From contig JBBAWM010000002.1 in NCBI GenBank assembly GCA_040397175.1, positions 21,572 to 85,571 on the forward strand: DNA of 64,000 nucleotides, given 5' to 3'. A program made the translations under genes and the position numbers. The notes under the pieces are model-generated. The model was not told the DNA's origin. It saw only the letters and a program-made list of their open reading frames with translations, and did no database searches. The stretch comes from Candidatus Limnocylindrus sp. (GTDB lineage: Bacteria > Chloroflexota > Limnocylindria > Limnocylindrales > Limnocylindraceae). How positions within the stretch are numbered: position 1 is the stretch's first letter; the number at the start of each line of letters is the position of its first letter. Shown here one piece after another: positions 1 to 64,000 of this stretch.

Positions 1-63
1 GATCGGGTAGGATTCCCCTCCAAGGCGCGCCCAGTCGGGCGCCAACGAGCGAGGTCAAAAAAC

Positions 64-267
64 ATGGGCGTACCGAAGCGGAAGAAGTCCCACGCACGTC
101 AGGGTGACCGACGTTCGCACCATGCCTTGACGCTTCCATCCATGGATCGCTGCCCACAGTGCAACGCCGTCAAGCGTGCGCACCATGCCTGCCTCGAGTG
201 CGGAACCTATCGCGGCCGCGAGGTCATCCGCCGACCTGCGCCGGACGCGGACGTCGCCGACGCCTAA
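64..267 (+). CDS. rpmF: 50S ribosomal protein L32
   Basis: The product starts MGVPKRKKSHARQGDRR and has the Zn-ribbon cysteines CPQC...CLEC. A GAGG Shine-Dalgarno lies upstream, and plsX follows. Confidence 0.85.
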   Translation: MGVPKRKKSHARQGDRRSHHALTLPSMDRCPQCNAVKRAHHACLECGTYRGREVIRRPAPDADVADA

Positions 268-273
268 CTCGCA

Positions 274-1320
274 ATGAGCGCGTCGGGCGGCACTGTCCGC
301 CTCGCCCTCGATGCGATGGGTGGTGACCACGGTCCCACCGAAGTTGTTCCTGGCGGTTTGCGCTGGGCCAAGGAGAATCCTCGCGACCACCTCGCCCTTG
401 TCGGTGACGAGCAGGTCATTCGCACCATTGCTGGTGGTGAACTCCCCGCCAACGTCTCCATCGTTCATGGCCCAGGCGTGATTAGCATGGAAGAGAATCC
501 CGCGAATGCCGTGCGCGAGCGGAAGGACGCATCGATGGTTGTTGCGGCAACTCTTGTCCGCGACAAGCTCGCCGATGCAGTCGTCACCGCGGGCCACACC
601 GGCGCTGGCATGGCTGCAGGCGTGTTGATCATCGGCCGCATCAAGGGCGTGATCCGACCGGCGATCGCCGTGCAGTTCCTCCTGCGCGAGAAGCCGCTGC
701 TCCTGCTCGACGTTGGAGCGAACCCAGATTCAACCCCCGAAAACCTCTATCAGTACGCCCACATGGGCCAGATCTTCTCGGAGCGGGTCCTTGGTGTGGT
801 CAATCCGCGCGTGGCGCTCCTCTCCATCGGTGAAGAGAAAGGAAAGGGCGATGTGCGCATCCAACGTGCCACCGAGCTCCTTGATCAGTCGAAGCTGAAC
901 TTCACGGGGAATGTTGAGGGTCGGCACCTCGCCGCCGACGAGGCCGATGTGGTGGTCTGCGATGCGGTGCTCGGCAACGTTGCGATCAAGCTTGTTGAAG
1001 GGGTAACGACCACTATTACCGATATGTTCCGAGCAGAGTTCCGTCGCCTCCCATTCGGACCCATCGCCGCACTCCTGATGCGTGGCTCCATTGCGCGCAT
1101 TCGCACCCAGCTCGACTATGAGCGAGTTGGTGCGGCAATCCTCCTAGGAGTGCAGGGGACCGTGGCGATCACGCACGGTCGCGCGCGTTCGCGCATGGTC
1201 TACTTCGCCTGCGCAACGGCGGCACGTGCCGTGCGCGAGCGCGTCACCGAGCAGATCGCTTCGTCGATCGCGGAGAACACGATTGCCGCCCCCGACGGTC
1301 TCCCTGTCGGACCGGCGTAA
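274..1320 (+). CDS. plsX: phosphate acyltransferase PlsX
   Basis: The product has the PlsX signature LALDAMGGDHGP. The rpmF-plsX context is conserved. Confidence 0.9.
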   Translation: MSASGGTVRLALDAMGGDHGPTEVVPGGLRWAKENPRDHLALVGDEQVIRTIAGGELPANVSIVHGPGVISMEENPANAVRERKDASMVVAATLVRDKLADAVVTAGHTGAGMAAGVLIIGRIKGVIRPAIAVQFLLREKPLLLLDVGANPDSTPENLYQYAHMGQIFSERVLGVVNPRVALLSIGEEKGKGDVRIQRATELLDQSKLNFTGNVEGRHLAADEADVVVCDAVLGNVAIKLVEGVTTTITDMFRAEFRRLPFGPIAALLMRGSIARIRTQLDYERVGAAILLGVQGTVAITHGRARSRMVYFACATAARAVRERVTEQIASSIAENTIAAPDGLPVGPA

Positions 1321-1321
1321 G

Positions 1322-1801
1322 GTGGCAACGAGGCGAGCTCCGGCCGCGCCGAAGGATGCGGCGGCGCGTGCCCATACGGCGGGTCGACGCGATGCGCTCA
1401 CCGCCCTCTATGAGTCGGACTTCGGGATGCGTACGGCGTTGGCGGTTCTGGAGCGTCGCGTCACGGCGGGGGAGATGGCCGAGGAGACGCTCGTCTGGTC
1501 TCGACCACTGCTCGAGGTTGTGGAGGCGCATCGGCCGCAGATTGACGCGGCAATTGAGCGTCTCGCCGCCGCCTTCCCGCTTGCCACCATGGCCCGAATT
1601 GACCGTTCTCTCCTGCGGTGCGGCCTAGGGGAGGTGATACACTCCCGCACGGCGGCGCCGACCGAGGCGATCGCTGCGTGGACCGCACTCGCTCGCACGT
1701 ATAGCGGCGAACCGGCCCGCAAACTGGTCAACGGCGTACTCGGCACCGCGCTTCGCGAGGTTGCCGCCACGGCGGAGAGAGACGGAGGGAGTAACTCATG
1801 A
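1322..1801 (+). CDS. nusB: NusB-family transcription antitermination protein (probable start GTG 1322 inside ORF 1226..1801)
   Basis: The product has the NusB hallmarks [24 protein letters not shown] and KLVNGVL. The GTG lies right after the plsX stop, preceded by AAGG. Confidence 0.6.
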
Positions 1802-2046
1802 GCGACAAGGATCAGGCAATCTTCCAGGAGCTCCAGAGCTACATCGTTGAGCAGCTCGGTGTTGAGAAGGAGAAGGTGAAGCCAGAGGCCGCCTTCATCG
1901 AAGACCTCAATGCAGACTCCCTTGACCTTGTTGAGTTTGCGATGGGCCTCGAGGAGAAGTTCGGCGTGACTATTGCGGACGAAGAGCTCGGCAAGATCAA
2001 GACGGTCCAGGACGCCGTCGACGCCATCGTCGAGAAGAAGGGCTGA
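1798..2046 (+). CDS. acpP: acyl carrier protein
   Basis: The product is 82 aa and carries the DSLDLVE phosphopantetheine-attachment motif. Confidence 0.95.
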
Positions 2047-2050
2047 GATG

Positions 2051-2069
2051 GGGCGGCCCCTTGGCCGCC
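2051..2069 (+). terminator. GC-rich hairpin immediately after acpP (GGCGGCC-CCTT-GGCCGCC), possible terminator or attenuator without a U-tract
   Basis: I read the inverted repeat directly in the sequence. It lies 5 nt after the acpP stop. Confidence 0.3.
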
Positions 2070-2154
2070 AGCGTGAGGCGCGAGCCACGCGCGGTGTAGC
2101 CAGTAGGGCGTGCCACCACTCACCACGATGACGCTCGTAGTGGCGCCACTGTCG

Positions 2155-2847
2155 ATGACCCCAGCACAACGTGAACGCCTTGGAATCCCGGCGGGAGGGG
2201 AGGCGCTCATAGAGCTGGCCCTCACGCATCCGTCGCGCCGCCACCAGGGTGGGGCTGGTGCCGACAATGAGCGCCTCGAGTTCCTTGGTGATGCCATCCT
2301 CGGCGCCGTCGTTGCCGCACGACTTTACGCCGATGACAGTGGAGCCGAGGAGGGAGACCTGTCTGAGCGCCGTGCCGCCGTAGTCTCACGTACCGCACTT
2401 GCAGAGGTTGCCCTGCGTATCGGCATCGACGAAGTGCTGCTGCTCGGCGAGGGTGAGGCAGCGCGCGGCGGTGCGCGTCGACCAGCGGCGCTCGCAGCGG
2501 CATTTGAGGCACTCATCGGCGCGATCTATCTTGGCCATGGCATCCCCGCGGCCACCACATTCATCGAACGGCACATGAGCGCTGAGCTCGCCGCACCGCG
2601 CGCCGCGCTCGGCAAGGGGATCAAGACCCTGCTGCAGGAGTGGACGCAGGCACGCAACGGCTCACTTCCGCGATACGACGTTGTTGCAACCACTGGCCCC
2701 GAGCACGACCGCACCTTTGAGTGCGTCGTTCGCGTTGACGGCAGTGAGGTGGCGCGCGGATCAGGGCCAAGTCGCCGTGCCGCCGAAGCCGCCGCCGCTG
2801 AGGCTGCCATCGACCTGCTCGGCATCACGGCAGGAGGGGAACAGTGA
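2155..2847 (+). CDS. rnc: ribonuclease III (ORF opens at 2110; ATG 2155 gives the canonical N-terminus)
   Basis: The product has the ERLEFLGDAILG catalytic signature and a C-terminal dsRBD. Its N-terminus is EALIELALTHPS. Confidence 0.9.
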   Translation: MTPAQRERLGIPAGGEALIELALTHPSRRHQGGAGADNERLEFLGDAILGAVVAARLYADDSGAEEGDLSERRAAVVSRTALAEVALRIGIDEVLLLGEGEAARGGARRPAALAAAFEALIGAIYLGHGIPAATTFIERHMSAELAAPRAALGKGIKTLLQEWTQARNGSLPRYDVVATTGPEHDRTFECVVRVDGSEVARGSGPSRRAAEAAAAEAAIDLLGITAGGEQ

Positions 2848-5800
2848 GCCGATTGCGACTCCGCGAGGTGCGACTGAGCGGCTTCAAGACCTTCGCCGAT
2901 AAGACGACCATCGCCTTCACCCCGGGGATCACCGCCATCGTGGGACCGAACGGCAGCGGCAAGTCGAACGTGGTGGACGCCTTGCGCTGGGCGCTCGGTG
3001 AGGCCGGTCGTGGAATTCGTTCAAAGCGCGTCGAAGAGGTGATCTTCGCCGGCTCAGAGAAGCGCCGCCCCCTCGGCCTCGCCGAGGTATCGCTCTCGAT
3101 CGCCAATGACGATGGACTCTTCGATCTCCCATTCACCGAGATCGAGATCGCCAGACGTGCCGATCGCGGCGGCGGCCAGGAGTACCTGCTCAATCGCGAA
3201 AAGATCCGCCTCCGTGACCTTAACGAACTCCTCGATGGTGCGGGCCTCGCCGAGAACGGACTCCTCTTCATCGGTCAGGGTGCCGTTGACCAGGCGTTGA
3301 GCCTCAAGGCGGAGGAGCGTCGCGCGCTGGTTGAAGAGTTCGCCGGCACCGCACGCCATGAGCGACGCCGCGCACGAGCTGAAACCGAGATGAAAGAGGC
3401 GATCGATAATCGTGCTCGTGTCGAAGAGATCCTCGGCACCCTCCGCCCACAAGAGCGCCGCCTCGCGACACTCGCGAAGCAGGAGGCGGGTCGCGAGGAG
3501 CTGTTGACTGAAGCGGTAGAGCGAATCGCTGCGCTGGGTGCTGCACGCGGCGCTTGGATCGCCTCGCGACGAGTACGCATCGGCGGCCAGCTCTCAACGG
3601 TGACAAGTGAGCTGCAGTCCATTCGCGAACAGCTGCGCAACGCCGACGAAGAGGCCCACCGTCGCCGCGAGCGCCTGGGGCTCGCCCGAACCGATCTTGA
3701 CGTGGCCCGCCGTGCCCTCGAGGCGGCACGCGAGGCTCGTGAATCTGCTGAGCGTGCCCATGCGCGCGTTGAGGCCGAATCGACCGCCCTGTCGCGTGAT
3801 GTGGAGCGCATTGCGTCCGAGGTTGCCGTCGCTGAGTCGGAGATCGCATCAGTTGAGGCGTTGCGCGCCGCTGCGGCACCCGCCGTTGATGCCGAAGCGG
3901 TCGCCGCGCTCGAGATCCTTGATGCCGACCTCTCTGCTGCACGCCGCGAGCTTGAGGCGCTCACCGACGGCAGCGGGGCAAGTGGGAGCGATTCAGCGGT
4001 GCGCGCCCAGCGTTCCCGCGAAGTAGAGCGCGCCGATCTCACCGCCCGCCTTGAGCGACTTCAAGCGGAGCGCACCGCCGTTACCGCAGATGGCGCCAGT
4101 GAAGATCCATCGGCGGCCGAGAGCGTCCTTATTCTCGCTGCGACCGCCGCTAGCGATGCCGCCGCCCGTCTCGCCGCTGCGTCCCGTGAACTTGCCGAAG
4201 CAGAGTCAGGCGCCGCCGCCGCCCGTGCAACTGTTGGCGAGAGCGAACGTGCCGCTCGCGCCGCAGAGGCGGAGGCAGCCTCACTCTCGGGCCGACTCAC
4301 CGCGCTTGAAGCGCGTCGAACAGCCTTACAGGAGCGCGCACTCTCAAAGGCGGCGCACGCCATCGGTGGCCGAAGTCTGTTGTCCGGTGTAGAGCTACGG
4401 GAAGAGGGCCGCACAGCAGTTCTCGCCGCCCTTGGCGCGTTGGCGCGAGGCTTCGTTGTTGATCAGCGCGGAGCAAGCCTGCTAGATGATGAGCAGGGGG
4501 CACTCGTTATTGACGGCGCCGATGTGATTGGCACCATCACGCACCCAACGCTCTCATCGCTCAGCAGCGAGATCGTGAGCGATTCGGATGGACTGCTCGG
4601 ACGCCTCCTCGCAAGCGTTTTCGTTGCCCCGAGCGTTGCTGCTGCCTTGAGCGCCCTCGCCGACTTGCCACGTGGCGGCACGATCGTCACGCGCGCTGGC
4701 GCTGTTGTGCGCCACGGAGGTGTCGTCATCCGCGAGACCGAGCCAGAGGATGCCCTTGTCGACTCAGAGATCAGCCGCGCTGCAGCCGCAACGGAGCGGC
4801 TCCGCGTGGTGGCGGCCACGCTGCGCAGCGAAGCGATCGTGGCGGCGGGCACTCTCACCTCTGCTGAGTCGAGGCTCACGCAGGGGCGTGACGCCGAAGT
4901 CAGCACTCGCGCCGCGCTTCGGGCCGCTGAATCGGCGCGTGCCGAGGCGGAGCGACGTCGTGACGCGGTGCGCCGGAGCACGTCGGAGCGCGCGGAGCGC
5001 ATCTCTCGCCTTGACTCGGCCGTCACCGCAGCCCAGGCCAGACTGAACGAGATCGCTCTCATCCCCGAACAGGCAGTTGCCACCGATGCCGCGACCCAGT
5101 GGCGAACCCGCGTTGAAGAGTTGACCGCCCGCCGTGCCGATCTCGCCACTGCCGTCGAGACAGACCGAGCGGCACTGCGCACCTGGGAGCTGGCGCGCGC
5201 ACGTGGCGATGCCACCGTTGCTGGCGCATCTGCGCGGATCACCCGTGCGGCTCAAGAGCGTGGAGCACTCGAAACGCGCGTCGCCAACCTTCGCGCCCAG
5301 CTCGCCGAACAGTCCGGCCTCGCCACTGCGGCCCGCGCCGCTGCCACGCAGCGGGAAGAGAGCGTGCAGGCGAAGGCGGCCCTCCAGGTTGAGATTGAGA
5401 GCGAGATCGCGACAGACGAAGAGGCGAAGCGTGGCCTCCGCTCCCGTGAGCAGCATCTCGATGAGGCCCTGCGCCCGCTCGAGCGCGATGCGCAGGCGGT
5501 TGAGTTTGAGCGCGAGCGGTTCATTGAAGAGTTAAGTGGTGACCTTGCCGCATTCGGTCGCCGCCTCTCTGAAGACGCTCGATTGGCCGCAGGAATCCCA
5601 GCCGTACTCCGCACCAGTACACCAGCCGATGACGCTGAGGTTCCCGCCGAGGGTGACACCGCTGCGCGTGAAGGGCTCGCACGCCAACAGGCGGCAGCGC
5701 TTGCCGTCTACTGGGAGGGGCAACGCGCCGCAACCGAAGGGACACCACTCGTTGCGCCAGACCCTGAAGAGTTGCGCGCCCTGGAGCGCCTGCGACGCAA

Positions 5801-6455
5801 GATTGGCCCACTTGAAGCTGGTGGCGCCAGCATCGTGATGGAGCACCAAGAGCTGCGCGCACGACTCGAGTCCCTTGAGGTCCAGACGCGTGACCTTGAC
5901 GGTGCGATCGAGAAGGCCGCAACGCTGATGCGGGAGCTTGACCTGCTCGTTGAATCAACCTTTACGGAGCAGTTCGCCGCACTGCAGACCACCTTCGCTT
6001 CGAACTTCCAACTCCTCTTTGGTGGCGGAGATGCGCAGCTGCGACTTGCCGATGACGGTGAGTCACGTCGGCCCGGCGTTGAAATTGATGCGCGGCCACC
6101 CCTGAAGCGTCGACAGCAGCTCTCGCTCCTCTCAGGTGGAGAGCGCGCCCTCACCGGCGTGGCACTCCTGCTGGGCATGCTGGCGGTGCGACCACTCCCA
6201 TTCGTCGTCCTTGACGAAGTGGATGCTGCGCTCGACGAGGCGAATGTCACGCGCTTCGGCGATGCCATTCGTGAGCTGAGTGAGCGCACCCAGGTCGTGG
6301 TGATTACGCATAACCGCGGTACGGTCGAAGTGGCCGATAGCCTTTGGGGCGTAACGGTTGGTGAAGATGCGGCAAGTCGTGTCTTTGGGCTGCGCCTTGA
6401 TGAGGCGAAGCGCATCGCCGATCAGGCTCGCGCGGAGCGCGAGGCGGCGCGTTGA
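2844..6455 (+). CDS. smc: chromosome segregation protein SMC
   Basis: The product is 1203 aa with the Walker A motif ITAIVGPNGSGKSN, long Ala/Glu/Arg coiled coils, and the C-terminal LSGGERALTGVALLL...VLDEVDAALD. A GTGA overlap joins it to rnc. Confidence 0.9.
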   Translation: MSRLRLREVRLSGFKTFADKTTIAFTPGITAIVGPNGSGKSNVVDALRWALGEAGRGIRSKRVEEVIFAGSEKRRPLGLAEVSLSIANDDGLFDLPFTEIEIARRADRGGGQEYLLNREKIRLRDLNELLDGAGLAENGLLFIGQGAVDQALSLKAEERRALVEEFAGTARHERRRARAETEMKEAIDNRARVEEILGTLRPQERRLATLAKQEAGREELLTEAVERIAALGAARGAWIASRRVRIGGQLSTVTSELQSIREQLRNADEEAHRRRERLGLARTDLDVARRALEAAREARESAERAHARVEAESTALSRDVERIASEVAVAESEIASVEALRAAAAPAVDAEAVAALEILDADLSAARRELEALTDGSGASGSDSAVRAQRSREVERADLTARLERLQAERTAVTADGASEDPSAAESVLILAATAASDAAARLAAASRELAEAESGAAAARATVGESERAARAAEAEAASLSGRLTALEARRTALQERALSKAAHAIGGRSLLSGVELREEGRTAVLAALGALARGFVVDQRGASLLDDEQGALVIDGADVIGTITHPTLSSLSSEIVSDSDGLLGRLLASVFVAPSVAAALSALADLPRGGTIVTRAGAVVRHGGVVIRETEPEDALVDSEISRAAAATERLRVVAATLRSEAIVAAGTLTSAESRLTQGRDAEVSTRAALRAAESARAEAERRRDAVRRSTSERAERISRLDSAVTAAQARLNEIALIPEQAVATDAATQWRTRVEELTARRADLATAVETDRAALRTWELARARGDATVAGASARITRAAQERGALETRVANLRAQLAEQSGLATAARAAATQREESVQAKAALQVEIESEIATDEEAKRGLRSREQHLDEALRPLERDAQAVEFERERFIEELSGDLAAFGRRLSEDARLAAGIPAVLRTSTPADDAEVPAEGDTAAREGLARQQAAALAVYWEGQRAATEGTPLVAPDPEELRALERLRRKIGPLEAGGASIVMEHQELRARLESLEVQTRDLDGAIEKAATLMRELDLLVESTFTEQFAALQTTFASNFQLLFGGGDAQLRLADDGESRRPGVEIDARPPLKRRQQLSLLSGGERALTGVALLLGMLAVRPLPFVVLDEVDAALDEANVTRFGDAIRELSERTQVVVITHNRGTVEVADSLWGVTVGEDAASRVFGLRLDEAKRIADQARAEREAAR

Positions 6456-7363
6456 AACTCGCCTTCTGGCGAAAGAGTTCACCTGAGGACGAGAAGCGTG
6501 TGTCTGAGGCCATCACCCCCGCCTCAAACCCTCTCGCCAAGGCGCTGCGTCGATTCACCGCCCCAGAACCTGATTGGCAGGAGATTGAAGTAGCCCTGCT
6601 CGCCAGTGATGTTGGGCTGGTGGCTACCACCGCACTCATTCAAGCGGCGCGAGCTGGTGGTGGGGCCAGCGGGCGTGCTCGGGTACGGGCTGCCGCACTC
6701 AGGTTGCTTGGCGATGATCTGGCGCGCCTGAACGAGGAGGCGGATGTGGTGCTGCTCGTTGGCGTCAACGGCGTCGGGAAGACGACTACCGCCGCCAAGT
6801 TGGCGGCCCGAGCGAAAGGGGCTGGCCTCTCACCACTTCTTGTCGCTGCAGATACGTTTCGTGCGGCGGCGATCGATCAGCTGCGTGCGCTCGGCCTTCG
6901 TGAAGGAGTTGAAGTTGTCGAGGGACGCCCCGGCGGTGATCCCGCAGCCGCCATCCACGATGCGCTAACGCTGGCTGCGGCGCGAACCTATACCCCCGTC
7001 ATCATCGACACCGCTGGTCGGATGCAAACGCGGAGCGGCCTCATGGATGAGCTGGCCAAGATTCGGCGCGTCGTGTCGAAGGTTGCCCCGACGCGAACGG
7101 TCGAAGTACTGCTCGTCTTAGATGGTACCGCCGGACAGAACGGCCTCGCCCAAGCGCGTGGGTTCGACGCCTCGGCGGGGGTTGATGGCATCGTCCTGAC
7201 TAAGCTTGATAGTGGTGCGCGTGGTGGTGTGGCGCTGGCGGTGCGACGTGAGCTTGGCCTGCCGATTCGTTGGATCGGAACGGGCGAGCGTGCCACCGAC
7301 CTCGTGCCGTTCGCCGCTGAGGCGTACGTCGACGGGTTGTTAGGAGCGCCGACGAACTCCTGA
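6452..7363 (+). CDS. ftsY: signal recognition particle receptor FtsY (short form)
   Basis: The product has VLLVGVNGVGKTTTAAKLA and the DTAGR and TKLD motifs. A TTGA overlap joins it to smc. Confidence 0.9.
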   Translation: MKLAFWRKSSPEDEKRVSEAITPASNPLAKALRRFTAPEPDWQEIEVALLASDVGLVATTALIQAARAGGGASGRARVRAAALRLLGDDLARLNEEADVVLLVGVNGVGKTTTAAKLAARAKGAGLSPLLVAADTFRAAAIDQLRALGLREGVEVVEGRPGGDPAAAIHDALTLAAARTYTPVIIDTAGRMQTRSGLMDELAKIRRVVSKVAPTRTVEVLLVLDGTAGQNGLAQARGFDASAGVDGIVLTKLDSGARGGVALAVRRELGLPIRWIGTGERATDLVPFAAEAYVDGLLGAPTNS

Positions 7364-8572
7364 CGTTGGAATCTGCGAGAGCGATTGGATCCTGCCTAGT
7401 CGAGAGGCGGCAACGAAGAGGCCAACCGCAATTGAGGCGAGGCCGCCAACGACGAGCGCCGCACCACTCCCGGCTACGGAACTGCCGATCACTCCGCCGA
7501 TCACGATCCCCAGAAGCCGACCAAGGATGCCGATTCCGTCATTCGCAGCGTTCGCACGCCCCTGGAAGGCAGCCGGCAAGACGCGGCCACGGATTGCAGC
7601 CTGATTCGCCTCCCACACGGTTTCGAAGCCGTCGCTCAGCAGCTGGTGGCCGATGAGCATGGCGAAACCGATCAGGGTTGGGCCAGGCGCGAGTGGCACG
7701 AGGATCAAGCCGAAGCCCACGATCACCAGGCTGACAGAGATCGCACGCCCAACCCCGAGGAGTCGGGAGATGCGCTCGGTGAGTGTGCCGCCGAGGAAGG
7801 CTGCGATGCCACCCGTTGCAATGACCAGGCCGATCGCCTGTGGGCCAAGCCCTATCCCATTCGTGATGTAGAGCAGATAGGAGGAGCGGAAGAGCCCAAA
7901 GTAGAGGCCAATCACAAACGTCGCGACCAAGAGCGGCCGCATCAGCACGACGGACCATGTTTTCTGAAGCCCGTCGATGAGCTCACGCTGGAAGCTCAGC
8001 CGCGCAGATTCTGGTGGCAGCTTCGGTTCTGCCACACGGAGCAAGCCGATCAATATCGCCGAAACGATGTAGGTCGCAGCATCGATGCCGATAGCCGCTG
8101 GTCCACCAAACGCACCGATCAGGAGTCCAGCCGAACCAAATCCGAAGAATTCGGCGGCTCCCCGGATTGCCATCGTTCGCGCAAGAACGGCACGCAGCGA
8201 TGGGGCGTTCACGAGTCCAGCCACATAGCTTCGTTCGGCGATATCGAACGTGGTGGTGCACATACCGCTTACGGCACTCACCGCGATCAGATGGGGGAGG
8301 GTTACGCCTCCGAAGATGGCGGCAGCGAGCGGGATGGACCCGAGCAGCACCGCGCGCAAAAGATCGGTACCAATGAGAACGGGCTTGCGGGGGAGTCGGT
8401 CGATCCACACCCCAGCCAGCTGGCTTACGAACGCCCCTGCGATCAGGTCAACCGCGGCTAAGGCGGCCGCTTCTGCTGCGTTGATGTGCAAGCCAAGGAT
8501 GGCGAGGAGGGGGAGGGCAGCCCGCGTGATGAAGGAGCCGTAGGTCGAGACGGCCTGCGCGCTGATAAGCAT
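7340..8572 (-). CDS. MFS transporter (ORF extends to 9253 but the N-terminal ~200 aa is Arg/Ser-rich junk; likely start at 8572 or 8650)
   Basis: The product has more than ten hydrophobic segments and the MFS motif VWIDRLPRKPVL after TM2. It lies antisense between ftsY and ffh. Confidence 0.6.
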   Translation of the reverse strand: MLISAQAVSTYGSFITRAALPLLAILGLHINAAEAAALAAVDLIAGAFVSQLAGVWIDRLPRKPVLIGTDLLRAVLLGSIPLAAAIFGGVTLPHLIAVSAVSGMCTTTFDIAERSYVAGLVNAPSLRAVLARTMAIRGAAEFFGFGSAGLLIGAFGGPAAIGIDAATYIVSAILIGLLRVAEPKLPPESARLSFQRELIDGLQKTWSVVLMRPLLVATFVIGLYFGLFRSSYLLYITNGIGLGPQAIGLVIATGGIAAFLGGTLTERISRLLGVGRAISVSLVIVGFGLILVPLAPGPTLIGFAMLIGHQLLSDGFETVWEANQAAIRGRVLPAAFQGRANAANDGIGILGRLLGIVIGGVIGSSVAGSGAALVVGGLASIAVGLFVAASRLGRIQSLSQIPTSGVRRRS

Positions 8573-8672
8573 GTTGACGTCGTTCCGCACGCGTGGGGCC
8601 AAATCCTGCAGACCACCCCGGTCCTTGGGCACAACTTTTCGAGCCGTCATTGCGCGAGCGTACACTCTGGGC

Positions 8673-10106
8673 ATGTTTGACGCGCTTGGTAGCAGTCTTC
8701 GGGCCTCACTCCGCCGGCTCACGGGGAGTGGACGCATCAGTGCCGCCGATCTTGAGGCCGGCCTGGCCGACATTCGCACCTCCCTGATCGGCGCCGACGT
8801 GGCAATGCCCGTTGTTGCGCAGCTACTCGATCGGATCGGTGAGCGGGCGCGCGCGAGCGAGATCGTGGGCGGCCTTGGTGCGGGCGAGCGTATGCTTGGC
8901 ATCCTGCACAGTTCCCTGACTGAAACGCTTGGCGGATCTGGTCGCGAACTCGACCTGCGTGAACGACCGGCGACCATTCTTCTCCTCGGCGTGCAAGGCG
9001 CGGGGAAGACGACCACAGCAGCAAAGTTGGCATATCGCCTGACGAAAGATGGCCGCCGACCACTGCTCGTGGCCGCCGATCCGCGTCGCCCCGCGGCTGC
9101 GGAGCAGCTTGCCACGCTAGCGTCGGCAATCAAGGTGCCCATGCATCGAGAGGCGCCCGGAACTCCAGTGGCAGAGATCGGTACCCGCGCCATTGCCGCC
9201 GCGCGACGGCTCGGACTCGACGTCGTCATCATCGACAGCTCAGGGCGCACCACCCTTGACGACGAGCTCCTCGAGGAGTTGCGCGACCTTCGTGATGCGA
9301 CGAAGCCGCGGGAGCGACTTCTTGTCCTCGACGCCGCGACGGGTCAGTCGGCGTTGGCGATCGCGGAAGGATTCAAGTCAGTCACTGAACCAACTGGCCT
9401 GATCCTTTCCAAGCTGGATGGCGATGCGCGCGGCGGTGCTGCGCTCTCCATTGCCGGCGGTGCAGGTATTCCAGTCGTGTACGTTGGGACCGGCGAACGC
9501 TCCGATGCACTGGAACGGTTCTACCCCGAGCGCATTGCAAATCGCATCCTTGACATGGGCGATCTTGCCACGCTAGCCGAACGCGTCCGCGATGCGGAGG
9601 TCGGCCCTCTCGCGGCGCCGGACGCTGAGATCCGCGCAAAGGCGGCAGAGGCGCGCGCACTCCGTGGCGGAATGACCTTCGACGACCTTCTCAGTCAACT
9701 TCGCCAAATGTCGTCGCTCGGACCGATTGGCCAGGTGGTCAAGATGATCCCCGGCATGGGAGGGATGGCCGAACAGGCCGAGGCCGCCGTTGCCAGCGGC
9801 GAGCTGAAGCGCACCGAGGCGATCATCCTCTCCATGACCCCCGCTGAGCGGCGTGACCCAGCCCTCTTGACCTTGCCGCGTCGCCGACGCATTGCCGCAG
9901 GCGCAGGCCGAGCCATTGAGGAGGTCAATCGGCTGGTAAAGCGGCTCGAAGAGATGCGCACCCTCATGCGACGCGCTGGCGGCGGCGACCCGAGCCGGCT
10001 GATGGGCGGCGGGGCGGGCCTCCCTGGCAAGCACGCAGGGGGGCGGATCCCCCCGAAGGCGGCGAAGCGGGAGAAGCGGGCGAAAAAGGGCGGCAAACGG
10101 CGCTAA
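8673..10106 (+). CDS. ffh: signal recognition particle protein Ffh (ATG 8673 inside ORF 8571..)
   Basis: The product starts MFDALGSSLRASLRRLTG and has LLLGVQGAGKTTTAAKLA, DTSGR and an M-domain. It has a basic KRxK C-terminal tail. Confidence 0.9.
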   Translation: MFDALGSSLRASLRRLTGSGRISAADLEAGLADIRTSLIGADVAMPVVAQLLDRIGERARASEIVGGLGAGERMLGILHSSLTETLGGSGRELDLRERPATILLLGVQGAGKTTTAAKLAYRLTKDGRRPLLVAADPRRPAAAEQLATLASAIKVPMHREAPGTPVAEIGTRAIAAARRLGLDVVIIDSSGRTTLDDELLEELRDLRDATKPRERLLVLDAATGQSALAIAEGFKSVTEPTGLILSKLDGDARGGAALSIAGGAGIPVVYVGTGERSDALERFYPERIANRILDMGDLATLAERVRDAEVGPLAAPDAEIRAKAAEARALRGGMTFDDLLSQLRQMSSLGPIGQVVKMIPGMGGMAEQAEAAVASGELKRTEAIILSMTPAERRDPALLTLPRRRRIAAGAGRAIEEVNRLVKRLEEMRTLMRRAGGGDPSRLMGGGAGLPGKHAGGRIPPKAAKREKRAKKGGKRR

Positions 10107-10225
10107 TTCACGGGGAGAGATGCGCCCGAACCGCTGAGCGGCTAGGATTCACGGACTGACCCCCTGGCCACGCCAGGGCCACCAGCCGCTCCGGAAGGGG
10201 CGGCGCCTCGGAGGATGCATCAAGG

Positions 10226-10744
10226 ATGAGTGTTCGGATCCGTTTGACCCGCGTGGGCGCATCGAAGCAGCCATCGTATCGCGTGGTTGCCACCGATCGT
10301 CGTTCGCCTCGAGATGGTCGCTCGCTAGAAATTCTTGGCCACTACAACCCACGCACCGAGCCGCTGACGCTGGTGTTGGATCTCGCCAAGGTTGATGCTT
10401 GGATTGCCAAGGGCGCCCAGCCATCTGATGTTGTCGGCAAGTTGATTACGAAGGCACGCGCTGGCGGAACCGCCATGGGCGGCAAGACGTTGGCCAAGGC
10501 TGCAACGCCGGGCTACACCAAGCCTGGCACGCGACCAGTCGTCGAAGAGGCAACGATCGTTGTTGAAGCTGCGCCAGAGGCCGCAGTTGAGGCGACCGCT
10601 GATGCTGCAGCTCCTGAGGCCGCTCCGGCTGAAGATGCACCTGTCGTTGAAGCTGCACCGGTAGAGGAGGTCGCGGTTGTTGAAGCTGCACCCGTCGCCG
10701 AAGAGGCACCAGCAGAGGCGGCACCAGCCGCCGAGGAGGCGTAA
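10226..10744 (+). CDS. rpsP: 30S ribosomal protein S16 with ~90-aa Ala/Pro/Glu-rich C-terminal extension
   Basis: The product starts [24 protein letters not shown] and continues with an (VVEAAP)n tail. Confidence 0.9.
10540..10744 (+). repeat. imperfect in-frame tandem repeats (GTTGTTGAAGCTGCACC-like units, three copies) encoding (V/A)VEAAP motifs in the S16 tail
   Basis: I read them directly in the sequence. Confidence 0.5.
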
Positions 10745-10978
10745 GTGGCAGCAGCACAGCTTGTTGAGTACGTTGCGAAGTCGCTTGCCGACAACCCAGA
10801 CGGCGTCAGCGTTGAAGTAGAAGAGGATGGCGACGCCATCATCTTGCGCCTCCTCGTCGACGAAGAGGATATGGGCCGCGTCATCGGTCGAAACGGCAGC
10901 ATTGCAAAGGCGATGCGCAGCCTGTTGAAGGTTGTCTCAAATCGCACCGGAGAGAACTACGTCCTCGAAATTGGCTGA
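10745..10978 (+). CDS. KH-domain RNA-binding protein (YlqC/UPF0109 family)
   Basis: The product has the KH motif VIGRNGSIAKAMR. The rpsP-KH-rimM context is conserved. Confidence 0.75.
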   Translation: MAAAQLVEYVAKSLADNPDGVSVEVEEDGDAIILRLLVDEEDMGRVIGRNGSIAKAMRSLLKVVSNRTGENYVLEIG

Positions 10979-11612
10979 TGCAACGACGGACCTGCGCGTT
11001 GCGCAAGTTCGCGGCGTTCGCGGTCTTGACGGTTCACTCCGGCTCGAAGTTCTGACCGATACCCCTGAACAGCGCTTTGTTCCAGGCGCGCGTCTCTCGA
11101 TTGAGAGCTCAGATCGCCTCCTCACCATTCTTGAAGTGACCCCAAGTTCTCCTGGCCTGTTCGTACGCTTCGGCGAGGTGCAGAGTCGACTCGCAGGCGA
11201 ACGACTGATTGGCGCATATCTCACGATTCCTGCCGCGCAGGTGCAGATCCCGCCAGACCGTGTGCTCTGGGACGAAGTGATTGGGGTTACGGTGCGCGAC
11301 CCGCAAGGCGAAATCATCGGTGAGGTTCGTGATCTCTATCGCGCTGGCGGCGCCGAGGTCTATGTTGTACAGACGCCAGATGGGGGAGAGATTGACCTCC
11401 CCGCCGTTGCTGCGGTGATCGTGGAGTTTGCGCCCCGCGAGGGCCGCATCGTCGCGGACCTCACCGGGTCAGAGCTCACCGTTCGCGCGGCAAAGGCCGT
11501 TCGGCGGCGTGGGCCGCAGAAGACGCCTGGCAGCGTCGCCTCGCTGCGTGCCGCAAAGGCATCACGCCGGCCGAAGCAGCGCGCCGCCAAGCCCCCGGCA
11601 GGTGATGCATGA
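10971..11612 (+). CDS. rimM: ribosome maturation factor RimM (probable TTG start overlapping the KH stop)
   Basis: The product contains LRVAQVRGVRGLDGSLRLEVLTD and has a PRC barrel. It sits upstream of trmD. Confidence 0.8.
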   Translation: MADATTDLRVAQVRGVRGLDGSLRLEVLTDTPEQRFVPGARLSIESSDRLLTILEVTPSSPGLFVRFGEVQSRLAGERLIGAYLTIPAAQVQIPPDRVLWDEVIGVTVRDPQGEIIGEVRDLYRAGGAEVYVVQTPDGGEIDLPAVAAVIVEFAPREGRIVADLTGSELTVRAAKAVRRRGPQKTPGSVASLRAAKASRRPKQRAAKPPAGDA

Positions 11613-12319
11613 GCGATGACGTGCGCCCAACACTAAAGATCGATGTGATCTCACTCTTCCCTGAAACGATCATGGCGGCGCTCTCTGCGAGCATTCCAGC
11701 GCGAGCCCTTGAGCGAGGGTTGGCGACCCTCACCTGTCATGATCTACGCACCTGGGGGATCGGGAAGCACCGCTCGGTCGACGATGAGCCGTACGGCGGT
11801 GGTGCAGGGATGCTTTTGCGGCCAGAGCCTCTTGTGGAGGCGATTGAAGCGCTGTGCGGGCCAGACTCAACCGTGATCCTCTTCGATGCCGGCGGTGAAC
11901 GCCTGCGGCAGCCACGGGTTCGTGCGCTGGCGGCGGCCTCGCACCTGATCATCATCTGCGGGCGTTACGAAGGGGTAGACGACCGCGTTCGAGCCTATGT
12001 CGATCTCGAGCTGAGCCTCGGTGATTTCGTCCTCTCCGGTGGTGAGCCGGCGGCGATCGTCCTCTGTGACGCGATCCTGCGCCTCGTCCCTGGAGCGATT
12101 GATGCGGCGTCGCTCTCCGAGGAGTCGTTCTCCGCAGATCTCCTGGAGTATCCCCAGTTCACCCGCCCCGCCGAATTCCGCGGAGTGGGGGTCCCCGACA
12201 TCCTCCTCTCAGGGAACCACGCTGGGGTCGCCGCGTGGCGGCACGAGGAGGCGATTCGTCGCACTCAGCGCCAGCGCCCTGACCTTGCCAAGCCTACGAA
12301 GGGGAGCGAGGGGTCGTAA
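11609..12319 (+). CDS. trmD: tRNA (guanine37-N1)-methyltransferase
   Basis: The product has IDVISLFPE and GYEGVDDR in an SPOUT fold. Confidence 0.9.
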   Translation: MSDDVRPTLKIDVISLFPETIMAALSASIPARALERGLATLTCHDLRTWGIGKHRSVDDEPYGGGAGMLLRPEPLVEAIEALCGPDSTVILFDAGGERLRQPRVRALAAASHLIIICGRYEGVDDRVRAYVDLELSLGDFVLSGGEPAAIVLCDAILRLVPGAIDAASLSEESFSADLLEYPQFTRPAEFRGVGVPDILLSGNHAGVAAWRHEEAIRRTQRQRPDLAKPTKGSEGS

Positions 12320-12359
12320 GGGGAGGCTCCAGGGGGGCTGTGCTATTCTCACCGCCCGC

Positions 12360-12378
12360 GCCGACAGGTTCTGTCGGC
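12360..12378 (+). promoter_or_regulatory. perfect 8-bp hairpin GCCGACAG-GTT-CTGTCGGC between trmD and rplS
   Basis: I read it directly in the sequence. It lies 17 nt upstream of the rplS ATG and has no U-tract. Confidence 0.3.
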
Positions 12379-12395
12379 CACCACGGAGATGAAAC

Positions 12396-13046
12396 ATGGA
12401 CCTGATCCGCACGCTGACCAATGCCCAGATGAAGAGCGATCTCCCGGAGATCAAGGCCGGCGACACCGTCAAGGTGTCGGCAAAGGTCGTTGAAGGGAAC
12501 CGAGAGCGCATTCAGGTATTCGAGGGCACCGTCATGCGCCTGCGCGGCGGCGGACTCGGGTTGAACATCACCGTTCGACGTATCGCCTCAGGCGTTGGCG
12601 TCGAGCGAACCTTCAAGGTGCACAGCCCACGCATCGAGAAGATCGAAGTGGTCCGACACGGCGTGTCGAACCGTGCCCAGCTCTACTTCCTTCGTGATCG
12701 CGTTGGCAAGCAGTCGTCGCTCCGCGAGCGCCGCGATAGCGCCACCGACATTGCGAAGAACGAGGTGAAGGCCGCAGCAAAGAAGGCCATTAAGGATGAG
12801 GCGGACGCCGTGACTGCCGCTGCCGCTGCAGTGGTTGCAGCCGAAGCGGCCGCTGTGGCCGCTACCGCCGCCGCAGCCGTCGCCGCCGAAGAGGCCGCCG
12901 CCGCTGCAACTGCAGCCGAGGTCGTTGCAGAAGCCCCTGTCGCTGAAGCCGCAATCGCTGAGGCGCCGGCCGCCGAAGTTGCGACCGAAGAGAGCGCACC
13001 CGCTGAGGCGCCAGTCGCTGAGGAGACGGAGAAGGCTCCGGAGTGA
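12396..13046 (+). CDS. rplS: 50S ribosomal protein L19 with ~100-aa Ala/Glu-rich C-terminal extension
   Basis: The product has MDLIRTLTNAQMKSDLPEIKAGDTVKV and the L19 core. It continues with an AAAAVVAAEAAAVAATAAAA... tail. Confidence 0.9.
   Translation: MDLIRTLTNAQMKSDLPEIKAGDTVKVSAKVVEGNRERIQVFEGTVMRLRGGGLGLNITVRRIASGVGVERTFKVHSPRIEKIEVVRHGVSNRAQLYFLRDRVGKQSSLRERRDSATDIAKNEVKAAAKKAIKDEADAVTAAAAAVVAAEAAAVAATAAAAVAAEEAAAAATAAEVVAEAPVAEAAIAEAPAAEVATEESAPAEAPVAEETEKAPE
12780..13040 (+). repeat. GC-rich low-complexity GCN/GAR codon repeats encoding the Ala/Glu-rich L19 tail
   Basis: I read them directly in the sequence. Confidence 0.5.
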
Positions 13047-13714
13047 GCAACCTGCGGCCCACGAGTGGCCGCACACTGCCAACTCGCGAACTTGAGCTAC
13101 GCCACGGTCATCCTGAGCGCGCCGTCATCGGCATCGATGAAGTAGGTCTCGCCCCACTCGCTGGCCCGGTCGTCGCCTGCGCGATCTTGATGCCTGGAGG
13201 AGATCCAATCCCCGGCGTTCGCGATTCGAAGATGCTGACGCCCGCACGTCGCGTGGTGCTTGCCGAGCAGATTCGAAACGTGGCGGTCGCGATCGGCATC
13301 GGCGCAGCCTCCGCGCGAGAGGTGGAGCGCATTAATCCCCGCGCGGCGTCGCATCGCGCAATGGCGCGCGCCGTTGCGCAGCTCACGCGTAGAAGGGGAG
13401 AGGCGCCAGATTTCGCTCTCGTTGATGGGAGCAGTGCACGGGACCTTCGGGATCTGATCGGACCACACGCAACGGTCGTTCGCGGCGATCAGTCGGTCTA
13501 CGTAATCGCCTGCGCCTCGATCGTCGCGAAGGTGCTTCGCGATACGCTCATGGCTGACTTGTCGCTGCGCTACCCCGGATACGGCTGGGAATCCAATGTG
13601 GGATATCCAGCCCCCGCACACCTTGCCGCCCTTGATGCACTCGGCGTGACCCCGCACCATCGCCGCACCTATGCCCCAGTTGCCGCGCGCATCGGCCTCC
13701 TGCCACGCAGCTAA
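13043..13714 (+). CDS. rnhB: ribonuclease HII
   Basis: The product has the motif GIDEVGLAPLAGPVVACA. Confidence 0.9.
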   Translation: MSNLRPTSGRTLPTRELELRHGHPERAVIGIDEVGLAPLAGPVVACAILMPGGDPIPGVRDSKMLTPARRVVLAEQIRNVAVAIGIGAASAREVERINPRAASHRAMARAVAQLTRRRGEAPDFALVDGSSARDLRDLIGPHATVVRGDQSVYVIACASIVAKVLRDTLMADLSLRYPGYGWESNVGYPAPAHLAALDALGVTPHHRRTYAPVAARIGLLPRS

Positions 13715-13759
13715 GCCTGGGAAACGTCGCCGGTACGGCGCCGCTGTGAGCATGCGCTG

Positions 13760-14107
13760 GTGGCAAATAGTCAGGCACTGCGTGCAATCATCGGTCGTGA
13801 GGCGGAAGCGCTGGCGGCGCGCTCCCTGGCTCACAGCGGCTGGGTGATTCTTGCTCAAAACCTGCGGCTGGGACGACTTGAGGTGGACCTGCTCGCACGG
13901 GACGCGTGTGGCTCCCTGGTTGCCGTTGAGGTGCGTCGTCGTAGGTCCGTCGGCGCCGCCTCGCCGTCAGAGCTCTTGGGGGCACGTAAACTGCGGGCAC
14001 TGCGGCGGCAGCGCGCGCACCTCCCCGACGGGTGCCGCATCGACCTGCTCCTCGTGCTCGGCAGCCCCAGGCACGAGCGCCTACGCCTCGTTCGTGGGAT
14101 TGCCTAG
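13760..14107 (+). CDS. yraN: YraN/UPF0102 family endonuclease-like protein
   Basis: The product has EAEALAARSL...GWVILAQNLRLGRLEVDLLARD. It is adjacent to rnhB, as in Gram-positives. Confidence 0.7.
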   Translation: MANSQALRAIIGREAEALAARSLAHSGWVILAQNLRLGRLEVDLLARDACGSLVAVEVRRRRSVGAASPSELLGARKLRALRRQRAHLPDGCRIDLLLVLGSPRHERLRLVRGIA

Positions 14108-14263
14108 GGCCGCGGCGCCTCGTGCTAGGATTCCCAAGCGTTCGGATCGGACGTCCGCCCCCGCAAGGGGTCGAAATACGCACGCGGAATACGACGCCTC
14201 ACTACGGTGGCCCTTCGGGGTCGTGACGGCGCCCCGCGGTGGAATAACCGTGTAAGGAGAACT
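14108..14263 (+). promoter_or_regulatory. structured GC-rich 5' leader of rpsB (candidate S2 autoregulatory element) ending in TAAGGAGA Shine-Dalgarno
   Basis: It contains several short hairpins such as GCCCTTCGGGGT and CGCCCCGCGG. The Shine-Dalgarno TAAGGAGA lies 6 nt before the ATG. Confidence 0.3.
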
Positions 14264-15133
14264 ATGGCACCAGTAACCATGCGCGACCTTCTCGAGGTCG
14301 GAGCCCACTTCGGGCACCAGACACGCCGATGGAATCCCAAGATGGCGCCGTTTATCTACGCGCAGCGCAACGGGATCCACATCCTTGACCTCGCCAAGAG
14401 CGCGAAGCACCTGCAGATTGCCCTCGACGCAGTACGTGACGCGAGCGCAAACGGTGAGACGATTCTCTTCGTCGGCACCAAGAAGCAGGCGCAGGCGCCA
14501 ATTCAGGAAGAGGCGACCCGCGCCGGTCAGCCCTACGTGATCAAGCGCTGGCTCGGCGGCATGCTCACCAACTTCACGACGATTCGCAAGCGCCTCACCC
14601 TCATGGAGCAGCTTGAGGCACGAGAGCAGGCTGGCGAGTTCGACATCATGTCGAAGAAGGAGGCGTCCAAGCTTGGCGACAAGCTAGAGAAGCTTCGCGG
14701 AGCGCTCGGCGGCATGCGCCGTCTGCGCAAGGCCCCAGGGATGGTCTTCATCATTGACCCGAGCCGCGAAACCCTCGCTGCGATTGAAGCGAACAAGCTC
14801 GGGATCCCTGTTGTCGGCACCGCCGACACCAACGTTAACCCTGATCTACTCACCTATCCGATCCCAGTGAACGACGACGCGATCAAGTGCATTCGCTTGA
14901 TCTGCACCGCCGTCGCTGATGCGGTGATCGAAGGCGCTGCGATCCGCGCCGCACGTTTGCCTGAGCTTGAGGCGCAAGAGGCCGCAGCAGCTGCCGCAGA
15001 AAACGCCGCAGATGCACCTGAGGCATCCGATGTCCAGGACGATCTCGTTGCTGCGCTGAGTGCCACCGGCACGCTGAGCTTCTCGCCTGACGAGGAGCCG
15101 GTCCCCGCCGTCGACATCACCCCAGCAGTGTAA
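14264..15133 (+). CDS. rpsB: 30S ribosomal protein S2 (acidic C-terminal tail)
   Basis: The product has MRDLLEVGAHFGHQTRRWNPKM. Confidence 0.95.
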   Translation: MAPVTMRDLLEVGAHFGHQTRRWNPKMAPFIYAQRNGIHILDLAKSAKHLQIALDAVRDASANGETILFVGTKKQAQAPIQEEATRAGQPYVIKRWLGGMLTNFTTIRKRLTLMEQLEAREQAGEFDIMSKKEASKLGDKLEKLRGALGGMRRLRKAPGMVFIIDPSRETLAAIEANKLGIPVVGTADTNVNPDLLTYPIPVNDDAIKCIRLICTAVADAVIEGAAIRAARLPELEAQEAAAAAAENAADAPEASDVQDDLVAALSATGTLSFSPDEEPVPAVDITPAV

Positions 15134-15143
15134 GGAGGCCACC

Positions 15144-15740
15144 ATGGCGATTAGCGCAGAGGCGGTACGAGACCTACGCGAGCGCACCGGCGCTGGAATG
15201 ATGGATTGCAAGCGCGCACTCGAAGAGTGCGGTGGTGACGTGGAGAAAGCCGTCCTCGCACTTCGGGAGGCTGGCCTTGCCGCAGCGGCGAAGAAGGCTG
15301 GTCGCGATGCACGCGAAGGACTCGTCTCTTCCTACATCCATACGGGCGGCCGCGTCGGAGTTCTCCTTGAGGTGAACTGCGAGACTGACTTCGTGGCGCG
15401 CAATGAGCAGTTCCAGAAGTTGGTGAAAGACATCGCCATGCAGATTGCGGGGTTGCACCCGCTCTACGTCAGCCAGGACCAGATCCCTGCCGCTGCGCTC
15501 GAAGCGAAGCGCGCCGCACTCCTTGAGGACGAGGCACTCGCCAAGAAGCCAGAAGCGATTCGAGCCCAGATCGTTGAGGGACAGCTGCGCAAGTGGTTTG
15601 AAGAGGTCTGCCTTCTCGATCAACCATTCCGCGACGGCGACGAGAACGTTGGTCAGCTGATCACAAACGCAATTGCCACGATCGGCGAGAACATCCGAGT
15701 GCGCCGCTTCGTGCGCTACGCCCTCGGCGAGGAGCTGTAG
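15144..15740 (+). CDS. tsf: elongation factor Ts (short ~200-aa form)
   Basis: The product has VRDLRERTGAGMMDCKRAL. Confidence 0.95.
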   Translation: MAISAEAVRDLRERTGAGMMDCKRALEECGGDVEKAVLALREAGLAAAAKKAGRDAREGLVSSYIHTGGRVGVLLEVNCETDFVARNEQFQKLVKDIAMQIAGLHPLYVSQDQIPAAALEAKRAALLEDEALAKKPEAIRAQIVEGQLRKWFEEVCLLDQPFRDGDENVGQLITNAIATIGENIRVRRFVRYALGEEL

Positions 15741-17043
<1,303 letters not shown>

Positions 17044-17047
<4 letters not shown>

Positions 17048-17793
17048 CCGACGCCGATATTCGGCGACCTGCTGACGCGCAGCCGCTCGTGCATAGCACC
17101 CCACCGCCTGAAGGCGCGCCGAGCCATGTCGCGATCATCATGGACGGCAATCGACGCTGGGCGCGTAGCAAGAGCCTCGACGAGATTGAAGGGCACGTCG
17201 CCGGCACCGAGGCGCTGCGAACCGTCCTCAGGCACGCTGTGCAGATCGGCATTCCGCACCTCACTGTCTACGCCTTCAGCCGCGAGAACTGGGCCCGCAG
17301 CGACAAAGAGGTAGCGCAGCTCTTCAATCTCTTGGCGAAGGTGATCGACGATGAAACACCTGAGCTGCTTGCGCAGGGTGTGGCCGTCCGTTTTCTCGGC
17401 CGCCTCTCGGAGCTGCCGGCTGCGGCCCAGGAGCGCATTGCCTCAGCATGCGCGAGGACGGCAGGCGGCACACGGCTCGAACTTGGGGTTGCGTTCAATT
17501 ACGGAAGTCGTACCGAAATCGTGGATGCCGTACGGTCCATCGTGGCTGCAGGGATTACGCCTGATGATATTGATGAGGGCACGATCGGCAACGCCCTCTA
17601 TACGGCCGGCATGCCTGACCCTGATCTTGTGATTCGCACGGGCGGCGAGGAACGTCTCTCGAACTTTCTGTTGTGGCAGAGCGCGTATGCCGAGATCGTG
17701 ACGACGTCCACCCTTTGGCCTGACTTTGGTGCGGCGGATCTTGATGCGGCGATCTCAACCTACGCGCAGCGCATTCGACGGTTCGGGCGATGA
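17044..17793 (+). CDS. uppS: undecaprenyl diphosphate synthase
   Basis: The product has HVAIIMDGNRRWA and FSRENWAR. Confidence 0.9.
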
Positions 17794-18632
17794 GTAGCGG
17801 GGCGCTAACCCAGAGAGCGATCGGTTCGCTCTTGATCCTTCCAGTAGCCGCTGTGGCGCTCTTCCCTCCAGTCGGCACACTTGCGGTGACGGTTCTCTTG
17901 ATCGCCCTCGCGGCACGAGAGGCTGCGAAGATCCTCACCAAGGTGCTTGGCGGCGCCTCCGCGCTCTGGATCACGATCATCTTGGTCAGCCCGCTCTTCG
18001 CCGCCATCTCTCCCGCTTTCGGTGCCGCACTGACGATCGCAACACTGCTGCTCTTTGTAGGCACGGTGGTTCGTCAAGCGATTCGCGCCACAGCGAAGGG
18101 TCTGGAGCCTCAGCTACGTCTGCTTCTTGGAACGATGGCTGCCGTGATCTGGTTGAGCCCACTCACGCTGCTCCCGCTGCTCGCTTCGCTCGATCCGCTT
18201 GATCGAGGGGCGCCGGCGAGTTGGATCGTGTGGCTATTGGCGATCGTCTGGACGGCAGATAGTGCCGCATACCTTGTTGGACGCACGATCGGTCGACGCA
18301 AGTTGGCCCCAGTGCTCTCGCCGCGCAAGAGTCTTGAAGGATTCGTTGGCGGCATTCTCGTTGCGGGCCTGGTTGGTGCGCTGATCGCTGGCCCACTCTT
18401 TACGCTCGGTAAAAACGAATCAGAGTTCTTCCTCTGGGGGCTGGCCTGGGGTTTGATCATCGCCACTGCAGCGGAGGCAGGTGACCTCCTTGAGTCACTC
18501 TTCAAACGTGTTGCAGGTGCCGAGAGTGCATCAAACCTGATCCCCGGCCATGGCGGCGTGCTCGATCGCATCGATAGCCTGCTGCTTGCGGCGCCAGTGA
18601 CGCTCATCGCTGCGCTGCTACTGCGAGGCTAG
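17790..18632 (+). CDS. cdsA: phosphatidate cytidylyltransferase
   Basis: The product is polytopic and has SLEGFVGG and PGHGGVLDRIDS. Confidence 0.85.
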   Translation: MSSGALTQRAIGSLLILPVAAVALFPPVGTLAVTVLLIALAAREAAKILTKVLGGASALWITIILVSPLFAAISPAFGAALTIATLLLFVGTVVRQAIRATAKGLEPQLRLLLGTMAAVIWLSPLTLLPLLASLDPLDRGAPASWIVWLLAIVWTADSAAYLVGRTIGRRKLAPVLSPRKSLEGFVGGILVAGLVGALIAGPLFTLGKNESEFFLWGLAWGLIIATAAEAGDLLESLFKRVAGAESASNLIPGHGGVLDRIDSLLLAAPVTLIAALLLRG

Positions 18633-18633
18633 G

Positions 18634-19761
18634 GTGAGCCGTATCCGCGTCGCCCTGCTTGGTGCGAGCGGTTCAATCGGCCTGCAGGCTGCCGAGGTTA
18701 TTGCGCAGCACCCCGCGGAGTTTAAACTCGTTGCCCTTGCCTCAGGTCGCGGTGGTGAGCAGTATGACGCTCTCGCTTCGGCTAATCCGCAGTCGCGCAG
18801 CCTCGTTGGTGGCAGCGCTGACGACCTTCGTTCGCTCGTTCTTGATGCCGCGCCTGACGTTGCGCTGATTGCCACCACTGGTGTTGTCGGCCTTGCCGCA
18901 ACCGTCGCGGCCCTTGAGGCGGGTGTGGCGGTGGCGATCGCGAATAAAGAGACGATCGTTTCCGGAGGTGACGTAGTGATGCGCGCCGCTCGAGCAGCCG
19001 CAGAGCGCAAGGGGAGCGACGTCCTGGAGCGTCTTCGCCCGGTCGACTCAGAACACTCGGCGCTCTGGCAAAGCCTTGTTGGTGAATCGCCTGATCGCGT
19101 ACGATCACTTTGGCTGACGGCGAGTGGCGGACCGTTCCGTGAGTCGACCGCCGCTGAGATCGCCGCCGCAACTCCCGCGACGGCCCTCAAGCACCCAACC
19201 TGGAGCATGGGAGCGAAAATCACGATTGATTCAGCGACGCTGGTGAATAAGGGCCTCGAGGCGATCGAGGCACACCGACTCTTCTCGGTGCCCATGGCAC
19301 AAATCAGGATCGTGGTGCACCCGCAGAGCGTTGTGCACGGTTTCGTGGAATTCGTTGACGGTTCAACGAAGGCGCAGATGGGTAGTCCCGACATGCGCGG
19401 GCCGATCGGTTATGCCCTCGGCTATCCTGTGCGTATGGCTTCAACCTTTCAGAACGTCGATCTCGTGGCTCACGGGGCGCTCACCTTCACCGCACCTGAT
19501 CTTGTCCGCTTTCCCGGCCTGGCGATCGCTTTGGAGGCTGGCCGGGCAGGGGGTGCCGCCCCAGGTGCACTCATCGCAGCCGATGGCGTGGCCGTGACCC
19601 GCTTCCTCGCTGGGGAGTTCCTGCTGGGCGGCATCCCTCGGCTTCTCGGTGATGCGGTGGAGCAATTTGGTGTTCGTCCTGCCCCAACGAGTGTCGATGA
19701 GGTGATTGACCTCCATAACGAGGTAACAACGTTCGCAGAGCAATGGAGTGGGGCCGCCTGA
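18634..19761 (+). CDS. dxr: 1-deoxy-D-xylulose 5-phosphate reductoisomerase
   Basis: The product has VALLGASGSIGLQAAEV and NKETIV. Confidence 0.9.
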   Translation: MSRIRVALLGASGSIGLQAAEVIAQHPAEFKLVALASGRGGEQYDALASANPQSRSLVGGSADDLRSLVLDAAPDVALIATTGVVGLAATVAALEAGVAVAIANKETIVSGGDVVMRAARAAAERKGSDVLERLRPVDSEHSALWQSLVGESPDRVRSLWLTASGGPFRESTAAEIAAATPATALKHPTWSMGAKITIDSATLVNKGLEAIEAHRLFSVPMAQIRIVVHPQSVVHGFVEFVDGSTKAQMGSPDMRGPIGYALGYPVRMASTFQNVDLVAHGALTFTAPDLVRFPGLAIALEAGRAGGAAPGALIAADGVAVTRFLAGEFLLGGIPRLLGDAVEQFGVRPAPTSVDEVIDLHNEVTTFAEQWSGAA

Positions 19762-20843
19762 TGGAGATCCTCGGCGGCATTGCCGCACCGGTGCTCGTCT
19801 TCGTCCTTCTCGTCGTGCCACTGATCGTGGTGCACGAACTTGGCCATCTTGTTGCGGCACGACTTCGTGGCATTGACGTGCCCGAATTCGGAATTGGGTT
19901 TCCACCACGCCTCTTCACGCTGCTCCGAGGGCGGCGTACAGAGCTCACCATCAACGCCCTTCCGATCGGCGGATTCGTGCGCATGGCGGGGAGCGAAGAG
20001 GGAGATACCGATCCCGCCGGCTGGGAGCGTGCAACGCTCACCTCCAAGGTGCTGGTCATGGTTGCGGGGGTTGCCATGAACATCGTGGTCGCTTTCTTAC
20101 TGATGCTCCTCCTCTCTGGTCCGCTCGCTGAACGTTCCAGCATCCTTCTCGAGGATGTACAGCCGGGCTCTCCAGCCGCCGCTGCTGGCCTGCTGCCTGG
20201 TGATCGCATCGTGGGCCTCGAGGGGGAAACCTTCGATCGCTTTGACTCACCGCTGCAGAGCCTTCCTGGTCGCGCAGGAGAGACCGTCCAAGTGACGGTG
20301 GAGACTCCAGGCCAAGCGAAGCGATTCGTTTCCATCACGCTGCGCACTGCAGAAGCGGCAGCCGGGCAGGGGTTCATGGGTGTGAAGATTGCCTCTATTG
20401 ACGGCGCCGGTCCACTCTCACGACCGATCGGCGACGCACTGGTACTTGCCGCTACGCGCACCTGGGATGCCGGGACCTCAATTCTCGGGGCGCTGGGTAC
20501 CTTCATTACGTCGCCGTTCCGCCCATCAGATGGCACCGGCGGAGTTGCGGGGCCGATCGGTATTGCCGTTGGTGTTTCTGCAGCTGCCGGCCAGCTCGGC
20601 TTTGTTGGCCTCTTGCATATCGCGGCGCTGCTCTCAGCAAATCTTGCAGTACTGAACCTGCTGCCGATCCCGCCGCTCGACGGTGGCCGTGTCGCCGCAC
20701 TCTTCCTCCGACGCCTACTTGGAGAGGTGCGTGGTCGCCGTGTTGAACGACAGCTTGTGACTGCTGGTGCCGTGCTCATGCTCGCACTCTTCGCCTGGAT
20801 TTCGCTTGGTGACATCCTGAATCTCTTCGGGGTGAAGCGATGA
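19743..20843 (+). CDS. rseP: RIP zinc metalloprotease RseP (site-2 protease)
   Basis: The product has [10 protein letters not shown], a PDZ domain and [12 protein letters not shown]. Confidence 0.85.
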
Positions 20844-22108
20844 GTCGCGAACTGAACGTCGTCGCTCGCCCTGCAGCCGACCGACCGGATCAGCTGCGAC
20901 CGGTGCGTCGTGCGACTCCGAGCGTCTCCGTAGGCGGGGTGCTGGTCGGCTCAGCGCATCCGATCGTCGTGCAATCTATGACCAACACCGATACGGCAGA
21001 CGCCGCTGGCACTGCTGCACAAGTCGCGCATCTAGCGCGTGCGGGCAGTCAAATCGTGCGAGTTACGGTGAATAACGATGCGGCGGCCGCGGCGATTCCC
21101 GAGATCGTACAGCGACTTGCCGACGATGGGTTGACCACGCCGATCGTGGGCGACTTCCACTACAACGGCCACAAACTCCTCGCCGCCCATCCAAAGAGTG
21201 CCTCGCTGCTGGCGAAGTATCGAATTAATCCAGGGAATGTGGGGAGCAAGCATCGCGATGAGAACTTCCAGACGATCGTGAAGGTAGCGATTGATCACGG
21301 CAAGCCTGTCCGGATTGGCGTGAATTGGGGATCGCTGGATCAAGACCTCCTGACGAAACTTATGGAAGAGAACGCCGCATCCACCACCCCGGCGAGCGCG
21401 CGAGCCGTGACGATTGAAGCGATCGTGCGCTCTGCAACTCAGTCGGCCGAACTCGCGGAGTCCACTGGGCTACCGCACGATCACATCCTGCTCTCCGCCA
21501 AGACTTCCAACGTGCGCGACCTGTTTGACGTGTACACAGAGCTTGCGGGTCGGTGCGACTACCCGCTGCATCTCGGTCTCACCGAGGCGGGGATGGGGAT
21601 GAAGGGGATCGTGGCCACGAGTGCCGCCCTCGGACATCTCTTGAACCAGGGAATCGGCGACACGATTCGCGTCTCGTTGACGCCGGAGCCAGGTGCTGAC
21701 CGCGCGCTCGAAGTTGAAGTGGCGCAGCAGATCTTGCAGTCGCTCGGCCTTCGTGCCTTCTCGCCGCAAGTCACTTCGTGCCCAGGGTGCGGGCGCACGA
21801 CGAGCACCTTCTTCCAAGAGATGGCGCAAGAGATCCAGGCGTATCTCAAGGCGCGCCTGCCAGAGTGGCGCCCGCTGCACCCTGGGGTCGAGAACCTTGA
21901 GGTCGCGGTGATGGGCTGTGTCGTCAACGGACCAGGGGAGTCGAAGCACGCGAACCTCGGGATCAGCCTGCCGGGAACATTCGAGGAGCCGGTTGCCCCC
22001 GTATTCCAGGACGGCGCCCTGCTCACTACCCTCCGCGGCGATCGGATCGTGGCGGAGTTCCTAGAGATCCTCGAGCGCTACGTAGTGGCCCACTACCCAA
22101 AGAGCTAG
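20840..22108 (+). CDS. ispG: 4-hydroxy-3-methylbut-2-enyl diphosphate synthase (flavodoxin)
   Basis: The product has the Fe-S cysteines CPGCGRT and the motif GCVVNGPGE. Confidence 0.9.
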
Positions 22109-22136
22109 CGCCAGTCGTCTTTGCGCTGACGTGGGG

Positions 22137-22150
22137 CCCTCCCGGGAGGG
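22137..22150 (+). promoter_or_regulatory. perfect 14-nt palindrome CCCTCCCGGGAGGG downstream of ispG, upstream hairpin of the nusA leader
   Basis: I read it directly in the sequence. Confidence 0.35.
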
Positions 22151-22221
22151 GCACGAGCACGAAGGGGGGAGGCTCCGGATGCCCGTGGTATAGTTCCTGT
22201 AACAACGGCCGCCGAACGAGA

Positions 22222-22248
22222 GACGTGGGTGACCCCCACGTCTTTTTT
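22222..22248 (+). terminator. canonical intrinsic terminator or attenuator GACGTGGG-TGACC-CCCACGTC + TTTTTT, 33 nt upstream of the nusA start
   Basis: It is a perfect 8-bp GC-rich stem followed by a 6-T tract. It is the only classic rho-independent terminator I saw in the window. Confidence 0.6.
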
Positions 22249-22281
22249 ATCGGGGTCGCAAGTACAGAAGGGAGGCGTGAC

Positions 22282-23352
22282 GTGAGCAAAGAGCTTGTGA
22301 GCGCCCTCATTCAGCTAGGCGCTGAGCGCGGTATCGATCGAGCTGCGGTGTTGCAGGCGGCAGAGGAGTCCTATGCGGTCGCCCTCAATCGCCGACACGC
22401 CTCATCCGACATCCACGTGCGCCTCGATCCTGAATCAGGGGCAATGCGGGTCTTCCGGGCCCGCCGAGTGGTCGACGAAGTCCTCGTTCTAGGTGCTGAA
22501 TGGACGCCAGAAGAGGCCCAGGCCGCAAAGCCCGGCGCCGTGGTTGGTGACCTCATTGAACTGGAAGAGATGGACGGCGATATGGGCCGCATCGTTGCCG
22601 CCCAGGCGCGCCAGGCGCTCCAGCAGCGCCTCATCCAGATCCAGCGCGACCTGATCATGCAGTCGTTCGCGGAACGTGCCGGTGAGATTCTCACGGGTGT
22701 CGTGATGCGGGTCGACCGCCGCAACCTCGTCCTAGACGTGGGGAAGGCGGAGGCGTACCTGCCTGCCACTGAACAGTCGCAGCTCGACACCTTCCGCATC
22801 GGCGAGAACGTCAAGGCGCTTCTCCTTGAGGTGCGAACAACGGTACGTGGTCCCGAAATCCTTCTGACGCGTACGCATAAGAACTTCGTGAAGAAACTCT
22901 TCGAGCTTGAGGTTCCTGAACTGACAGCGGGAACGGTGGAGATCACCTCGATTGCTCGAGAGCCGGGAAGCCGCACCAAGATCGTTGTTGCAACGAAGCA
23001 GGTTGGTCTCGACCCGGTCGGCGCAGTTGTGGGCCAACGTGGTGCACGTGTGCAGGCTGTTGTTGAAGATCTTGGTGGCGAGAAGATCGACATCATCGCG
23101 CACACCGACGACGCAGCTGAGGCGATTGGGCGAGCCCTCTCACCAGCCCCCGTAGTCTCTGTCACGGTCGATGAAGCGGCAAAATCGGCAACCGTGGTAG
23201 TGCCCGAACGATCACTCTCGCTCGCGATCGGCGCTGGTGGGCAGAACGCTCGCCTCGCGGCGCGACTTACCGGTTTCCGAATCGACATTGCCAGTGATGG
23301 CAGTGGAGCTGCTGAAACGCCAACAGAAGCCCTAGCGGGCGAGGAGGCCTAA
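22282..23352 (+). CDS. nusA: transcription termination/antitermination factor NusA (GTG 22282 after a GGGAGG Shine-Dalgarno; ORF opens at 22225)
   Basis: The product has SKELVSALIQLGAERGID, S1 and KH domains. The nusA-ylxR-infB context is conserved. Confidence 0.9.
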   Translation: MSKELVSALIQLGAERGIDRAAVLQAAEESYAVALNRRHASSDIHVRLDPESGAMRVFRARRVVDEVLVLGAEWTPEEAQAAKPGAVVGDLIELEEMDGDMGRIVAAQARQALQQRLIQIQRDLIMQSFAERAGEILTGVVMRVDRRNLVLDVGKAEAYLPATEQSQLDTFRIGENVKALLLEVRTTVRGPEILLTRTHKNFVKKLFELEVPELTAGTVEITSIAREPGSRTKIVVATKQVGLDPVGAVVGQRGARVQAVVEDLGGEKIDIIAHTDDAAEAIGRALSPAPVVSVTVDEAAKSATVVVPERSLSLAIGAGGQNARLAARLTGFRIDIASDGSGAAETPTEALAGEEA

Positions 23353-23380
23353 GACGCCTGTCGCTCGTGCGCGTACCTGC

Positions 23381-23620
23381 GTGGCCTGCCGACGTACACA
23401 GCCGAGGGAGACGCTTGTGCGGTACGGAACCTCCGCAGATGGAGGGGTGCGCATGGGCGCAGTCGGAGGTCGAGGGGCCTGGGTCTGCCAAAGCGGTGAT
23501 GCAGCACACGACGCACTGATTGGTGACGGATTACGACGAGGATTGAGGGGCCGGATTGCGACCACAGATCTCGAACAGATTGTCACTGAGCGGCAAAGTC
23601 AACGAATAGAGAGGGGGTAG
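23381..23620 (+). CDS. ylxR: YlxR/DUF448 family RNA-binding protein
   Basis: The product has CRRTQPRETLVRYG. It lies between nusA and infB. Confidence 0.7.
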   Translation: MACRRTQPRETLVRYGTSADGGVRMGAVGGRGAWVCQSGDAAHDALIGDGLRRGLRGRIATTDLEQIVTERQSQRIERG

Positions 23621-23623
23621 CAG

Positions 23624-25495
23624 ATGACGAAGCAGCGTAAGAGCATCCGTCCACCGCGCCCCGATCGCTTGCCTCCGGAGCCGAAGCCAGCGCGCGTTGC
23701 ACAGGTGCATGATGGCATCCTCGAGTTGCCCGCCTCCATCGTCGTTGGCGATCTCGCAACGCTGCTCAAGGTAAATCCTGCCGATATTATCAATCCGCTC
23801 ATTCGCAGCGGCGTGTTTGCAACCATGAACCAGGGCATTGATCGCGAGACAGCCTCGCTCATTGCTACCGAGCTTGGCTTCACCGTCAAGGAGCCTGAGC
23901 CTGACGAAGATGAGGCTGCACCCGAGGCCACCCCTGAAGCTGTACCCGCGGCAGCGAAAACTGAATTCTTCAGCGAAGATCCAGGCGCGACGCTCATCTC
24001 GCGCGCTCCGATCGTCACCGTGATGGGCCACGTCGATCACGGTAAGACGAGCCTGCTGGATGCGCTGCGCAAGACGAGCGTTGCCGCAGGGGAGCGAGGC
24101 GGAATCACCCAACACCTTGGCGCCAGCCAGGTGCAGCGCGGCGATCGTTCGATTCTCTTCCTCGACACCCCAGGGCACGAGGCCTTTACGGCGATGCGAG
24201 CACGCGGTGCACGAGTCACGGATATTGCCATCGTTGTGGTTGCCGCTGATGACGGTGTGATGCCGCAAACTAAAGAGGCGATTAGCCACGCCCGTGCAGC
24301 GAACGTCCCCATCATCATTGCGCTCAACAAGATCGATAAGCCCGATGCCAACCCGGATCGCGTGAAGACCGAGCTTGCGGAGTCGAATGTGGTCATCGAA
24401 GATTATGGCGGCGACGTACCGCTGGTTGCGGTATCCGCACGAACGGGCATTGGCCTCGACGACCTCCTGGACATGGTTCTCCTGGTCGCTGATCTCGGTG
24501 ACTACAAGGCCGACGCGGCACGACTCGCGGTGGGCACGGTCATTGAGGCGCAGCGCGACAAGGGTCGTGGTCCAATTGCCACTGTGATCGTGCAGACGGG
24601 CACTCTCCGCGTTGGTGATCATATGGTCGTCGGTGCGATCTCAGGGAAGGTCCGCTCGCTCGAATCGACCGACGGGGGTCGCATCAAGGTGGCTGGCCCG
24701 TCGACCGCTGTGGTGGTGTCAGGTCTTCCTGAGGTCCCCGTTAGCGGTGAGATCTTCCGCATTGCGGCGGACGAGAAGGAGGCTCGCGCCTGGTCTGAAG
24801 CTGCAGCCGACGCTACCAGTGCCGGACGCGATAGTGGCCATGCGACGATGGAGGACCTCTACAAGCGTATCCAGTCTGGTGCCGGTAAAGAGGTTCGCGT
24901 AATCCTGAAATCGGATGTTGCTGGGTCACTCGGCGCGATTGAGCACCAGCTTGAGAAGATGCAGAGCGATGAGGTGCGCATCAACGTGCTCCTCTCAGCC
25001 GCCGGGGAGATCACCGAGAACGACATTCTGCTGGCATCAGCATCGGATGCGATCGTTCTTGGCTTCACGACGACGTTGACCCCAGGTGCCCGCCGCATGG
25101 CCGAAACGAACAAGGTCGACGTGCGCCTCTACGAGATCATCTACGAACTCGCCGACGACATGAAGGCTGCACTCGAAGGGATGCTCGATCCAGAGAAGTC
25201 AGAAGTTGTCGAGGGGCGAGCCGAGGTGAAGCAGCTCTTCCCTGGGAAGGGCTTTGTCATCGCCGGCTCCATCATCCGTGAGGGGCGTGTCACACGCGGC
25301 GCAAAGGTGCGCGTCATGCGCGGCGGCAATCTGGTTGCCAATGACGTGATCGAATCGCTCCGCCGTTTCCGTGATGACGTCCGTGAGGTCAAAGAGGGCC
25401 AGGAGTGCGGCATCGGGCTTGGAGCATCGGTCACCGTCCTCGAGGGTGACATCCTGGAGATCATCGGTGAGAAGTCCACGAGGCGGACCCTCTAA
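23624..25495 (+). CDS. infB: translation initiation factor IF-2 (short N-terminus)
   Basis: The product has the G-domain motifs [24 protein letters not shown] and NKID. Confidence 0.95.
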
Positions 25496-25497
25496 GC

Positions 25498-25920
25498 ATG
25501 TCTGAGCGGATGCCCCGTGTCGATGAGCTGCTTAGGGAAGAGATCAGTGCCCATATTGGCCGCTCACTCAGTGATCCACGGCTCGGCTTTGTGACCGTGA
25601 CCTCTGTGTCAACATCACCAGACTTGCGGCACGCAAAAGTGTTTGTCAGCACTATCGGCAGTGAAGAACAACGAGTCGCCTCGCTTGCAGCGCTCAAGAG
25701 TGCCGCTTCTCACCTTCGCACCGTCATCGGCAAGGGGCTGCGTATTCGCCGCGTTCCTGACCTGCATTTCGAACTGGATGAGGCGGGCGATCGTGGCGCA
25801 CGCATTCAGCAGCTACTGGGAAGCATTGCCGATGGAGGCCTCCCACCTGAGACGCTCTCGCCGCTTCCGGCTCCGACACGCACAGGAGTGGAAGAGAAGA
25901 TCCGGAGGAGTAAGGGATGA
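25498..25920 (+). CDS. rbfA: ribosome-binding factor A
   Basis: The product has RVDELLREEIS, VTVTSVSTSPDLRHAKVFVS and a KH-like fold. Confidence 0.9.
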   Translation: MSERMPRVDELLREEISAHIGRSLSDPRLGFVTVTSVSTSPDLRHAKVFVSTIGSEEQRVASLAALKSAASHLRTVIGKGLRIRRVPDLHFELDEAGDRGARIQQLLGSIADGGLPPETLSPLPAPTRTGVEEKIRRSKG

Positions 25921-26984
25921 GCGAGCAGGGGATGGTGCACGCAGCGGAGTACCTCACCCGCGCGGGTAACTTGCAAGCGACCGCACGGGGCGCCGTCCCT
26001 GCAAATGTACTAGCGGCTTTACGTTCGGCAAAGCGGTTATGGGTTGTACCGCACGAGCGACCAGACGCCGACGCCCTTGGCGCCGCGCTCGGACTCAAGG
26101 CAATCCTCGGGCAGCTTGGCGCGGAGGTCGTCGTGATCAGCGCCGATGCTCCGCCTGCGGTATATGACGTCATCCCCACGATTCGTGAGGTTTCCCTTGA
26201 GGCACCAACCTGGGCCCCAGATGCGATCGTGCTGGTCGATTGCGCCGATCCAACGCGTGCCGGTCGCATTGGCGATCTCATCAACGCACTCCCAGCCTCA
26301 ACGCCACGAATCCTGATCGATCACCATGTTTCCAACGAAACTACGTGGCCCATCGCTTGGGTTGATGCGCACGCCGCTGCAACCTGCGAAATGGTCAGTC
26401 TCATTGCGCTTGCGCTGAAAGCAGATCTCTCAGCAGACGACGGAAGGCTGGCCACGACGCTCGCGGCGGGCGTGATCATGGATACCGCCACCTTTCAACA
26501 TGGCAACACGACTTCGCGGACCCTTGAAGTTGGCGGACTCCTTCTTGCGGCAGGTGCGCCGATCAGTGAGATCTCCCGAAAGATCTACCGTTCCAAGCCC
26601 CTGGCGCAGGTACAGCTGCACGCGCGTGTTTTGGCCAGCCTTGCTGCATCGGATGGGGGTCGCACCGTCTTCGCCACCATGACGCTCGGCGACCTGACGG
26701 AGTGCGGAGCCACGCTGGAAATGAGTGAAGGCATCGTTGACTCACTGGCACATGTGGCTGAGGCTGATGTGGCGATCTTCTTCAAGGAGGATGGCCCAGC
26801 CTCCGCGCGCATCTCCGTGCGGACGAAAGGGGAGGGACCCGACGCCACCGAGGTCGTTGGCGCATTCGGTGGTGGCGGTCATGCTCGCGCCGCGGGCGCG
26901 ACCATTGGCCTCCCCGTTAACGAGGCCGTCACCTTGGTGCTGGCGCGCGTGACGGAGCTTCGCGCGCACGCTGTAGCGGGCTGA
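25917..26984 (+). CDS. nrnA: DHH-DHHA1 phosphoesterase NrnA (nanoRNase/pAp phosphatase)
   Basis: The product has the DHH motif ILIDHHVSN and the DHHA1 motif GGGHARAAGA. It lies downstream of rbfA, as in Gram-positives. Confidence 0.8.
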   Translation: MSEQGMVHAAEYLTRAGNLQATARGAVPANVLAALRSAKRLWVVPHERPDADALGAALGLKAILGQLGAEVVVISADAPPAVYDVIPTIREVSLEAPTWAPDAIVLVDCADPTRAGRIGDLINALPASTPRILIDHHVSNETTWPIAWVDAHAAATCEMVSLIALALKADLSADDGRLATTLAAGVIMDTATFQHGNTTSRTLEVGGLLLAAGAPISEISRKIYRSKPLAQVQLHARVLASLAASDGGRTVFATMTLGDLTECGATLEMSEGIVDSLAHVAEADVAIFFKEDGPASARISVRTKGEGPDATEVVGAFGGGGHARAAGATIGLPVNEAVTLVLARVTELRAHAVAG

Positions 26985-26988
26985 GCGT

Positions 26989-27951
26989 ATGGCGCGGCGA
27001 CGGCCGAGCACGCCGGGTATTGACGGGGTCCTTCTCGTCGATAAGCCAAATGGTCCGACGAGCCACGACATCGTTGCCAAGATTCGCCGCATGGCTGGGC
27101 AACCGCGTATCGGGCATGGCGGCACCCTCGACCCGTTTGCGACCGGACTCCTGGTGCTCGTCCTTGGCCGCGCAACTCGCCTGGCGAGCATGCATCTGGG
27201 CGGCGAGAAGCGCTACGAGGCGACCTTCTCGTTTGGCGGGGGAACCACTACCGATGATCTTGATGGCGAGCGCCTCGGTACTCCTGGCACACCACCCTCC
27301 CAGAAGGCCATTGAGGCCCTGCTGCCCCGCTACCGGGGCGTCCTAGAGCAGGTGCCGCCATCCCACTCGGCAAAGCGCACAGACGGCGTACGGGCATATG
27401 AGCGCGCACGAGCAGGGGAGGTGGTGGAGCTCGCACCACGCCCAATTGAAATCAAGCGATTTGAGATCCTTGGTTGGGACGACTCCCACGCCGACGAGCC
27501 GCTCATGCATGCCCGGCTTGATGTGAGCTCTGGTACCTACATTCGCGCCATTGCACGCGATCTCGGTCGCGACGCAGGGAGTGGCGCACACCTCGTCGCG
27601 CTGCGGCGCGTTGGTTCTGGTGTCTTTGCGGCTACCGAGGCGCACACCATGGAGCAGATTGCCGCCGCTGCACTGGCGGGCGAACTGCGCAACTTGCTGC
27701 TGCCGCTCGACGCTGGGCTCGACCACATCGCCGCAACGGAGGTGGGCGAAAAGGGTGCGGCACTGCTGCGCGATGGCATCGCACTCCCCGTCGGCATGCT
27801 GGACAGCGCCGGCCAGGAGACGGCAGAGGGGAGCCCCCTGCGGCTGTACGTCCACGGCGCGATCGCCGCGTTCGGTCGACGCACCGCATTCGGCGCACAA
27901 CCTGAGCGCGTCTTCATTGAATCAAACGCGCTGGTAGGGCAACGCCTGTGA
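26989..27951 (+). CDS. truB: tRNA pseudouridine(55) synthase
   Basis: The product has the catalytic-Asp region GHGGTLDPFATGLLVL. Confidence 0.9.
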   Translation: MARRRPSTPGIDGVLLVDKPNGPTSHDIVAKIRRMAGQPRIGHGGTLDPFATGLLVLVLGRATRLASMHLGGEKRYEATFSFGGGTTTDDLDGERLGTPGTPPSQKAIEALLPRYRGVLEQVPPSHSAKRTDGVRAYERARAGEVVELAPRPIEIKRFEILGWDDSHADEPLMHARLDVSSGTYIRAIARDLGRDAGSGAHLVALRRVGSGVFAATEAHTMEQIAAAALAGELRNLLLPLDAGLDHIAATEVGEKGAALLRDGIALPVGMLDSAGQETAEGSPLRLYVHGAIAAFGRRTAFGAQPERVFIESNALVGQRL

Positions 27952-28787
27952 AGCGGGTGGTCGGCTGGAACGAGCTAGCGCTGGAGATGGCGCCAGGGGA
28001 GAACGCTGCGCCTGGTTCGGTTCTCACCCTCGGCATCTTCGATGGGCTCCACCGTGGCCATATGCGGCTGCTCGCCGCTGCCGAGCGACTGGCTCGGGCG
28101 GCGGGGCTCGAGCGCGTGCATATCGGCTTCACGCCACACCCTGATCAGCTGATTCGGGGCACAACCCCCCTCCAACTCCTTGATGTAGGGGAGCTCGAGC
28201 TCCGCATGGCGGGGGCGGGTGTCGACCTCTGGTGCGACCTGCCCTTCACTCCAGAGACGCGCGATACCCCCTGGGAGGAGTTCATCGAGCGTCTCGTCGG
28301 GGTGACCAAGGCGAAGGGGATCGTCCTCTCGCCAGAATCCGCATTTGGTCAGGGCCGCCAGGGGACGCTGCCTAACGTTCGAGCCTGGGGTGCCGTCCAC
28401 GGCCTACAGGTGCACCCGGTCGCCGAAGCAACCGCTGGTGGGACCCCTATTCGTAGCACCCGCATCCGCGAGGCCATTGCCGGCGGGGACCTCACTGGGG
28501 CAGCGCGCCTCCTCGCGCGACCCTATGCCCTAGTCGGTAGGCTCCAGGGTGACCAGATCCACCTGCAGCGCCATGAGGCTGCCGTGCCGCCCCCAGGGGA
28601 GTACCGGGCTCGCGTTGGGGCAGCTGGGCGCCCTGAAGGACGCCTCCCCCTCGTAGGGCGGCTCACCACCGTGCGGGTGAGTTCCGATGGGCTGACGATC
28701 ACGCTCGTGCGGCCCGAGGGCGCAGATCGACGTTTTGAGGGGGGTCCGATGCGGGTCGCCCTGCTTGGGGAGAGCCTCCAAGCGTAG
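27948..28787 (+). CDS. ribF: FAD synthetase RibF; flavokinase half appears degenerate
   Basis: The N-terminal half has the nucleotidyltransferase motif LTLGIFDGLHRGHMRLL. The C-terminal half is short and lacks the conserved GRxLGFPTAN loop. Confidence 0.8.
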   Translation: MKRVVGWNELALEMAPGENAAPGSVLTLGIFDGLHRGHMRLLAAAERLARAAGLERVHIGFTPHPDQLIRGTTPLQLLDVGELELRMAGAGVDLWCDLPFTPETRDTPWEEFIERLVGVTKAKGIVLSPESAFGQGRQGTLPNVRAWGAVHGLQVHPVAEATAGGTPIRSTRIREAIAGGDLTGAARLLARPYALVGRLQGDQIHLQRHEAAVPPPGEYRARVGAAGRPEGRLPLVGRLTTVRVSSDGLTITLVRPEGADRRFEGGPMRVALLGESLQA

Positions 28788-28871
28788 ATTTGCTACCCTA
28801 TGTACATCCAAGATGTGATGAAGAGATGAGGGGTGCCCTTGGAGCACCTCCGATGTAAGGAGAAGTACCAC

Positions 28872-29141
28872 TTGCCACTAGACCAAGCAACAACCGCACG
28901 CATCGTTGCAGACAACGGGCGTCACGGTACTGATACTGGGTCCGCAGACGTTCAGATCGCACTCCTGACGGAGCGCATTCAGGGACTGACCGCGCACCTG
29001 CAAACCTTTAAGCAGGACAACCATTCGCGCCGCGGGCTCTTGAAGCTCGTCGGTCAGCGACGTCGACTGCTGACATTTCTCAAGCGTGAAGATGCAGCGC
29101 GCTACGCCGCGCTCTCCGAGAAGCTCGGACTTCGTCGCTAA
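28872..29141 (+). CDS. rpsO: 30S ribosomal protein S15 (TTG 28872 after AAGGAG; ORF opens at 28833)
   Basis: The product has [16 protein letters not shown] and [17 protein letters not shown] and ends LGLRR. Confidence 0.9.
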
Positions 29142-29217
29142 CCACCCCCTAGCCTCTGGCTGGGACTACATCGGCACGCGAACGGAAGAACCGTTGGCGG
29201 CCTGACAGGAGAACAGA

Positions 29218-31815
29218 ATGAGCAACATCACCAGCGTTTCCGCCGAGTTCGGCGGTCAGACCCTCACGATTGAGACAGGCCGAATGGCCCGCCTCGCCGG
29301 TGGCGCAGTCACCGTTCGCTACGGCGACACCGTGGTCCTTGGCACTGCAAACCGCAGCGAGCCACGACCAGGCCTCGACTTCTTCCCACTCACGATTGAG
29401 TTTGAAGAGCGCATGTACGCCGCGGGAAAGATCCCGGGCGGTTACATCAAGCGCGAAGGGCGAGCCTCCGAGAACGCAACGCTCTCCGCGCGTCTCACCG
29501 ACCGACCGATTCGCCCACTCTTCCCAGAGGGGTACAAGGATGACGTTCAGGTTGTTATCACCGTGCTGAGCGCAGACCAGGAGAACGACCCAGACATCCT
29601 TGGAACGCTCGCGGCATCTGCAGCGCTCACCATCTCCGAGATTCCGTTCCTTGGGCCAATCGGCGCAGTGCGCGTCGGCATTGTGAACGGTGCCTTTGTT
29701 ATCAACCCAACGTTCGACCAGCTCAAGGAGAGCGATCTCGACTTGGTAGTTTCAGGAACCGTTAGCGCGATCATGATGGTCGAGGCTGGCGCGAACCTGA
29801 TCACCGAAGAGAAGATGGCCGAGGCCATTGAGTTCGGTCATAACGCCATCAAGGCGCTCGTTGCCCTTCAGGAGGAGCTGCGCGCCAAGGTCGGCAAGCA
29901 GAAGCGCGTTCCATACATCGAGCCAAGCACCGACAGCGTGCTGGCGTTTGCCGAGGCGGCCGCAAACGGTGGCACATTCGTGATCGTCGATACGGAAACT
30001 ACCGGCCTTGACCCGAAGATTTCTGACCTTGTCGAAGTTGCGGCAGTGAAGGTCAAGGGTGGCAAGATCACCGACCGCTGGAGCAGTTTTGTTGATGCCG
30101 GCAACGACATCGTTGGCGCCCAGATGCATGGCATCACCAACAAGGAGATCCAGGGCGGCCTCACGCCGAAGGCAGCGGCCGAGAAGATTGCTGAATTCGC
30201 CAAGGGCGCAATCCTTGTCGGACACAACCTTGGCTTTGATGTCGCCTTCCTCGATGAGGCACTCGGCAAGGGTCGCTCATTTGCAACCGAGCAGGGGAGC
30301 TACCTCGACACCTATGTCCTCTTCAAGGAGGCGTACCCAGAGAGCGAGTCGTTCAAGCTCGGAGATCTCGCACGCGTTTATGGCGCAGCGACCACTCCGA
30401 ACCATCGAGCGGCCGCTGACGCGGAAGCAACAGCAGAGCTCTTGCTGATCCTCGCCAACGAACTCCCAGGTCGCCTCGCGACGCTCAAGGAGGGGATTGC
30501 CGATTCGATCCGTGCCGCCCGTAGCGGCAAGGGCGAGCCAAAGGCGATCTTTGAGGCGGCACGCCGTAAAGCGCGCGTCGGTAGAAACCTCTTCGGCTGG
30601 ATGCATAAGAAGACGGCGCGTAACCTCACGATGAAGGAGGGGATTCGCCTCGACGGTCGGAAGGTCGACGAGATCCGCAAGATCTCGGTAGAGGTTGGTC
30701 TGCTCCCACGCGCACACGGCTCAGGCCTCTTCACCCGCGGTGAGACCCAGGCGTTGAGCGTGGCAACCCTTGGCCCAGTGGCACAGGGACAGCGTCTCGA
30801 CACGATCTCGCCGATCACCGAGAAGCGCTACATCCACCACTACAACATGCCGCCGTACAGCACCGGTGAGAACAAGCCGATGCGTGGCCCAGGGCGACGC
30901 GAAATTGGGCACGGAGCCCTTGCCGAGCGAGCACTCATCCCAGTGCTCCCTTCGATCGAGGAGTTCCCGTACGCCATCCGAGTCGTCTCAGAGTGCGTAA
31001 CCTCTAACGGATCGACCTCAATGGCCTCAACTTGCGGTTCGAGCCTCTCGCTCCTTGATGCCGGCGTGCCGCTCAAGGCGTCGGTGGCTGGCGCCGCAAT
31101 GGGCCTCATGTCGGAGCCAGACGGCGAATTCATCGTCCTCACGGACATCCTCGGCAAGGAGGATGCCTTCGGCGACATGGACTTCAAGGTGACCGGTACC
31201 CGTACGGGTATCACGGCCTTGCAGATGGACATCAAGGTGCAGGGGATCAACGGGGCGATCATTCGCACCGGCCTCAAGGATGCGCTTGCCGCCCGACTCG
31301 AGATCCTCGACAAGATGGACGCGATCATCAGCACGGCTCGACCAGAGCTCTCTGATTTCGCCCCACGCATCACCACGATCAAGATCAATCCGGAGAAGAT
31401 CCGCGACATCATTGGTAAGGGTGGCGCAGTGATTCGCAAGTTGCAGGATGACTTCCAGGTGAACATCAACGTACAGGACGACGGCACCGTGCAGATCGCT
31501 TCGGCTGATCCAGAGCGCACCAAGGGTGTCCTTGATGCGATCAATGGAATCACCAAAGAGGTTGAACTCGGCGCGCTCTATATGGGCAAGGTGACCCGCA
31601 TCATGGGCTTCGGCTGCTTCGTTGAGATCCTTCCAGGTAAGGAAGGCCTCGTACGCATCGGCGAGCTTGCCGACTACCGTGTGAACACGGTTGAGGATGA
31701 GGTCGCCGTGGGCGACGAGATCATGGTGGTGGTCACCGAAGTCGACCGCCAGGGTCGCGTCAACCTGTCGCGCCGCGCCGCCATGCAGCGTCATAAGGCC
31801 GCGCCTCAAGAGTAA
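29218..31815 (+). CDS. pnp: polynucleotide phosphorylase with in-frame inserted DnaQ-like DEDDh 3'-5' exonuclease domain (865 aa)
   Basis: PH1 (aa 1-~190), PH2 with RLDGR and HGSGLFTRGETQAL, KH (GKGGAVIRKL) and S1 are all present. Residues ~250-415 match an ExoI, ExoII and ExoIII exonuclease domain. An AGGAGA Shine-Dalgarno lies upstream. Confidence 0.9.
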   Translation: MSNITSVSAEFGGQTLTIETGRMARLAGGAVTVRYGDTVVLGTANRSEPRPGLDFFPLTIEFEERMYAAGKIPGGYIKREGRASENATLSARLTDRPIRPLFPEGYKDDVQVVITVLSADQENDPDILGTLAASAALTISEIPFLGPIGAVRVGIVNGAFVINPTFDQLKESDLDLVVSGTVSAIMMVEAGANLITEEKMAEAIEFGHNAIKALVALQEELRAKVGKQKRVPYIEPSTDSVLAFAEAAANGGTFVIVDTETTGLDPKISDLVEVAAVKVKGGKITDRWSSFVDAGNDIVGAQMHGITNKEIQGGLTPKAAAEKIAEFAKGAILVGHNLGFDVAFLDEALGKGRSFATEQGSYLDTYVLFKEAYPESESFKLGDLARVYGAATTPNHRAAADAEATAELLLILANELPGRLATLKEGIADSIRAARSGKGEPKAIFEAARRKARVGRNLFGWMHKKTARNLTMKEGIRLDGRKVDEIRKISVEVGLLPRAHGSGLFTRGETQALSVATLGPVAQGQRLDTISPITEKRYIHHYNMPPYSTGENKPMRGPGRREIGHGALAERALIPVLPSIEEFPYAIRVVSECVTSNGSTSMASTCGSSLSLLDAGVPLKASVAGAAMGLMSEPDGEFIVLTDILGKEDAFGDMDFKVTGTRTGITALQMDIKVQGINGAIIRTGLKDALAARLEILDKMDAIISTARPELSDFAPRITTIKINPEKIRDIIGKGGAVIRKLQDDFQVNINVQDDGTVQIASADPERTKGVLDAINGITKEVELGALYMGKVTRIMGFGCFVEILPGKEGLVRIGELADYRVNTVEDEVAVGDEIMVVVTEVDRQGRVNLSRRAAMQRHKAAPQE
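29965..30465 (+). other. DEDDh exonuclease domain embedded in pnp (ExoI VIVDTETTG; ExoII LVGHNLGFDVAFLD; ExoIII HRAAADAEATAELL)
   Basis: All five catalytic residues are present at canonical spacing: D258, E260, D341, H396 and D401. The domain is about 165 aa, inserted between helices of the PNPase alpha domain. Confidence 0.8.
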
Positions 31816-31842
31816 CGGTGCTCCGAAACGCACGAAAATCAA

Positions 31843-31875
31843 CTGAGGACTTGCGGATGCTCCGCAGGTCCTCAG
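31843..31875 (+). terminator. 15-bp stem hairpin CTGAGGACTTGCGGA-TGC-TCCGCAGGTCCTCAG downstream of pnp, probable U-tract-less terminator or processing site
   Basis: I read it directly in the sequence. It has one G·U pair and lies 27 nt after the pnp stop and 16 nt before asd. Confidence 0.35.
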
Positions 31876-31891
31876 TCGTATACTGGGCAGT

Positions 31892-32941
31892 ATGAGCAAC
31901 GCATCGAACCCAGAAGGTTTCGTCGTCGCCGTCCTCGGCGCCACTGGACTCGTTGGGCAGACCATGATCTCGGTGCTTGAAGAGCGCAACTTCCCTGTGC
32001 GCACGCTTATTCCACTTGCTGCCACGAGCGGTGGGCGCACCGTTCGCTTTCGTGGCGCCGATATCTTGGTGCAACAGGTTCAACCAGACTCGTTCAACGG
32101 CGTCGATCTTGCGCTTTTCAGCGCAGGTGGCGCCGCAAGCTTGACGTATGCGCCAGAAGCGGCGGCCCGCGGCTGCGTCGTTGTCGACAACTCCAGCGCC
32201 TGGCGCATGGATCCGAGTGTGCCGCTGGTTGTCTCGCAGGTAAATCCAGGGGCGCTCGCAACGCACAACGGCATCATTGCGAACCCGAACTGCTCGACCA
32301 TGCAGCTTGCGCCGCTATTAAAAGCGCTCTCTGATGCGGCCGGTTTACAGCGGGTGGTTGTCGCCACGTATCAGGCGGTCTCGGGTGCCGGCTCAAAATC
32401 AGTGGCTGATTTAGTTCAACAGCGAACCACCCTTGTGAATGGCGGCACACCCACTTCGACCATCTATCCGCATGCCGTCATTTCGAGCCCAATCCCCGCG
32501 ATCGATGTGTTCCTTCCTGATGGCTCCACCAAAGAGGAGGCCAAGGTCGTCAATGAGAGCCGGAAGATTCTCGACCTGCCGAACCTGCGTATCTCTGCAA
32601 CGGCGGTCCGTGTTCCCGTTGAACGGAGCCACTCCGAGGCGGTGCACGTTGAGCTATCGCGGGCGCTGAGCCCCGACCAAGCTCGTATCGTCTTTGCTGC
32701 GATGCAGGGGGTAACCCTGGTAGACGATCCAGCAAGTCATTCCTATCCACTTGCAGCAGATGCGTCCGGCAGTGACGAGATTTATGTCGGGAGAGTGCGC
32801 ACCGACGCCAGCGTTGAGCATGGGCTTGCCTTCTGGGTGGTGAGTGACAACATCCGCAAGGGTGCGGCGACGAACGCCGTTGAGATTGCTGAGCTCTTGG
32901 TCAGCATGAACCTGGTCCATGGAGCCAGTCACGTCGCCTAA
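31892..32941 (+). CDS. asd: aspartate-semialdehyde dehydrogenase
   Basis: The product has VAVLGATGLVGQTM and the active-site region NPNCSTM. Confidence 0.9.
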   Translation: MSNASNPEGFVVAVLGATGLVGQTMISVLEERNFPVRTLIPLAATSGGRTVRFRGADILVQQVQPDSFNGVDLALFSAGGAASLTYAPEAAARGCVVVDNSSAWRMDPSVPLVVSQVNPGALATHNGIIANPNCSTMQLAPLLKALSDAAGLQRVVVATYQAVSGAGSKSVADLVQQRTTLVNGGTPTSTIYPHAVISSPIPAIDVFLPDGSTKEEAKVVNESRKILDLPNLRISATAVRVPVERSHSEAVHVELSRALSPDQARIVFAAMQGVTLVDDPASHSYPLAADASGSDEIYVGRVRTDASVEHGLAFWVVSDNIRKGAATNAVEIAELLVSMNLVHGASHVA

Positions 32942-33602
32942 CCGAATCGCTCTCGAGCTCGCCTCGGTCGCCCGCGACGCCTCCACCTGTACGGCGTGTG
33001 CGCTCTCAGCCACAAGAACCCAGACGGTCCCCGGCGAGGGGAGTCCTACGGCAGCCCTGGTTTTCGTTGGGGAGGCCCCGGGAGCGCGGGAAGATCTGGC
33101 TGGTCGCCCGTTCGTTGGCGCGTCTGGTCGCCTTCTGGACGACCTCCTGGCCTCGATCGGCCTACGGCGCGACGAGATCTTCATCCTGAATACGGTGAAG
33201 TGTCGGCCACCAGCGAACCGCAATCCCCAGCGCGCAGAAACTGCTGCCTGTGCCTCGTTCCTCACACGGCAGTTGAAGGCGTTGCAGCCCCGGGTGATCG
33301 CCACCCTCGGGAGGCACGCACTTGCTGTCTTTGCGCCAAGCGCGAAGATTGCCGAGGTGCACGGACGTCCCCACGCACAGACAGACGGTGATCAGCGCGG
33401 TGGTGCGGTGCTCTTTCCCCTCTATCACCCCGCAGCGGCACTCCACAACGGGAGCCTGCGACCAGCCTTAGAGCGCGATATGGCGGCCCTGGGAGAGTTT
33501 CTCTCCATGAATGCTCGCGAAGAGGCGGGGGAGGCTACCCTACGCGAGGTGGATTCGGTGCCGACTCGGCGCCGTTCCAGCATGCAAGGGGAGGCTGAAT
33601 GA
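32919..33602 (+). CDS. udg: family 4 uracil-DNA glycosylase
   Basis: The product has CTACAL, LVFVGEAPGARED, FVGASGRLL and HPAAALHN. Confidence 0.8.
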   Translation: MEPVTSPNRIALELASVARDASTCTACALSATRTQTVPGEGSPTAALVFVGEAPGAREDLAGRPFVGASGRLLDDLLASIGLRRDEIFILNTVKCRPPANRNPQRAETAACASFLTRQLKALQPRVIATLGRHALAVFAPSAKIAEVHGRPHAQTDGDQRGGAVLFPLYHPAAALHNGSLRPALERDMAALGEFLSMNAREEAGEATLREVDSVPTRRRSSMQGEAE

Positions 33603-35338
33603 CCCAACGCCCGCAACCGGCACGCCGACCAGCTGAGGCGAGACGCCCCCAGGAAACACGCAGGCCGCACAAGGCGGCTACCAGCGGCCCGGCACTCCGT
33701 CTGATCCCGCTCGGCGGCATGGGGGAGATCGGGAAGAACCTCTACCTGTATGAGTACCAGGACACCATCATCCTCGTTGACTGTGGCCTCGCCTTCCCCG
33801 ATGAGACCACCCTTGGTGTCGACATCATCATCCCGGACATCAGTTACTTGCGGGCACGCCGCAGCGCCGTGAAGGCGGTCCTCATCACCCATGGACACGA
33901 GGATCACGTCGGTGCGCTCCCGCACATCCTCCCTGAGCTCCCGGGGGTGCCCGTCTACGCCAGCACCCTTGCACGAGGGCTCTTGGCAAACAAGTTGAAG
34001 GAGTTCAAGGTCACCGCCAATCCGCTGCGACCGCTCGACCCAGGCGGCCGACTTGAGGTTGGGCCCTTCACGATTGAACCCTTCCGCGTTGGCCACTCCA
34101 TTCCGGATGCCATGGGTTACGCGATCCATTCACCGGTTGGAACGGTCATCCACACCGGTGACTTCAAGTTTGACCAAACTCCAGCGGATGGCAAGACAGC
34201 AGACTTTGCCATGCTGGCAAAATTCGGCGCCCAGGGTGTACTCGCTCTCGTTTCAGACAGTACACGTGCCGAAGCGCCCGGATATACGCCGAGTGAGCAG
34301 GTTGTCGGCCAAGCCTTTAAGGGAATCATCAGCAGCGCACCTGGCCGCGTGATCATTGCCACCTTTGCCTCCAACATCGCGCGAATTCAACAGGTGCTCG
34401 ATGCGGCAGGGGAGTTCCATCGGAAGGTAGCCGTCGTCGGTCGTTCGATGGAGCAGAACGTCAAGATCGCTCGCGACCTTGGCTATCTGAAATTCCCAAC
34501 TCCACTCCTTGCCAAAGAGGAGATTGCGCGCCGCACGAAGGAGCCGCTCGTGATCGCAACGACGGGCGCGCAGGGCGAGCCGATGGCTGGCCTTGCCAAG
34601 ATGGCGAATGGCGAGCACCGCAATGTAGAGATTCAGAACGGCGATACCGTGATCGTTTCCGCATCACCGATTCCAGGCAACGAAGAGGCGGTCGGCAGAA
34701 CGATTGACAATCTTTTCAAGTCTGGTGCTAACGTCATCTATCACTCGATTGCCCAGGTGCACGTTTCAGGTCACGCCTCACAAGAGGAGCTGAAGATGAT
34801 GCTTGCACTCACCAAGCCAAAGTACTTCGTGCCCATGCATGGCGAGATGCGCATGCAGGTGGCCCATGGGCGCCTTGCAACGCAGATGGGGGTACCGCCT
34901 TCTGCGGTCTTTATCATTGATAACGGCACGCCAGTTGAGTTCTCTGCAGATGGCAGCGCACGACGTGGTAAACCAGTTGAGCACGGCTCAGTTTTCGTTG
35001 ATGGATCATCGGTTGGCGAGATCAGCGAGATCGTACTCCGCGATCGACGCACCCTGGCCGACGACGGAATCGTCGTCGTGATTGCAACGATCGATGCACG
35101 TACCGGAAAGCCCGTCGGCCGCCCAGCCCTAGTTACCCGTGGATTCCTCAATGGCGACGAGGATAATAAGCTTGTTGAAGAGGCAATCACGATTGCCCTC
35201 AAGGCAATCCAACACAAAGGTGATCGCGGTGCTGAGGCCGGCCTGATCAAGGCCCAGTTGAGCGAATCGGTTTCGCGATTCCTTGGTAAGGAGACGCGAC
35301 GTCGTCCACTCGTGGTTCCTGTGGTGGTCGAGGTTTAA
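33599..35338 (+). CDS. rnj: ribonuclease J (Arg/Pro-rich N-terminal extension)
   Basis: The product has LRLIPLGGMGEIGKN, an MBL/beta-CASP fold and HGHEDHVGALP. An ATGA overlap joins it to udg. Confidence 0.9.
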   Translation: MTQRPQPARRPAEARRPQETRRPHKAATSGPALRLIPLGGMGEIGKNLYLYEYQDTIILVDCGLAFPDETTLGVDIIIPDISYLRARRSAVKAVLITHGHEDHVGALPHILPELPGVPVYASTLARGLLANKLKEFKVTANPLRPLDPGGRLEVGPFTIEPFRVGHSIPDAMGYAIHSPVGTVIHTGDFKFDQTPADGKTADFAMLAKFGAQGVLALVSDSTRAEAPGYTPSEQVVGQAFKGIISSAPGRVIIATFASNIARIQQVLDAAGEFHRKVAVVGRSMEQNVKIARDLGYLKFPTPLLAKEEIARRTKEPLVIATTGAQGEPMAGLAKMANGEHRNVEIQNGDTVIVSASPIPGNEEAVGRTIDNLFKSGANVIYHSIAQVHVSGHASQEELKMMLALTKPKYFVPMHGEMRMQVAHGRLATQMGVPPSAVFIIDNGTPVEFSADGSARRGKPVEHGSVFVDGSSVGEISEIVLRDRRTLADDGIVVVIATIDARTGKPVGRPALVTRGFLNGDEDNKLVEEAITIALKAIQHKGDRGAEAGLIKAQLSESVSRFLGKETRRRPLVVPVVVEV

Positions 35339-35341
35339 GCG

Positions 35342-37642
35342 ATGGCAAAGCGCGAAGGAAAGAGTGGAGGTCGTCTCGTACGGCGCAGTCCGCTTGCATC
35401 ACGATCGGCACTCCGCACGCTTCTCTCTCTCGCCTTTGCGGTCACTGGGGTGATCTTTGCTGTCGGCCTCATACTCCCAGGGCGTGGAGCCCTCGCGGAT
35501 GTGCTCCGTGATGTGCTCGCGCCGTGGTTCGGTGCTGGCCGTTGGCTGGTCCCAGTACTGCTGATCGGCTTCGCCGTCTGGATCGAGCGCAGCGCCGCTT
35601 CCACCCCACGGGTCCCGCTGCGCATTGTCTTGTCGCTCATTGCCCTTGTCGGCCTGCTTGCGCTCGTTGAGATCGTCTTCCCGACCCACGGCGGCCGCAT
35701 CGGAAGCATTGCTGGCGGGGGCGCTGCGAACCTGCTGACAGGAATTGGCGCGTTCGCAGCATGGAGCGGGATCTTGATCGCGATTGGACTCATCCTCGCT
35801 GAGTCCACGGTGCGGAGGATTTTCGCCACACTCTTTGCAGGCGCGAAGGTGAGTGCAGAAGTGATCGGCGACGGCGTCGAGAAGTTCGCCGCAGAGCGCG
35901 AACGCATCATGCAAGAGCGTGACGCTGCACGCACCGCAGAAGCTACTCGTATCCAGCTCGAAGTTGCGAGTCACCCAGTAGTGGCGGTTGCGCCTGCAGC
36001 GATCGTGCCTGATACCTTCGCTGTTGCGGAGCCCGATGCCGAACCGGAGGCTAACAGCGTACGCGGCGGGGCCCCCGCACGAGGATCAGGGAGCACTTCA
36101 GCAAACGGAAGTGCAGGCCCAGGGACCAGGACAAAAGCTGGTGGTGCAGTTCCGTGGGATCTGCCTTCCACGAGCCTGCTCGATGCCCCAGGCAAGTCCG
36201 TCAGCCCAAATGCCAGCATCCACCAGGCGAACGCCGCGATCATCGTCCAGAAGCTGCGCGATCTCGGCATTGAGATCACCTCAGTGACGGCTAATCCTGG
36301 TCCAGTCGTTACGCAGTACGAGCTGACACCCGCACCAAATGTGCGAATCAGCCGTATCGAAGGCTTAGGCGACGATCTGGCAATGGCGCTAAGTGCCCGT
36401 TCGATTCGCATTGAGGCGCCGATTCCTGGCAAGGCCGTCGTCGGTATTGAGATTCCTAATCACGAGGCGGAGGCCATTCGTTTCAAGCCACTGCTTACCC
36501 CAATCGATAAGGCTGGATCTTGGACGCCAAGCCAGGTGATCCCATTTGCGCTAGGCAAAGATGTTGGCGGAACAGCACAAGTACGCGATCTCGCAAGCAT
36601 GCCGCATCTTCTCATCGCAGGGGCAACGGGCTCAGGAAAGAGCGTCATGGTCAACGCCATCATCGCCTCGTTCTTGTTTGCCCGAACACCTCAGGAGCTT
36701 CGCATGATTTTAGTAGATCCGAAGCGCGTCGAACTATCAGGATACAACGGTCTGCCACACCTACTCGTTCCAGTGATCACTGAATCCGATAAGGCCGCTT
36801 CTGCCTTGAAGTGGGCGGTTCTTGAGATGGAGAACCGCTATCGCATGTTTGCTGGTGCTGGCGCACGCAATCTCGAAGGCTACAACGCCAGTCGAGAGGA
36901 TGTGAACGATCGAATGTATTCGATCGTCATCATCATTGATGAGCTCGCCGACTTGATGATGCAAGATGGCAGGGAGACAGAAGAGTCAATTGTGCGAATT
37001 GCACAGAAAGCCCGTGCCACTGGAGTCCATCTGATCCTTGCAACGCAGCGACCCTCGGTTAACGTGGTCACAGGGCTGATCAAGGCAAACATTCCAAGCC
37101 GGATTGCCTTCTCGATGGCGAGCCAGATCGATTCGCGAACGGTGCTGGACGCGCCAGGGGCCGAAGATCTGATCGGTCGCGGCGATATGCTCTTCCAGCC
37201 TTCAGATGCCCCGAAGCCGACGCGCATGCAAGGCGTCTTCGTTTCGGATCGTGAGATCAACGCCGTTGTGACGCACTGGCGCGAGCAGGGGTTACCGGAC
37301 TATCAACTTGGGATTGTTGCGTCCGCCGAACGCAACGGTGGGGCAGGAGCCGACCGTGGCCGTGACGAAAAGCCGGCAGACCGACTCTTCGATGAGGCAG
37401 TACAGGTGGTCGCCGAGCATGACCGCGCCTCTGCATCGCTCCTGCAGCGCCGTCTCCGTATTGGCTACGCACGAGCCGCCCGAATCATCGACCAACTGGA
37501 AGAGAAGGGCTACATCGGATCGTTCGATGGGTCCACCGCGCGAGTGGTGAATCGCGACAAGATCGCCGCTGATGCAGCTGGCGCCAGCGGTGGCAGCACG
37601 GGTGGAACGAATGCAGCGGGGGAGACAGGGGAGGGCGCTTAG
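35342..37642 (+). CDS. ftsK: DNA translocase FtsK/SpoIIIE
   Basis: The product has N-terminal TM helices, Walker A LLIAGATGSGKS, and a C-terminal gamma winged helix (RASASLLQRRLRIGYARAARIIDQLEEKGYIG). Confidence 0.9.
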   Translation: MAKREGKSGGRLVRRSPLASRSALRTLLSLAFAVTGVIFAVGLILPGRGALADVLRDVLAPWFGAGRWLVPVLLIGFAVWIERSAASTPRVPLRIVLSLIALVGLLALVEIVFPTHGGRIGSIAGGGAANLLTGIGAFAAWSGILIAIGLILAESTVRRIFATLFAGAKVSAEVIGDGVEKFAAERERIMQERDAARTAEATRIQLEVASHPVVAVAPAAIVPDTFAVAEPDAEPEANSVRGGAPARGSGSTSANGSAGPGTRTKAGGAVPWDLPSTSLLDAPGKSVSPNASIHQANAAIIVQKLRDLGIEITSVTANPGPVVTQYELTPAPNVRISRIEGLGDDLAMALSARSIRIEAPIPGKAVVGIEIPNHEAEAIRFKPLLTPIDKAGSWTPSQVIPFALGKDVGGTAQVRDLASMPHLLIAGATGSGKSVMVNAIIASFLFARTPQELRMILVDPKRVELSGYNGLPHLLVPVITESDKAASALKWAVLEMENRYRMFAGAGARNLEGYNASREDVNDRMYSIVIIIDELADLMMQDGRETEESIVRIAQKARATGVHLILATQRPSVNVVTGLIKANIPSRIAFSMASQIDSRTVLDAPGAEDLIGRGDMLFQPSDAPKPTRMQGVFVSDREINAVVTHWREQGLPDYQLGIVASAERNGGAGADRGRDEKPADRLFDEAVQVVAEHDRASASLLQRRLRIGYARAARIIDQLEEKGYIGSFDGSTARVVNRDKIAADAAGASGGSTGGTNAAGETGEGA

Positions 37643-37645
37643 TTC

Positions 37646-38965
37646 ATGAGCGATCAGGTGCCTCTCACTCCCCAAGAACCAAGACTGTCTGAAGATGTGG
37701 TGCCACAGGCCCCAAGCATTGGCGATCGACTTCGCCAGGCTCGTGAGCGGCGTGGTGTAAGCATCGCTGGGGCTTCTGCCACGCTAAAGATTCGTGCTCC
37801 GATCCTGGAGGCGTTTGAACGCGAAGACCACAGCCAACTTCCGCCACGCGTCTACGCGCTCGGGCAACTCCGAACCTACGCCGCCTATCTCGGCCTCGAT
37901 CCGGCCACGGTTGCAGCGGGCTGGCAAGGCCCCCCATCCCCGAAAGGACCTGCCCCCACATCATCACAACGACCAACAACAACGGCGGATCGCCTTGCCG
38001 CCCTGCGCCCGGGCCTTATTCGCTCCACGCGTGGGGTGCTAGCGATCGGCGGGTTAGGGCTCGCCGTCCTGGTGATCAGCGGCTTCATGGTGCTACAGCT
38101 TCTGCGATTCATCCTACCCCCCTCTATTGCGATTACCTATCCACTTGAGGCGATCAGCAACCTGGAACCTGGGACGCTCTCCTACGAAATCAAGGGAACG
38201 GCTGACGCTCGCGCCAGCATCGTCATCAGCACCAGCGCTGGGGTGCAGCTCACGACCGAGGCGGATGAGAGTGGTCTCTGGAGTCTCGTTGTGCCTCTCG
38301 GTACTGGCCAGACAGAAGTTGTTGCAAGCGCAGTGAAGCCCGGCACTGGCGGTGAATCGAGCACCTCAGCGGCGCGCGTCTTCGTGGTGGCACTTCCCGA
38401 TAAGGTCGCCCCCGAGATCACCGTAACCGAGCCGTCAGCCAACCTTGCCATCAAGGATGGTGACGTGCCGATCTCACTTGTCACAAACCCAAATAGCGAG
38501 GTAGGCATCACCGCAACGGATACCGCAGGGGGGTTAATCACCTCCGTGCTCACCAGCGACGTCACTGGGGTCGCCACTGGGGGGATCAACCTCCCGGCGG
38601 GGCGCTGGACCTTAAGCTTCAGCATCACCACTGCCGACGGCGCGCTCGGTCAGGCTACCCGCACGGTGGATGTCTCCTTCACTGGCGTAACGGTGAGCGT
38701 CACCGGCGGGGCCATCGCAACGTGGATTCGTGTCTGGGTAGATGGTCAGCTTGACCCAACGATTGGTGTTTCAGGGAAGACCTTGGCACCTGGCACACGG
38801 TTCAACTTCACGGGGGCGAAGCGCATTGAGATTCGTAGCGGGGATCCCTCTGCCCTTCTGTTCACGCTCAACGGGCGTACCATTAGCGGAGTTCGGAGCG
38901 GCACAGGGGCCGAAACGTACGCTTTCCTCAGCACGGGGAAGGTGCAGAAATCATCGAGGAGGTAG
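37646..38965 (+). CDS. RodZ-like HTH (XRE) membrane protein with C-terminal DUF4115
   Basis: The product has an N-terminal HTH (IGDRLRQARERRGVSIAGASATLKI), one TM segment, and a C-terminal WIRVWVDGQ...RFNFTG...LFTLNGR motif. Confidence 0.65.
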   Translation: MSDQVPLTPQEPRLSEDVVPQAPSIGDRLRQARERRGVSIAGASATLKIRAPILEAFEREDHSQLPPRVYALGQLRTYAAYLGLDPATVAAGWQGPPSPKGPAPTSSQRPTTTADRLAALRPGLIRSTRGVLAIGGLGLAVLVISGFMVLQLLRFILPPSIAITYPLEAISNLEPGTLSYEIKGTADARASIVISTSAGVQLTTEADESGLWSLVVPLGTGQTEVVASAVKPGTGGESSTSAARVFVVALPDKVAPEITVTEPSANLAIKDGDVPISLVTNPNSEVGITATDTAGGLITSVLTSDVTGVATGGINLPAGRWTLSFSITTADGALGQATRTVDVSFTGVTVSVTGGAIATWIRVWVDGQLDPTIGVSGKTLAPGTRFNFTGAKRIEIRSGDPSALLFTLNGRTISGVRSGTGAETYAFLSTGKVQKSSRR

Positions 38966-38968
38966 TGC

Positions 38969-39460
38969 ATGGCAGCCGATAACTCGTTTGACGTCGTCTC
39001 GGAATATGACGAGCAGGAGCTCAAGAACGCGCTCGACCAGACCCGGCGGGAGATCGCCACTCGATACGATTTTCGCGACGCTACCGCCGAAATTAAGGAG
39101 GAGAAGGGTGAGCTGATTATCCGCGTCGACGGCGATCTACGCCTGAAGGCGTTGCGCGACATCCTCGAATCAAAGTCGGTAAAGCGCGGTATTGACCTGC
39201 GGACCTACGACTGGGGGAAGGCGGAGGCGGCTGGCGGAGACACCCTCCGCATTCACGTCAAGCTCCGCAAGGGGCTCGACGACGTGGCAGCGAAGAAGAT
39301 TGCCAAATTCATTCGTGACACCTTCCCAAAGGTGAAGACTCAGATCCAGGGCGAGGCGGTGCGTGTGACCGGCAAGTCACGCGACGAACTGCAAGAGGTA
39401 ATGAGCAGCCTGAAGGATCTTGACGTTGAACGACCGCTGCAATTTGAGAACTACCGGTAG
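38969..39460 (+). CDS. yajQ: YajQ/UPF0234 family nucleotide-binding protein
   Basis: The product has SFDVVSEYDEQELKNALDQ and is 163 aa. Confidence 0.8.
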   Translation: MAADNSFDVVSEYDEQELKNALDQTRREIATRYDFRDATAEIKEEKGELIIRVDGDLRLKALRDILESKSVKRGIDLRTYDWGKAEAAGGDTLRIHVKLRKGLDDVAAKKIAKFIRDTFPKVKTQIQGEAVRVTGKSRDELQEVMSSLKDLDVERPLQFENYR

Positions 39461-39463
39461 CTT

Positions 39464-41011
39464 GTGACGCGATCGGTTAGCGAGATCGCTGCGGGCCTCG
39501 AACCCTCCCGTGGAGGTGTGGCACTACAGCCTGGAGCACGGCTGCACATCATTGGGGTTGGAGGCACTGCTGCACTCGCTGCAGCGCTCCACGCTAAAGC
39601 ACTCGGGCTGAGCGTCTCCGGTTACGACCAGGCGCTGGCAGGGGAGTCAGCGATGATTCTTTCGCACGCAGGGATTCCAGTTGGCTCATCTGCCAGCCCC
39701 GAGGTCCTGCGGTCCTGTGCGGCACTCAACGCCGAAAGCACGGTTGCCATCTCGAAGGCGATTACGAGTACCCAGCCGAATCATCCCGAAGTACTACTGG
39801 CACGAGAAGCGGGCGCACGAACCGTTTCTGTACAGCAGGTGATTGCTGATGCCGCCGCCACACGTGGCGGGCTCATGATCGGCGTTGCTGGTACGCATGG
39901 CAAAACAACCTCCACTGGATGGGTCCTTGATGCGCTCGTTCGTTCTGGGATGGACCTGTCAGCGTTTGTGGGCGGCCCACTCGATACAGGGCTCGGTACC
40001 CCTGCAGGCGCTCCCGTGCATATCGGATCTGGCCCTGGTTTCGTCGTCGAGGCTGATGAGTACGGTGGAAACTTCGACACTTACAACGTCGATCGCGCAC
40101 TGATCTTGAACGTGGATTGGGATCATCCTGATATCTTTGCTGACCGCCAGGCTGCCGTGGAAACGTTCGCACGATGGGCGGCCTATCCCGCAACGAACGG
40201 CGCTCTCTTCATCAACAGTGGCGATCAGGGTGGCGCTGAGCTCGCAGCACTGCTCGAGGCGGGAGAGAACCGCAACTTCTTCACCTTTGCAGCCTCAGCG
40301 ACGCCCGAAGTACCGCAGGCAGATGTGGTCGCGACGGTAGCGTCACGCGGGGCAGGCACTTTTTCAGTTTCCATCACGCACCTTTCTGACCGCGCCGCAC
40401 GTACAGCCCCAGCACTGCACGATCTTCTCAATCGTGAGCTGCCGATTGGGCTACTAGGTGCACACAACGCATCCAACGGCCTCGGCGTTGCCGTGCTTGC
40501 TGCAAGCGCTGGTGGCACCGCTGACGGGATTGCTGGATCACTCGCAACCTTTGGGGGTGTTGGTCGCCGCATGGAGGTCCGGTACGACCACAACTCCATT
40601 ACGGTGCTCGACGACTACGGTCATCACCCAACCGCCATTGACGCCACCATTGCGACAGTCCGTCAGCGGTATCCAGGCCGCACATTGGTTCTCGCCATTG
40701 AGCCGCTCACATACCACCGTACTGCTGCCCTGCTCGAAGGTCTTGCCCAGTCGTGCAGCGCCGCAGATAGGGTTGCAGTCGCACAGATCTTCGCCGTGCG
40801 CGACCTCGATACGACGATCGTATCGGCTACCAACCTTGCCGAACGCATCGCAGCCCTGGGCACACCGGCCACGGCACCAGGAACTGTCCTGGAGACAGCA
40901 GCAGCACTTCTTCCGAGCATTACGGCAGAGACAGTGGTCCTGGTGATGGGGGGCGGACGATCAACAGAGATCGCCGTTGCACTTGCTCAAGGCCTCGCAG
41001 CCGCGTCGTAG
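39464..41011 (+). CDS. Mur ligase family protein (MurC/Mpl-like UDP-N-acetylmuramate ligase)
   Basis: The product has the N-terminal motif HIIGVGGTAALAAAL, the ATP-site motif GVAGTHGKTTSTGW and the motif VVEADEYGGNF. Confidence 0.75.
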   Translation: MTRSVSEIAAGLEPSRGGVALQPGARLHIIGVGGTAALAAALHAKALGLSVSGYDQALAGESAMILSHAGIPVGSSASPEVLRSCAALNAESTVAISKAITSTQPNHPEVLLAREAGARTVSVQQVIADAAATRGGLMIGVAGTHGKTTSTGWVLDALVRSGMDLSAFVGGPLDTGLGTPAGAPVHIGSGPGFVVEADEYGGNFDTYNVDRALILNVDWDHPDIFADRQAAVETFARWAAYPATNGALFINSGDQGGAELAALLEAGENRNFFTFAASATPEVPQADVVATVASRGAGTFSVSITHLSDRAARTAPALHDLLNRELPIGLLGAHNASNGLGVAVLAASAGGTADGIAGSLATFGGVGRRMEVRYDHNSITVLDDYGHHPTAIDATIATVRQRYPGRTLVLAIEPLTYHRTAALLEGLAQSCSAADRVAVAQIFAVRDLDTTIVSATNLAERIAALGTPATAPGTVLETAAALLPSITAETVVLVMGGGRSTEIAVALAQGLAAAS

Positions 41012-41041
41012 CAGGTGCGCCGCGGGGCAGGGGATGGGGGC

Positions 41042-42652
41042 CTAGGCGCCTTCCGGTGAGCCGGCCGCAGCATCAGGGCCAGGTGGCGGCTGCGTAGCAG
41101 CCAGAGCGGCACGTTCCTTCGCCTGCACGCTCTCGGGTCGCGAGAAGAGGGGATGGCCGTCGGAGGTTAAGCAGCGACCCGTCGCCAGATCCCACTGCCA
41201 ACCATGGATGCTGCACGTCAGCGTCTCGCCGTCTGTCGTTCCGAAGCGGGTGAGGTCGGCCTTCATGTGCGGGCAGCGGCGCTGGATCTGCCAGCCGGTT
41301 AGGTCAAACGTCCCCTCGGTTGGGCCATTCTCAGCGTAGAAGCCCTCGGCGTACTGGATTCGGGCCGTCGAGAGGCACTTGAACCAGGTGTAGACGTAGT
41401 CGTTATAGGCACCTTTGCGCCACGCTGAGAAGCGAAGCGACAGGAAGAGGCTGTTGACCCAATCATCCGTTCGCGTGCGCACCAGGTGATCCAAGAGGTA
41501 GCGGGGGATCGTGAACCGGAAGTCCACCTCCCGGCCGTCATCCGCGAGGACGGACCGCTCTGGGAAATCGAGGAGGACAGCCTCGTCATCGGTCTGAATC
41601 TTGATCGCAGTGCCGATTCCATCACAGACGCGTGGGCCAAGGGCCATGAGTGGCTCTAGCCAGGCCTTCAGCTCGGGTACGAGGTTGCTTCGCGGGCCCG
41701 CCCACAATGCTTTCTCCGCTGCAATGACAGGAGCCATGTCGGCTGCGTATCTGCGCAAATACACTTCCTTATTGGCAAAGACATCTTGCACAGACAGATC
41801 ACCCTGCGCGTGCTGTACCTCGAATACACCCGCGTTGTTGAATTGGCCGACGCTCCCCGGGAGCATCAGAACGGCCGCCTGACCCTCAGCCTGCAGGCGC
41901 TCAACCATGAAGCGCTGGTCGGGGAAGATCGAATCATCGGCATCGTGCACGTCGTTCCAGCGGAAAAGCTCGTCATCGAGGAAGCAGGGGGGTCCCGCAG
42001 AGGGGATCACCACACGGGGGGAGATGATCTCCACGTAGCGAGCGGCGCGGGTGAACTGCGCGGCACGCTTCTTCTTTGCGAGTGCCTCGGCGGCCTTCGC
42101 CGGCATCTCGTAGACCATGGGGTACCAGATCGCACCGCTGAACTGCAGAAGGCAGATGTCAATCGCTCCCTGCACCAGGAGTCGGTCCGGGTCGGTTGGA
42201 CGGCTGTCGTTGAGGTTTAGCAGGCGCTCTACGCCGTCGTCGATGAGGAGCGCCGAATCACCAATGGGTCCGTCTGTGGGGGCCGTGAGGGCCTCTACGA
42301 CGATGCTGAGGCCACCGTGGCGCACAGGGACGCCGGACTGCGTTTCGATAAACGAATGAAAACCGAGCTCTTGGAGAGCCTCCTTGAGCTCCGGGAGCGG
42401 GTAGGCGGGGAGAATGACCACCGCGTCCTTGTTGCAGTAGGTCTTGAGCCATTTAGGGTCAAAGTGGTCCCGGTGCAGGTGGCTGATATAGAGGTAATCG
42501 GTGGCGCCGAGGGCGGCATGATCGAGCTTGTCGTTTCGTGGATATGGGAACCAGCCTGCGTAATACGCCGGATTAAACCAGGGGTCGCACAGGATCGAGC
42601 CGTGTGCGGTGTGGATCTTAACTCCGGCTTGGGCGATGAATTCAATCCGCAT
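41042..42652 (-). CDS. MBL-fold metallo-hydrolase fused to C-terminal Rieske [2Fe-2S] domain
   Basis: The N-terminus has the MBL motif YISHLHRDHFD. The C-terminus has the Rieske ligands CPHMKAD...CSIHGWQWD. Confidence 0.7.
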   Translation of the reverse strand: MRIEFIAQAGVKIHTAHGSILCDPWFNPAYYAGWFPYPRNDKLDHAALGATDYLYISHLHRDHFDPKWLKTYCNKDAVVILPAYPLPELKEALQELGFHSFIETQSGVPVRHGGLSIVVEALTAPTDGPIGDSALLIDDGVERLLNLNDSRPTDPDRLLVQGAIDICLLQFSGAIWYPMVYEMPAKAAEALAKKKRAAQFTRAARYVEIISPRVVIPSAGPPCFLDDELFRWNDVHDADDSIFPDQRFMVERLQAEGQAAVLMLPGSVGQFNNAGVFEVQHAQGDLSVQDVFANKEVYLRRYAADMAPVIAAEKALWAGPRSNLVPELKAWLEPLMALGPRVCDGIGTAIKIQTDDEAVLLDFPERSVLADDGREVDFRFTIPRYLLDHLVRTRTDDWVNSLFLSLRFSAWRKGAYNDYVYTWFKCLSTARIQYAEGFYAENGPTEGTFDLTGWQIQRRCPHMKADLTRFGTTDGETLTCSIHGWQWDLATGRCLTSDGHPLFSRPESVQAKERAALAATQPPPGPDAAAGSPEGA

Positions 42653-42798
42653 GGGGGGAGGATAGCGATGATTCGTGCTCGCCGCCCAGGTCCCTTTGTC
42701 ACATAACTATCATTATCGGAACCAAGAGCGGAAGAACCCCAGCACGGAGCCGCCTCGTGTAACTGTCCCCCTGCAGGTGCTCGGGTTCGGTTTCCGGG

Positions 42799-44085
42799 TT
42801 AGAGCAGCTTCGCTGTCGAGTTGCGCTTCAGCCGTTTCAGTTCGCTGGCCATCTCAGGTGTGGCAAAACCTGTGACATGGAGCGCGTCCTCGTCGTAGGC
42901 CACTTGGATGCCGCCTCGGGCGCGAATCGCCTCAACCTCCCCCACCGCGGTGTATGGGAGGCGGAGGTCGACAGGGGTCCCTTGGCGCTGAAGCGCCTCT
43001 TCAAGGGCGCTGCGGAGCGGGCCAAGGCCGATGCCCGTCGCCGCCGAGACGCCGAGCACCGCGGGGTCGATTTCACGCGCATGCATCTGCGCTGCGTCGA
43101 TCTTGTTGGCGGCAATGATGCGCGGCTTCTCAGCGGCACCGAGTTCGTCGAGAACTGCCTGCACGGTGGCGCGATGCTCCAAGGCGTGATGGTCGGAGGC
43201 GTCGACAACTTCTAGGAGTAGGTCTGCACGGGAGACCTCCTCGAGGGTGGCGCGGAATGCGTCGACGAGCTGGTGTGGCAGCTTATGAATGAACCCGACC
43301 GTATCCGTCACGATGGCGGTGAGGCCACCGGGGAGACGCACCTTCCGGCTCGTTGGATCGAGCGTCGCGAAGAGGCGATCTTCGGCCAGCACCACGCTGC
43401 TGCCAACGAGACTATTCAACAGCGTTGATTTACCGGCGTTCGTGTAGCCAACAATGGCAACGGTCGGCTCGCCGCGTGTGGTGCGGCTCTTTGCGCCCGT
43501 CTCGCGGCTGCGGCGAACCTGATCGACGCGCGCCTTCATTACCGAGATGCGATCGCGGATCAGTCGGCGGTCAGTTTCAAGCTGCGACTCACCGGGGCCG
43601 CGTGTGCCGATGCCGCCGCCCGTACGCGAAAGGTGTGTCCAGAGCTTTGTCAGTCGTGGCAGCTGATATTCCAGCTGTGCCAGTTCTACTTGCAATCGAC
43701 CCTCACGCGTTCTGGCATGCAGGGCGAAGATGTCGAGGATGAGTCGGCTTCGGTCAATGACCTTCACGCCGAGTACCTCTTCGAGACCGCGCTGCTGTGT
43801 TGGCGAAAGCTCATCATCGGCGATGAGTACGGTGAAGCCCGTCTCGACCTTTGCGGCAAGTAGTTCCTGGGCTTTGCCGGCGCCGATGTAGGTGTCGGGA
43901 TCGGGGTGCCGTCGCTGCTGCCACTCAGCGCCAACGACTTCAGCACCCGCCGTACGAGCGAGGCTCGCTAATTCTTGAAGGCTATCCTCAGCTGGCCAGC
44001 CCACGTCGCTACCAGTGTCGACTGCGATGAGAAAGGCGCGCTCTGGCGCGGGCGTCAGGTCAATCGGTGCGGTTTTCTTCGTCAC
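42799..44085 (-). CDS. hflX: GTPase HflX (GTG 44085; ORF opens at 44499)
   Basis: The product has VAIVGYTNAGKSTLLNSL, DTVGF and NKID. Its N-terminus is ERAFLIAVDTG. Confidence 0.85.
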   Translation of the reverse strand: MTKKTAPIDLTPAPERAFLIAVDTGSDVGWPAEDSLQELASLARTAGAEVVGAEWQQRRHPDPDTYIGAGKAQELLAAKVETGFTVLIADDELSPTQQRGLEEVLGVKVIDRSRLILDIFALHARTREGRLQVELAQLEYQLPRLTKLWTHLSRTGGGIGTRGPGESQLETDRRLIRDRISVMKARVDQVRRSRETGAKSRTTRGEPTVAIVGYTNAGKSTLLNSLVGSSVVLAEDRLFATLDPTSRKVRLPGGLTAIVTDTVGFIHKLPHQLVDAFRATLEEVSRADLLLEVVDASDHHALEHRATVQAVLDELGAAEKPRIIAANKIDAAQMHAREIDPAVLGVSAATGIGLGPLRSALEEALQRQGTPVDLRLPYTAVGEVEAIRARGGIQVAYDEDALHVTGFATPEMASELKRLKRNSTAKLL

Positions 44086-44092
44086 TGTCCCT

Positions 44093-45064
44093 CTAGCGTA
44101 CCGCGATCCGCAGCGCGTGCGGTAGGAGGTTCTGAGCAATCTCTGCTGCTGGACGCCCCCCCGTTGGGATCGTCTCAAACAGATCCTCACCGCGGTACCA
44201 GGTACGTTGTCGGCGGGCATAGGCCCACGTTCGTGTTGCTGCAGTGCCAATGGCTCGCTCGCGGTCCATCGTCTGGTCAAGATACGCCTGTGCTTCGCGA
44301 TAGCCGATCCCCGAGAGCGCTGGGGTTTCAGCGGGAAGTCGCGCAGCAAGCCGCTCGGTCTCCTGTACGAGACCACCATCAAACTGCGCCCGAACACGCG
44401 CTGCAATGGCGGCACGGTGTCGCTCAAAATCGGTGTCATCAATCTGCACGTACGCCGTTGCCGCAGCCCACGGGTTCTCCTCTTCGGCGAGCGGGTCACC
44501 GCCGAGGCGCACGATCTCCAGTGTTCGAATCAGACGCCGAGCACTCGCGGTAGCAACGGCATCTGCCGCCGCCGGATTCCGTTCACGGAGCTCCTTATCG
44601 AGCGGTTCGCGACCCACATTCGAGTACTGCAGTTCAAGCTGCTCACGAATCAGGGGGTTACTTGGCCGTGCTCCGCCCGAGAGGAAGCCCCTCAGCAGGC
44701 CACGCTGATAGAGACCGGTGCCGCCAACCACGATGGCGATCCCCACTCCCCCGCTTGCCTGAGCGTGGCCAGCGATGGCGGCGCGTGCGGCGTCAAGCCA
44801 GTCGTACAGGGTGAATGCATCGCTTGCCTCGGCAATGTCGATGCAGGCATGCGGCCGAACGGCGCGAATCTCGGTGCTGATCTTGTCAGTGCCGATGTCG
44901 AAGCCGCGAAACACTTGGCGCGAGTCTGCCGATACCAAAATCGAACTTACCCCTGCAGCGTCAAGGGCGTCCGCCAGCGCAAGTGCGGCGGCGCTCTTCC
45001 CTACCGCGGTAGGACCACCGATCGCGAGGATCGGTAGGGTCGGCATGCTATCGGGCGTAATCAA
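44093..45064 (-). CDS. miaA: tRNA dimethylallyltransferase
   Basis: The product has ILAIGGPTAVGKSAAALALA. Confidence 0.9.
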   Translation of the reverse strand: MITPDSMPTLPILAIGGPTAVGKSAAALALADALDAAGVSSILVSADSRQVFRGFDIGTDKISTEIRAVRPHACIDIAEASDAFTLYDWLDAARAAIAGHAQASGGVGIAIVVGGTGLYQRGLLRGFLSGGARPSNPLIREQLELQYSNVGREPLDKELRERNPAAADAVATASARRLIRTLEIVRLGGDPLAEEENPWAAATAYVQIDDTDFERHRAAIAARVRAQFDGGLVQETERLAARLPAETPALSGIGYREAQAYLDQTMDRERAIGTAATRTWAYARRQRTWYRGEDLFETIPTGGRPAAEIAQNLLPHALRIAVR

Positions 45065-46574
45065 CCGCCCGTGTCTCGCGAATCACCGTGACACGAATCT
45101 GACCCGGATAGGCAAGCTGCTCTTCAATGCGCTTGACTACTTCGTGGGCAATCGTGCGCGCCTGCTCGTCGGTTACCTGATCAGGGCGAACCAAGATGCG
45201 TACCTCTCGGCCAGCCTGCACGGCATAGACTTTCTCAACGCCGTCGAATCCGAGTGCGATCTGCTGTAGGTCTTCAAGGCGGCGGAGATGGGCCTCGCCT
45301 TGATCGCCACGTGCGCCAGGTCGTGCGGCGCTGATCGCATCCGCCACCTGCACAATCGGGGCCTCACGCGCGGTGCACTCCACCTCCTGATGGTGCGCAG
45401 CAATCGAATTGACGATCCCCTCTGGCATACCATGACGACGCGCCAGGTCGGCGCCGATCGCAGCGTGCGTGCCTTCAATCTCGTGGTCAAGCGCCTTGCC
45501 AATGTCATGAAGGAGGCCACCAACCTTTGCGGCGCGAATATCCATGCCGAGCTCGCCAGCGACGGCCCCCGCAACTTGCGCCGTTTCAATGGAGTGCAGC
45601 AAGACGTTCTGACCGAACGAGGTGCGCCACGCTAACCGACCTAAGATGCGCAATAGTTCTGTCGGAACACCGGTCACACCAACCTTGAGTGCGGCGGCTT
45701 CGCCGTTCTTCAGCGAGTCGGCATCAACCTCACCCTGGGCCTTCGCAACGATCTCTTCGATGCGAATCGGATGAATTCGACCATCCTGCATGAGGCGCTC
45801 AAGGGCAACGCGTGCCACTTGGCGACGAACTGGGTCAAATGACGAAAGCGTCACCTGCAGCGGGGTCTCATCGATGAGAAGTTCCACGCCAGTCGCCGCT
45901 TCAAGGGCGCGAATGTTGCGCCCCTCGCGACCGATCAGTCGGCCCTTCATCTCGTCGCTCGTGAGCTTCACGTGGGTCACGGAGTGCTCAGCACTGTGGT
46001 CCGCTGCAACGCGCTGCATCGCCGTCAGGATCATGTCGCGTGCTCGGTCGGCCGCATCTTCTTGGGCACGTCGCTCCAGGGTTGCCTGCAGTCGCTTCGC
46101 CTCGCGCTCAGCCTCTTCGGTGAAGCGCGAGAGAACTTCGGTCCGAGCGGCCTCGGGGTCGAGCCCGGCGACCTCTGCAAGGCGCGTATTGACGTTTGCG
46201 CGGGCCACATCAAGGGCAACAGACTCATCAACGAGGGTGCGCTCGCGCTCAGCGATCGCGACCTCTCGACCGGCAAAAAAGCTCTCGCGCTCACCAAGGG
46301 TGACTTCGCGAAGGCGAAGGCGCTCACCCTCTGCTGTCGCCGCCTCACGGTCGGCCTGTTGGGCGAGTTCGGCCTCAGCTCGCAGGCGTGAGATCTCTCC
46401 CTTGGCGCCGATCACCAGGGAGCTCTGCTGCTGACGCGCCTCTTCGAGGATGGCGGCAGCTCGTCGGTTTGCGGCACGGATGGCGGCGGCGGCGATCACG
46501 CTTCGTAGCGCGAGCCCGGCTCCTACGCCGAATAGGGCGAACAACACGGGGGCGATCCCGTTCAATTCAGGCAT
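45048..46574 (-). CDS. rny: ribonuclease Y (ATG 46574; ORF opens at 46682)
   Basis: The product has an N-terminal TM segment, a coiled coil, KH (GRLIGREGRNIRALE) and HD (LLHDIGKALDHE) domains. Confidence 0.85.
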   Translation of the reverse strand: MPELNGIAPVLFALFGVGAGLALRSVIAAAAIRAANRRAAAILEEARQQQSSLVIGAKGEISRLRAEAELAQQADREAATAEGERLRLREVTLGERESFFAGREVAIAERERTLVDESVALDVARANVNTRLAEVAGLDPEAARTEVLSRFTEEAEREAKRLQATLERRAQEDAADRARDMILTAMQRVAADHSAEHSVTHVKLTSDEMKGRLIGREGRNIRALEAATGVELLIDETPLQVTLSSFDPVRRQVARVALERLMQDGRIHPIRIEEIVAKAQGEVDADSLKNGEAAALKVGVTGVPTELLRILGRLAWRTSFGQNVLLHSIETAQVAGAVAGELGMDIRAAKVGGLLHDIGKALDHEIEGTHAAIGADLARRHGMPEGIVNSIAAHHQEVECTAREAPIVQVADAISAARPGARGDQGEAHLRRLEDLQQIALGFDGVEKVYAVQAGREVRILVRPDQVTDEQARTIAHEVVKRIEEQLAYPGQIRVTVIRETRAVDYAR

Positions 46575-46708
46575 AACGCTCTCCTGCCAGGCTGGCCCCG
46601 CGGCCTGGCTCGCGGTAAATAGGTCAAATGCCCAGCGAAAGGCTGGAGAGGAGAGGCTACGCCTACCCGCCAGATCGGTCAAACGCCCGGGGCGCTGAGC
46701 GTGGCGGG

Positions 46709-47317
46709 CTACTCCTCTTCGGTGCCCCCCTCGGTCACTGGGGTCCGGGTTTCAGACTCGACACGCTCCCGGGCGAGGCGCCAAGAGAGGGCGCTCGGGA
46801 AACCCCGTCGGGCAAGCCCCTGGGCCAGTCGCTGGACCTCGGCGCGGGCATCGCCGCCACGTAGGCGCAACTTGGCCAGGGCGGCGCGTGCGGCGCGCTC
46901 CTCGGCCCCCTCCGCGTGCTCGTCAACGACGCGCAGAGTCGCCCCCCAGACCTGCTCCGTACTCTGCGCCTCCCCCGCTGCGCGCTGTGCCAAGAGTCGC
47001 TGCGCGAGCTCGTCGTCAATGCCGCGTCGTTTCAGTTCCTGCAGGAGCGCACGATCACCACGCTGTCGCGATCGGTCACGCGAATCGAGAAGCGCCTGCC
47101 CGAACCGCTCGTCATCAACCAGGCCGATCTCGACGAGACGGGCAACTGCTGTGCGCACATGTTCTTCCGGGTATCCGGCGGCGATCAGGCGCTCCTCAAG
47201 ACTCTTGCGCGAGCGCGGTGCGCCGCTGAGCGAGCGTGCAGCTGCCTCCAATACATCGGAGGCCTCTGCCGCTGCTCGGCGGGCTTTCTGCGCTTCAGGG
47301 TCGCGGCGACGCGCCAC
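46709..47317 (-). CDS. recX: recombination regulator RecX
   Basis: The product has a three-helical repeat fold with LAQRLLAQRAAGE, and lies immediately downstream of recA. Confidence 0.8.
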   Translation of the reverse strand: MARRRDPEAQKARRAAAEASDVLEAAARSLSGAPRSRKSLEERLIAAGYPEEHVRTAVARLVEIGLVDDERFGQALLDSRDRSRQRGDRALLQELKRRGIDDELAQRLLAQRAAGEAQSTEQVWGATLRVVDEHAEGAEERAARAALAKLRLRGGDARAEVQRLAQGLARRGFPSALSWRLARERVESETRTPVTEGGTEEE

Positions 47318-47326
47318 GACGCACCG

Positions 47327-48409
47327 TTACTCCGCTTCGGGAGCGACGGCGGCGGGAATCTCAAGCGTTGTGGAGACTGCGCGAAGCTTCGCGTCGATCT
47401 CGGCAGCAACTTCAGGATTCGCCTTGAGGAACTCCTTTGACTGCTCTCGGCCTTGGCCGAGGCGCACGTCGCCATAGTTAAACCAGGCGCCAGTCTTGGA
47501 GATCACATCGGCTGCAACGCCAACGTCAAGCAGGCCGCCCGCCATGCTGATCCCTTCGCCATACATGATGTCGAACTCAGCGATGCGGAATGGGGCGGCC
47601 ACCTTGTTCTTCACCACCTTCACGCGAACGCGAGAGCCGACTGCTTCCGTAGCGTTCTTAATGGTTTCGATCCGTCGAATGTCGAGTCGCACTGAAGCGT
47701 AGAACTTCAACGCACGACCGCCCGGGGTCGTTTCTGGGCTGCCATACATGACGCCGATCTTCTCGCGCAGCTGGTTGGTGAAGAGGAGCACCGTGTTCGA
47801 ACGGGCCACTGCACCGGTCAACTTGCGAAGCGCTTGGCTCATGAGGCGTGCCTGGATTCCGACGAACGAATCGCCCATCTCGCCCTCGATTTCGGCGCGT
47901 GGCACGAGTGCCGCAACCGAGTCGACGACAACGATGTCGACGCCGCCGGAACGAATCAGGGTTTCGGCAATTTCAAGCGCCTGCTCGCCGGTATCTGGCT
48001 GGCTGACCAGCAGCTCGTTGACGTTCACACCAGTCTGCGCGGCATACGCCGAATCAAGGGCATGTTCAACGTCAATAAATGCAGCCACCCCGCCGCGGCG
48101 TTGTGCCTCAGCGATGATGTGCTGGGCGATGGTGGTTTTACCCGACGATTCTGGCCCGAAGATTTCGCTGATGCGACCCTTTGGTAGCCCGCCAACGCCA
48201 AGGGCGATGTCGAGTGAGATCGCTCCGGTCGGGATCGAATCAATCGCGAGACGTTCGCGGGAGCCGAGCTTCATGATCGCGCCGCGACCGAACTGCTTCT
48301 CGATGGTGAGGATTGCCGCGTCTACTGCGCGGGTACGCTCAGTGGAGGGCTTCCCCTCCTCCTTTGGCTCGACGGCTGCGCTCTTCTTGGATTCGCTCTT
48401 CTCTGCCAT
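47327..48409 (-). CDS. recA: recombinase RecA
   Basis: The product has [16 protein letters not shown] and the motif region [19 protein letters not shown]. Confidence 0.95.
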
Positions 48410-48412
48410 GGG

Positions 48413-49567
48413 TCACTCCTTATCTTCCGACGCTACAGCCCTCTTCTGCTGAGCTCCTCGTAGTCTGCCTGCCGCGGCGTACCGCGGCTGCATCGCACCG
48501 CGCTCTGGCACGGCGCCCGGCTCATCGCCGGCTCCAAGTCGGGGGGTCCCCGGCCCCCCAGCCGCAGCCCGAAGGCGCGGCAGTTCAGCGGCGAGTGTAC
48601 CCGACGCGATGGCTCTCCGAACCTCCCCCATGAAGGCGCTCATGTGGCGCAGGTTGTGGATCGTGAGGAGGCGGTAGGCCAGCAGCTCTTCGGCGCGGAA
48701 AAGGTGCGCCAGGTAGGCGCGGCTGAAGCGCCGACAGGTGCTGCAATCGCACTGGGCATCGACGGGCTCCTCCTCATCCAGGTGTCGGGCGTTGCGCAGA
48801 TTGAGGCGCCCCCCGGTAACCCAGGCCTGACCATTGCGGGCCACCCGAGCGGGGAGAACTGAGTCAAAGAGGTCAACACCACGGAGTACCGCCTCGAGCA
48901 GGTCGATCGGTGAGCCGAGGCCCATCAGGTAGCGAACGCGTGTATCCCCTTCCAGCGCAGCAATTGTCGCGTCGATCGCGGTGTTGCGCTGCTCTGGGGT
49001 TTCGTCCCCCGCCAGGCCACCGAGATTGATCCCGTCGAATGGCAGTGAGCGGATGTAGGTGGCAGATTCAGCACGCAGATCTGGGTTGATGCCACCCTGC
49101 GCTATACCGAAGAGCGCCTGGCCTGTTCGGTTGTGCGCGCGCAACGAGCGGACTGCCCAGCGATGCGTGCGATCCATGGCACGGCGTACCTCACGGTCGG
49201 TACTCCCCTCTGGCATCACCGGCTGATCAAAGGCAACGGCAATGTCAGGCCCGAGGGCCTGCTGCACCTCAATAGATCGCTCAGGCGTAAAGAGGTGCAT
49301 CGAACCGTCGAGATGACTGCTGAACCTTGCGCCCTCTTCGTTGATGCGCATCAGCGGCCCAAGGGAGACCACCTGAAATCCACCAGAGTCGGTCAGGATT
49401 GGTCGATTCCATTGCATGAACTCATGAAGGCCACCAAATCGTTGCACACGTTCATGACCTGGCCGCAGGTAGAGGTGATAGGTATTTGCAAGAATGATTT
49501 GTGCGCCAAGCGCCTTCAAATCATCTGGATCGAGTGACTTGACCGTGGCGTTCGTGCCGACGGGCAT
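48413..49567 (-). CDS. tgt: queuine tRNA-ribosyltransferase (annotated ATG start truncates a conserved N-terminus; see findings)
   Basis: The product has MPVGTNATVK, the zinc site CDCSTCRRFSRAYLAHL, and LGGLAGDE. Confidence 0.85.
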   Translation of the reverse strand: MPVGTNATVKSLDPDDLKALGAQIILANTYHLYLRPGHERVQRFGGLHEFMQWNRPILTDSGGFQVVSLGPLMRINEEGARFSSHLDGSMHLFTPERSIEVQQALGPDIAVAFDQPVMPEGSTDREVRRAMDRTHRWAVRSLRAHNRTGQALFGIAQGGINPDLRAESATYIRSLPFDGINLGGLAGDETPEQRNTAIDATIAALEGDTRVRYLMGLGSPIDLLEAVLRGVDLFDSVLPARVARNGQAWVTGGRLNLRNARHLDEEEPVDAQCDCSTCRRFSRAYLAHLFRAEELLAYRLLTIHNLRHMSAFMGEVRRAIASGTLAAELPRLRAAAGGPGTPRLGAGDEPGAVPERGAMQPRYAAAGRLRGAQQKRAVASEDKE

Positions 49568-49725
49568 GAAGTCTGGTGTCTGTACGACACCGTGCCCGAG
49601 GCGCAGTTCACCCGTTCGCGCACGCGACGACGTGTCGCGGGCGGTTATCGTGAATTGCGCAGCCCCACCGGCACGCGCTGGCAGCGTGGCCGGATCAGAG
49701 AGCGCAGCGAATTGTTCTGAACGGT

Positions 49726-50730
49726 TCAGCGCTTCCCCCAGAGTGATCCCGTATCTTTGCCGAGATGGGCGCGCGCCGCGTCGGTTACGACGCGACCTTG
49801 TGGGGTGCGGTCAATAAACCCGATCCGCAGCAGGTATGGCTCAAATACATCTTCAAGTGCGTCAGCGGACTCACCCAGCAGCGCCGCCATGGCCGCCACG
49901 CCAACCGGCCCACCATTGAACTTCTCGATCATGACGGTGAGCAGCTTGCGATCCGTTGCATCAAGGCCCGCATGGTCGATCTGCAAACCTTGCAGTGCCT
50001 GCGCCGCAGCCTCACCAGTGATGTTCGTTGAGCCAGCCACCTGAACCTCGTCGCGAACACGGCGTAACAGGCGGTTTGCAACACGTGGTGTGCCGCGACT
50101 ACGCGCCGCAATCAGCGCAGCTGCCTCAGCGGTGATCGCAATCCCGAGGATGCCGGCAGATCGGCGAACGATTGCGGCGAGATCGGCGTCATCGTAAAAG
50201 TCGAGTCGCTGCACCGCGCCGAAGCGATCACGGAGCGGCGAAGAGAGCATGCCGACTCGCGTAGTTGCACCGATGAGCGTGAACGGCGCAATGTCGAGTC
50301 GCAGCGACTGTGCCGATCCGCGGTTGCCAATGACAATGTCGATGGAGCGGTCCTCCATCGCCGGATAGAGCACCTCCTCGACAGCGCGGCCGAGGCGATG
50401 GATCTCGTCGATGAAGAGCACCTGTCGTGGCGTCAAGTCGGTGAGAATCGCTGCCATTTGTCCACCATGCTCAATTGCTGGACCTGAGGTGAAGCGGATT
50501 TCAACGCCGAGCTCCTTGGCAACAATGGCTGCCAGGGTGGTTTTTCCGAGCCCTGGAGGACCATGGAGGAGGAGATGGTCCGCAGCCTCGCCACGCTCGC
50601 GTGCCGCCTGCAGCAGCGTGGTGAGCGAACGTTTCGCCTCAACCTGGCCGACGTACTCGCCGAGAGATGCGGGGCGTAGTGTGGTTTCCGCACTCAGATC
50701 CGCGGCGTCGGTTCGCGATTCGCCGCTCAT
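49726..50730 (-). CDS. ruvB: Holliday junction helicase RuvB
   Basis: The product has [14 protein letters not shown] and the AAA+ fold. Confidence 0.95.
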
Positions 50731-51320
50731 GCTCGCTCCTTCAGGGCTGCACGCAGGCGGTCTGCGAGGGGTTCGGCGGCAAGGGCCTTGTTGGCGGAGA
50801 CGGCAGCCGCCATCTCCTTCGCCTCCCGCGCAGGGAAGCCGAGGCTTCGGAGAGCGCCTTGCAGGTCGCGATCCGCATCGCCCTTTGCGCCAACCTCAGC
50901 CTCCGCTGAGGCCTCACGGGTCATGCGATCGCCGAGCTCAACGATGATGCGCGCTGCGAGGCGCTTTCCCACCCCCGGGGCCTTGGCGATGACCGTCTCG
51001 TCGCCATCAACCAACGCACGACGCAAGAGATCTGGGCCGTGCGTTGCAAGCAGGGCGATGGCTACCTTTGGACCCACGCCGCTCACATCCAGCAGGGTGG
51101 CAAAGAGACGCGCCTGATCGCGTGTCGGAAATCCGACCAGGGTCTCGCTGTCTTCGCGAACGATGTGGTGCAGATAGAGTTCAAGCACCGCCCCTTCGGT
51201 CGCAGTATGCAGAACCGCTGGAAGGGTACGAATGCGGAGACCAAGACCGTTTGCGCTGAGCACTACGGCGTCCTCCTCAATCCAGAGCACGGAACCGTGG
51301 ATGTAGGCGTACACGGTCAC
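50727..51320 (-). CDS. ruvA: Holliday junction DNA-binding protein RuvA
   Basis: The product has an OB domain, HhH motifs ([12 protein letters not shown]) and a C-terminal domain. Confidence 0.9.
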
Positions 51321-51904
51321 GTCCTCCCCGTGCGCAAGGCCGCGCGCACCGCTCGGTCAAATCCACTCTCTGCGACCACCGCCGCTGCGGCAGAGCGGTC
51401 AAGGCGTGAGGATCCGGAGCGGTGTTCCAGCTTGCGCGCGCCAGCGCCCCAGAGGGCCAGGGCGAGCGCATCGGCAGCGTCATCTGGGGTTGGGGTCGTC
51501 GACAGGGTGAGAAGTTTGGTGATCGCCTTCGTCACCGCCGCCTTCGTGGCGCGACCCTCACCGGCAATTGCCCGCTTCATCTCTGAAGGTGTCGCTTCGA
51601 CCACTTCAATGTTGTGGTCGGTGGCAATCAGGAGGGCAACACCACGAACGGCGCCGATCGCAACAGCCGACTGCAGGTTGGATTGGGAGAAGATCCGCTC
51701 GATGGCGATACGGTCTGGTCGATGCTCCTCAATGAGCGCGACAACGCCATCTCGCAAGATACTTAGTCGAGCACCAAGCGTCAGCGTTGCGGCGGTGCGA
51801 AGCGCCCCATGTGCAACATGAACTGGGCGGGCACCGCCAGCGTCTACAACGCCCCAGCCGAAGGTTGCCGTTCCCGGGTCGAGTCCCAGGACGCGCATGC
51901 TCAT
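51317..51904 (-). CDS. ruvC: crossover junction endodeoxyribonuclease RuvC
   Basis: The product has RVLGLDPGTATFGWGVVD. Confidence 0.9.
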   Translation of the reverse strand: MSMRVLGLDPGTATFGWGVVDAGGARPVHVAHGALRTAATLTLGARLSILRDGVVALIEEHRPDRIAIERIFSQSNLQSAVAIGAVRGVALLIATDHNIEVVEATPSEMKRAIAGEGRATKAAVTKAITKLLTLSTTPTPDDAADALALALWGAGARKLEHRSGSSRLDRSAAAAVVAESGFDRAVRAALRTGRT

Positions 51905-52641
51905 CCAGCGATCTCGGCAAAGACCTCGGGTGGGACCTCAAAGTTCGCCGTAACTCGCTGCACATCGTCCAGCTCTTCCAGTGCGTCGATCAGCTTGAAA
52001 TTCTTGCGCGCGTCATCAGCCGACACCTCAACAGTGGATTTGGCAACGATGCCCGATTCAGCACTCTTCACCTTGATGCCGGCCGCCTCCAGGGCACCCT
52101 GCACCGAGTGAATCTCGTGGGGGTCGGAGTACACGAAGACGCGCCCTTCGTCGGCCTCGACATCCGCAGCACCTGCCTCAATCGCCGCCTCCCCCACCGC
52201 TTCAAACGAACCGAGGCATTCAATCACGCCGCGTGCTTCGAATTGCCAGGCAACGGCGCCGCTACTGGCGAGCGCACCGCCCGACTTGGTGAAGAGGCTG
52301 CGAACCTCAGATGCCGTGCGATTGCGGTTGTCGGTGGCCGCCTCGACGAGCACCGCAACGCCGCCTGGACCATACCCCTCATAGACAATCTCTTCGTAGG
52401 CGTCACTCTGTCCGAGCCCTGCGGCGCGCTCAATGGCACGTTTGATGTTGTCGTTCGGCATGTTGAGGCCCCGCCCCTTGTCAATCGCCAGGCGGAGGCG
52501 TGGATTCGCGGCCGGATCGGGGCCGCTGATCCGGGCTGCGATGGTGATCTCGCGCGACACCTTCGTAAATTGGGCGGCACGCTTTGCGTCGGTCGCCCCC
52601 TTGGCACGCTTGATCGTCGACCATTTCGAATGTCCAGACAT
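51901..52641 (-). CDS. yebC: YebC/PmpR family transcriptional regulator
   Basis: The product has MSGHSKWSTIKRAKGATDAKRA. Confidence 0.9.
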   Translation of the reverse strand: MSGHSKWSTIKRAKGATDAKRAAQFTKVSREITIAARISGPDPAANPRLRLAIDKGRGLNMPNDNIKRAIERAAGLGQSDAYEEIVYEGYGPGGVAVLVEAATDNRNRTASEVRSLFTKSGGALASSGAVAWQFEARGVIECLGSFEAVGEAAIEAGAADVEADEGRVFVYSDPHEIHSVQGALEAAGIKVKSAESGIVAKSTVEVSADDARKNFKLIDALEELDDVQRVTANFEVPPEVFAEIAG

Positions 52642-52688
52642 GCGGGGAGTATAGGCGAGGCGAGCGCACTCCCCCGCAGGGACTGGCG

Positions 52689-53996
52689 TTAGGCCCGGCG
52701 AAGAAGGCGGTAGTCGCGGCGCCCCTTGCGCAGCAGGAGCGAGCCGTCGCTTAGCGGGGGAAACGAGGAGGCGGCAGCGGCACCGTCAGGCGCGGGGGCG
52801 CCGTTGACACTCACGCCCCCCTGCTCAATCAGACGACGCGCCTCGCTCTTTGAGGTGGCAAGGCCAGCGGCGATCACAAGGTCGACCAAGGTAGTGTCAG
52901 CCGCGGAGGGCAGACCGCTCGTTGGAAGTTCGCCCGCCAGCATCTCCAATGCTTCAGCCGAGAGCGCACGAAGATCTGGGGAGCCACCCTCACCATCGCC
53001 AAACAGCGCATCGGCAACGGCTGCGGCGCGAGCCTCCACATCGGCGCCGTGCACCATGCCGGTCACCGTGCGAGCGAGGTGACGCTGCGCCCGCCGGGCG
53101 GCGGGGTTCTCCGCATGACGAGCCATGAGCGCCGCGGTATCAGCGATGCTGTCAAGGGTGAAGCGGTGCAGGAGCGACGCAACCGACTCATCATCCTGCT
53201 CCATCCAAAACTGGCGGAAGGCAAATGGGCTGGTCCGAGATGGATCCAGCCACACTGCACCCTCGGCCGTTTTGCCGAATTTTGCGCCACTCTTGGCGAG
53301 GAGGAGTGGGTAGCAGAGACCAAATGCCTGAGGGGCCCCGTCGGCGCGCTCCCCTTCGGTGCGTCGAATCAGCTCCGTGCCGGCGGTGATGTTCCCCCAC
53401 TGATCGGAGCCGCCCATCTGGAGCTCCACCCCATGCAACTTCCGCAGCATCAGGAAGTCGTAGCTTTGCAGCAGCATGTAGCTGAACTCGGTGAATGAAA
53501 GGCCGCCCTCGAGGCGGGTCTTGACGCTCTCCTTCGCCAGCATGTAGCCGACGGTGAGGTGCTTCCCCGTGTCGCGAAGGAAATCGATCAGCCCAAGTTC
53601 ACCAAGCCAACTCAAGTTGTCGAGCAGCAAGGCACCGCCCTTTCCGGTGAAGTCAACGAGGGTCGCAAGCTGTGCGCCAATAGCGGCCCGATTGTGGTCA
53701 AGGGTTGCCCGATCCAGGAGGTTTCGTTCTGCAGATCGCCCCGACGGGTCCCCAATCATTCCTGTCCCTCCGCCCACGAGGGCGACGGGGCGACCACCGT
53801 GTAGCTGTAGTCGTCGCAGCGCAAGGACACCCATGAGGTGCCCAACATGGAGCGAATCGGCGCTGGGGTCAAAGCCGATATAGGCGCTGATCGCTGGGTC
53901 TGCCACCAAACGCTGGTCGAGGCCCGCGGTTACTTCATGGACCAAGCCTCGCTCGGTGAAGTCGCGGAGCAGCTTCGAGGCTGGTGGGTTCATCAT
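52689..53996 (-). CDS. tyrS: tyrosine--tRNA ligase
   Basis: The product has the HIGH motif as LHVGHL, KFGKT (KMSKS), and a C-terminal S4 domain. Confidence 0.9.
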   Translation of the reverse strand: MMNPPASKLLRDFTERGLVHEVTAGLDQRLVADPAISAYIGFDPSADSLHVGHLMGVLALRRLQLHGGRPVALVGGGTGMIGDPSGRSAERNLLDRATLDHNRAAIGAQLATLVDFTGKGGALLLDNLSWLGELGLIDFLRDTGKHLTVGYMLAKESVKTRLEGGLSFTEFSYMLLQSYDFLMLRKLHGVELQMGGSDQWGNITAGTELIRRTEGERADGAPQAFGLCYPLLLAKSGAKFGKTAEGAVWLDPSRTSPFAFRQFWMEQDDESVASLLHRFTLDSIADTAALMARHAENPAARRAQRHLARTVTGMVHGADVEARAAAVADALFGDGEGGSPDLRALSAEALEMLAGELPTSGLPSAADTTLVDLVIAAGLATSKSEARRLIEQGGVSVNGAPAPDGAAAASSFPPLSDGSLLLRKGRRDYRLLRRA

Positions 53997-54020
53997 GCGC
54001 CCTATGCTACCTTCACAGCG

Positions 54021-56579
54021 ATGAACATGGCCTCTGGAAACTCAACCCAGCGAAGCGGCCGCCCCCGAAAACGGCTTCTCGGGGGTCTCTTCGCCCTCCT
54101 GCCCGTTGCCCTCCTCGGGGCCTGCCTCCTGATCGCCGCAATCGCCTACGGCGGCACGATTGCGATCTACGGCGTGGTCGTTAACGACCTCCCTGACCCG
54201 AAGGATCTTGACACCATCGTCCTCAACCAGAACACCACGGTCTACGACAGAACGGGGAAGGTGCAGCTCGCCGCTTTCGGATCGGATCGACGGACTGAGG
54301 TGGATTTCGCCAACATTCCGAGCATTGTGCTCGACACAACGACGGCAGTTGAAGATAAGACCTACTGGGAGAACGCTGGGTTTGACCCCCTCGGCTTCGT
54401 GGCGGCTGCACTCGACACCGTGCGAGGTTCCGGTCGCGGCGGCTCAACGATCACCCAGCAGCTCGTTCGTGGCGTGCTCCTTCCAGAGTCTGCCTTCGCT
54501 GGTAGCGTCTATGAGCGCAAGGTGAAAGAGATCATTCAGGCCATCCGTCTCACCAGAGAGTTCCCAGGGCGGATTGGCAAAGAGAAGGTGATCGCGAAGT
54601 ACCTCAACAACAATTACTACGGCTCGCGTTCGTACGGCATCCTCACCGCGTCACAGCAGTACTTCGGGAAGACGCTGGACCAGCTCACGCTTGGCGAGGC
54701 GGCACTGCTCGCCGCCATCCCCCAGGCTCCAAGCACCTACGATCTCCGCCAGAATGCCGTCGTTGGCGCAGATGGAGTCATTCGCGTCCCACTCGATTCC
54801 GCCGTGGCGAAACGTCGCAGCGTGGTGTTGGACCTACTGAAATCGGCGCGTGATGGCGGCATCCCACAAGAGACCGCGAGCATTACCGACGCTGAAATCG
54901 AGGCCGCACGAACGGAAGAGATCGTGTTGATCACCTCGCCACTCAACAAGATGAGTGCGCCACACTTCGTCAATCGTGTGCGCGACTTCCTCACGAGCAT
55001 CCTCTGCACCAGTCCCGAGGGGTGCCAGCAGCAGCTCGATACTGGCGGGTACAAGGTGATAACGACCCTCGATTGGGGGATGCAGCAGGCGGCCGAAAAG
55101 TGGGCCCTCGCGGTGCGCTCCACCAAGATCGCGAACTATCAGGCCTATCTGAAGACGATCGGCATTAAGCCCACGGACTGGCTCAAAACCATCAACGGGC
55201 TCGCGATCAACAACGCCGCCGTGACAACGCTTGATGCCCGTACGGGCGATATCCTTGCGTATGCAGGATCGGCTGACTACTACGGCCAGGCCGACGGTAC
55301 CGTCTTCCAACCCGAATACGACGTACTGAGTGCTTACCGACAGCCAGGCAGTTCGATCAAGCCGATCATGTACGCCTACGCCCTCGAAGACCGTGCGGTT
55401 ACTCCAGCGACGATCTTGATGGATGTGCCTGTGGACTTCGGTCAAGGCTGGACGCCAGCGAGTTCCGATGGAAGCGAGCATGGGCCGGTACGAATGCGCC
55501 AAGCGCTCCAGGGTTCGCTCAACGTGCCAGCAATTAAGGCGTTGATTCGCGCGGGCCAAGACCGCGTCTGGCGGCAGATGCGCGATGGTGCCTTCACCTT
55601 CCAGTACAACAACGAGAACGTTGCCGGCGCCTCACTCGCCATCGGTACGCTCGAGGTTCGATACGTCGACCTACTCTCCGCCTACGGCGCCCTCGCCAAT
55701 GAGGGAACGATGGTTGGCCGTCGCTATATCCTGCGTATTGAAGACCGTAATGGAGCGGTGATCTGGGAGGCACCAGCGCCGCTCGAGAGCGCCAAGCAAA
55801 TCTTCGCGAAGGAGACTGCGGAGCTCATGACCGACATCATCGCGGGGAATACGGATCCTGCGGTGAATCGTCCATGGTCGAGGCGCAAGATCATGGCCAG
55901 TGGTGGCAAGCGCCGCCCAGCGGCGTTCAAGACCGGCACAACCGACCAAACCAAGGACCTTGCGGCATTCGGGTACCTGGCCGCACCGAGCGATCCGACC
56001 GCCCAACAGCTCGTTACCGGTGTCTGGATGGGCAACTCCGACTCCACCCCAGCAACGGTCTACTCCCTTGATTCTGCGGGTGGGCTTTGGCAGTCGTACT
56101 TCACCCAGATCTCATCGAAGCTGCCGATTGCGGACTTCGCCAAGCCCACCGGCCTCGAGGAGGTGGTCATCGACGCGAACACCGGCGAACTTCCTGGACC
56201 CTGTACCACGCTCACAACGAGCGAATACTTCTTCCCAGGGACGGCCCCAACCACCGCCTGCAGCACCACGCGCCTCCTCACAATCGATGGCGCCACGGGG
56301 CTCCTGTGGGCTGATGGTTGCGCTGGCCCGCAAATCAGTGCCAGCTATTTGGATCTGAGCGGCCTCGAATCACAGTGGCCAAAATGGCAGGCGGCGAACC
56401 TTGAATGGATTGAGCGTGCACGCCTTGGCGCGGGCATAGTCGGCGGTGTTCGTGGTGGCATGACGGCGTATTTCTACGCACCGATCTGGCAGCCAAACGG
56501 AGCTACCTGGGGCGGAACCATCGCCCCTACCCGCTCCTGCCTTGCGCCGCCCACGCCGTCGCCGGTCCCCGCACCGTAG
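54021..56579 (+). CDS. class A penicillin-binding protein (PBP1A; transglycosylase + transpeptidase), ATG 54021 inside ORF 53838..
   Basis: The product has an N-terminal TM segment, the GT51 motifs EDKTYWEN and GGSTITQQL, and the transpeptidase motif GSSIKP. Confidence 0.85.
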   Translation: MNMASGNSTQRSGRPRKRLLGGLFALLPVALLGACLLIAAIAYGGTIAIYGVVVNDLPDPKDLDTIVLNQNTTVYDRTGKVQLAAFGSDRRTEVDFANIPSIVLDTTTAVEDKTYWENAGFDPLGFVAAALDTVRGSGRGGSTITQQLVRGVLLPESAFAGSVYERKVKEIIQAIRLTREFPGRIGKEKVIAKYLNNNYYGSRSYGILTASQQYFGKTLDQLTLGEAALLAAIPQAPSTYDLRQNAVVGADGVIRVPLDSAVAKRRSVVLDLLKSARDGGIPQETASITDAEIEAARTEEIVLITSPLNKMSAPHFVNRVRDFLTSILCTSPEGCQQQLDTGGYKVITTLDWGMQQAAEKWALAVRSTKIANYQAYLKTIGIKPTDWLKTINGLAINNAAVTTLDARTGDILAYAGSADYYGQADGTVFQPEYDVLSAYRQPGSSIKPIMYAYALEDRAVTPATILMDVPVDFGQGWTPASSDGSEHGPVRMRQALQGSLNVPAIKALIRAGQDRVWRQMRDGAFTFQYNNENVAGASLAIGTLEVRYVDLLSAYGALANEGTMVGRRYILRIEDRNGAVIWEAPAPLESAKQIFAKETAELMTDIIAGNTDPAVNRPWSRRKIMASGGKRRPAAFKTGTTDQTKDLAAFGYLAAPSDPTAQQLVTGVWMGNSDSTPATVYSLDSAGGLWQSYFTQISSKLPIADFAKPTGLEEVVIDANTGELPGPCTTLTTSEYFFPGTAPTTACSTTRLLTIDGATGLLWADGCAGPQISASYLDLSGLESQWPKWQAANLEWIERARLGAGIVGGVRGGMTAYFYAPIWQPNGATWGGTIAPTRSCLAPPTPSPVPAP

Positions 56580-56586
56580 CTTCGGC

Positions 56587-58926
56587 CTAGAGGAGCGCGA
56601 CGGTCACACCTTCTCGGCCCGGCTCGTCGGCCAAGCGCACGTCGCGAACTTCTGGAAGCTCTCGCAGTTTCTGACGCACTGCATCTCGGAGCGCCCCTGT
56701 GCCAACACCGTGGATGATCTCTAACTGCTCTCCACCAGCCATGAGTACTGCGCTAATGCGTGCCTCGAGGGCTACTAGCGCGTCTTCCACGCGTGCACCA
56801 CGCAGATCGAGCTTTGCTGTCGTCACTGAACCGGCCTGCCGCGCTGCAGGTTGGTTCGGAGCCTTCGTTGCTCCGAGGATTTTGCTGATCTCTGAGATTG
56901 GCAGCGAGCTGCGCATTCGGCCGAGGGCAACCGTCGCAGTTGCACCATCGATCGCAAGCAGCGTGCCACGCGCCCCTGAGCGCAGGACTACATCGCTTCC
57001 AACGGCAGCCTCCAGCGCCAACGGAGCGAGACTCTCCTGCCGATCTCCCACATCACCTAGCACCGACATATCTCCTGCAGCAACCGCGCGGTCTAGGTCC
57101 GAAGCCACCGCCAGGATCTCTGGTGTGAGACTTCCTGACTCGAGTGCGGCACGCAACTGTTCCACCCGAAGCAGGATCGCCGCGGCAGCCTCTCGTGCCT
57201 CTGTGGTAGCAGTGTGGCGCGCCTCGGCTACCGCTCGCTCAGTTGCTCGTCGTAGTTCGACCGCCTGGGCAAGTGAATCTGCTGCTCGCTCTTGCAGCCC
57301 CTCTGCAACATACCGTGCTTCGCGAGCAGCGCGCTCGGCATCTGCGGCCGCGGTAAGTGCCGCATCGAGCGCCACACCTTGGTCACTGCGTCGAGCCTGT
57401 GCCGCGTCGAGTAGCGCTTGCGGCAGACCGAGACGCGCGGCGATCGCAAATGCCTGCGAACCTCCTGGAGCGCCAACCTCGAGGCGATACGTGGGGGCAA
57501 GGGTTACAAGGTCGAAGGCCACCGAGCCGTTAACCACGCCTGGCGTCACATGCGCATACTGCTTGAGCTCCGCATAGTGACTTGTCGCCAACACGCGGCA
57601 ACCCCGCAGTCGAAGCTCATCAATGATAGCGGCCGCGAGCGCCGCCCCTTCCGCCGGATCGGTCCCCGCTCCCGCCTCGTCGAGGAGCACGACGTCACCC
57701 GACTCGGCACCGATGAGGATCCGCTGGATTGAGGTGAGGTGACCGGAGAAGGTGCTTAAACTCTGTGCAATGGACTGATCGTCACCGATGTCCGCCCAGA
57801 CGTTGCCAGTGAACGGCACCATCGACCCCGGCCCACTGGGGATCGGGAGACCGGCGTGATGCATCGCCGTGAGGAGGCCCACCGCCTTTAGCGCCACCGT
57901 CTTGCCACCCGTATTCGGTCCAGTGATCACCAGGACGCGGCGCTCCGCATCAAGGTGCAGGCTCATCGGCACGACGGGTGGCGTCAAGAGCGGGTGACTC
58001 GCTTCGGTTAACCACAGGTCACCGCTGGATGCGCCATCGGCGTAGAGCCACCCTCGTTCGCGCGCCACATCGGCAACAGCTCGGGCCAGATCGAAGAGCG
58101 CGAGACGTTCGCCGTTGGAACGGAGTGCTCCCGCGTCTGCACCGACGAACGCTGAGAGCGACCCGAGGATCCGCGCCTCTTCGGTAGCGACCGCCGCCTC
58201 AGCTTCGCGCACGGCGTTTCCGAGCTCAACAACCTCAAGTGGCTCGATCCAAACCGTTTGACCCGTTGCGCTCGCGTCGTGCACGATCCCTGGGACACGT
58301 GACTTCCACTCGGATCGGACGGGCAGCACGTAACGACCGTTCCGCACCGTGACGATGGGCTCCTGGAGGTAGGGAATGTAGTTCTTCGCATGTGCGAGCG
58401 TTTCGAGGCGAGTGCGGAGCCGCTCGAGGCTGGTTCGATGGAGGGCGCGCAACCCACCCAGGAGCGGCGACGCCGCATCGACGATCGTTCCATCAGGGGC
58501 AATGGCGCGCTCGATGGCACTTCGCAGCGGACGAAGCGGCGCAAACGCGGCACCAAGGGCGCTGAGCGTTGGGCCCGACCCAACGAGGTCGCTCGAAAGG
58601 CGCTCAACGACACGAAGCGTTTCACTCACCGCAAAAAGCGCGGCACCATCGAGTGAACCCCCCTTGGCGCCACGCTCTGCCGCTGGTTCGAGGTCACTGG
58701 CACCGCCAATGTGGGGATCTCCCCCATCGCGCCGGAGGTCGGCGATCTCACGCCCGAGGGATCGTAGGGTCGGCATGTTGCCCCCACCCGAGGTCGGACG
58801 CAGTTCGTGCGCAAGAAGACGAGACGGGGCGAAGGCACAGGCCGCCACAAGGATGTCAAGGAGTACGGCCCATTCGAGTCGAGTAAGGGAACGCTCGTCG
58901 TAGGAGTGCCCTGTGGAATCCCTCAC
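56587..58926 (-). CDS. mutS2: endonuclease MutS2
   Basis: The product has the MutS ATPase motifs ITGPNTGGKTV and DE, and a C-terminal Smr domain (LDLRGARVEDAL...IIHGVGTGALR). Confidence 0.85.
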   Translation of the reverse strand: MRDSTGHSYDERSLTRLEWAVLLDILVAACAFAPSRLLAHELRPTSGGGNMPTLRSLGREIADLRRDGGDPHIGGASDLEPAAERGAKGGSLDGAALFAVSETLRVVERLSSDLVGSGPTLSALGAAFAPLRPLRSAIERAIAPDGTIVDAASPLLGGLRALHRTSLERLRTRLETLAHAKNYIPYLQEPIVTVRNGRYVLPVRSEWKSRVPGIVHDASATGQTVWIEPLEVVELGNAVREAEAAVATEEARILGSLSAFVGADAGALRSNGERLALFDLARAVADVARERGWLYADGASSGDLWLTEASHPLLTPPVVPMSLHLDAERRVLVITGPNTGGKTVALKAVGLLTAMHHAGLPIPSGPGSMVPFTGNVWADIGDDQSIAQSLSTFSGHLTSIQRILIGAESGDVVLLDEAGAGTDPAEGAALAAAIIDELRLRGCRVLATSHYAELKQYAHVTPGVVNGSVAFDLVTLAPTYRLEVGAPGGSQAFAIAARLGLPQALLDAAQARRSDQGVALDAALTAAADAERAAREARYVAEGLQERAADSLAQAVELRRATERAVAEARHTATTEAREAAAAILLRVEQLRAALESGSLTPEILAVASDLDRAVAAGDMSVLGDVGDRQESLAPLALEAAVGSDVVLRSGARGTLLAIDGATATVALGRMRSSLPISEISKILGATKAPNQPAARQAGSVTTAKLDLRGARVEDALVALEARISAVLMAGGEQLEIIHGVGTGALRDAVRQKLRELPEVRDVRLADEPGREGVTVALL

Positions 58927-59474
58927 GGAACGAGCAGCGAGCGAAGGCCTTCTGGAAGGGCTCCGCCGAGGAGTAGATGTGCGACCGGAAAGACCACGCC
59001 ACGAATAACGTCAGATGATTGTGCAGCGGTAATTGCCACTGCAATGTCGTTGAGCGGGGCAGGGATGGGCAGCTTCGCTACGGCCGCAGCATCAAGGACA
59101 AAGATCAGGGCAGCCATCGCAACGCTCCCCTGAGCAACGCCAAAGAGTGCTCCGAGCGCGGTATCGAGCGGGCCAAGGTGAATGGCGCGCAGCGATGCCT
59201 GTAATAGTCGGCCGATCAGGAACGAGGCAATGGCCAAGAGCACCCAGATGCCACCAAGAAAGATGCCGAACCCGATCAGACGCGTATCGACATCGGGAAG
59301 GAGCGTCGCCACGAACTGCGTGATGACCATCTGACCCTGCGCGCTAATAAACAGGCCGAGCGCAAGAGCGAGGAGTGCGACGGCGCTGCGCGCCGCACCA
59401 GTTCGTCCCCCGCTCCACGCAGCTATGACGAGGAGCACCACAACTACAAGGTCGACGAGTACCGTCGGGCTCAT
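58923..59474 (-). CDS. cvpA: CvpA family membrane protein
   Basis: The product has four predicted TM helices and is 183 aa. Confidence 0.55.
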   Translation of the reverse strand: MSPTVLVDLVVVVLLVIAAWSGGRTGAARSAVALLALALGLFISAQGQMVITQFVATLLPDVDTRLIGFGIFLGGIWVLLAIASFLIGRLLQASLRAIHLGPLDTALGALFGVAQGSVAMAALIFVLDAAAVAKLPIPAPLNDIAVAITAAQSSDVIRGVVFPVAHLLLGGALPEGLRSLLVP

Positions 59475-61948
59475 TGCCCCTCGGTGCCGCGGATACGTGC
59501 TCCGCAGGAGCGGAGTACGGCCCCCTCGAAGGCGGTAAGTTCTGCGGCAATCGCCGCATCGTCAGCCCCAGTCGCGGTCGGTTGGAAGGTGAAGCGTAGT
59601 CCGGCTGATCGCTCGCCTAGGGCTAGTGGCGGTCCAGCAAAGAGGTCAAAGAGCTCAATGTCGGTTGCTCGCGAGACTGCACCCCGAGCGACATCCACAA
59701 CTTGCCCCACGGTGGCTGTAGCGGGAATGATGAGGGCAACATCGCGCGTTACCGGCGGCGTTGTGGGGGGGAGCGCCACATGCGTAACCTCAAGGCGACC
59801 GGAGCGAAGTCCGGCGATCGCCACCTCAGCGAGGAGGATGCGGGGTTCATCACGCCAGACCGGCGATGCTGGATGGAGCTCTCCGAGGAGGCCGGCAACG
59901 CGGTCACCGGTGATCGTCGCGCTGATGCCAGGGTGGAGCACTGCGTTCTCGCTCAACGCGCCGTAGGTTGGTCGCTCGCCAACAAGGTGGGAAACCTTCG
60001 CGAGGAGCCGTTTCACTTCGTCGAGGCTCCACGTTGAATCGCTTGCACTCGGGGTGCCCGGCTCTCGTTCCCCCCATACCGCAATGGCGAGACGGGTCCA
60101 CTCTGTCGGAGCACCCGCGGTGCTCCCATATCCACGACCAACTTCAAAGATCGCGCCTGACGCGGCTCCATATCGCACGTTCGCATCCACCCTGTCGAGC
60201 AGGCTGGGGATCAGTGATTGGCGGAGTCGGTCGTGGTCCGTTGAGAGCGGATTTTGCAACACGATCACCGCACCACCCGCCGCTCCCTCCGATGCCGCAA
60301 GAGCCCCGGTAACGAGCGAGGCGGGCTCACTCCAAAGCTCCGCCTGTGCGGCCGATACGAGTGCGTGCGTGACCACTTCGTGTAGCCCTGTATCCGCGAG
60401 GAGGCGACGCACGCGATCACGGAGGAGCGTCGGGCTTGGTCGGTGCGGTGGCAGATCTGCACTCGGGATCGACGTCGGAATCCGCTCATAGCCGTAGAGG
60501 CGGGCGATCTCTTCCGCCAGATCGGCCTCTATCTCAAGATCGCTGCGCCAGCTCGGCACGCAGACCGCTCGAGCACTCCCCTTCGCGGTGGAAACGGTGC
60601 GTTTCGGGGTGACGGCGATCTTGACTGGATCCGCAACGGACGCTTCAGCGATGCCGATTGTTCCAAGGAGTGCCACCTGCTCATCGTCCGTGAGTGCAAC
60701 GCCGACGAGGGCGCGAACGCGCGCGGGACGGAAGTTCAGCGATGCTGCGGGAACCTCTGTGGCCCCGCTGACGAGGCGCCCTGAACGAACCACGCCACCA
60801 GCCCACGCAGTGAGGAGAGCGGCGACCTGGTCGGCTCCAAGGGTTGCGAGGCGGCGCTCTTGGCCGCGCTCAAAGCGGTGAGAGGCTTCAGAGCGCAAGC
60901 TATGTCGCTGCGCGGTGCGCCGGACTGAGGTTGGGGCGAAGATCGCGCTTTCGATGATGACACTTCTAGTCGCGGGGGACACCTCACTGCTCGCTCCCCC
61001 CATCACACCGGCGAGGGCGAGGGCAGCGCGCTCATCGGCTACCACTAGGTCGGTCGCATCAAGGGTGCGCACCTCATGGTCGAGCGTCTCAAGGCGCTCC
61101 CCCTTCGTGGCGAAGCGAATCTGCACGGTGTCGCCCACCTTCGCGCGATCGAAGGCGTGCGTCGGCTTGCCAAGCTCCAACATGATGTAATTGGTTGCGT
61201 CGACAACGTTCGAGATCGAACGGAGGCCCGCTGCCTTCAGGCGCATCTGCACGCGATCTGGTGATGCGGTGACGGTGACGCCGTCAACCACCCGTAGCAC
61301 CACATGCGGTGCCAGGGTCTCATCGGCGACGCGAAGGGCCAACCCCGCGCCAATGGCGTCGCTCTCCTCGGTGAGCGGCCGTGCGACATAGGCCACCGGA
61401 GCGCCCGTGATCGCACCAACCTCGCGGGCGAGACCCAAAATCGAAAGGAGATCGCCGCGGTTCGGCTTGACGTCGACATCGATCACCTCTTCGCCAAGGT
61501 AATCGACGAGGGGCATCCCAAGGGGGGCCGACGGATCAAGGATCAGGATGCCATCACCATCGTCGGTCGCATCGAGCTCTTGGCCGGAGCAAAGCATCCC
61601 CTCTGACGCGATCCCCATCTTCTCGGCGCGCTCGATGCGTCGTCCGTCGGGCATCTCCGCGCCGACAAGCGCCACAGGGATACGCTGGCCTGCGGCAATA
61701 TTTCGAGCGCCACAAACAATGTTGAGAGTCGGACCATCGCCGATCCGTACCTTCGTCAGCTGCAGTCGGTCGGCCTTCGGATGTGGGCCGACCTCGAGGA
61801 GTTCGCCGACGACCATCTTGTTCCAGTTGGCACCCCACCGCTCGACCCCACGAACCTCAAGGCCGCGCAGGGTAAGCGCGTCGGCCAACTGCTCAGCACT
61901 TAACTGTAAGTCGGTGAATTCACGAAGCCAGGAGAGTGGAACCTTCAT
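59471..61948 (-). CDS. pheT: phenylalanine--tRNA ligase beta subunit
   Basis: The product has MKVPLSWLREF, tRNA-binding, B3/4 and B5 domains, and is 825 aa. Confidence 0.9.
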   Translation of the reverse strand: MKVPLSWLREFTDLQLSAEQLADALTLRGLEVRGVERWGANWNKMVVGELLEVGPHPKADRLQLTKVRIGDGPTLNIVCGARNIAAGQRIPVALVGAEMPDGRRIERAEKMGIASEGMLCSGQELDATDDGDGILILDPSAPLGMPLVDYLGEEVIDVDVKPNRGDLLSILGLAREVGAITGAPVAYVARPLTEESDAIGAGLALRVADETLAPHVVLRVVDGVTVTASPDRVQMRLKAAGLRSISNVVDATNYIMLELGKPTHAFDRAKVGDTVQIRFATKGERLETLDHEVRTLDATDLVVADERAALALAGVMGGASSEVSPATRSVIIESAIFAPTSVRRTAQRHSLRSEASHRFERGQERRLATLGADQVAALLTAWAGGVVRSGRLVSGATEVPAASLNFRPARVRALVGVALTDDEQVALLGTIGIAEASVADPVKIAVTPKRTVSTAKGSARAVCVPSWRSDLEIEADLAEEIARLYGYERIPTSIPSADLPPHRPSPTLLRDRVRRLLADTGLHEVVTHALVSAAQAELWSEPASLVTGALAASEGAAGGAVIVLQNPLSTDHDRLRQSLIPSLLDRVDANVRYGAASGAIFEVGRGYGSTAGAPTEWTRLAIAVWGEREPGTPSASDSTWSLDEVKRLLAKVSHLVGERPTYGALSENAVLHPGISATITGDRVAGLLGELHPASPVWRDEPRILLAEVAIAGLRSGRLEVTHVALPPTTPPVTRDVALIIPATATVGQVVDVARGAVSRATDIELFDLFAGPPLALGERSAGLRFTFQPTATGADDAAIAAELTAFEGAVLRSCGARIRGTEGQ

Positions 61949-62958
61949 CGGAATCCCGCCAAGAAGCGCAGGTCGTTCTCCAGGAAGGTACGGAGGTCGG
62001 GGATGTCATGGCGCAACATGGCGATGCGCTCGACGCCGAGCCCGAAGGCAAAACCTTGATGGGTCTCTGGATCAATGCCGCCATTCTCTAGGACGACGGG
62101 ATGCACCATGCCGGCACCAAGGATGGTCATCCAGCCATCTTTGCTCCCTGGCCACGAAACGTCCACCGCTACGGACGGCTCGGTGAACGGGTAATAGCCT
62201 GGCCGAAACCTGGTGCGCGCCGCGGCTCCAAAGAGGCCCTTCGCTAACTCATCGAGGATGCCCTTCAGGTCGGCGAGCGTCGCACCGCGGTCAACCAGTA
62301 GCCCTTCGACCTGATGGAATTCGAAGCCATGGCTCGCATCGACCGCCTCATAGCGGAAACAACGGCCAGGAAGGATCACGCGGATCGGCGGGCCACCAGC
62401 CTTCATCGTTCGGATCTGCCCTGGCGACGTGTGCGTGCGCAGCAGTCGTCCAGGCTCCTGTAAGTAGAGCGTGTCCCAGAGGTCTCGCGACGGGTGGTCT
62501 TCGGGAATGTTCAACAACTGAAAATTGGTGACGTCATCTTCAATCTCCTGCCCTTCGGCGACAACAAAGCCAAATGAGGACATGATCTCGGCAATCGCGG
62601 CGATCGTTTCTGGGATCGGGTGCAGCGAACCCACGCGCGGCGCTGGCCCTGGAGTTGTCGCATCGACGCGCTCCCGTTCAATACGTGCAAGGAGCTCACC
62701 AGCTGAGAGGGCGTCTCGACGCGTATTGACGAGCGCGTCGATCGCCGCGCGCACCTCATTGGCAACAACGCCGATCTTGGGGCGGTCGTCCGCCGGAAGC
62801 GCACCGATGCCGCGAAGGATCTCGGTGATTGCGCCGCGCTTCCCCAGAAGTGACGAGCCAAGTTCATCCAGGTCTGGAGTTGTTTGCACAGCCGCGATGC
62901 GCGATGCGGCATCAGCCTGCAGTGTGCGGAGTTGCTTCTCGAGCGCTGCGAGGTCCAC
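61945..62958 (-). CDS. pheS: phenylalanine--tRNA ligase alpha subunit
   Basis: The product has class II aaRS motifs (FRYEAVDASHGFEFHQVEG and GAGMVHP). Confidence 0.95.
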   Translation of the reverse strand: MDLAALEKQLRTLQADAASRIAAVQTTPDLDELGSSLLGKRGAITEILRGIGALPADDRPKIGVVANEVRAAIDALVNTRRDALSAGELLARIERERVDATTPGPAPRVGSLHPIPETIAAIAEIMSSFGFVVAEGQEIEDDVTNFQLLNIPEDHPSRDLWDTLYLQEPGRLLRTHTSPGQIRTMKAGGPPIRVILPGRCFRYEAVDASHGFEFHQVEGLLVDRGATLADLKGILDELAKGLFGAAARTRFRPGYYPFTEPSVAVDVSWPGSKDGWMTILGAGMVHPVVLENGGIDPETHQGFAFGLGVERIAMLRHDIPDLRTFLENDLRFLAGFR

Positions 62959-62976
62959 TACCGCGGACCGAGGGGG

Positions 62977-63327
62977 CTAGGCGCGCTTCGCTGCGACCGC
63001 GACCGCCGTGAATGCCGCGGCATCGCGAACAGCGAGGTCGGCCAACATCTTGCGGTCAATCGCAATGTTATTGCGCTTGAGGCCGGCGATGAATTGTGAA
63101 TACGAGATGCCGTTGAGGCGCGCTGCCGCGTTCACGCGGTGAATCCACAGCTCGCGCATCTGTCGCTTGCGCTGCTGTCGGTCTCGAGTTGCGTAGGCAA
63201 GGGCGTGAAGAAGGGCCTCGCGCGCTGGACGAATCAGCTTGCTGCGTGTGCCACGTCGACCCTCAGCAGCCTGAAGCAGGCGCTTATGGCGCTTGTGACC
63301 GGCAACTCCGCGCTTGACTCGTGCCAT
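62977..63327 (-). CDS. rplT: 50S ribosomal protein L20
   Basis: The product starts [18 protein letters not shown]. Confidence 0.95.
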
Positions 63328-63349
63328 CTTCTACTCCTCTCGTTGCCGC

Positions 63350-63550
63350 TCAGCCGCCGTACGGCAGCAGGCGGGAAATCTGATTCTTGTGGGTCACGCC
63401 GAGAACAGCCTTGCCGGCGTAGCGGCGGATACGTCGGGACGACTTGATTTCAAGGTGGTGGCCACGCCACGACTTCACGCGGATCGGCTTCCCCGAGCCG
63501 GTGAATCCGATGCGCTTCTGCGCGCCCTTGTGCGTCTTCATCTTTGGCAT
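63350..63550 (-). CDS. rpmI: 50S ribosomal protein L35
   Basis: The product starts MPKMKTHKGAQKRI. Confidence 0.9.
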   Translation of the reverse strand: MPKMKTHKGAQKRIGFTGSGKPIRVKSWRGHHLEIKSSRRIRRYAGKAVLGVTHKNQISRLLPYGG

Positions 63551-63552
63551 GG

Positions 63553-64000
63553 TTACTCCCCTTCGAGGGCTGGTACGGCCGGCTCATCGGTGCCGGGTGC
63601 CGGGGCCGTCTGGCCCTTCTGTCGGGGTAATGCTACCAGTTGGATCGAGAGGAAGCGTCCCTCGAGGAGGGAGGGGCGTTCGAGCTGGGCCACATCGGCC
63701 AATCCCTGCACAACCCGGTCCAGGATTGCCCGCCCAATCTCGGGGTGGGTCATCTCGCGACCGCGGAACTTGACCGAGAATTTCACCCGGTCGCCCCCAG
63801 AAAGGAATTTATGGGCCTGGCGGATCTTGGTCTGGAGGTCGGCATCTCCGATCTTTGGGGTGCAGCGAAGCTCCTTCAAATCGGCAGTTTTCTGGCGTTT
63901 GCGAGCGTCCTGCTCCTTCTTCTGTGCCTCGTACTTGAACTTGCCGTAGTCGAGGTACTTGCAAACAGGGGGTGCTGAGGTTGGAGCGATCTCTACGAGG
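63553..64000 (-). CDS. infC: translation initiation factor IF-3 (5' end beyond window)
   Basis: I translated the minus strand up to the window edge. The product has the linker and C-domain sequence LVEIAPTSAPPVCKYLDYGKFKYEAQKK...KELRCTPKIGDADLQTKI...FRGREMTHPEIG. Confidence 0.85.
   Translation of the reverse strand, partial: LVEIAPTSAPPVCKYLDYGKFKYEAQKKEQDARKRQKTADLKELRCTPKIGDADLQTKIRQAHKFLSGGDRVKFSVKFRGREMTHPEIGRAILDRVVQGLADVAQLERPSLLEGRFLSIQLVALPRQKGQTAPAPGTDEPAVPALEGE

Follow-up and report, generated by a model that had tools for sequence, protein, structure and literature searches.

A polynucleotide phosphorylase with a DEDDh exonuclease domain nested in its helical linker in Limnocylindria

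Few RNA-decay enzymes are as well studied or as conserved as polynucleotide phosphorylase (PNPase), and to our knowledge no version with a second catalytic domain has been solved or described. Canonical PNPases (TIGR03591; e.g., E. coli 3GCM, C. crescentus 4AM3, and Staphylococcus 5YJJ) share with the protein reported here the order of PH1, all-alpha linker, PH2, KH, and S1, intact phosphate- and metal-binding motifs, and the rpsO-pnp locus, whereas about 25 residues of their helical domain are replaced here by a 176-aa segment with a complete DEDDh nuclease. Nurmohamed et al. 2009 (PMC2723993) located the helical domain of canonical enzymes on the face opposite S1 and KH, where it lines a pore that leads to the active site.

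The DEDDh exonuclease of PolC (9qpc, 2p1j) serves a replicative DNA polymerase and acts on the DNA primer terminus, unlike the domain studied here, whose host is a phosphorolytic RNase, while the N-terminal DEDDh exonuclease of DinG (S. aureus 8zef/9ii8; B. subtilis) is a terminal helicase fusion rather than a nested domain and works in DNA and replication-stress pathways. The DEDDh RNases Orn/REXO2 and RNase T resemble it in superfamily fold and in the five catalytic residues. In eukaryotes, the exosome ring lacks catalytic activity of its own and carries Rrp6 on its cap side. Both Rrp6 on the nuclear exosome (5vzj) and the RNase D that accompanies PNPase in the Caulobacter degradosome (PMC4245959) are DEDDy enzymes on separate polypeptides that are recruited non-covalently, whereas the arrangement described below is a covalent DEDDh fusion, predicted to lie on the face opposite KH/S1, in which the catalytic motifs of the ring are kept.

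Here, we analyzed a pnp gene within a 64-kb stretch of DNA (hereafter, the window) from a freshwater Candidatus Limnocylindrus-like bacterium (Chloroflexota, class Limnocylindria). A sequence-only reading had proposed that its product is a PNPase of undescribed architecture, and indeed no description of a PNPase with a nested DEDDh domain was found in the open-access literature or bioRxiv, including the main Limnocylindria genomics paper.

The pnp locus and its product

The gene (Table 1) forms a single frame without interruption, and its exact product was also found in public collections (NCBI and Logan). An 865-aa frame longer than usual for PNPases had been claimed before and is confirmed, and the extra length is real, since solved bacterial PNPases span only 705–784 aa. 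With rpsO directly upstream, this is the canonical rpsO-pnp housekeeping locus. The synteny is kept in related loci (L002–L071) wherever the contig extends upstream of pnp, and the wider order DHH-truB-ribF-rpsO-pnp-asd-UDG-RNase J is kept, within contig reach, in the Limnocylindria-type loci (L001–L071). The NrnA-type gene already noticed in this cluster encodes a DHH/DHHA1 NrnA-like protein and is conserved there; this protein could already cover nanoRNA degradation. No second DEDDh gene (paralogue) was found within the window or in the pnp-flanking loci, and Rfam at gathering thresholds returned no match within the window.

Pfam searches of the 865-aa protein detected two RNase_PH domains, RNase_PH_C, KH_1, and S1, plus PF00929 RNase_T. 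Its PNPase membership is indicated by NCBIfam models TIGR03591 (918 bits vs. a cutoff of 525), matched in two stretches flanking the insert, and NF008805 (912 bits vs. a cutoff of 471). Solved PNPases were matched at E ~1e-207 to 1e-199; all of them lack the insert, and the query TM-score was only ~0.6. The full-length AF2 monomer model, which is only moderately confident (pLDDT 74), matched PNPase 7ogl in Foldseek (E=2.7e-62).

In place of a contiguous all-alpha linker, the protein has a domain split by the insert, with its flanking helices kept in the model, and the PF03726 all-alpha profile had no match in the product at E<=0.01. Alignment to 8zaw pairs query residues 1–240 with residues 20–251 and query residues 417–860 with residues 277–720, which puts the insert at 29938–30465; the earlier placement at 29965–30465 was therefore right to within nine codons, the end holding and the start lying nine codons too late. 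The N-terminal part of the split domain is predicted to comprise the end of a long helix (aa 197–225) followed by a loop, and its length is invariant among 49 orthologues. In the C-terminal part, helices are predicted to residue 436 and at 441–452 and 456–474, and R450, R453, K464, and R468 are invariant.

Table 1. Features of the rpsO-pnp locus, with positions in the window; aa, residues of the pnp product
Feature	Position	Strand	Evidence
rpsO (ribosomal protein S15), directly upstream of pnp	28833–29141	+	TIGR00952, 112 bits vs. cutoff 64
pnp, PNPase with nested exonuclease	29218–31815	+	ORF call, Pfam, NCBIfam
PH1 core and RNase_PH_C, aa 1–210	29218–29847	+	Pfam (RNase_PH_C aa 146–209)
All-alpha domain, N-terminal part, aa 211–240	29848–29937	+	AF2, alignment to 8zaw/5yjj
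Insert, aa 241–416: short conserved helix (239–249), then DEDDh exonuclease domain	29938–30465	+	
Exo I, VIVDTETTGL, catalytic D258 and E260	29980–30009	+	Motif position; invariant 49/49
Exo II, VGHNLGFDVAFLDE, catalytic D341	30217–30258	+	Motif position, conservation
Exo III, NHRAAADAEATAELL, catalytic H396 and D401	30400–30444	+	Motif position, conservation, AF2
All-alpha domain, C-terminal part, aa 417–470	30466–30627	+	Alignment, conservation, AF2
PH2 core, aa 471–700, with phosphorolytic site	30628–31317	+	Pfam RNase_PH aa 485–618
PH2 motif SNGSTS, aa 596–601	31003–31020	+	Invariant, 79 sequences
PH2 motif D649...D655-F-K657	31162–31188	+	Invariant, 79 sequences
KH domain, aa 719–775	31372–31542	+	Pfam KH_1
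S1 domain, aa 782–853	31561–31776	+	Pfam S1

Kinship, conservation, and distribution of the nested domain

The PF00929 match at aa 255–409 covers the whole profile (1–164/164) at 90.7 bits (cutoff 24; E=2e-25) and is not a chance motif match; the nested domain has the RNase H-like alpha/beta fold, and Exo I, II, and III lie where the sequence-only reading had located them. Its central claim holds: a DEDDh fold with all catalytic residues interrupts the all-alpha domain of a PNPase that is complete in every other respect. By sequence and structure, the closest clades are the PolC, epsilon, and DinG exonucleases, with ExoX also among the relatives, and other DEDDh clades are closer than Orn or RNase T. 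For this reason, the suggestion that the domain is a built-in oligoribonuclease is unproven. The domain is acidic (15 K+R vs. 23 D+E), as are the PolC and epsilon exonucleases, and so it probably needs the host scaffold for substrate delivery.

Exo III opens a helix (aa 398–436) that, in the AF2 model, runs on as one helix into the PNPase all-alpha domain. The N-terminal linker of 27 aa and the 41-aa helix from Exo III into the alpha domain are constant in length in 49/49 sequences, such that the insert is joined to its host by fixed-length segments, one of which is predicted as a continuous helix. Judged by helix lengths, the insert and the phosphorolytic site are probably separated by tens of angstroms.

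None of the five catalytic residues (D258, E260, D341, H396, and D401) varies among the 49 species-level full-length orthologues, in which exonuclease-domain identity falls to 47%, or among the 79 metagenome homologues. Their motif neighbors T261, T262, G263, G335, H336, F340, R397, A398, and A402 are invariant in the same 49 species and 79 metagenome sequences. In PH2, residues S596–S601, D649, D655, and K657, which belong to the motifs that we take, from established PNPase knowledge, to bind phosphate and metal, are invariant in 79 sequences. On the evidence of these residues, both active sites, the phosphorolytic one in PH2 and the DEDDh one with its five residues and two metals, are intact class-wide, and the second, DnaQ/PolC-type 3'-5' exonuclease domain in the helical linker is apparently active.

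The exonuclease domain is under purifying selection, with a dN/dS of ~0.29 as compared to 0.15–0.19 in the PH, KH, and S1 domains and 0.44–0.48 in the flanking alpha helices. Its mean pairwise identity (71%) exceeds that of the carrier helices (61%), and over the same species the DHH, truB, and ribF neighbors have diverged to 35–50%.

At least 71 genomes among the GTDB species representatives share this architecture and its rpsO-pnp location; almost all are labeled Limnocylindria or Chloroflexota. Hundreds of metagenome contigs share it as well, and the insert is present in every orthologue found across class Limnocylindria. In a HMMER search of 1.84 billion representative proteins, none of the best 150 of 5039 matches was a full-length instance of the same fusion in another lineage; the long proteins among those 150 were UvrD-like, PolC, DinG-like, and VRR-NUC fusions. 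Bins labeled Verrucomicrobiia, Deferrimicrobiaceae, and Rhodanobacteraceae hold Limnocylindria-type sequence on contigs of 1.6–6 kb and are probably mis-binned. A group of proteins from a 50%-identity representative library (P0134, P0151, P0162, P0181, and others), with 34–44% identity and partial RNase_T matches, was considered as lineages with a decayed exonuclease and rejected, these being frameshifted translations of noisy contigs.

Proposed function and rival readings

The reading we favor, at a probability of roughly 0.5, is that this gene supplies a Candidatus Limnocylindrus-like bacterium with its housekeeping PNPase and that the enzyme would act as a dual-chemistry (phosphorolytic and hydrolytic) 3'-5' exonuclease. 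An ancestor of the class would have acquired a PolC/DnaQ-type DEDDh domain within the all-alpha linker that joins the two RNase PH-like cores. The enzyme would form the usual PNPase trimer with one hydrolytic exonuclease head per subunit, all three on the side of the ring away from the KH/S1 face where RNA enters; there, the helical domain would line a side pore leading to the phosphorolytic site. Direct substrate hand-off is not evident. Long single-stranded RNA would be degraded phosphorolytically by the ring, while the DEDDh heads, working without phosphate, would hydrolyze single-stranded 3' ends that the ring cannot grip or cannot degrade to completion, for example short 3' overhangs and limit oligonucleotides.

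A possible but doubtful alternative takes the nested domain for a DNA/R-loop exonuclease on single-stranded DNA 3' ends or RNA:DNA hybrids, with PNPase as its delivery platform. The sugar specificity of DEDDh enzymes is not readable from sequence. Homology alone favors DNA over RNA, because the close relatives of the insert are all in DNA-metabolism proteins: the nearest (PolC exonuclease, epsilon, DinG, and ExoX) are DNA enzymes, and the subfamily is also nested in or fused to UvrD-like and DinG-like helicases and GIY-YIG and VRR-NUC nucleases. PNPase itself has been tied to homologous recombination and to DNA repair (PMC5379764), human PNPase has been linked to R-loop homeostasis (PMC12430004), and B. 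subtilis DinG, titled a 3'-5' exo(ribo)nuclease, degrades single-stranded DNA (PMC12525004). A weaker point in its favor is that the KO tables of the Limnocylindria family CSP1-4 contain no dnaQ. The host, however, is a housekeeping RNA-decay enzyme in a ribosome/RNA-processing gene cluster, the only repair link within <=6 kb on either side of pnp is UDG, downstream of asd, and retention of the fusion in all orthologues found suggests that domain and host act together on RNA, the main substrate of the host.

It is quite improbable that the domain is catalytically idle and serves as a structural, regulatory, or docking module, for example by gating the helical-domain side pore or binding a partner. 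The helical domain is dynamic and affects PNPase activity (PMC2723993), which would suit such a role, as would the acidic character of the insert and its faster evolution relative to the PH cores. Against this stands the invariance of the five catalytic and neighboring motif residues in every one of the 49 species and 79 metagenome sequences; such residues are typically lost from DEDD folds that have become inactive.

More improbable still is that the domain doubles as the replicative proofreader of the lineage in place of epsilon. It is PolC/epsilon-like, and the dnaQ KO (K02342) is missing from published CSP1-4 freshwater/sediment KO lists that have dnaE, holA, holB, and dnaX, but those lists are incomplete and patchy (one is without rpoB) and lack pnp itself. 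Moreover, proofreading requires tethering to polymerase and clamp, for which a domain rigidly fixed within a PNPase trimer would be poorly placed, and some bacteria (e.g., mycobacteria) proofread via the DnaE PHP domain.

Finally, a chimeric assembly, a spliced-out intein-like element, or a recent mobile insertion, for which nothing but the unusual length speaks, is practically ruled out: the junctions are identical across no fewer than 71 independent species representatives and hundreds of independent contigs (ENA, JGI, NCBI, and Logan), Pfam found no Hint/intein or homing-endonuclease domain in the protein, GC is uniform over the insert (0.58–0.62), the insert shows no patchy distribution among orthologues, and purifying selection and constant junction lengths likewise argue against a selfish element.

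Implications for annotation and RNA decay

In databases, this protein appears as ordinary PNPase or as "DNA pol III epsilon", and at JGI it is a "DNA polymerase III epsilon subunit family exonuclease", while pnp is absent from the published class KO tables. The fusion thus misleads automatic annotation and can distort metabolic and repair reconstructions of Limnocylindria genomes.

Extending the dual-chemistry reading, the Limnocylindria PNPase might form a self-contained "mini-exosome", in which an active PH ring and three PolC-type hydrolytic heads would be joined rigidly, with a phosphate-independent second mode of 3'-5' decay, which would link RNA decay to DNA/R-loop 3'-end processing if the nested domain were the lineage's only DnaQ-family nuclease. 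We consider this extended form unlikely; the absence of dnaQ from public class KO tables is a hint, not proof, of that last condition. Should the DNA/R-loop reading be true, the minor roles that PNPase is known to have in recombination and DNA repair would be broadened.

The fusion also provides a new example of nested-domain evolution for a PolC-type exonuclease. PH rings and DEDD exonucleases, which are separate subunits elsewhere (exosome-Rrp6 and degradosome PNPase-RNase D), are here parts of a single polypeptide, and a rigid covalent version in an abundant, uncultivated freshwater and soil class may offer a simple model for the coordination of phosphorolytic and hydrolytic 3'-5' decay.

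Domain architecture and predicted structure

In the Limnocylindrus pnp product, Pfam detected two RNase_PH domains, RNase_PH_C, KH_1, and S1, with PF00929 (RNase_T, the DEDDh exonuclease family) between the PH halves at aa 255–409; this match spans the full profile (1–164/164) at 90.7 bits (gathering score 24) and E = 2e-25. The NCBIfam PNPase equivalog TIGR03591 matched at 918 bits, above its cutoff of 525, as two segments flanking the insert. ORF reading, Pfam, NCBIfam, and motif positions thus confirm the uninterrupted frame with embedded exonuclease motifs described in the sequence-only reading, and the full-profile PF00929 match does lie inside a complete PNPase. GC content was continuous across the insert. 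Searching all PDB chains with phmmer aligned query residues 1–240 with residues 20–251 of the PNPase 8zaw, and 417–860 with residues 277–720, and therefore the insert substitutes for a short stretch of the all-alpha linker domain, located between its first long helix (aa 197–225) and its remaining helices.

Features of the pnp locus and neighbouring genes (window coordinates)
Feature	Position (nt)	Strand	Description
DHH/DHHA1 gene ("nrnA" of the sequence-only reading)	25917-26984	+	best NCBIfam match NrnA
ribF-like gene	27948-28787	+	Pfam FAD_syn aa 21-172
pnp ORF	29218-31815	+	single unbroken frame, 865 aa
Insert	29938-30465	+	aa 241-416; ~176 aa in place of ~25 residues of all-alpha linker domain
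Exo I motif	29980-30009	+	
Exo II motif	30217-30258	+	
Exo III motif	30400-30444	+	
Family-4 uracil-DNA glycosylase	32919-33602	+	TIGR00758, 185 bits vs cutoff 125

The AlphaFold2 model of the whole product had a mean pLDDT of 74 and a pTM of 0.73, with the exonuclease at ~80–93 and the S1 domain modelled poorly. Because aa 398–436 form a single unbroken helix in this model, the Exo III helix (H396, D401) is predicted to pass directly into the PNPase alpha domain. Foldseek against the PDB matched ordinary PNPases only (query TM-score ~0.6) and found no solved PNPase with a nested exonuclease domain, and therefore the domain is absent from solved PNPases.

Distribution and conservation across Limnocylindria

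Among the best 120 of 7999 homologues (ENA, JGI, NCBI, and Logan; 98% to 70% identity), PF00929 was present in every one, and full-length proteins (98–100% query coverage) were 858–876 aa long, the sole shorter entry being a fragment, P0020 (729 aa, 84% coverage). Their source names were Candidatus Limnocylindrus, Limnocylindrales, or Chloroflexota, and they were labelled PNPase at NCBI and often "DNA polymerase III epsilon subunit family exonuclease" at JGI; public collections also contain the exact window protein. With aa 200–470 as query, a stretch that includes both junctions, a full HMMER scan over 1.84 billion representatives at 50% identity yielded one full-length fused representative plus fragments among the best 150 of 5039 matches, the remainder matching the exonuclease part only (≤43% identity). 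Apparently divergent fused fragments were rejected as real divergent or decayed lineages, as their translations are frameshifted: the 50%-identity cluster representatives P0134, P0137, P0151, P0162, P0170, and P0181, whose source contigs are GC-rich and full of errors, carry long Arg/Pro/Ala-rich nonsense stretches that make them look like homologues in divergence or decay.

At least 71 GTDB species-representative loci (L001–L071) carry the Limnocylindria-type fused gene (97–47% identity over the query region), most with both junctions covered and nearly all with record titles naming Limnocylindria or Chloroflexota; loci ranked below these matched the exonuclease domain only (36–39%). The order DHH-truB-ribF-rpsO-pnp-asd-UDG-RNase J is kept across them as far as contigs extend. 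Given this order and the class-wide fused loci, the gene is an orthologous housekeeping pnp whose insertion is older than the class radiation. The insert is neither an assembly artefact nor an intein, nor did it arrive recently as a mobile element, which resolves the artefact and intein caveats of the sequence-only reading. Five bins among these with a Limnocylindria-type pnp (L032, L050, L068, L070, and L004; 53–96% identity over the query region) are labelled Verrucomicrobiia, Thermomicrobiales, Deferrimicrobiaceae, Rhodanobacteraceae, and "Thermoflexus hugenholtzii"; their contigs are mostly short (1.6–6 kb; L004, 58 kb), and these bins are probably mis-binned or mislabelled.

The catalytic residues D258, E260, D341, H396, and D401 were invariant in 79 metagenome homologues, as were the PNPase phosphate- and metal-binding motifs, and again in 49/49 full-length species-level orthologues. 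Pairwise identity among the latter averaged 71% in the exonuclease domain, with a minimum of 47%, and lay between the carrier alpha helices (61%) and the PH and S1 domains (85–90%). Nei-Gojobori dN/dS (1168 pairs) was 0.29 for the exonuclease, 0.15–0.19 for the PH, KH, and S1 domains, and 0.44–0.48 for the alpha flanks, and the N-side connecting segment (27 aa) and the Exo III-to-alpha-domain segment (41 aa) had fixed lengths in 49/49 sequences. Invariant catalytic residues and PNPase motifs, low dN/dS, and fixed connector lengths together indicate that selection maintains both catalytic centres, from which we infer activity.

Affinity of the exonuclease and its genomic neighbours

Searched alone against the PDB, the insert fell nearest to PolC proofreading exonucleases (9qpc, 2p1j; E ~1e-21) and S. 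aureus DinG exonuclease (2e-15), followed by Cas2-DEDDh (1e-8), E. coli epsilon (3.5e-5), and RNase T (1.7e-4), with no Orn or REXO2 chain matching at E ≤ 0.001; NCBIfam matches agreed (PolC, PRK07883 DEDD proteins, DinG). The built-in oligoribonuclease proposed earlier is therefore not supported, since the domain is neither Orn-like nor RNase T-like. Among the best non-PNPase matches, this subfamily is nested in the PolC PHP domain and in the UvrD_C domain of UvrD-like helicases, and is fused to DinG-like helicases and to GIY-YIG and VRR-NUC nucleases; every such host is DNA-acting, leaving PNPase as the sole RNA enzyme found. The PolC-type DEDDh subfamily is thus a recurrently nested or fused module. 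UvrD_C-nested, tandem, and fused examples among the retrieved proteins (P0190, P0198, P0226, P0192, P0147, P0146, P0218, P0164, and P0241) include two copies in one PolC, three tandem copies with a UVR motif, and fusions to VRR-NUC/FAN1_HTH, GIY-YIG, and DinG-like helicases.

The nrnA gene reported upstream holds up as a conserved DHH/DHHA1 gene, syntenic with pnp across the class as part of the cluster, but its identity as NrnA falls below the NCBIfam cutoff (93 versus 350 bits), making the product NrnA-like by sequence and not a confirmed equivalog. If it is a nanoRNase, there would be less need for a second one. The ribF-like product matches the FAD-synthetase half only (NCBIfam RibF profiles at ~positions 12–198/325, all far under cutoffs), and as its C-terminal ~80 aa had no Pfam or NCBIfam match, the riboflavin-kinase half seems missing or very divergent. 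The family-4 uracil-DNA glycosylase gene, flanked by asd and RNase J, is syntenic in relatives; loss of UDG-family glycosylases has been reported for Limnocylindraceae (PMC13212565). No Rfam family (tRNA, rRNA, riboswitch, or leader) reached gathering score on either strand of the 64-kb window, the rpsO-pnp intergenic region included.

Novelty and possible function

Both domain families are well known and the sequences already deposited; the novelty lies in their combination and in recognising that it is conserved throughout a class. No publication joining PNPase with a nested DEDD domain was found in searches of open-access papers and bioRxiv, in line with the earlier impression that the architecture is undescribed, and PNPase and exonucleases go unmentioned in a 2026 comparative genomics study of 236 Limnocylindria MAGs (PMC13212565). 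In the portion of its source data covering the CSP1-4 family, the patchy KO lists for freshwater and sediment pools include rpsO, infB, dnaE, holA, holB, and dnaX (K02956, K02519, K02337, K02340, K02341, and K02343), with K00962 (pnp) and K02342 (dnaQ) both absent among the entries listed. The K00962 absence suggests, as a lead only, that the fused PNPase escapes KO assignment.

We favour, at a probability of roughly 0.5, a dual-chemistry 3'-5' exonuclease. The main rival, in which the nested domain acts on DNA or R-loops, draws on its close relatives all being DNA enzymes and on work linking PNPase to recombination and repair (PMC5379764) and to R-loops (PMC12430004); we regard it as a tentative and rather unlikely alternative. 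A catalytically idle, structural domain is improbable, being hard to reconcile with the invariant active site, and substitution for epsilon is highly improbable on steric grounds.

The PNPase helical domain sits on the torus face opposite the S1/KH domains and forms part of a pore that offers another way into the active site, probably for NDP and phosphate (Nurmohamed et al. 2009, PMC2723993). Assuming the usual PNPase trimer, three DEDDh heads would be held at the helical-hairpin tips on that face. The exonuclease domain is acidic (15 K+R versus 23 D+E) and, like PolC and epsilon exonucleases, probably receives its substrate with the help of the host protein. In such a dual-chemistry enzyme, the ring would degrade long single-stranded RNA phosphorolytically, and the DEDDh heads may hydrolyse, free of phosphate, single-stranded 3' ends that the ring fails to engage or finish.

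What the first reader, a model, noticed from the sequence alone, without database searches (positions are those of the whole stretch)
41042..42652. MBL-fold metallo-hydrolase fused to a C-terminal Rieske [2Fe-2S] domain
This is a single 536-aa minus-strand protein. Its N-terminus is an MBL-fold metallo-hydrolase domain (YISHLHRDHFD). Its C-terminal ~110 aa carry a complete Rieske ligand set (CPH...17 aa...CSIH). Pairing a redox cluster with a binuclear metallo-hydrolase suggests a redox-gated hydrolase or oxygenase-like enzyme of unknown substrate. It sits alone at the strand-switch point between the Mur ligase paralogue and hflX. Its 5' region has no Shine-Dalgarno; the mRNA upstream of the ATG reads CCUCCCCC. 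It is preceded by the most AT-rich stretch of the window (42653-42798).
Basis: partly seen in the sequence, partly recalled or inferred. Interest (0 to 1): 0.5.

Follow-up and report, generated by a model that had tools for sequence, protein, structure and literature searches.

The report
NamH-type muramic acid hydroxylase gene
This gene is a Chloroflexota copy of NamH, the known oxygen-dependent enzyme that converts the N-acetyl group of the cell-wall precursor UDP-MurNAc into N-glycolyl, so the odd-looking domain fusion is a known family and not a new kind of enzyme.

Summary
The 536-aa minus-strand ORF (41042-42652), its HLHRDH motif and its CPH-17aa-CSIH Rieske ligands are all real. Rv3818 is NamH, the UDP-MurNAc hydroxylase of mycobacteria.

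The window protein is 95-96% identical to Candidatus Limnocylindrus (Chloroflexota) proteins. It is 47-51% identical over its full length, with the same three domains, to Mycobacterium, Nocardia, Rhodococcus and Glycomyces proteins. It is therefore an oxygenase with a known likely substrate, not a redox-gated hydrolase.

The MBL-like domain lacks the conserved motif-3 and motif-5 histidines of zinc hydrolases. Its closest solved relatives by sequence are the diiron hydroxylases FrsH and CmlA. I infer an iron (probably diiron) site fed by the Rieske cluster.

A MurC-like ligase sits convergent to namH in two Chloroflexota lineages.

The missing Shine-Dalgarno is real. A conserved TANNNT hexamer 6-7 nt before the start codon supports a leaderless mRNA.

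The "most AT-rich 146 nt" claim is wrong (60% GC), but the gap holds a perfectly conserved 23-nt AT-rich element of unknown role.

Verdict: new member of a known family, modest interest.

The parts
41042..42652 (-). namH-like coding sequence: 536 aa, ATG start, TAG stop.
   Evidence: ORF list and sequence. The N-terminus aligns from residue 1 with homologues. GC 61.7% and GC3 74.9%, similar to neighbouring genes.
41804..42652 (-). MBL-like (alpha-beta-beta-alpha) catalytic domain, about aa 1-283. Presumed iron site and site of O2 activation.
42464..42481 (-). H58-L-H60-R-D62-H63, MBL motif 2. Candidate metal ligands together with D149 and D127 or D132.
   Evidence: H58, H60 and H63 are 96% conserved and D62 is invariant in 56 homologues. 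D132 and D149 are 96% conserved. No other conserved His exists in the domain. The motif aligns with HNHQDH of CmlA, and D149 aligns with CmlA D403.
41330..41683 (-). SCP2-like middle domain (aa 324-441), Pfam PF25451 'Rv3818-like'. It has a conserved W398, L404-S405, R407, R412 patch.
41135..41320 (-). Compact Rieske [2Fe-2S] module (about aa 445-506). Ligand boxes are C460-P-H462 (41267-41275) and C480-S-I-H483 (41204-41215).
   Evidence: Pfam Rieske 35.7 bits, cut-off 20.3. Profile hits to T4moC E=1.7e-8 and SxtT E=3.8e-8. Ligands invariant or nearly so.
41045..41134 (-). C-terminal helix and Pro/Ala-rich tail (aa 507-536). Poorly conserved, with the last residues disordered.
   Evidence: pLDDT drops to 62 and then 41 over the last two 10-residue blocks. 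Most homologues cover only 94-97% of the query.
42659..42664 (-). TATCCT, a -10-like TANNNT hexamer ending 6 nt before the A of the ATG. Candidate promoter of a leaderless namH mRNA.
   Evidence: Conserved as CTATCCTC in relatives whose intergenic DNA has otherwise diverged. TACCAT or TATCCT sits at 6-7 nt in the distant loci L012-L016. No SD at namH, whereas most neighbours have one.
42699..42721 (-). Perfectly conserved AT-rich 23-mer TTCCGATAATGATAGTTATGTGA, 47-69 nt upstream of the ATG. Role unknown.
   Evidence: Alignment A3. Unique in the window. In 31 high-GC metagenome loci it always lies between hflX and namH, plus one locus without namH. No Rfam match.
39464..41011 (+). MurC-like Mur ligase (515 aa), convergent with namH across a 30-nt gap. 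Conserved partner gene.
   Evidence: NCBIfam murC 228.8 bits, below the 335.1 cut-off, and mpl 130.9 bits. All three Mur ligase Pfam domains are present. It is adjacent to namH in Limnocylindrus loci and adjacent or within about 4.4 kb in the distant Chloroflexia MAGs L012-L016, despite rearranged yajQ.

Best explanation
The gene encodes an orthologue of NamH, the UDP-N-acetylmuramic acid hydroxylase, in a Candidatus Limnocylindrus-like Chloroflexota genome.

Proposed mechanism:
1. Electrons from NAD(P)H pass through an unidentified reductase or ferredoxin to the C-terminal Rieske [2Fe-2S] cluster (C460, H462, C480, H483).
2. They move on to an iron centre in the N-terminal MBL-like domain (H58, H60, D62, H63, D149, plus D127 or D132).
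3. That centre activates O2 and inserts one oxygen atom into the methyl of the N-acetyl group of UDP-MurNAc, giving UDP-N-glycolylmuramic acid.
4. The product is passed to MurC and built into peptidoglycan.

The three-His, three-carboxylate ligand pattern and the specific sequence kinship to CmlA and FrsH suggest a CmlA-like diiron centre, not a di-zinc hydrolytic site. The SCP2-like middle domain, with conserved arginines, probably helps hold the nucleotide-sugar.

The gene probably has its own promoter and a leaderless mRNA.

Shown here: the architecture, the ligand conservation, the homology and the gene neighbourhood. Inferred: the substrate, the metal nuclearity, the electron path and the transcript start.
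For: Family assignment:
- Pfam SCP2_Rv3818 E=1.1e-43 plus Rieske.
- More than 4500 homologues, many named 'UDP-MurNAc hydroxylase' by JGI.
- 47-51% identity over residues 1-505 to proteins of Mycobacterium, Mycolicibacterium, Nocardia, Rhodococcus, Glycomyces and Micromonosporaceae. Several of these genera are the ones reported to carry namH and MurNGlyc (PMC6194230).
- Mycobacterial homologues have the identical three-domain layout and lie next to an acyltransferase gene. From memory, Rv3816c is an acyltransferase near Rv3818.

Oxygenase, not hydrolase:
- The only conserved His residues in the MBL-like domain are in HxHxDH, and the other conserved candidate ligands are Asp.
- The family profile hits the diiron hydroxylases FrsH (E=9e-17) and CmlA (E=2e-14), far ahead of any hydrolase (NAPE-PLD E=2.4e-8).
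- NamH and CMAH catalyse mono-oxygenation of an N-acetyl methyl group (PMC6481270, PMC4819959, PMC10050696).

Pathway link: the MurC-like gene is convergent and adjacent in Limnocylindrus, and adjacent or within about 4.4 kb in distant Chloroflexia MAGs where yajQ has moved.

Leaderless mRNA.
Against: - No biochemical data exist for any Chloroflexota member.
- I found no report of N-glycolylmuramic acid in Chloroflexota. Some Actinobacteria with a namH homologue have no documented MurNGlyc (PMC6194230).
- The CmlA ligand list rests on my memory of Makris et al. 2013. The paper could not be read.
- No reductase partner gene was found near namH.
- In mycobacteria, the step at which NamH acts has been debated (PMC3605390).
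Confidence: 0.72

Rival explanations
1. The protein uses the same family and chemistry but a different substrate. It would hydroxylate the N-acetyl group of another activated amino sugar (for example another UDP- or CMP-linked N-acetyl sugar used in a surface polysaccharide), not UDP-MurNAc.
For: The family is large and diverse: 2455 representatives at E<=0.001, with a 29-35% identity tier of unknown specificity. The animal homologue CMAH acts on CMP-Neu5Ac (PMC6481270). MurNGlyc has not been reported in Chloroflexota. Some namH-positive Actinobacteria lack documented MurNGlyc (PMC6194230).
Against: The window protein falls in the 40-58% identity tier together with the mycobacterial and nocardial proteins, not in the distant tier. 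It has the Rv3818-specific SCP2 domain at E=1e-43. Its conserved neighbour is a MurC-like ligase that uses UDP-MurNAc.
Confidence: 0.2
2. This is the first reader's main reading: a binuclear MBL-fold metallo-hydrolase whose hydrolytic activity is switched by the redox state of the attached Rieske cluster.
Against: The motif-3 and motif-5 histidines of hydrolytic MBLs are not conserved. The closest sequence relatives with solved structures are diiron oxygenases. The characterised family member NamH is a hydroxylase needed for N-glycolylation (PMC10050696, PMC6194230). Incorporation of molecular oxygen into MurNGlyc is reported (Essers and Schoop 1978, cited in PMC6481270).
Confidence: 0.03
3. 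The gene is an accessory relic that is no longer functional or not expressed in this organism.
For: namH is non-essential in mycobacteria (PMC10050696). A related lineage (L088) lacks the gene at exactly this position. There is no SD.
Against: The reading frame is intact and all candidate ligands are present. Protein identity among Limnocylindrus-like populations is 79-100%, and the start-proximal hexamer is conserved. Composition matches the host genome.
Confidence: 0.03

Closest known systems
NamH (Rv3818 / MSMEG_6412), UDP-N-acetylmuramic acid hydroxylase of Mycobacterium and related Actinomycetota
   Same: Same three-domain order (MBL/UlaG-like, SCP2_Rv3818, C-terminal Rieske) and similar length. 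47-51% identity over nearly the whole protein, with the same conserved metal ligands.
   Different: The host is Chloroflexota (Ca. Limnocylindrus), where N-glycolyl peptidoglycan has not been reported. Here the gene is paired with a MurC-like gene and has no SD, whereas actinobacterial genes have an SD and a different neighbourhood. It has a short non-conserved Pro/Ala tail.
CMAH, CMP-N-acetylneuraminic acid hydroxylase of deuterostomes
   Same: Same chemistry (N-acetyl to N-glycolyl on a nucleotide-activated sugar), a Rieske cluster and an MBL-fold domain. It is described as a distant homologue of the bacterial enzyme (PMC6481270, PMC4819959).
   Different: In CMAH the Rieske domain is N-terminal (coding positions 43-345, PMC5767959), whereas here it is C-terminal. 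The substrate is CMP-Neu5Ac and the electron donor is cytochrome b5 (PMC4819959). I did not align a CMAH sequence here.
CmlA / FrsH, MBL-fold diiron beta-hydroxylases of non-ribosomal peptide pathways
   Same: These are the closest solved structures by sequence profile (E=9e-17 and 2e-14) and by Foldseek. HxHxDH and the bridging Asp align. Neither has the motif-5 His. Both are O2-activating hydroxylases of unactivated C-H bonds.
   Different: CmlA and FrsH have a distinct N-terminal domain and act on carrier-protein-bound amino acids. They have no Rieske or SCP2 domain. Only their C-terminal halves (chain residues about 253-481) match. The Glu377 equivalent here would be an Asp whose position is uncertain.
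Rieske non-heme iron oxygenases (e.g. SxtT, KshA, NdmA)
   Same: The Rieske module is of the oxygenase/ferredoxin type (CxH...CxxHGW...GxC). SxtT is the best single-sequence PDB hit. The logic is the same: a Rieske cluster feeds an iron site that activates O2.
   Different: The catalytic domain is an MBL fold, not the catalytic fold of Rieske oxygenase alpha subunits. No hit to any such catalytic domain was found.
Hydrolytic MBL-fold enzymes of the UlaG / NAPE-PLD / Igni18 group
   Different: Those enzymes are hydrolases. Here the motif-3 and motif-5 His residues are not conserved, and a redox domain is fused.

Membership tests
NamH / UDP-MurNAc hydroxylase (Rv3818 family) | Domain order: MBL-like, then SCP2_Rv3818 (PF25451), then C-terminal Rieske. 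| tested here: met
   for the window protein. One search shows the same layout in M. triplex, Mycolicibacterium septicum and a Ktedonobacteraceae homologue.
NamH / UDP-MurNAc hydroxylase (Rv3818 family) | Full-length similarity to the proteins of genera with namH and N-glycolyl peptidoglycan. | tested here: met
   47-51% identity over query residues 1 to about 505 in Mycobacterium, Nocardia, Rhodococcus, Glycomyces and Micromonosporaceae. Genus list from PMC6194230.
NamH / UDP-MurNAc hydroxylase (Rv3818 family) | Conserved Rieske ligands and HxHxDH. | tested here: met
   C460, H462 and C480 are invariant and H483 is present in 55 of 56. H58, H60 and H63 are 96% conserved and D62 is invariant.
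NamH / UDP-MurNAc hydroxylase (Rv3818 family) | Catalytic activity: O2-dependent conversion of UDP-MurNAc to UDP-MurNGlyc, and MurNGlyc present in the wall. | not testable with these tools
   Needs enzyme assay, complementation or muropeptide mass spectrometry. The only indirect support is the conserved MurC-like neighbour.
CMAH (CMP-Neu5Ac hydroxylase) | N-terminal Rieske domain followed by the MBL-fold domain. | tested here: not met
   The Rieske is at aa 445-506 of 536 here. In CMAH it is at the N-terminus (PMC5767959).
CmlA-type diiron beta-hydroxylases | MBL-fold domain with a three-His, three-carboxylate diiron ligand set. The ligand list is from my memory of Makris et al. 2013. | tested here: inconclusive
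   HxHxDH and D149 align with CmlA HNHQDH and D403. The Glu377 equivalent could be D127 or D132, in a loop where the alignment is unreliable. No coordinates were available to check geometry.
CmlA-type diiron beta-hydroxylases | CmlA-specific N-terminal domain and an NRPS carrier-protein substrate context. | tested here: not met
   Only CmlA and FrsH chain residues about 253-481 match. No NRPS genes are near.
Rieske non-heme iron oxygenase alpha subunits | Rieske domain joined to the family's own catalytic domain carrying a mononuclear 2-His-1-carboxylate iron site. | tested here: not met
   Matches to SxtT, KshA and NdmA cover only the Rieske part, aa 454-513. The catalytic part is an MBL fold.
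Binuclear zinc MBL hydrolases | All five metal-binding motifs, including the motif-3 His and motif-5 His. | tested here: not met
   No conserved His outside HxHxDH in aa 1-300. The conserved residues at the candidate positions are D132, N148-D149 and Q170. Pfam MBL models score below cut-off.

The most novel reading that the evidence does not exclude
Two linked readings remain open.

(a) NamH, and by extension CMAH, may form a distinct, structurally uncharacterised oxygenase class in which a built-in Rieske cluster feeds a CmlA-like diiron centre in an MBL fold.

(b) The abundant freshwater Chloroflexota Ca. Limnocylindrus, and other Chloroflexota that carry the gene, may make N-glycolylated peptidoglycan. 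That trait has so far been treated as actinobacterial. Here the gene would be expressed from a leaderless mRNA under a conserved 23-nt upstream element.
Probability: 0.4. Interest if true: 0.55.

Novelty: new member of a known kind. Interest (0 to 1): 0.3.

Why it matters
N-glycolylation of muramic acid changes how peptidoglycan resists lysozyme and beta-lactams, and how it is sensed by NOD2 (PMC2722178, PMC10050696). It is usually presented as a trait of mycobacteria and some related actinomycetes.

Intact, conserved namH orthologues in Limnocylindria, Ktedonobacteria and a Dormiibacterota MAG predict the modification in other phyla, including very abundant lake bacteria. That would matter for grazing and lysozyme resistance in plankton.

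Neither NamH nor CMAH has a solved structure (PMC4819959). The CmlA-like ligand pattern gives a concrete, testable idea for how this family hydroxylates an unactivated acetyl methyl group.

For the genome scan itself, the result is mostly a correct re-annotation: the unusual fusion is a known enzyme.

Tried and rejected
- Genome scan with the 56-sequence alignment A1 failed because no stretch was conserved enough. I repeated it with the closer set A2.
- The afdb50 fold library was not available, so I could not look for CMAH or NamH AlphaFold entries.
- Raymond et al. 2005 and Makris et al. 2013 are not held. The original NamH assay details and the CmlA ligand list therefore rest on secondary citations and my memory.
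- The sigma-70 promoter and terminator scan of 40800-43100 found no promoter, and only one terminator-like site, which lies inside the coding region. This is fewer than the number expected by chance.
- Rfam found nothing in the hflX-namH gap.
- A crude whole-window survey of start contexts crashed and was too noisy. I replaced it with the called genes of three syntenic loci.
- Clustering of neighbours in 77 loci, looking for a conserved reductase partner, found only mycobacterial synteny: an acyltransferase, seryl-tRNA synthetase and an FAD amine-oxidase-like protein in 14 loci. There was no ferredoxin reductase.
- The 19-mer metagenome scan gave 13 low-GC chance matches that I discarded.
- Model coordinates are not exposed, so Rieske-to-iron distances and the D127/D132 question could not be settled.
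- I considered horizontal acquisition and found no compositional sign of it.
No other Mur ligase is in the window, so this cannot be judged.
Full report
**1. The observation**

The minus-strand ORF 41042..42652 exists, starts with ATG and encodes 536 aa. YISHLHRDHFD is at aa 55-65. The Rieske ligand boxes are C460-P-H462 and C480-S-I-H483, separated by 17 residues.

In an alignment of 56 homologues spanning 25-83% identity, C460, H462 and C480 are invariant and H483 is present in 55 of 56. H58, H60 and H63 are 96% conserved and D62 is invariant. These features are far beyond chance.

Pfam finds SCP2_Rv3818 (PF25451) at aa 324-441 with E=1.1e-43, and Rieske at aa 457-496 (35.7 bits, cut-off 20.3). 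The MBL models (Lactamase_B_3 and B_2) score below their cut-offs.

The Rieske part is compact. It matches Pfam profile positions 40-77 of 88, and residues 16-90 of the 111-aa ferredoxin T4moC.

**2. What it is**

Rv3818 is NamH, the hydroxylase that converts N-acetyl to N-glycolyl muramic acid in mycobacteria (PMC6194230, PMC10050696, PMC3605390, all citing Raymond et al. 2005).

A search of 5.8 billion proteins gave more than 4500 homologues at E<=1e-5. Many are named "UDP-MurNAc hydroxylase" by JGI, and the nearest named ones come from Chloroflexi and Candidatus Limnocylindrales.

A scan of one genome per species found 577 loci that encode relatives. The window protein is 95-96% identical to Candidatus Limnocylindrus MAG proteins and shares their gene order. 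It is 47-51% identical over residues 1 to about 505 to proteins of Mycobacterium, Mycolicibacterium, Mycobacteroides, Nocardia, Rhodococcus, Glycomyces, Salininema and Micromonosporaceae. Ktedonobacteria, other Chloroflexota and a Dormiibacterota MAG fall in the same range.

The mycobacterial proteins have the same three Pfam domains at matching positions. The exhaustive representative search shows a 40-50% identity tier and a separate 29-35% tier. The actinobacterial proteins match the window protein at 46-51%, so they belong with the closer tier.

I therefore file the gene as a NamH orthologue. The window comes from a Limnocylindrus-like Chloroflexota genome.

**3. Hydrolase or oxygenase**

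In the MBL-like domain the only conserved histidines are those of HxHxDH. The other conserved candidate ligands are D132 (96%), N148-D149 (95% and 96%) and Q170 (95%). D127 is conserved only in the NamH tier. The motif-3 and motif-5 histidines of hydrolytic MBLs are therefore absent.

A profile of the family searched against all PDB sequences hits FrsH ("non-heme diiron monooxygenase", E=9e-17) and CmlA (E=2e-14) first. Both are well ahead of NAPE-PLD (2.4e-8) and TM1162 (9e-6). Foldseek also ranks FrsH and CmlA first.

In the HMM alignment, H58, H60, D62 and H63 pair with the HNHQDH of CmlA, and D149 pairs with CmlA D403. CmlA Glu377 lies in the loop just before D132.

From my memory of Makris et al. 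2013 (not readable here), CmlA binds its diiron cluster with three His, two Asp and one Glu, and has no motif-5 His. FrsH and CmlA are experimentally iron-dependent hydroxylases (PMC7794379).

The pattern here (three His plus three Asp) fits that type of site. This is an inference. Nuclearity and the identity of the sixth ligand are open, because I could not obtain coordinates.

No NamH or CMAH structure is in the PDB copy, and none was known for CMAH in 2016 (PMC4819959). No paper in the searchable library links "diiron" with NamH or CMAH.

**4. Context**

Gene order in the window is RodZ-like(+), yajQ(+), MurC-like(+), then namH(-), hflX(-), miaA(-), RNase Y(-). namH is therefore co-directional with hflX (146-nt gap) and convergent with the MurC-like gene (30-nt gap).

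The MurC-like ligase has all three Mur ligase domains. It scores 228.8 bits on the MurC model, whose cut-off is 335.1. No other Mur ligase is in the window.

The namH/MurC-like convergent pair recurs in all Limnocylindrus-like loci. It also recurs in "uncultured Chloroflexia" MAGs L013-L016, whose NamH is only 51-56% identical, even though yajQ there lies on the other side of namH. In L012 the ligase is about 4.4 kb away. It is absent near namH in Ktedonobacteria and Actinomycetota.

This conserved pairing with the enzyme that consumes UDP-MurNAc supports a role in peptidoglycan precursor synthesis. In mycobacteria NamH has been reported to interact with MurF, and the exact step of action was debated (PMC3605390).

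Composition gives no sign of recent transfer (GC 61.7%, GC3 74.9%).

One related metagenome contig (L088) has hflX, the upstream element and the MurC-like gene but no namH. The gene is therefore gained or lost at this exact spot, consistent with its non-essentiality in mycobacteria (PMC10050696).

**5. The 5' region**

The sequence before the ATG is CGCTATCCTCCCCCC, with no SD. In three syntenic loci most neighbours (recA, yajQ, RodZ-like, ftsK, RNase J, hflX) carry GGAG-type SDs. In those loci namH is the only gene with a TANNNT hexamer 6-7 nt before the start.

That hexamer (TATCCT) is conserved as CTATCCTC in relatives at 79-83% protein identity, whose intergenic DNA is otherwise diverged. 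In the distant loci L012-L016 the same position holds TACCAT or TATCCT, 6-7 nt before ATG or GTG. L011 has GATAAT at 8 nt.

Ktedonobacterial and actinobacterial namH genes instead mostly have clear SDs such as AAGGAG or AGGAGG.

With about 18.5% A and 18.5% T, TANNNT at one of two positions is expected about 1% of the time (my calculation). The geometry is that of a -10 element placing the transcript start on the A of the start codon. A leaderless mRNA is therefore well supported comparatively, though not shown.

**6. The AT-rich claim and the 23-mer**

The 146-nt gap is 60.3% GC (window mean 62.9%) and is not among the lowest-GC stretches at 50-200 nt.

It does contain a 23-nt island, TTCCGATAATGATAGTTATGTGA (42699-42721, minus strand). 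At 16-30 nt this ranks among the 2-10 most AT-rich spots in the window. It is identical in all relatives aligned except one Limnocylindrus-like locus (L010), which has a single substitution.

It is unique in the window and has no Rfam match.

A metagenome scan with its 19-nt core found 45 stretches:
- 13 are unrelated low-GC chance matches.
- 31 are Limnocylindrus-like hflX-namH gaps.
- One is the namH-less L088.

The distance from the element to the ATG is 46 nt in the 95-100% identity group and 55-57 nt in the 79-90% group. The difference is about one helical turn. That would suit a protein-binding site that must face the promoter, but it is only suggestive.

From memory, its first 10 nt equal the first half of the E. 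coli Fur-box consensus. It also contains GATAAT followed 7 nt later by ATG-TGA. I could not decide between operator, second promoter or hflX 3' element.

**7. Comparison with known systems and verdict**

The protein meets every testable criterion for NamH membership. It fails the criteria for CMAH (reversed domain order), classical Rieske oxygenases (different catalytic fold), CmlA-type enzymes (no N-terminal CmlA domain, no NRPS context) and zinc MBL hydrolases (missing His motifs).

It works like a Rieske-fed iron monooxygenase.

New here:
- The host phylum. I found no literature on N-glycolyl muramic acid in Chloroflexota.
- The conserved pairing with a MurC-like gene.
- The leaderless start.
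- The conserved upstream element.
- The argument for a CmlA-like iron site.

I rate it a new member of a known kind with modest interest (0.3). Confidence in the functional assignment is about 0.7. Confidence in the diiron detail is about 0.5.

Noticed in passing
window 42699-42721 (minus strand): The 23-nt AT-rich element TTCCGATAATGATAGTTATGTGA is identical in relatives at 79-96% NamH identity apart from one single-base variant, while the flanks diverge. It lies 46 nt before the namH ATG in one group and 55-57 nt in another, a difference of about one helical turn. From memory, its first 10 nt match half of the E. coli Fur box. There is no Rfam hit.
   Followed up: partly
L088 (Ga0209596_1000235) about 7295-7421: A related contig (HflX 81%, MurC-like 53%) has hflX, the 19-mer element about 20 nt after the hflX stop, and then the end of the convergent MurC-like gene, with no namH between them. 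The gene is present or absent at this exact site among related lineages.
   Followed up: partly
window 39464-41011 (+): The MurC-like ligase scores 228.8 bits on NCBIfam murC (cut-off 335.1). It stays convergent with namH in two Chloroflexota lineages despite rearrangement of yajQ. Whether it is the only MurC of the genome or a specialised copy is unknown.
   Followed up: partly
window 42699-42715 (minus strand), inside the 23-mer: GATAAT is followed 7 nt later by ATG-TGA (a start codon directly followed by a stop). The element also reads as the mini-ORF ATG ATA GTT ATG TGA. The spacing equals that between TATCCT and the namH ATG, so the element could be a second leaderless start. This is untested.
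   Followed up: no
proteins P0159 and P0169 (alignment A1): Two family members at about 30% identity keep the Rieske Cys/His ligands but have lost H58, H60 and H63 (SSSGQDR, SSYSQDR). They would be members with a degenerate metal site in the MBL-like domain.
   Followed up: no
window 42799-44499 (minus strand): The mechanical ORF for hflX is 566 aa from an upstream GTG. The HflX model matches only aa 155-503, and syntenic gene calls give 428 aa, so the real gene is about 42799-44085.
   Followed up: yes
L008 (CAMAXG010000001.1): This record is titled 'Thermoflexus hugenholtzii JAD2 isolate MH-08apr19-222'. It carries a NamH 96% identical to the window's and the same gene order as Candidatus Limnocylindrus MAGs, so the record title is probably a mislabel.
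   Followed up: no
proteins P0159-P0270: A large, diverse tier at 29-35% identity has the same overall length and ligands as NamH. Its substrates are unknown, and it may include other N-acyl sugar hydroxylases.
   Followed up: no
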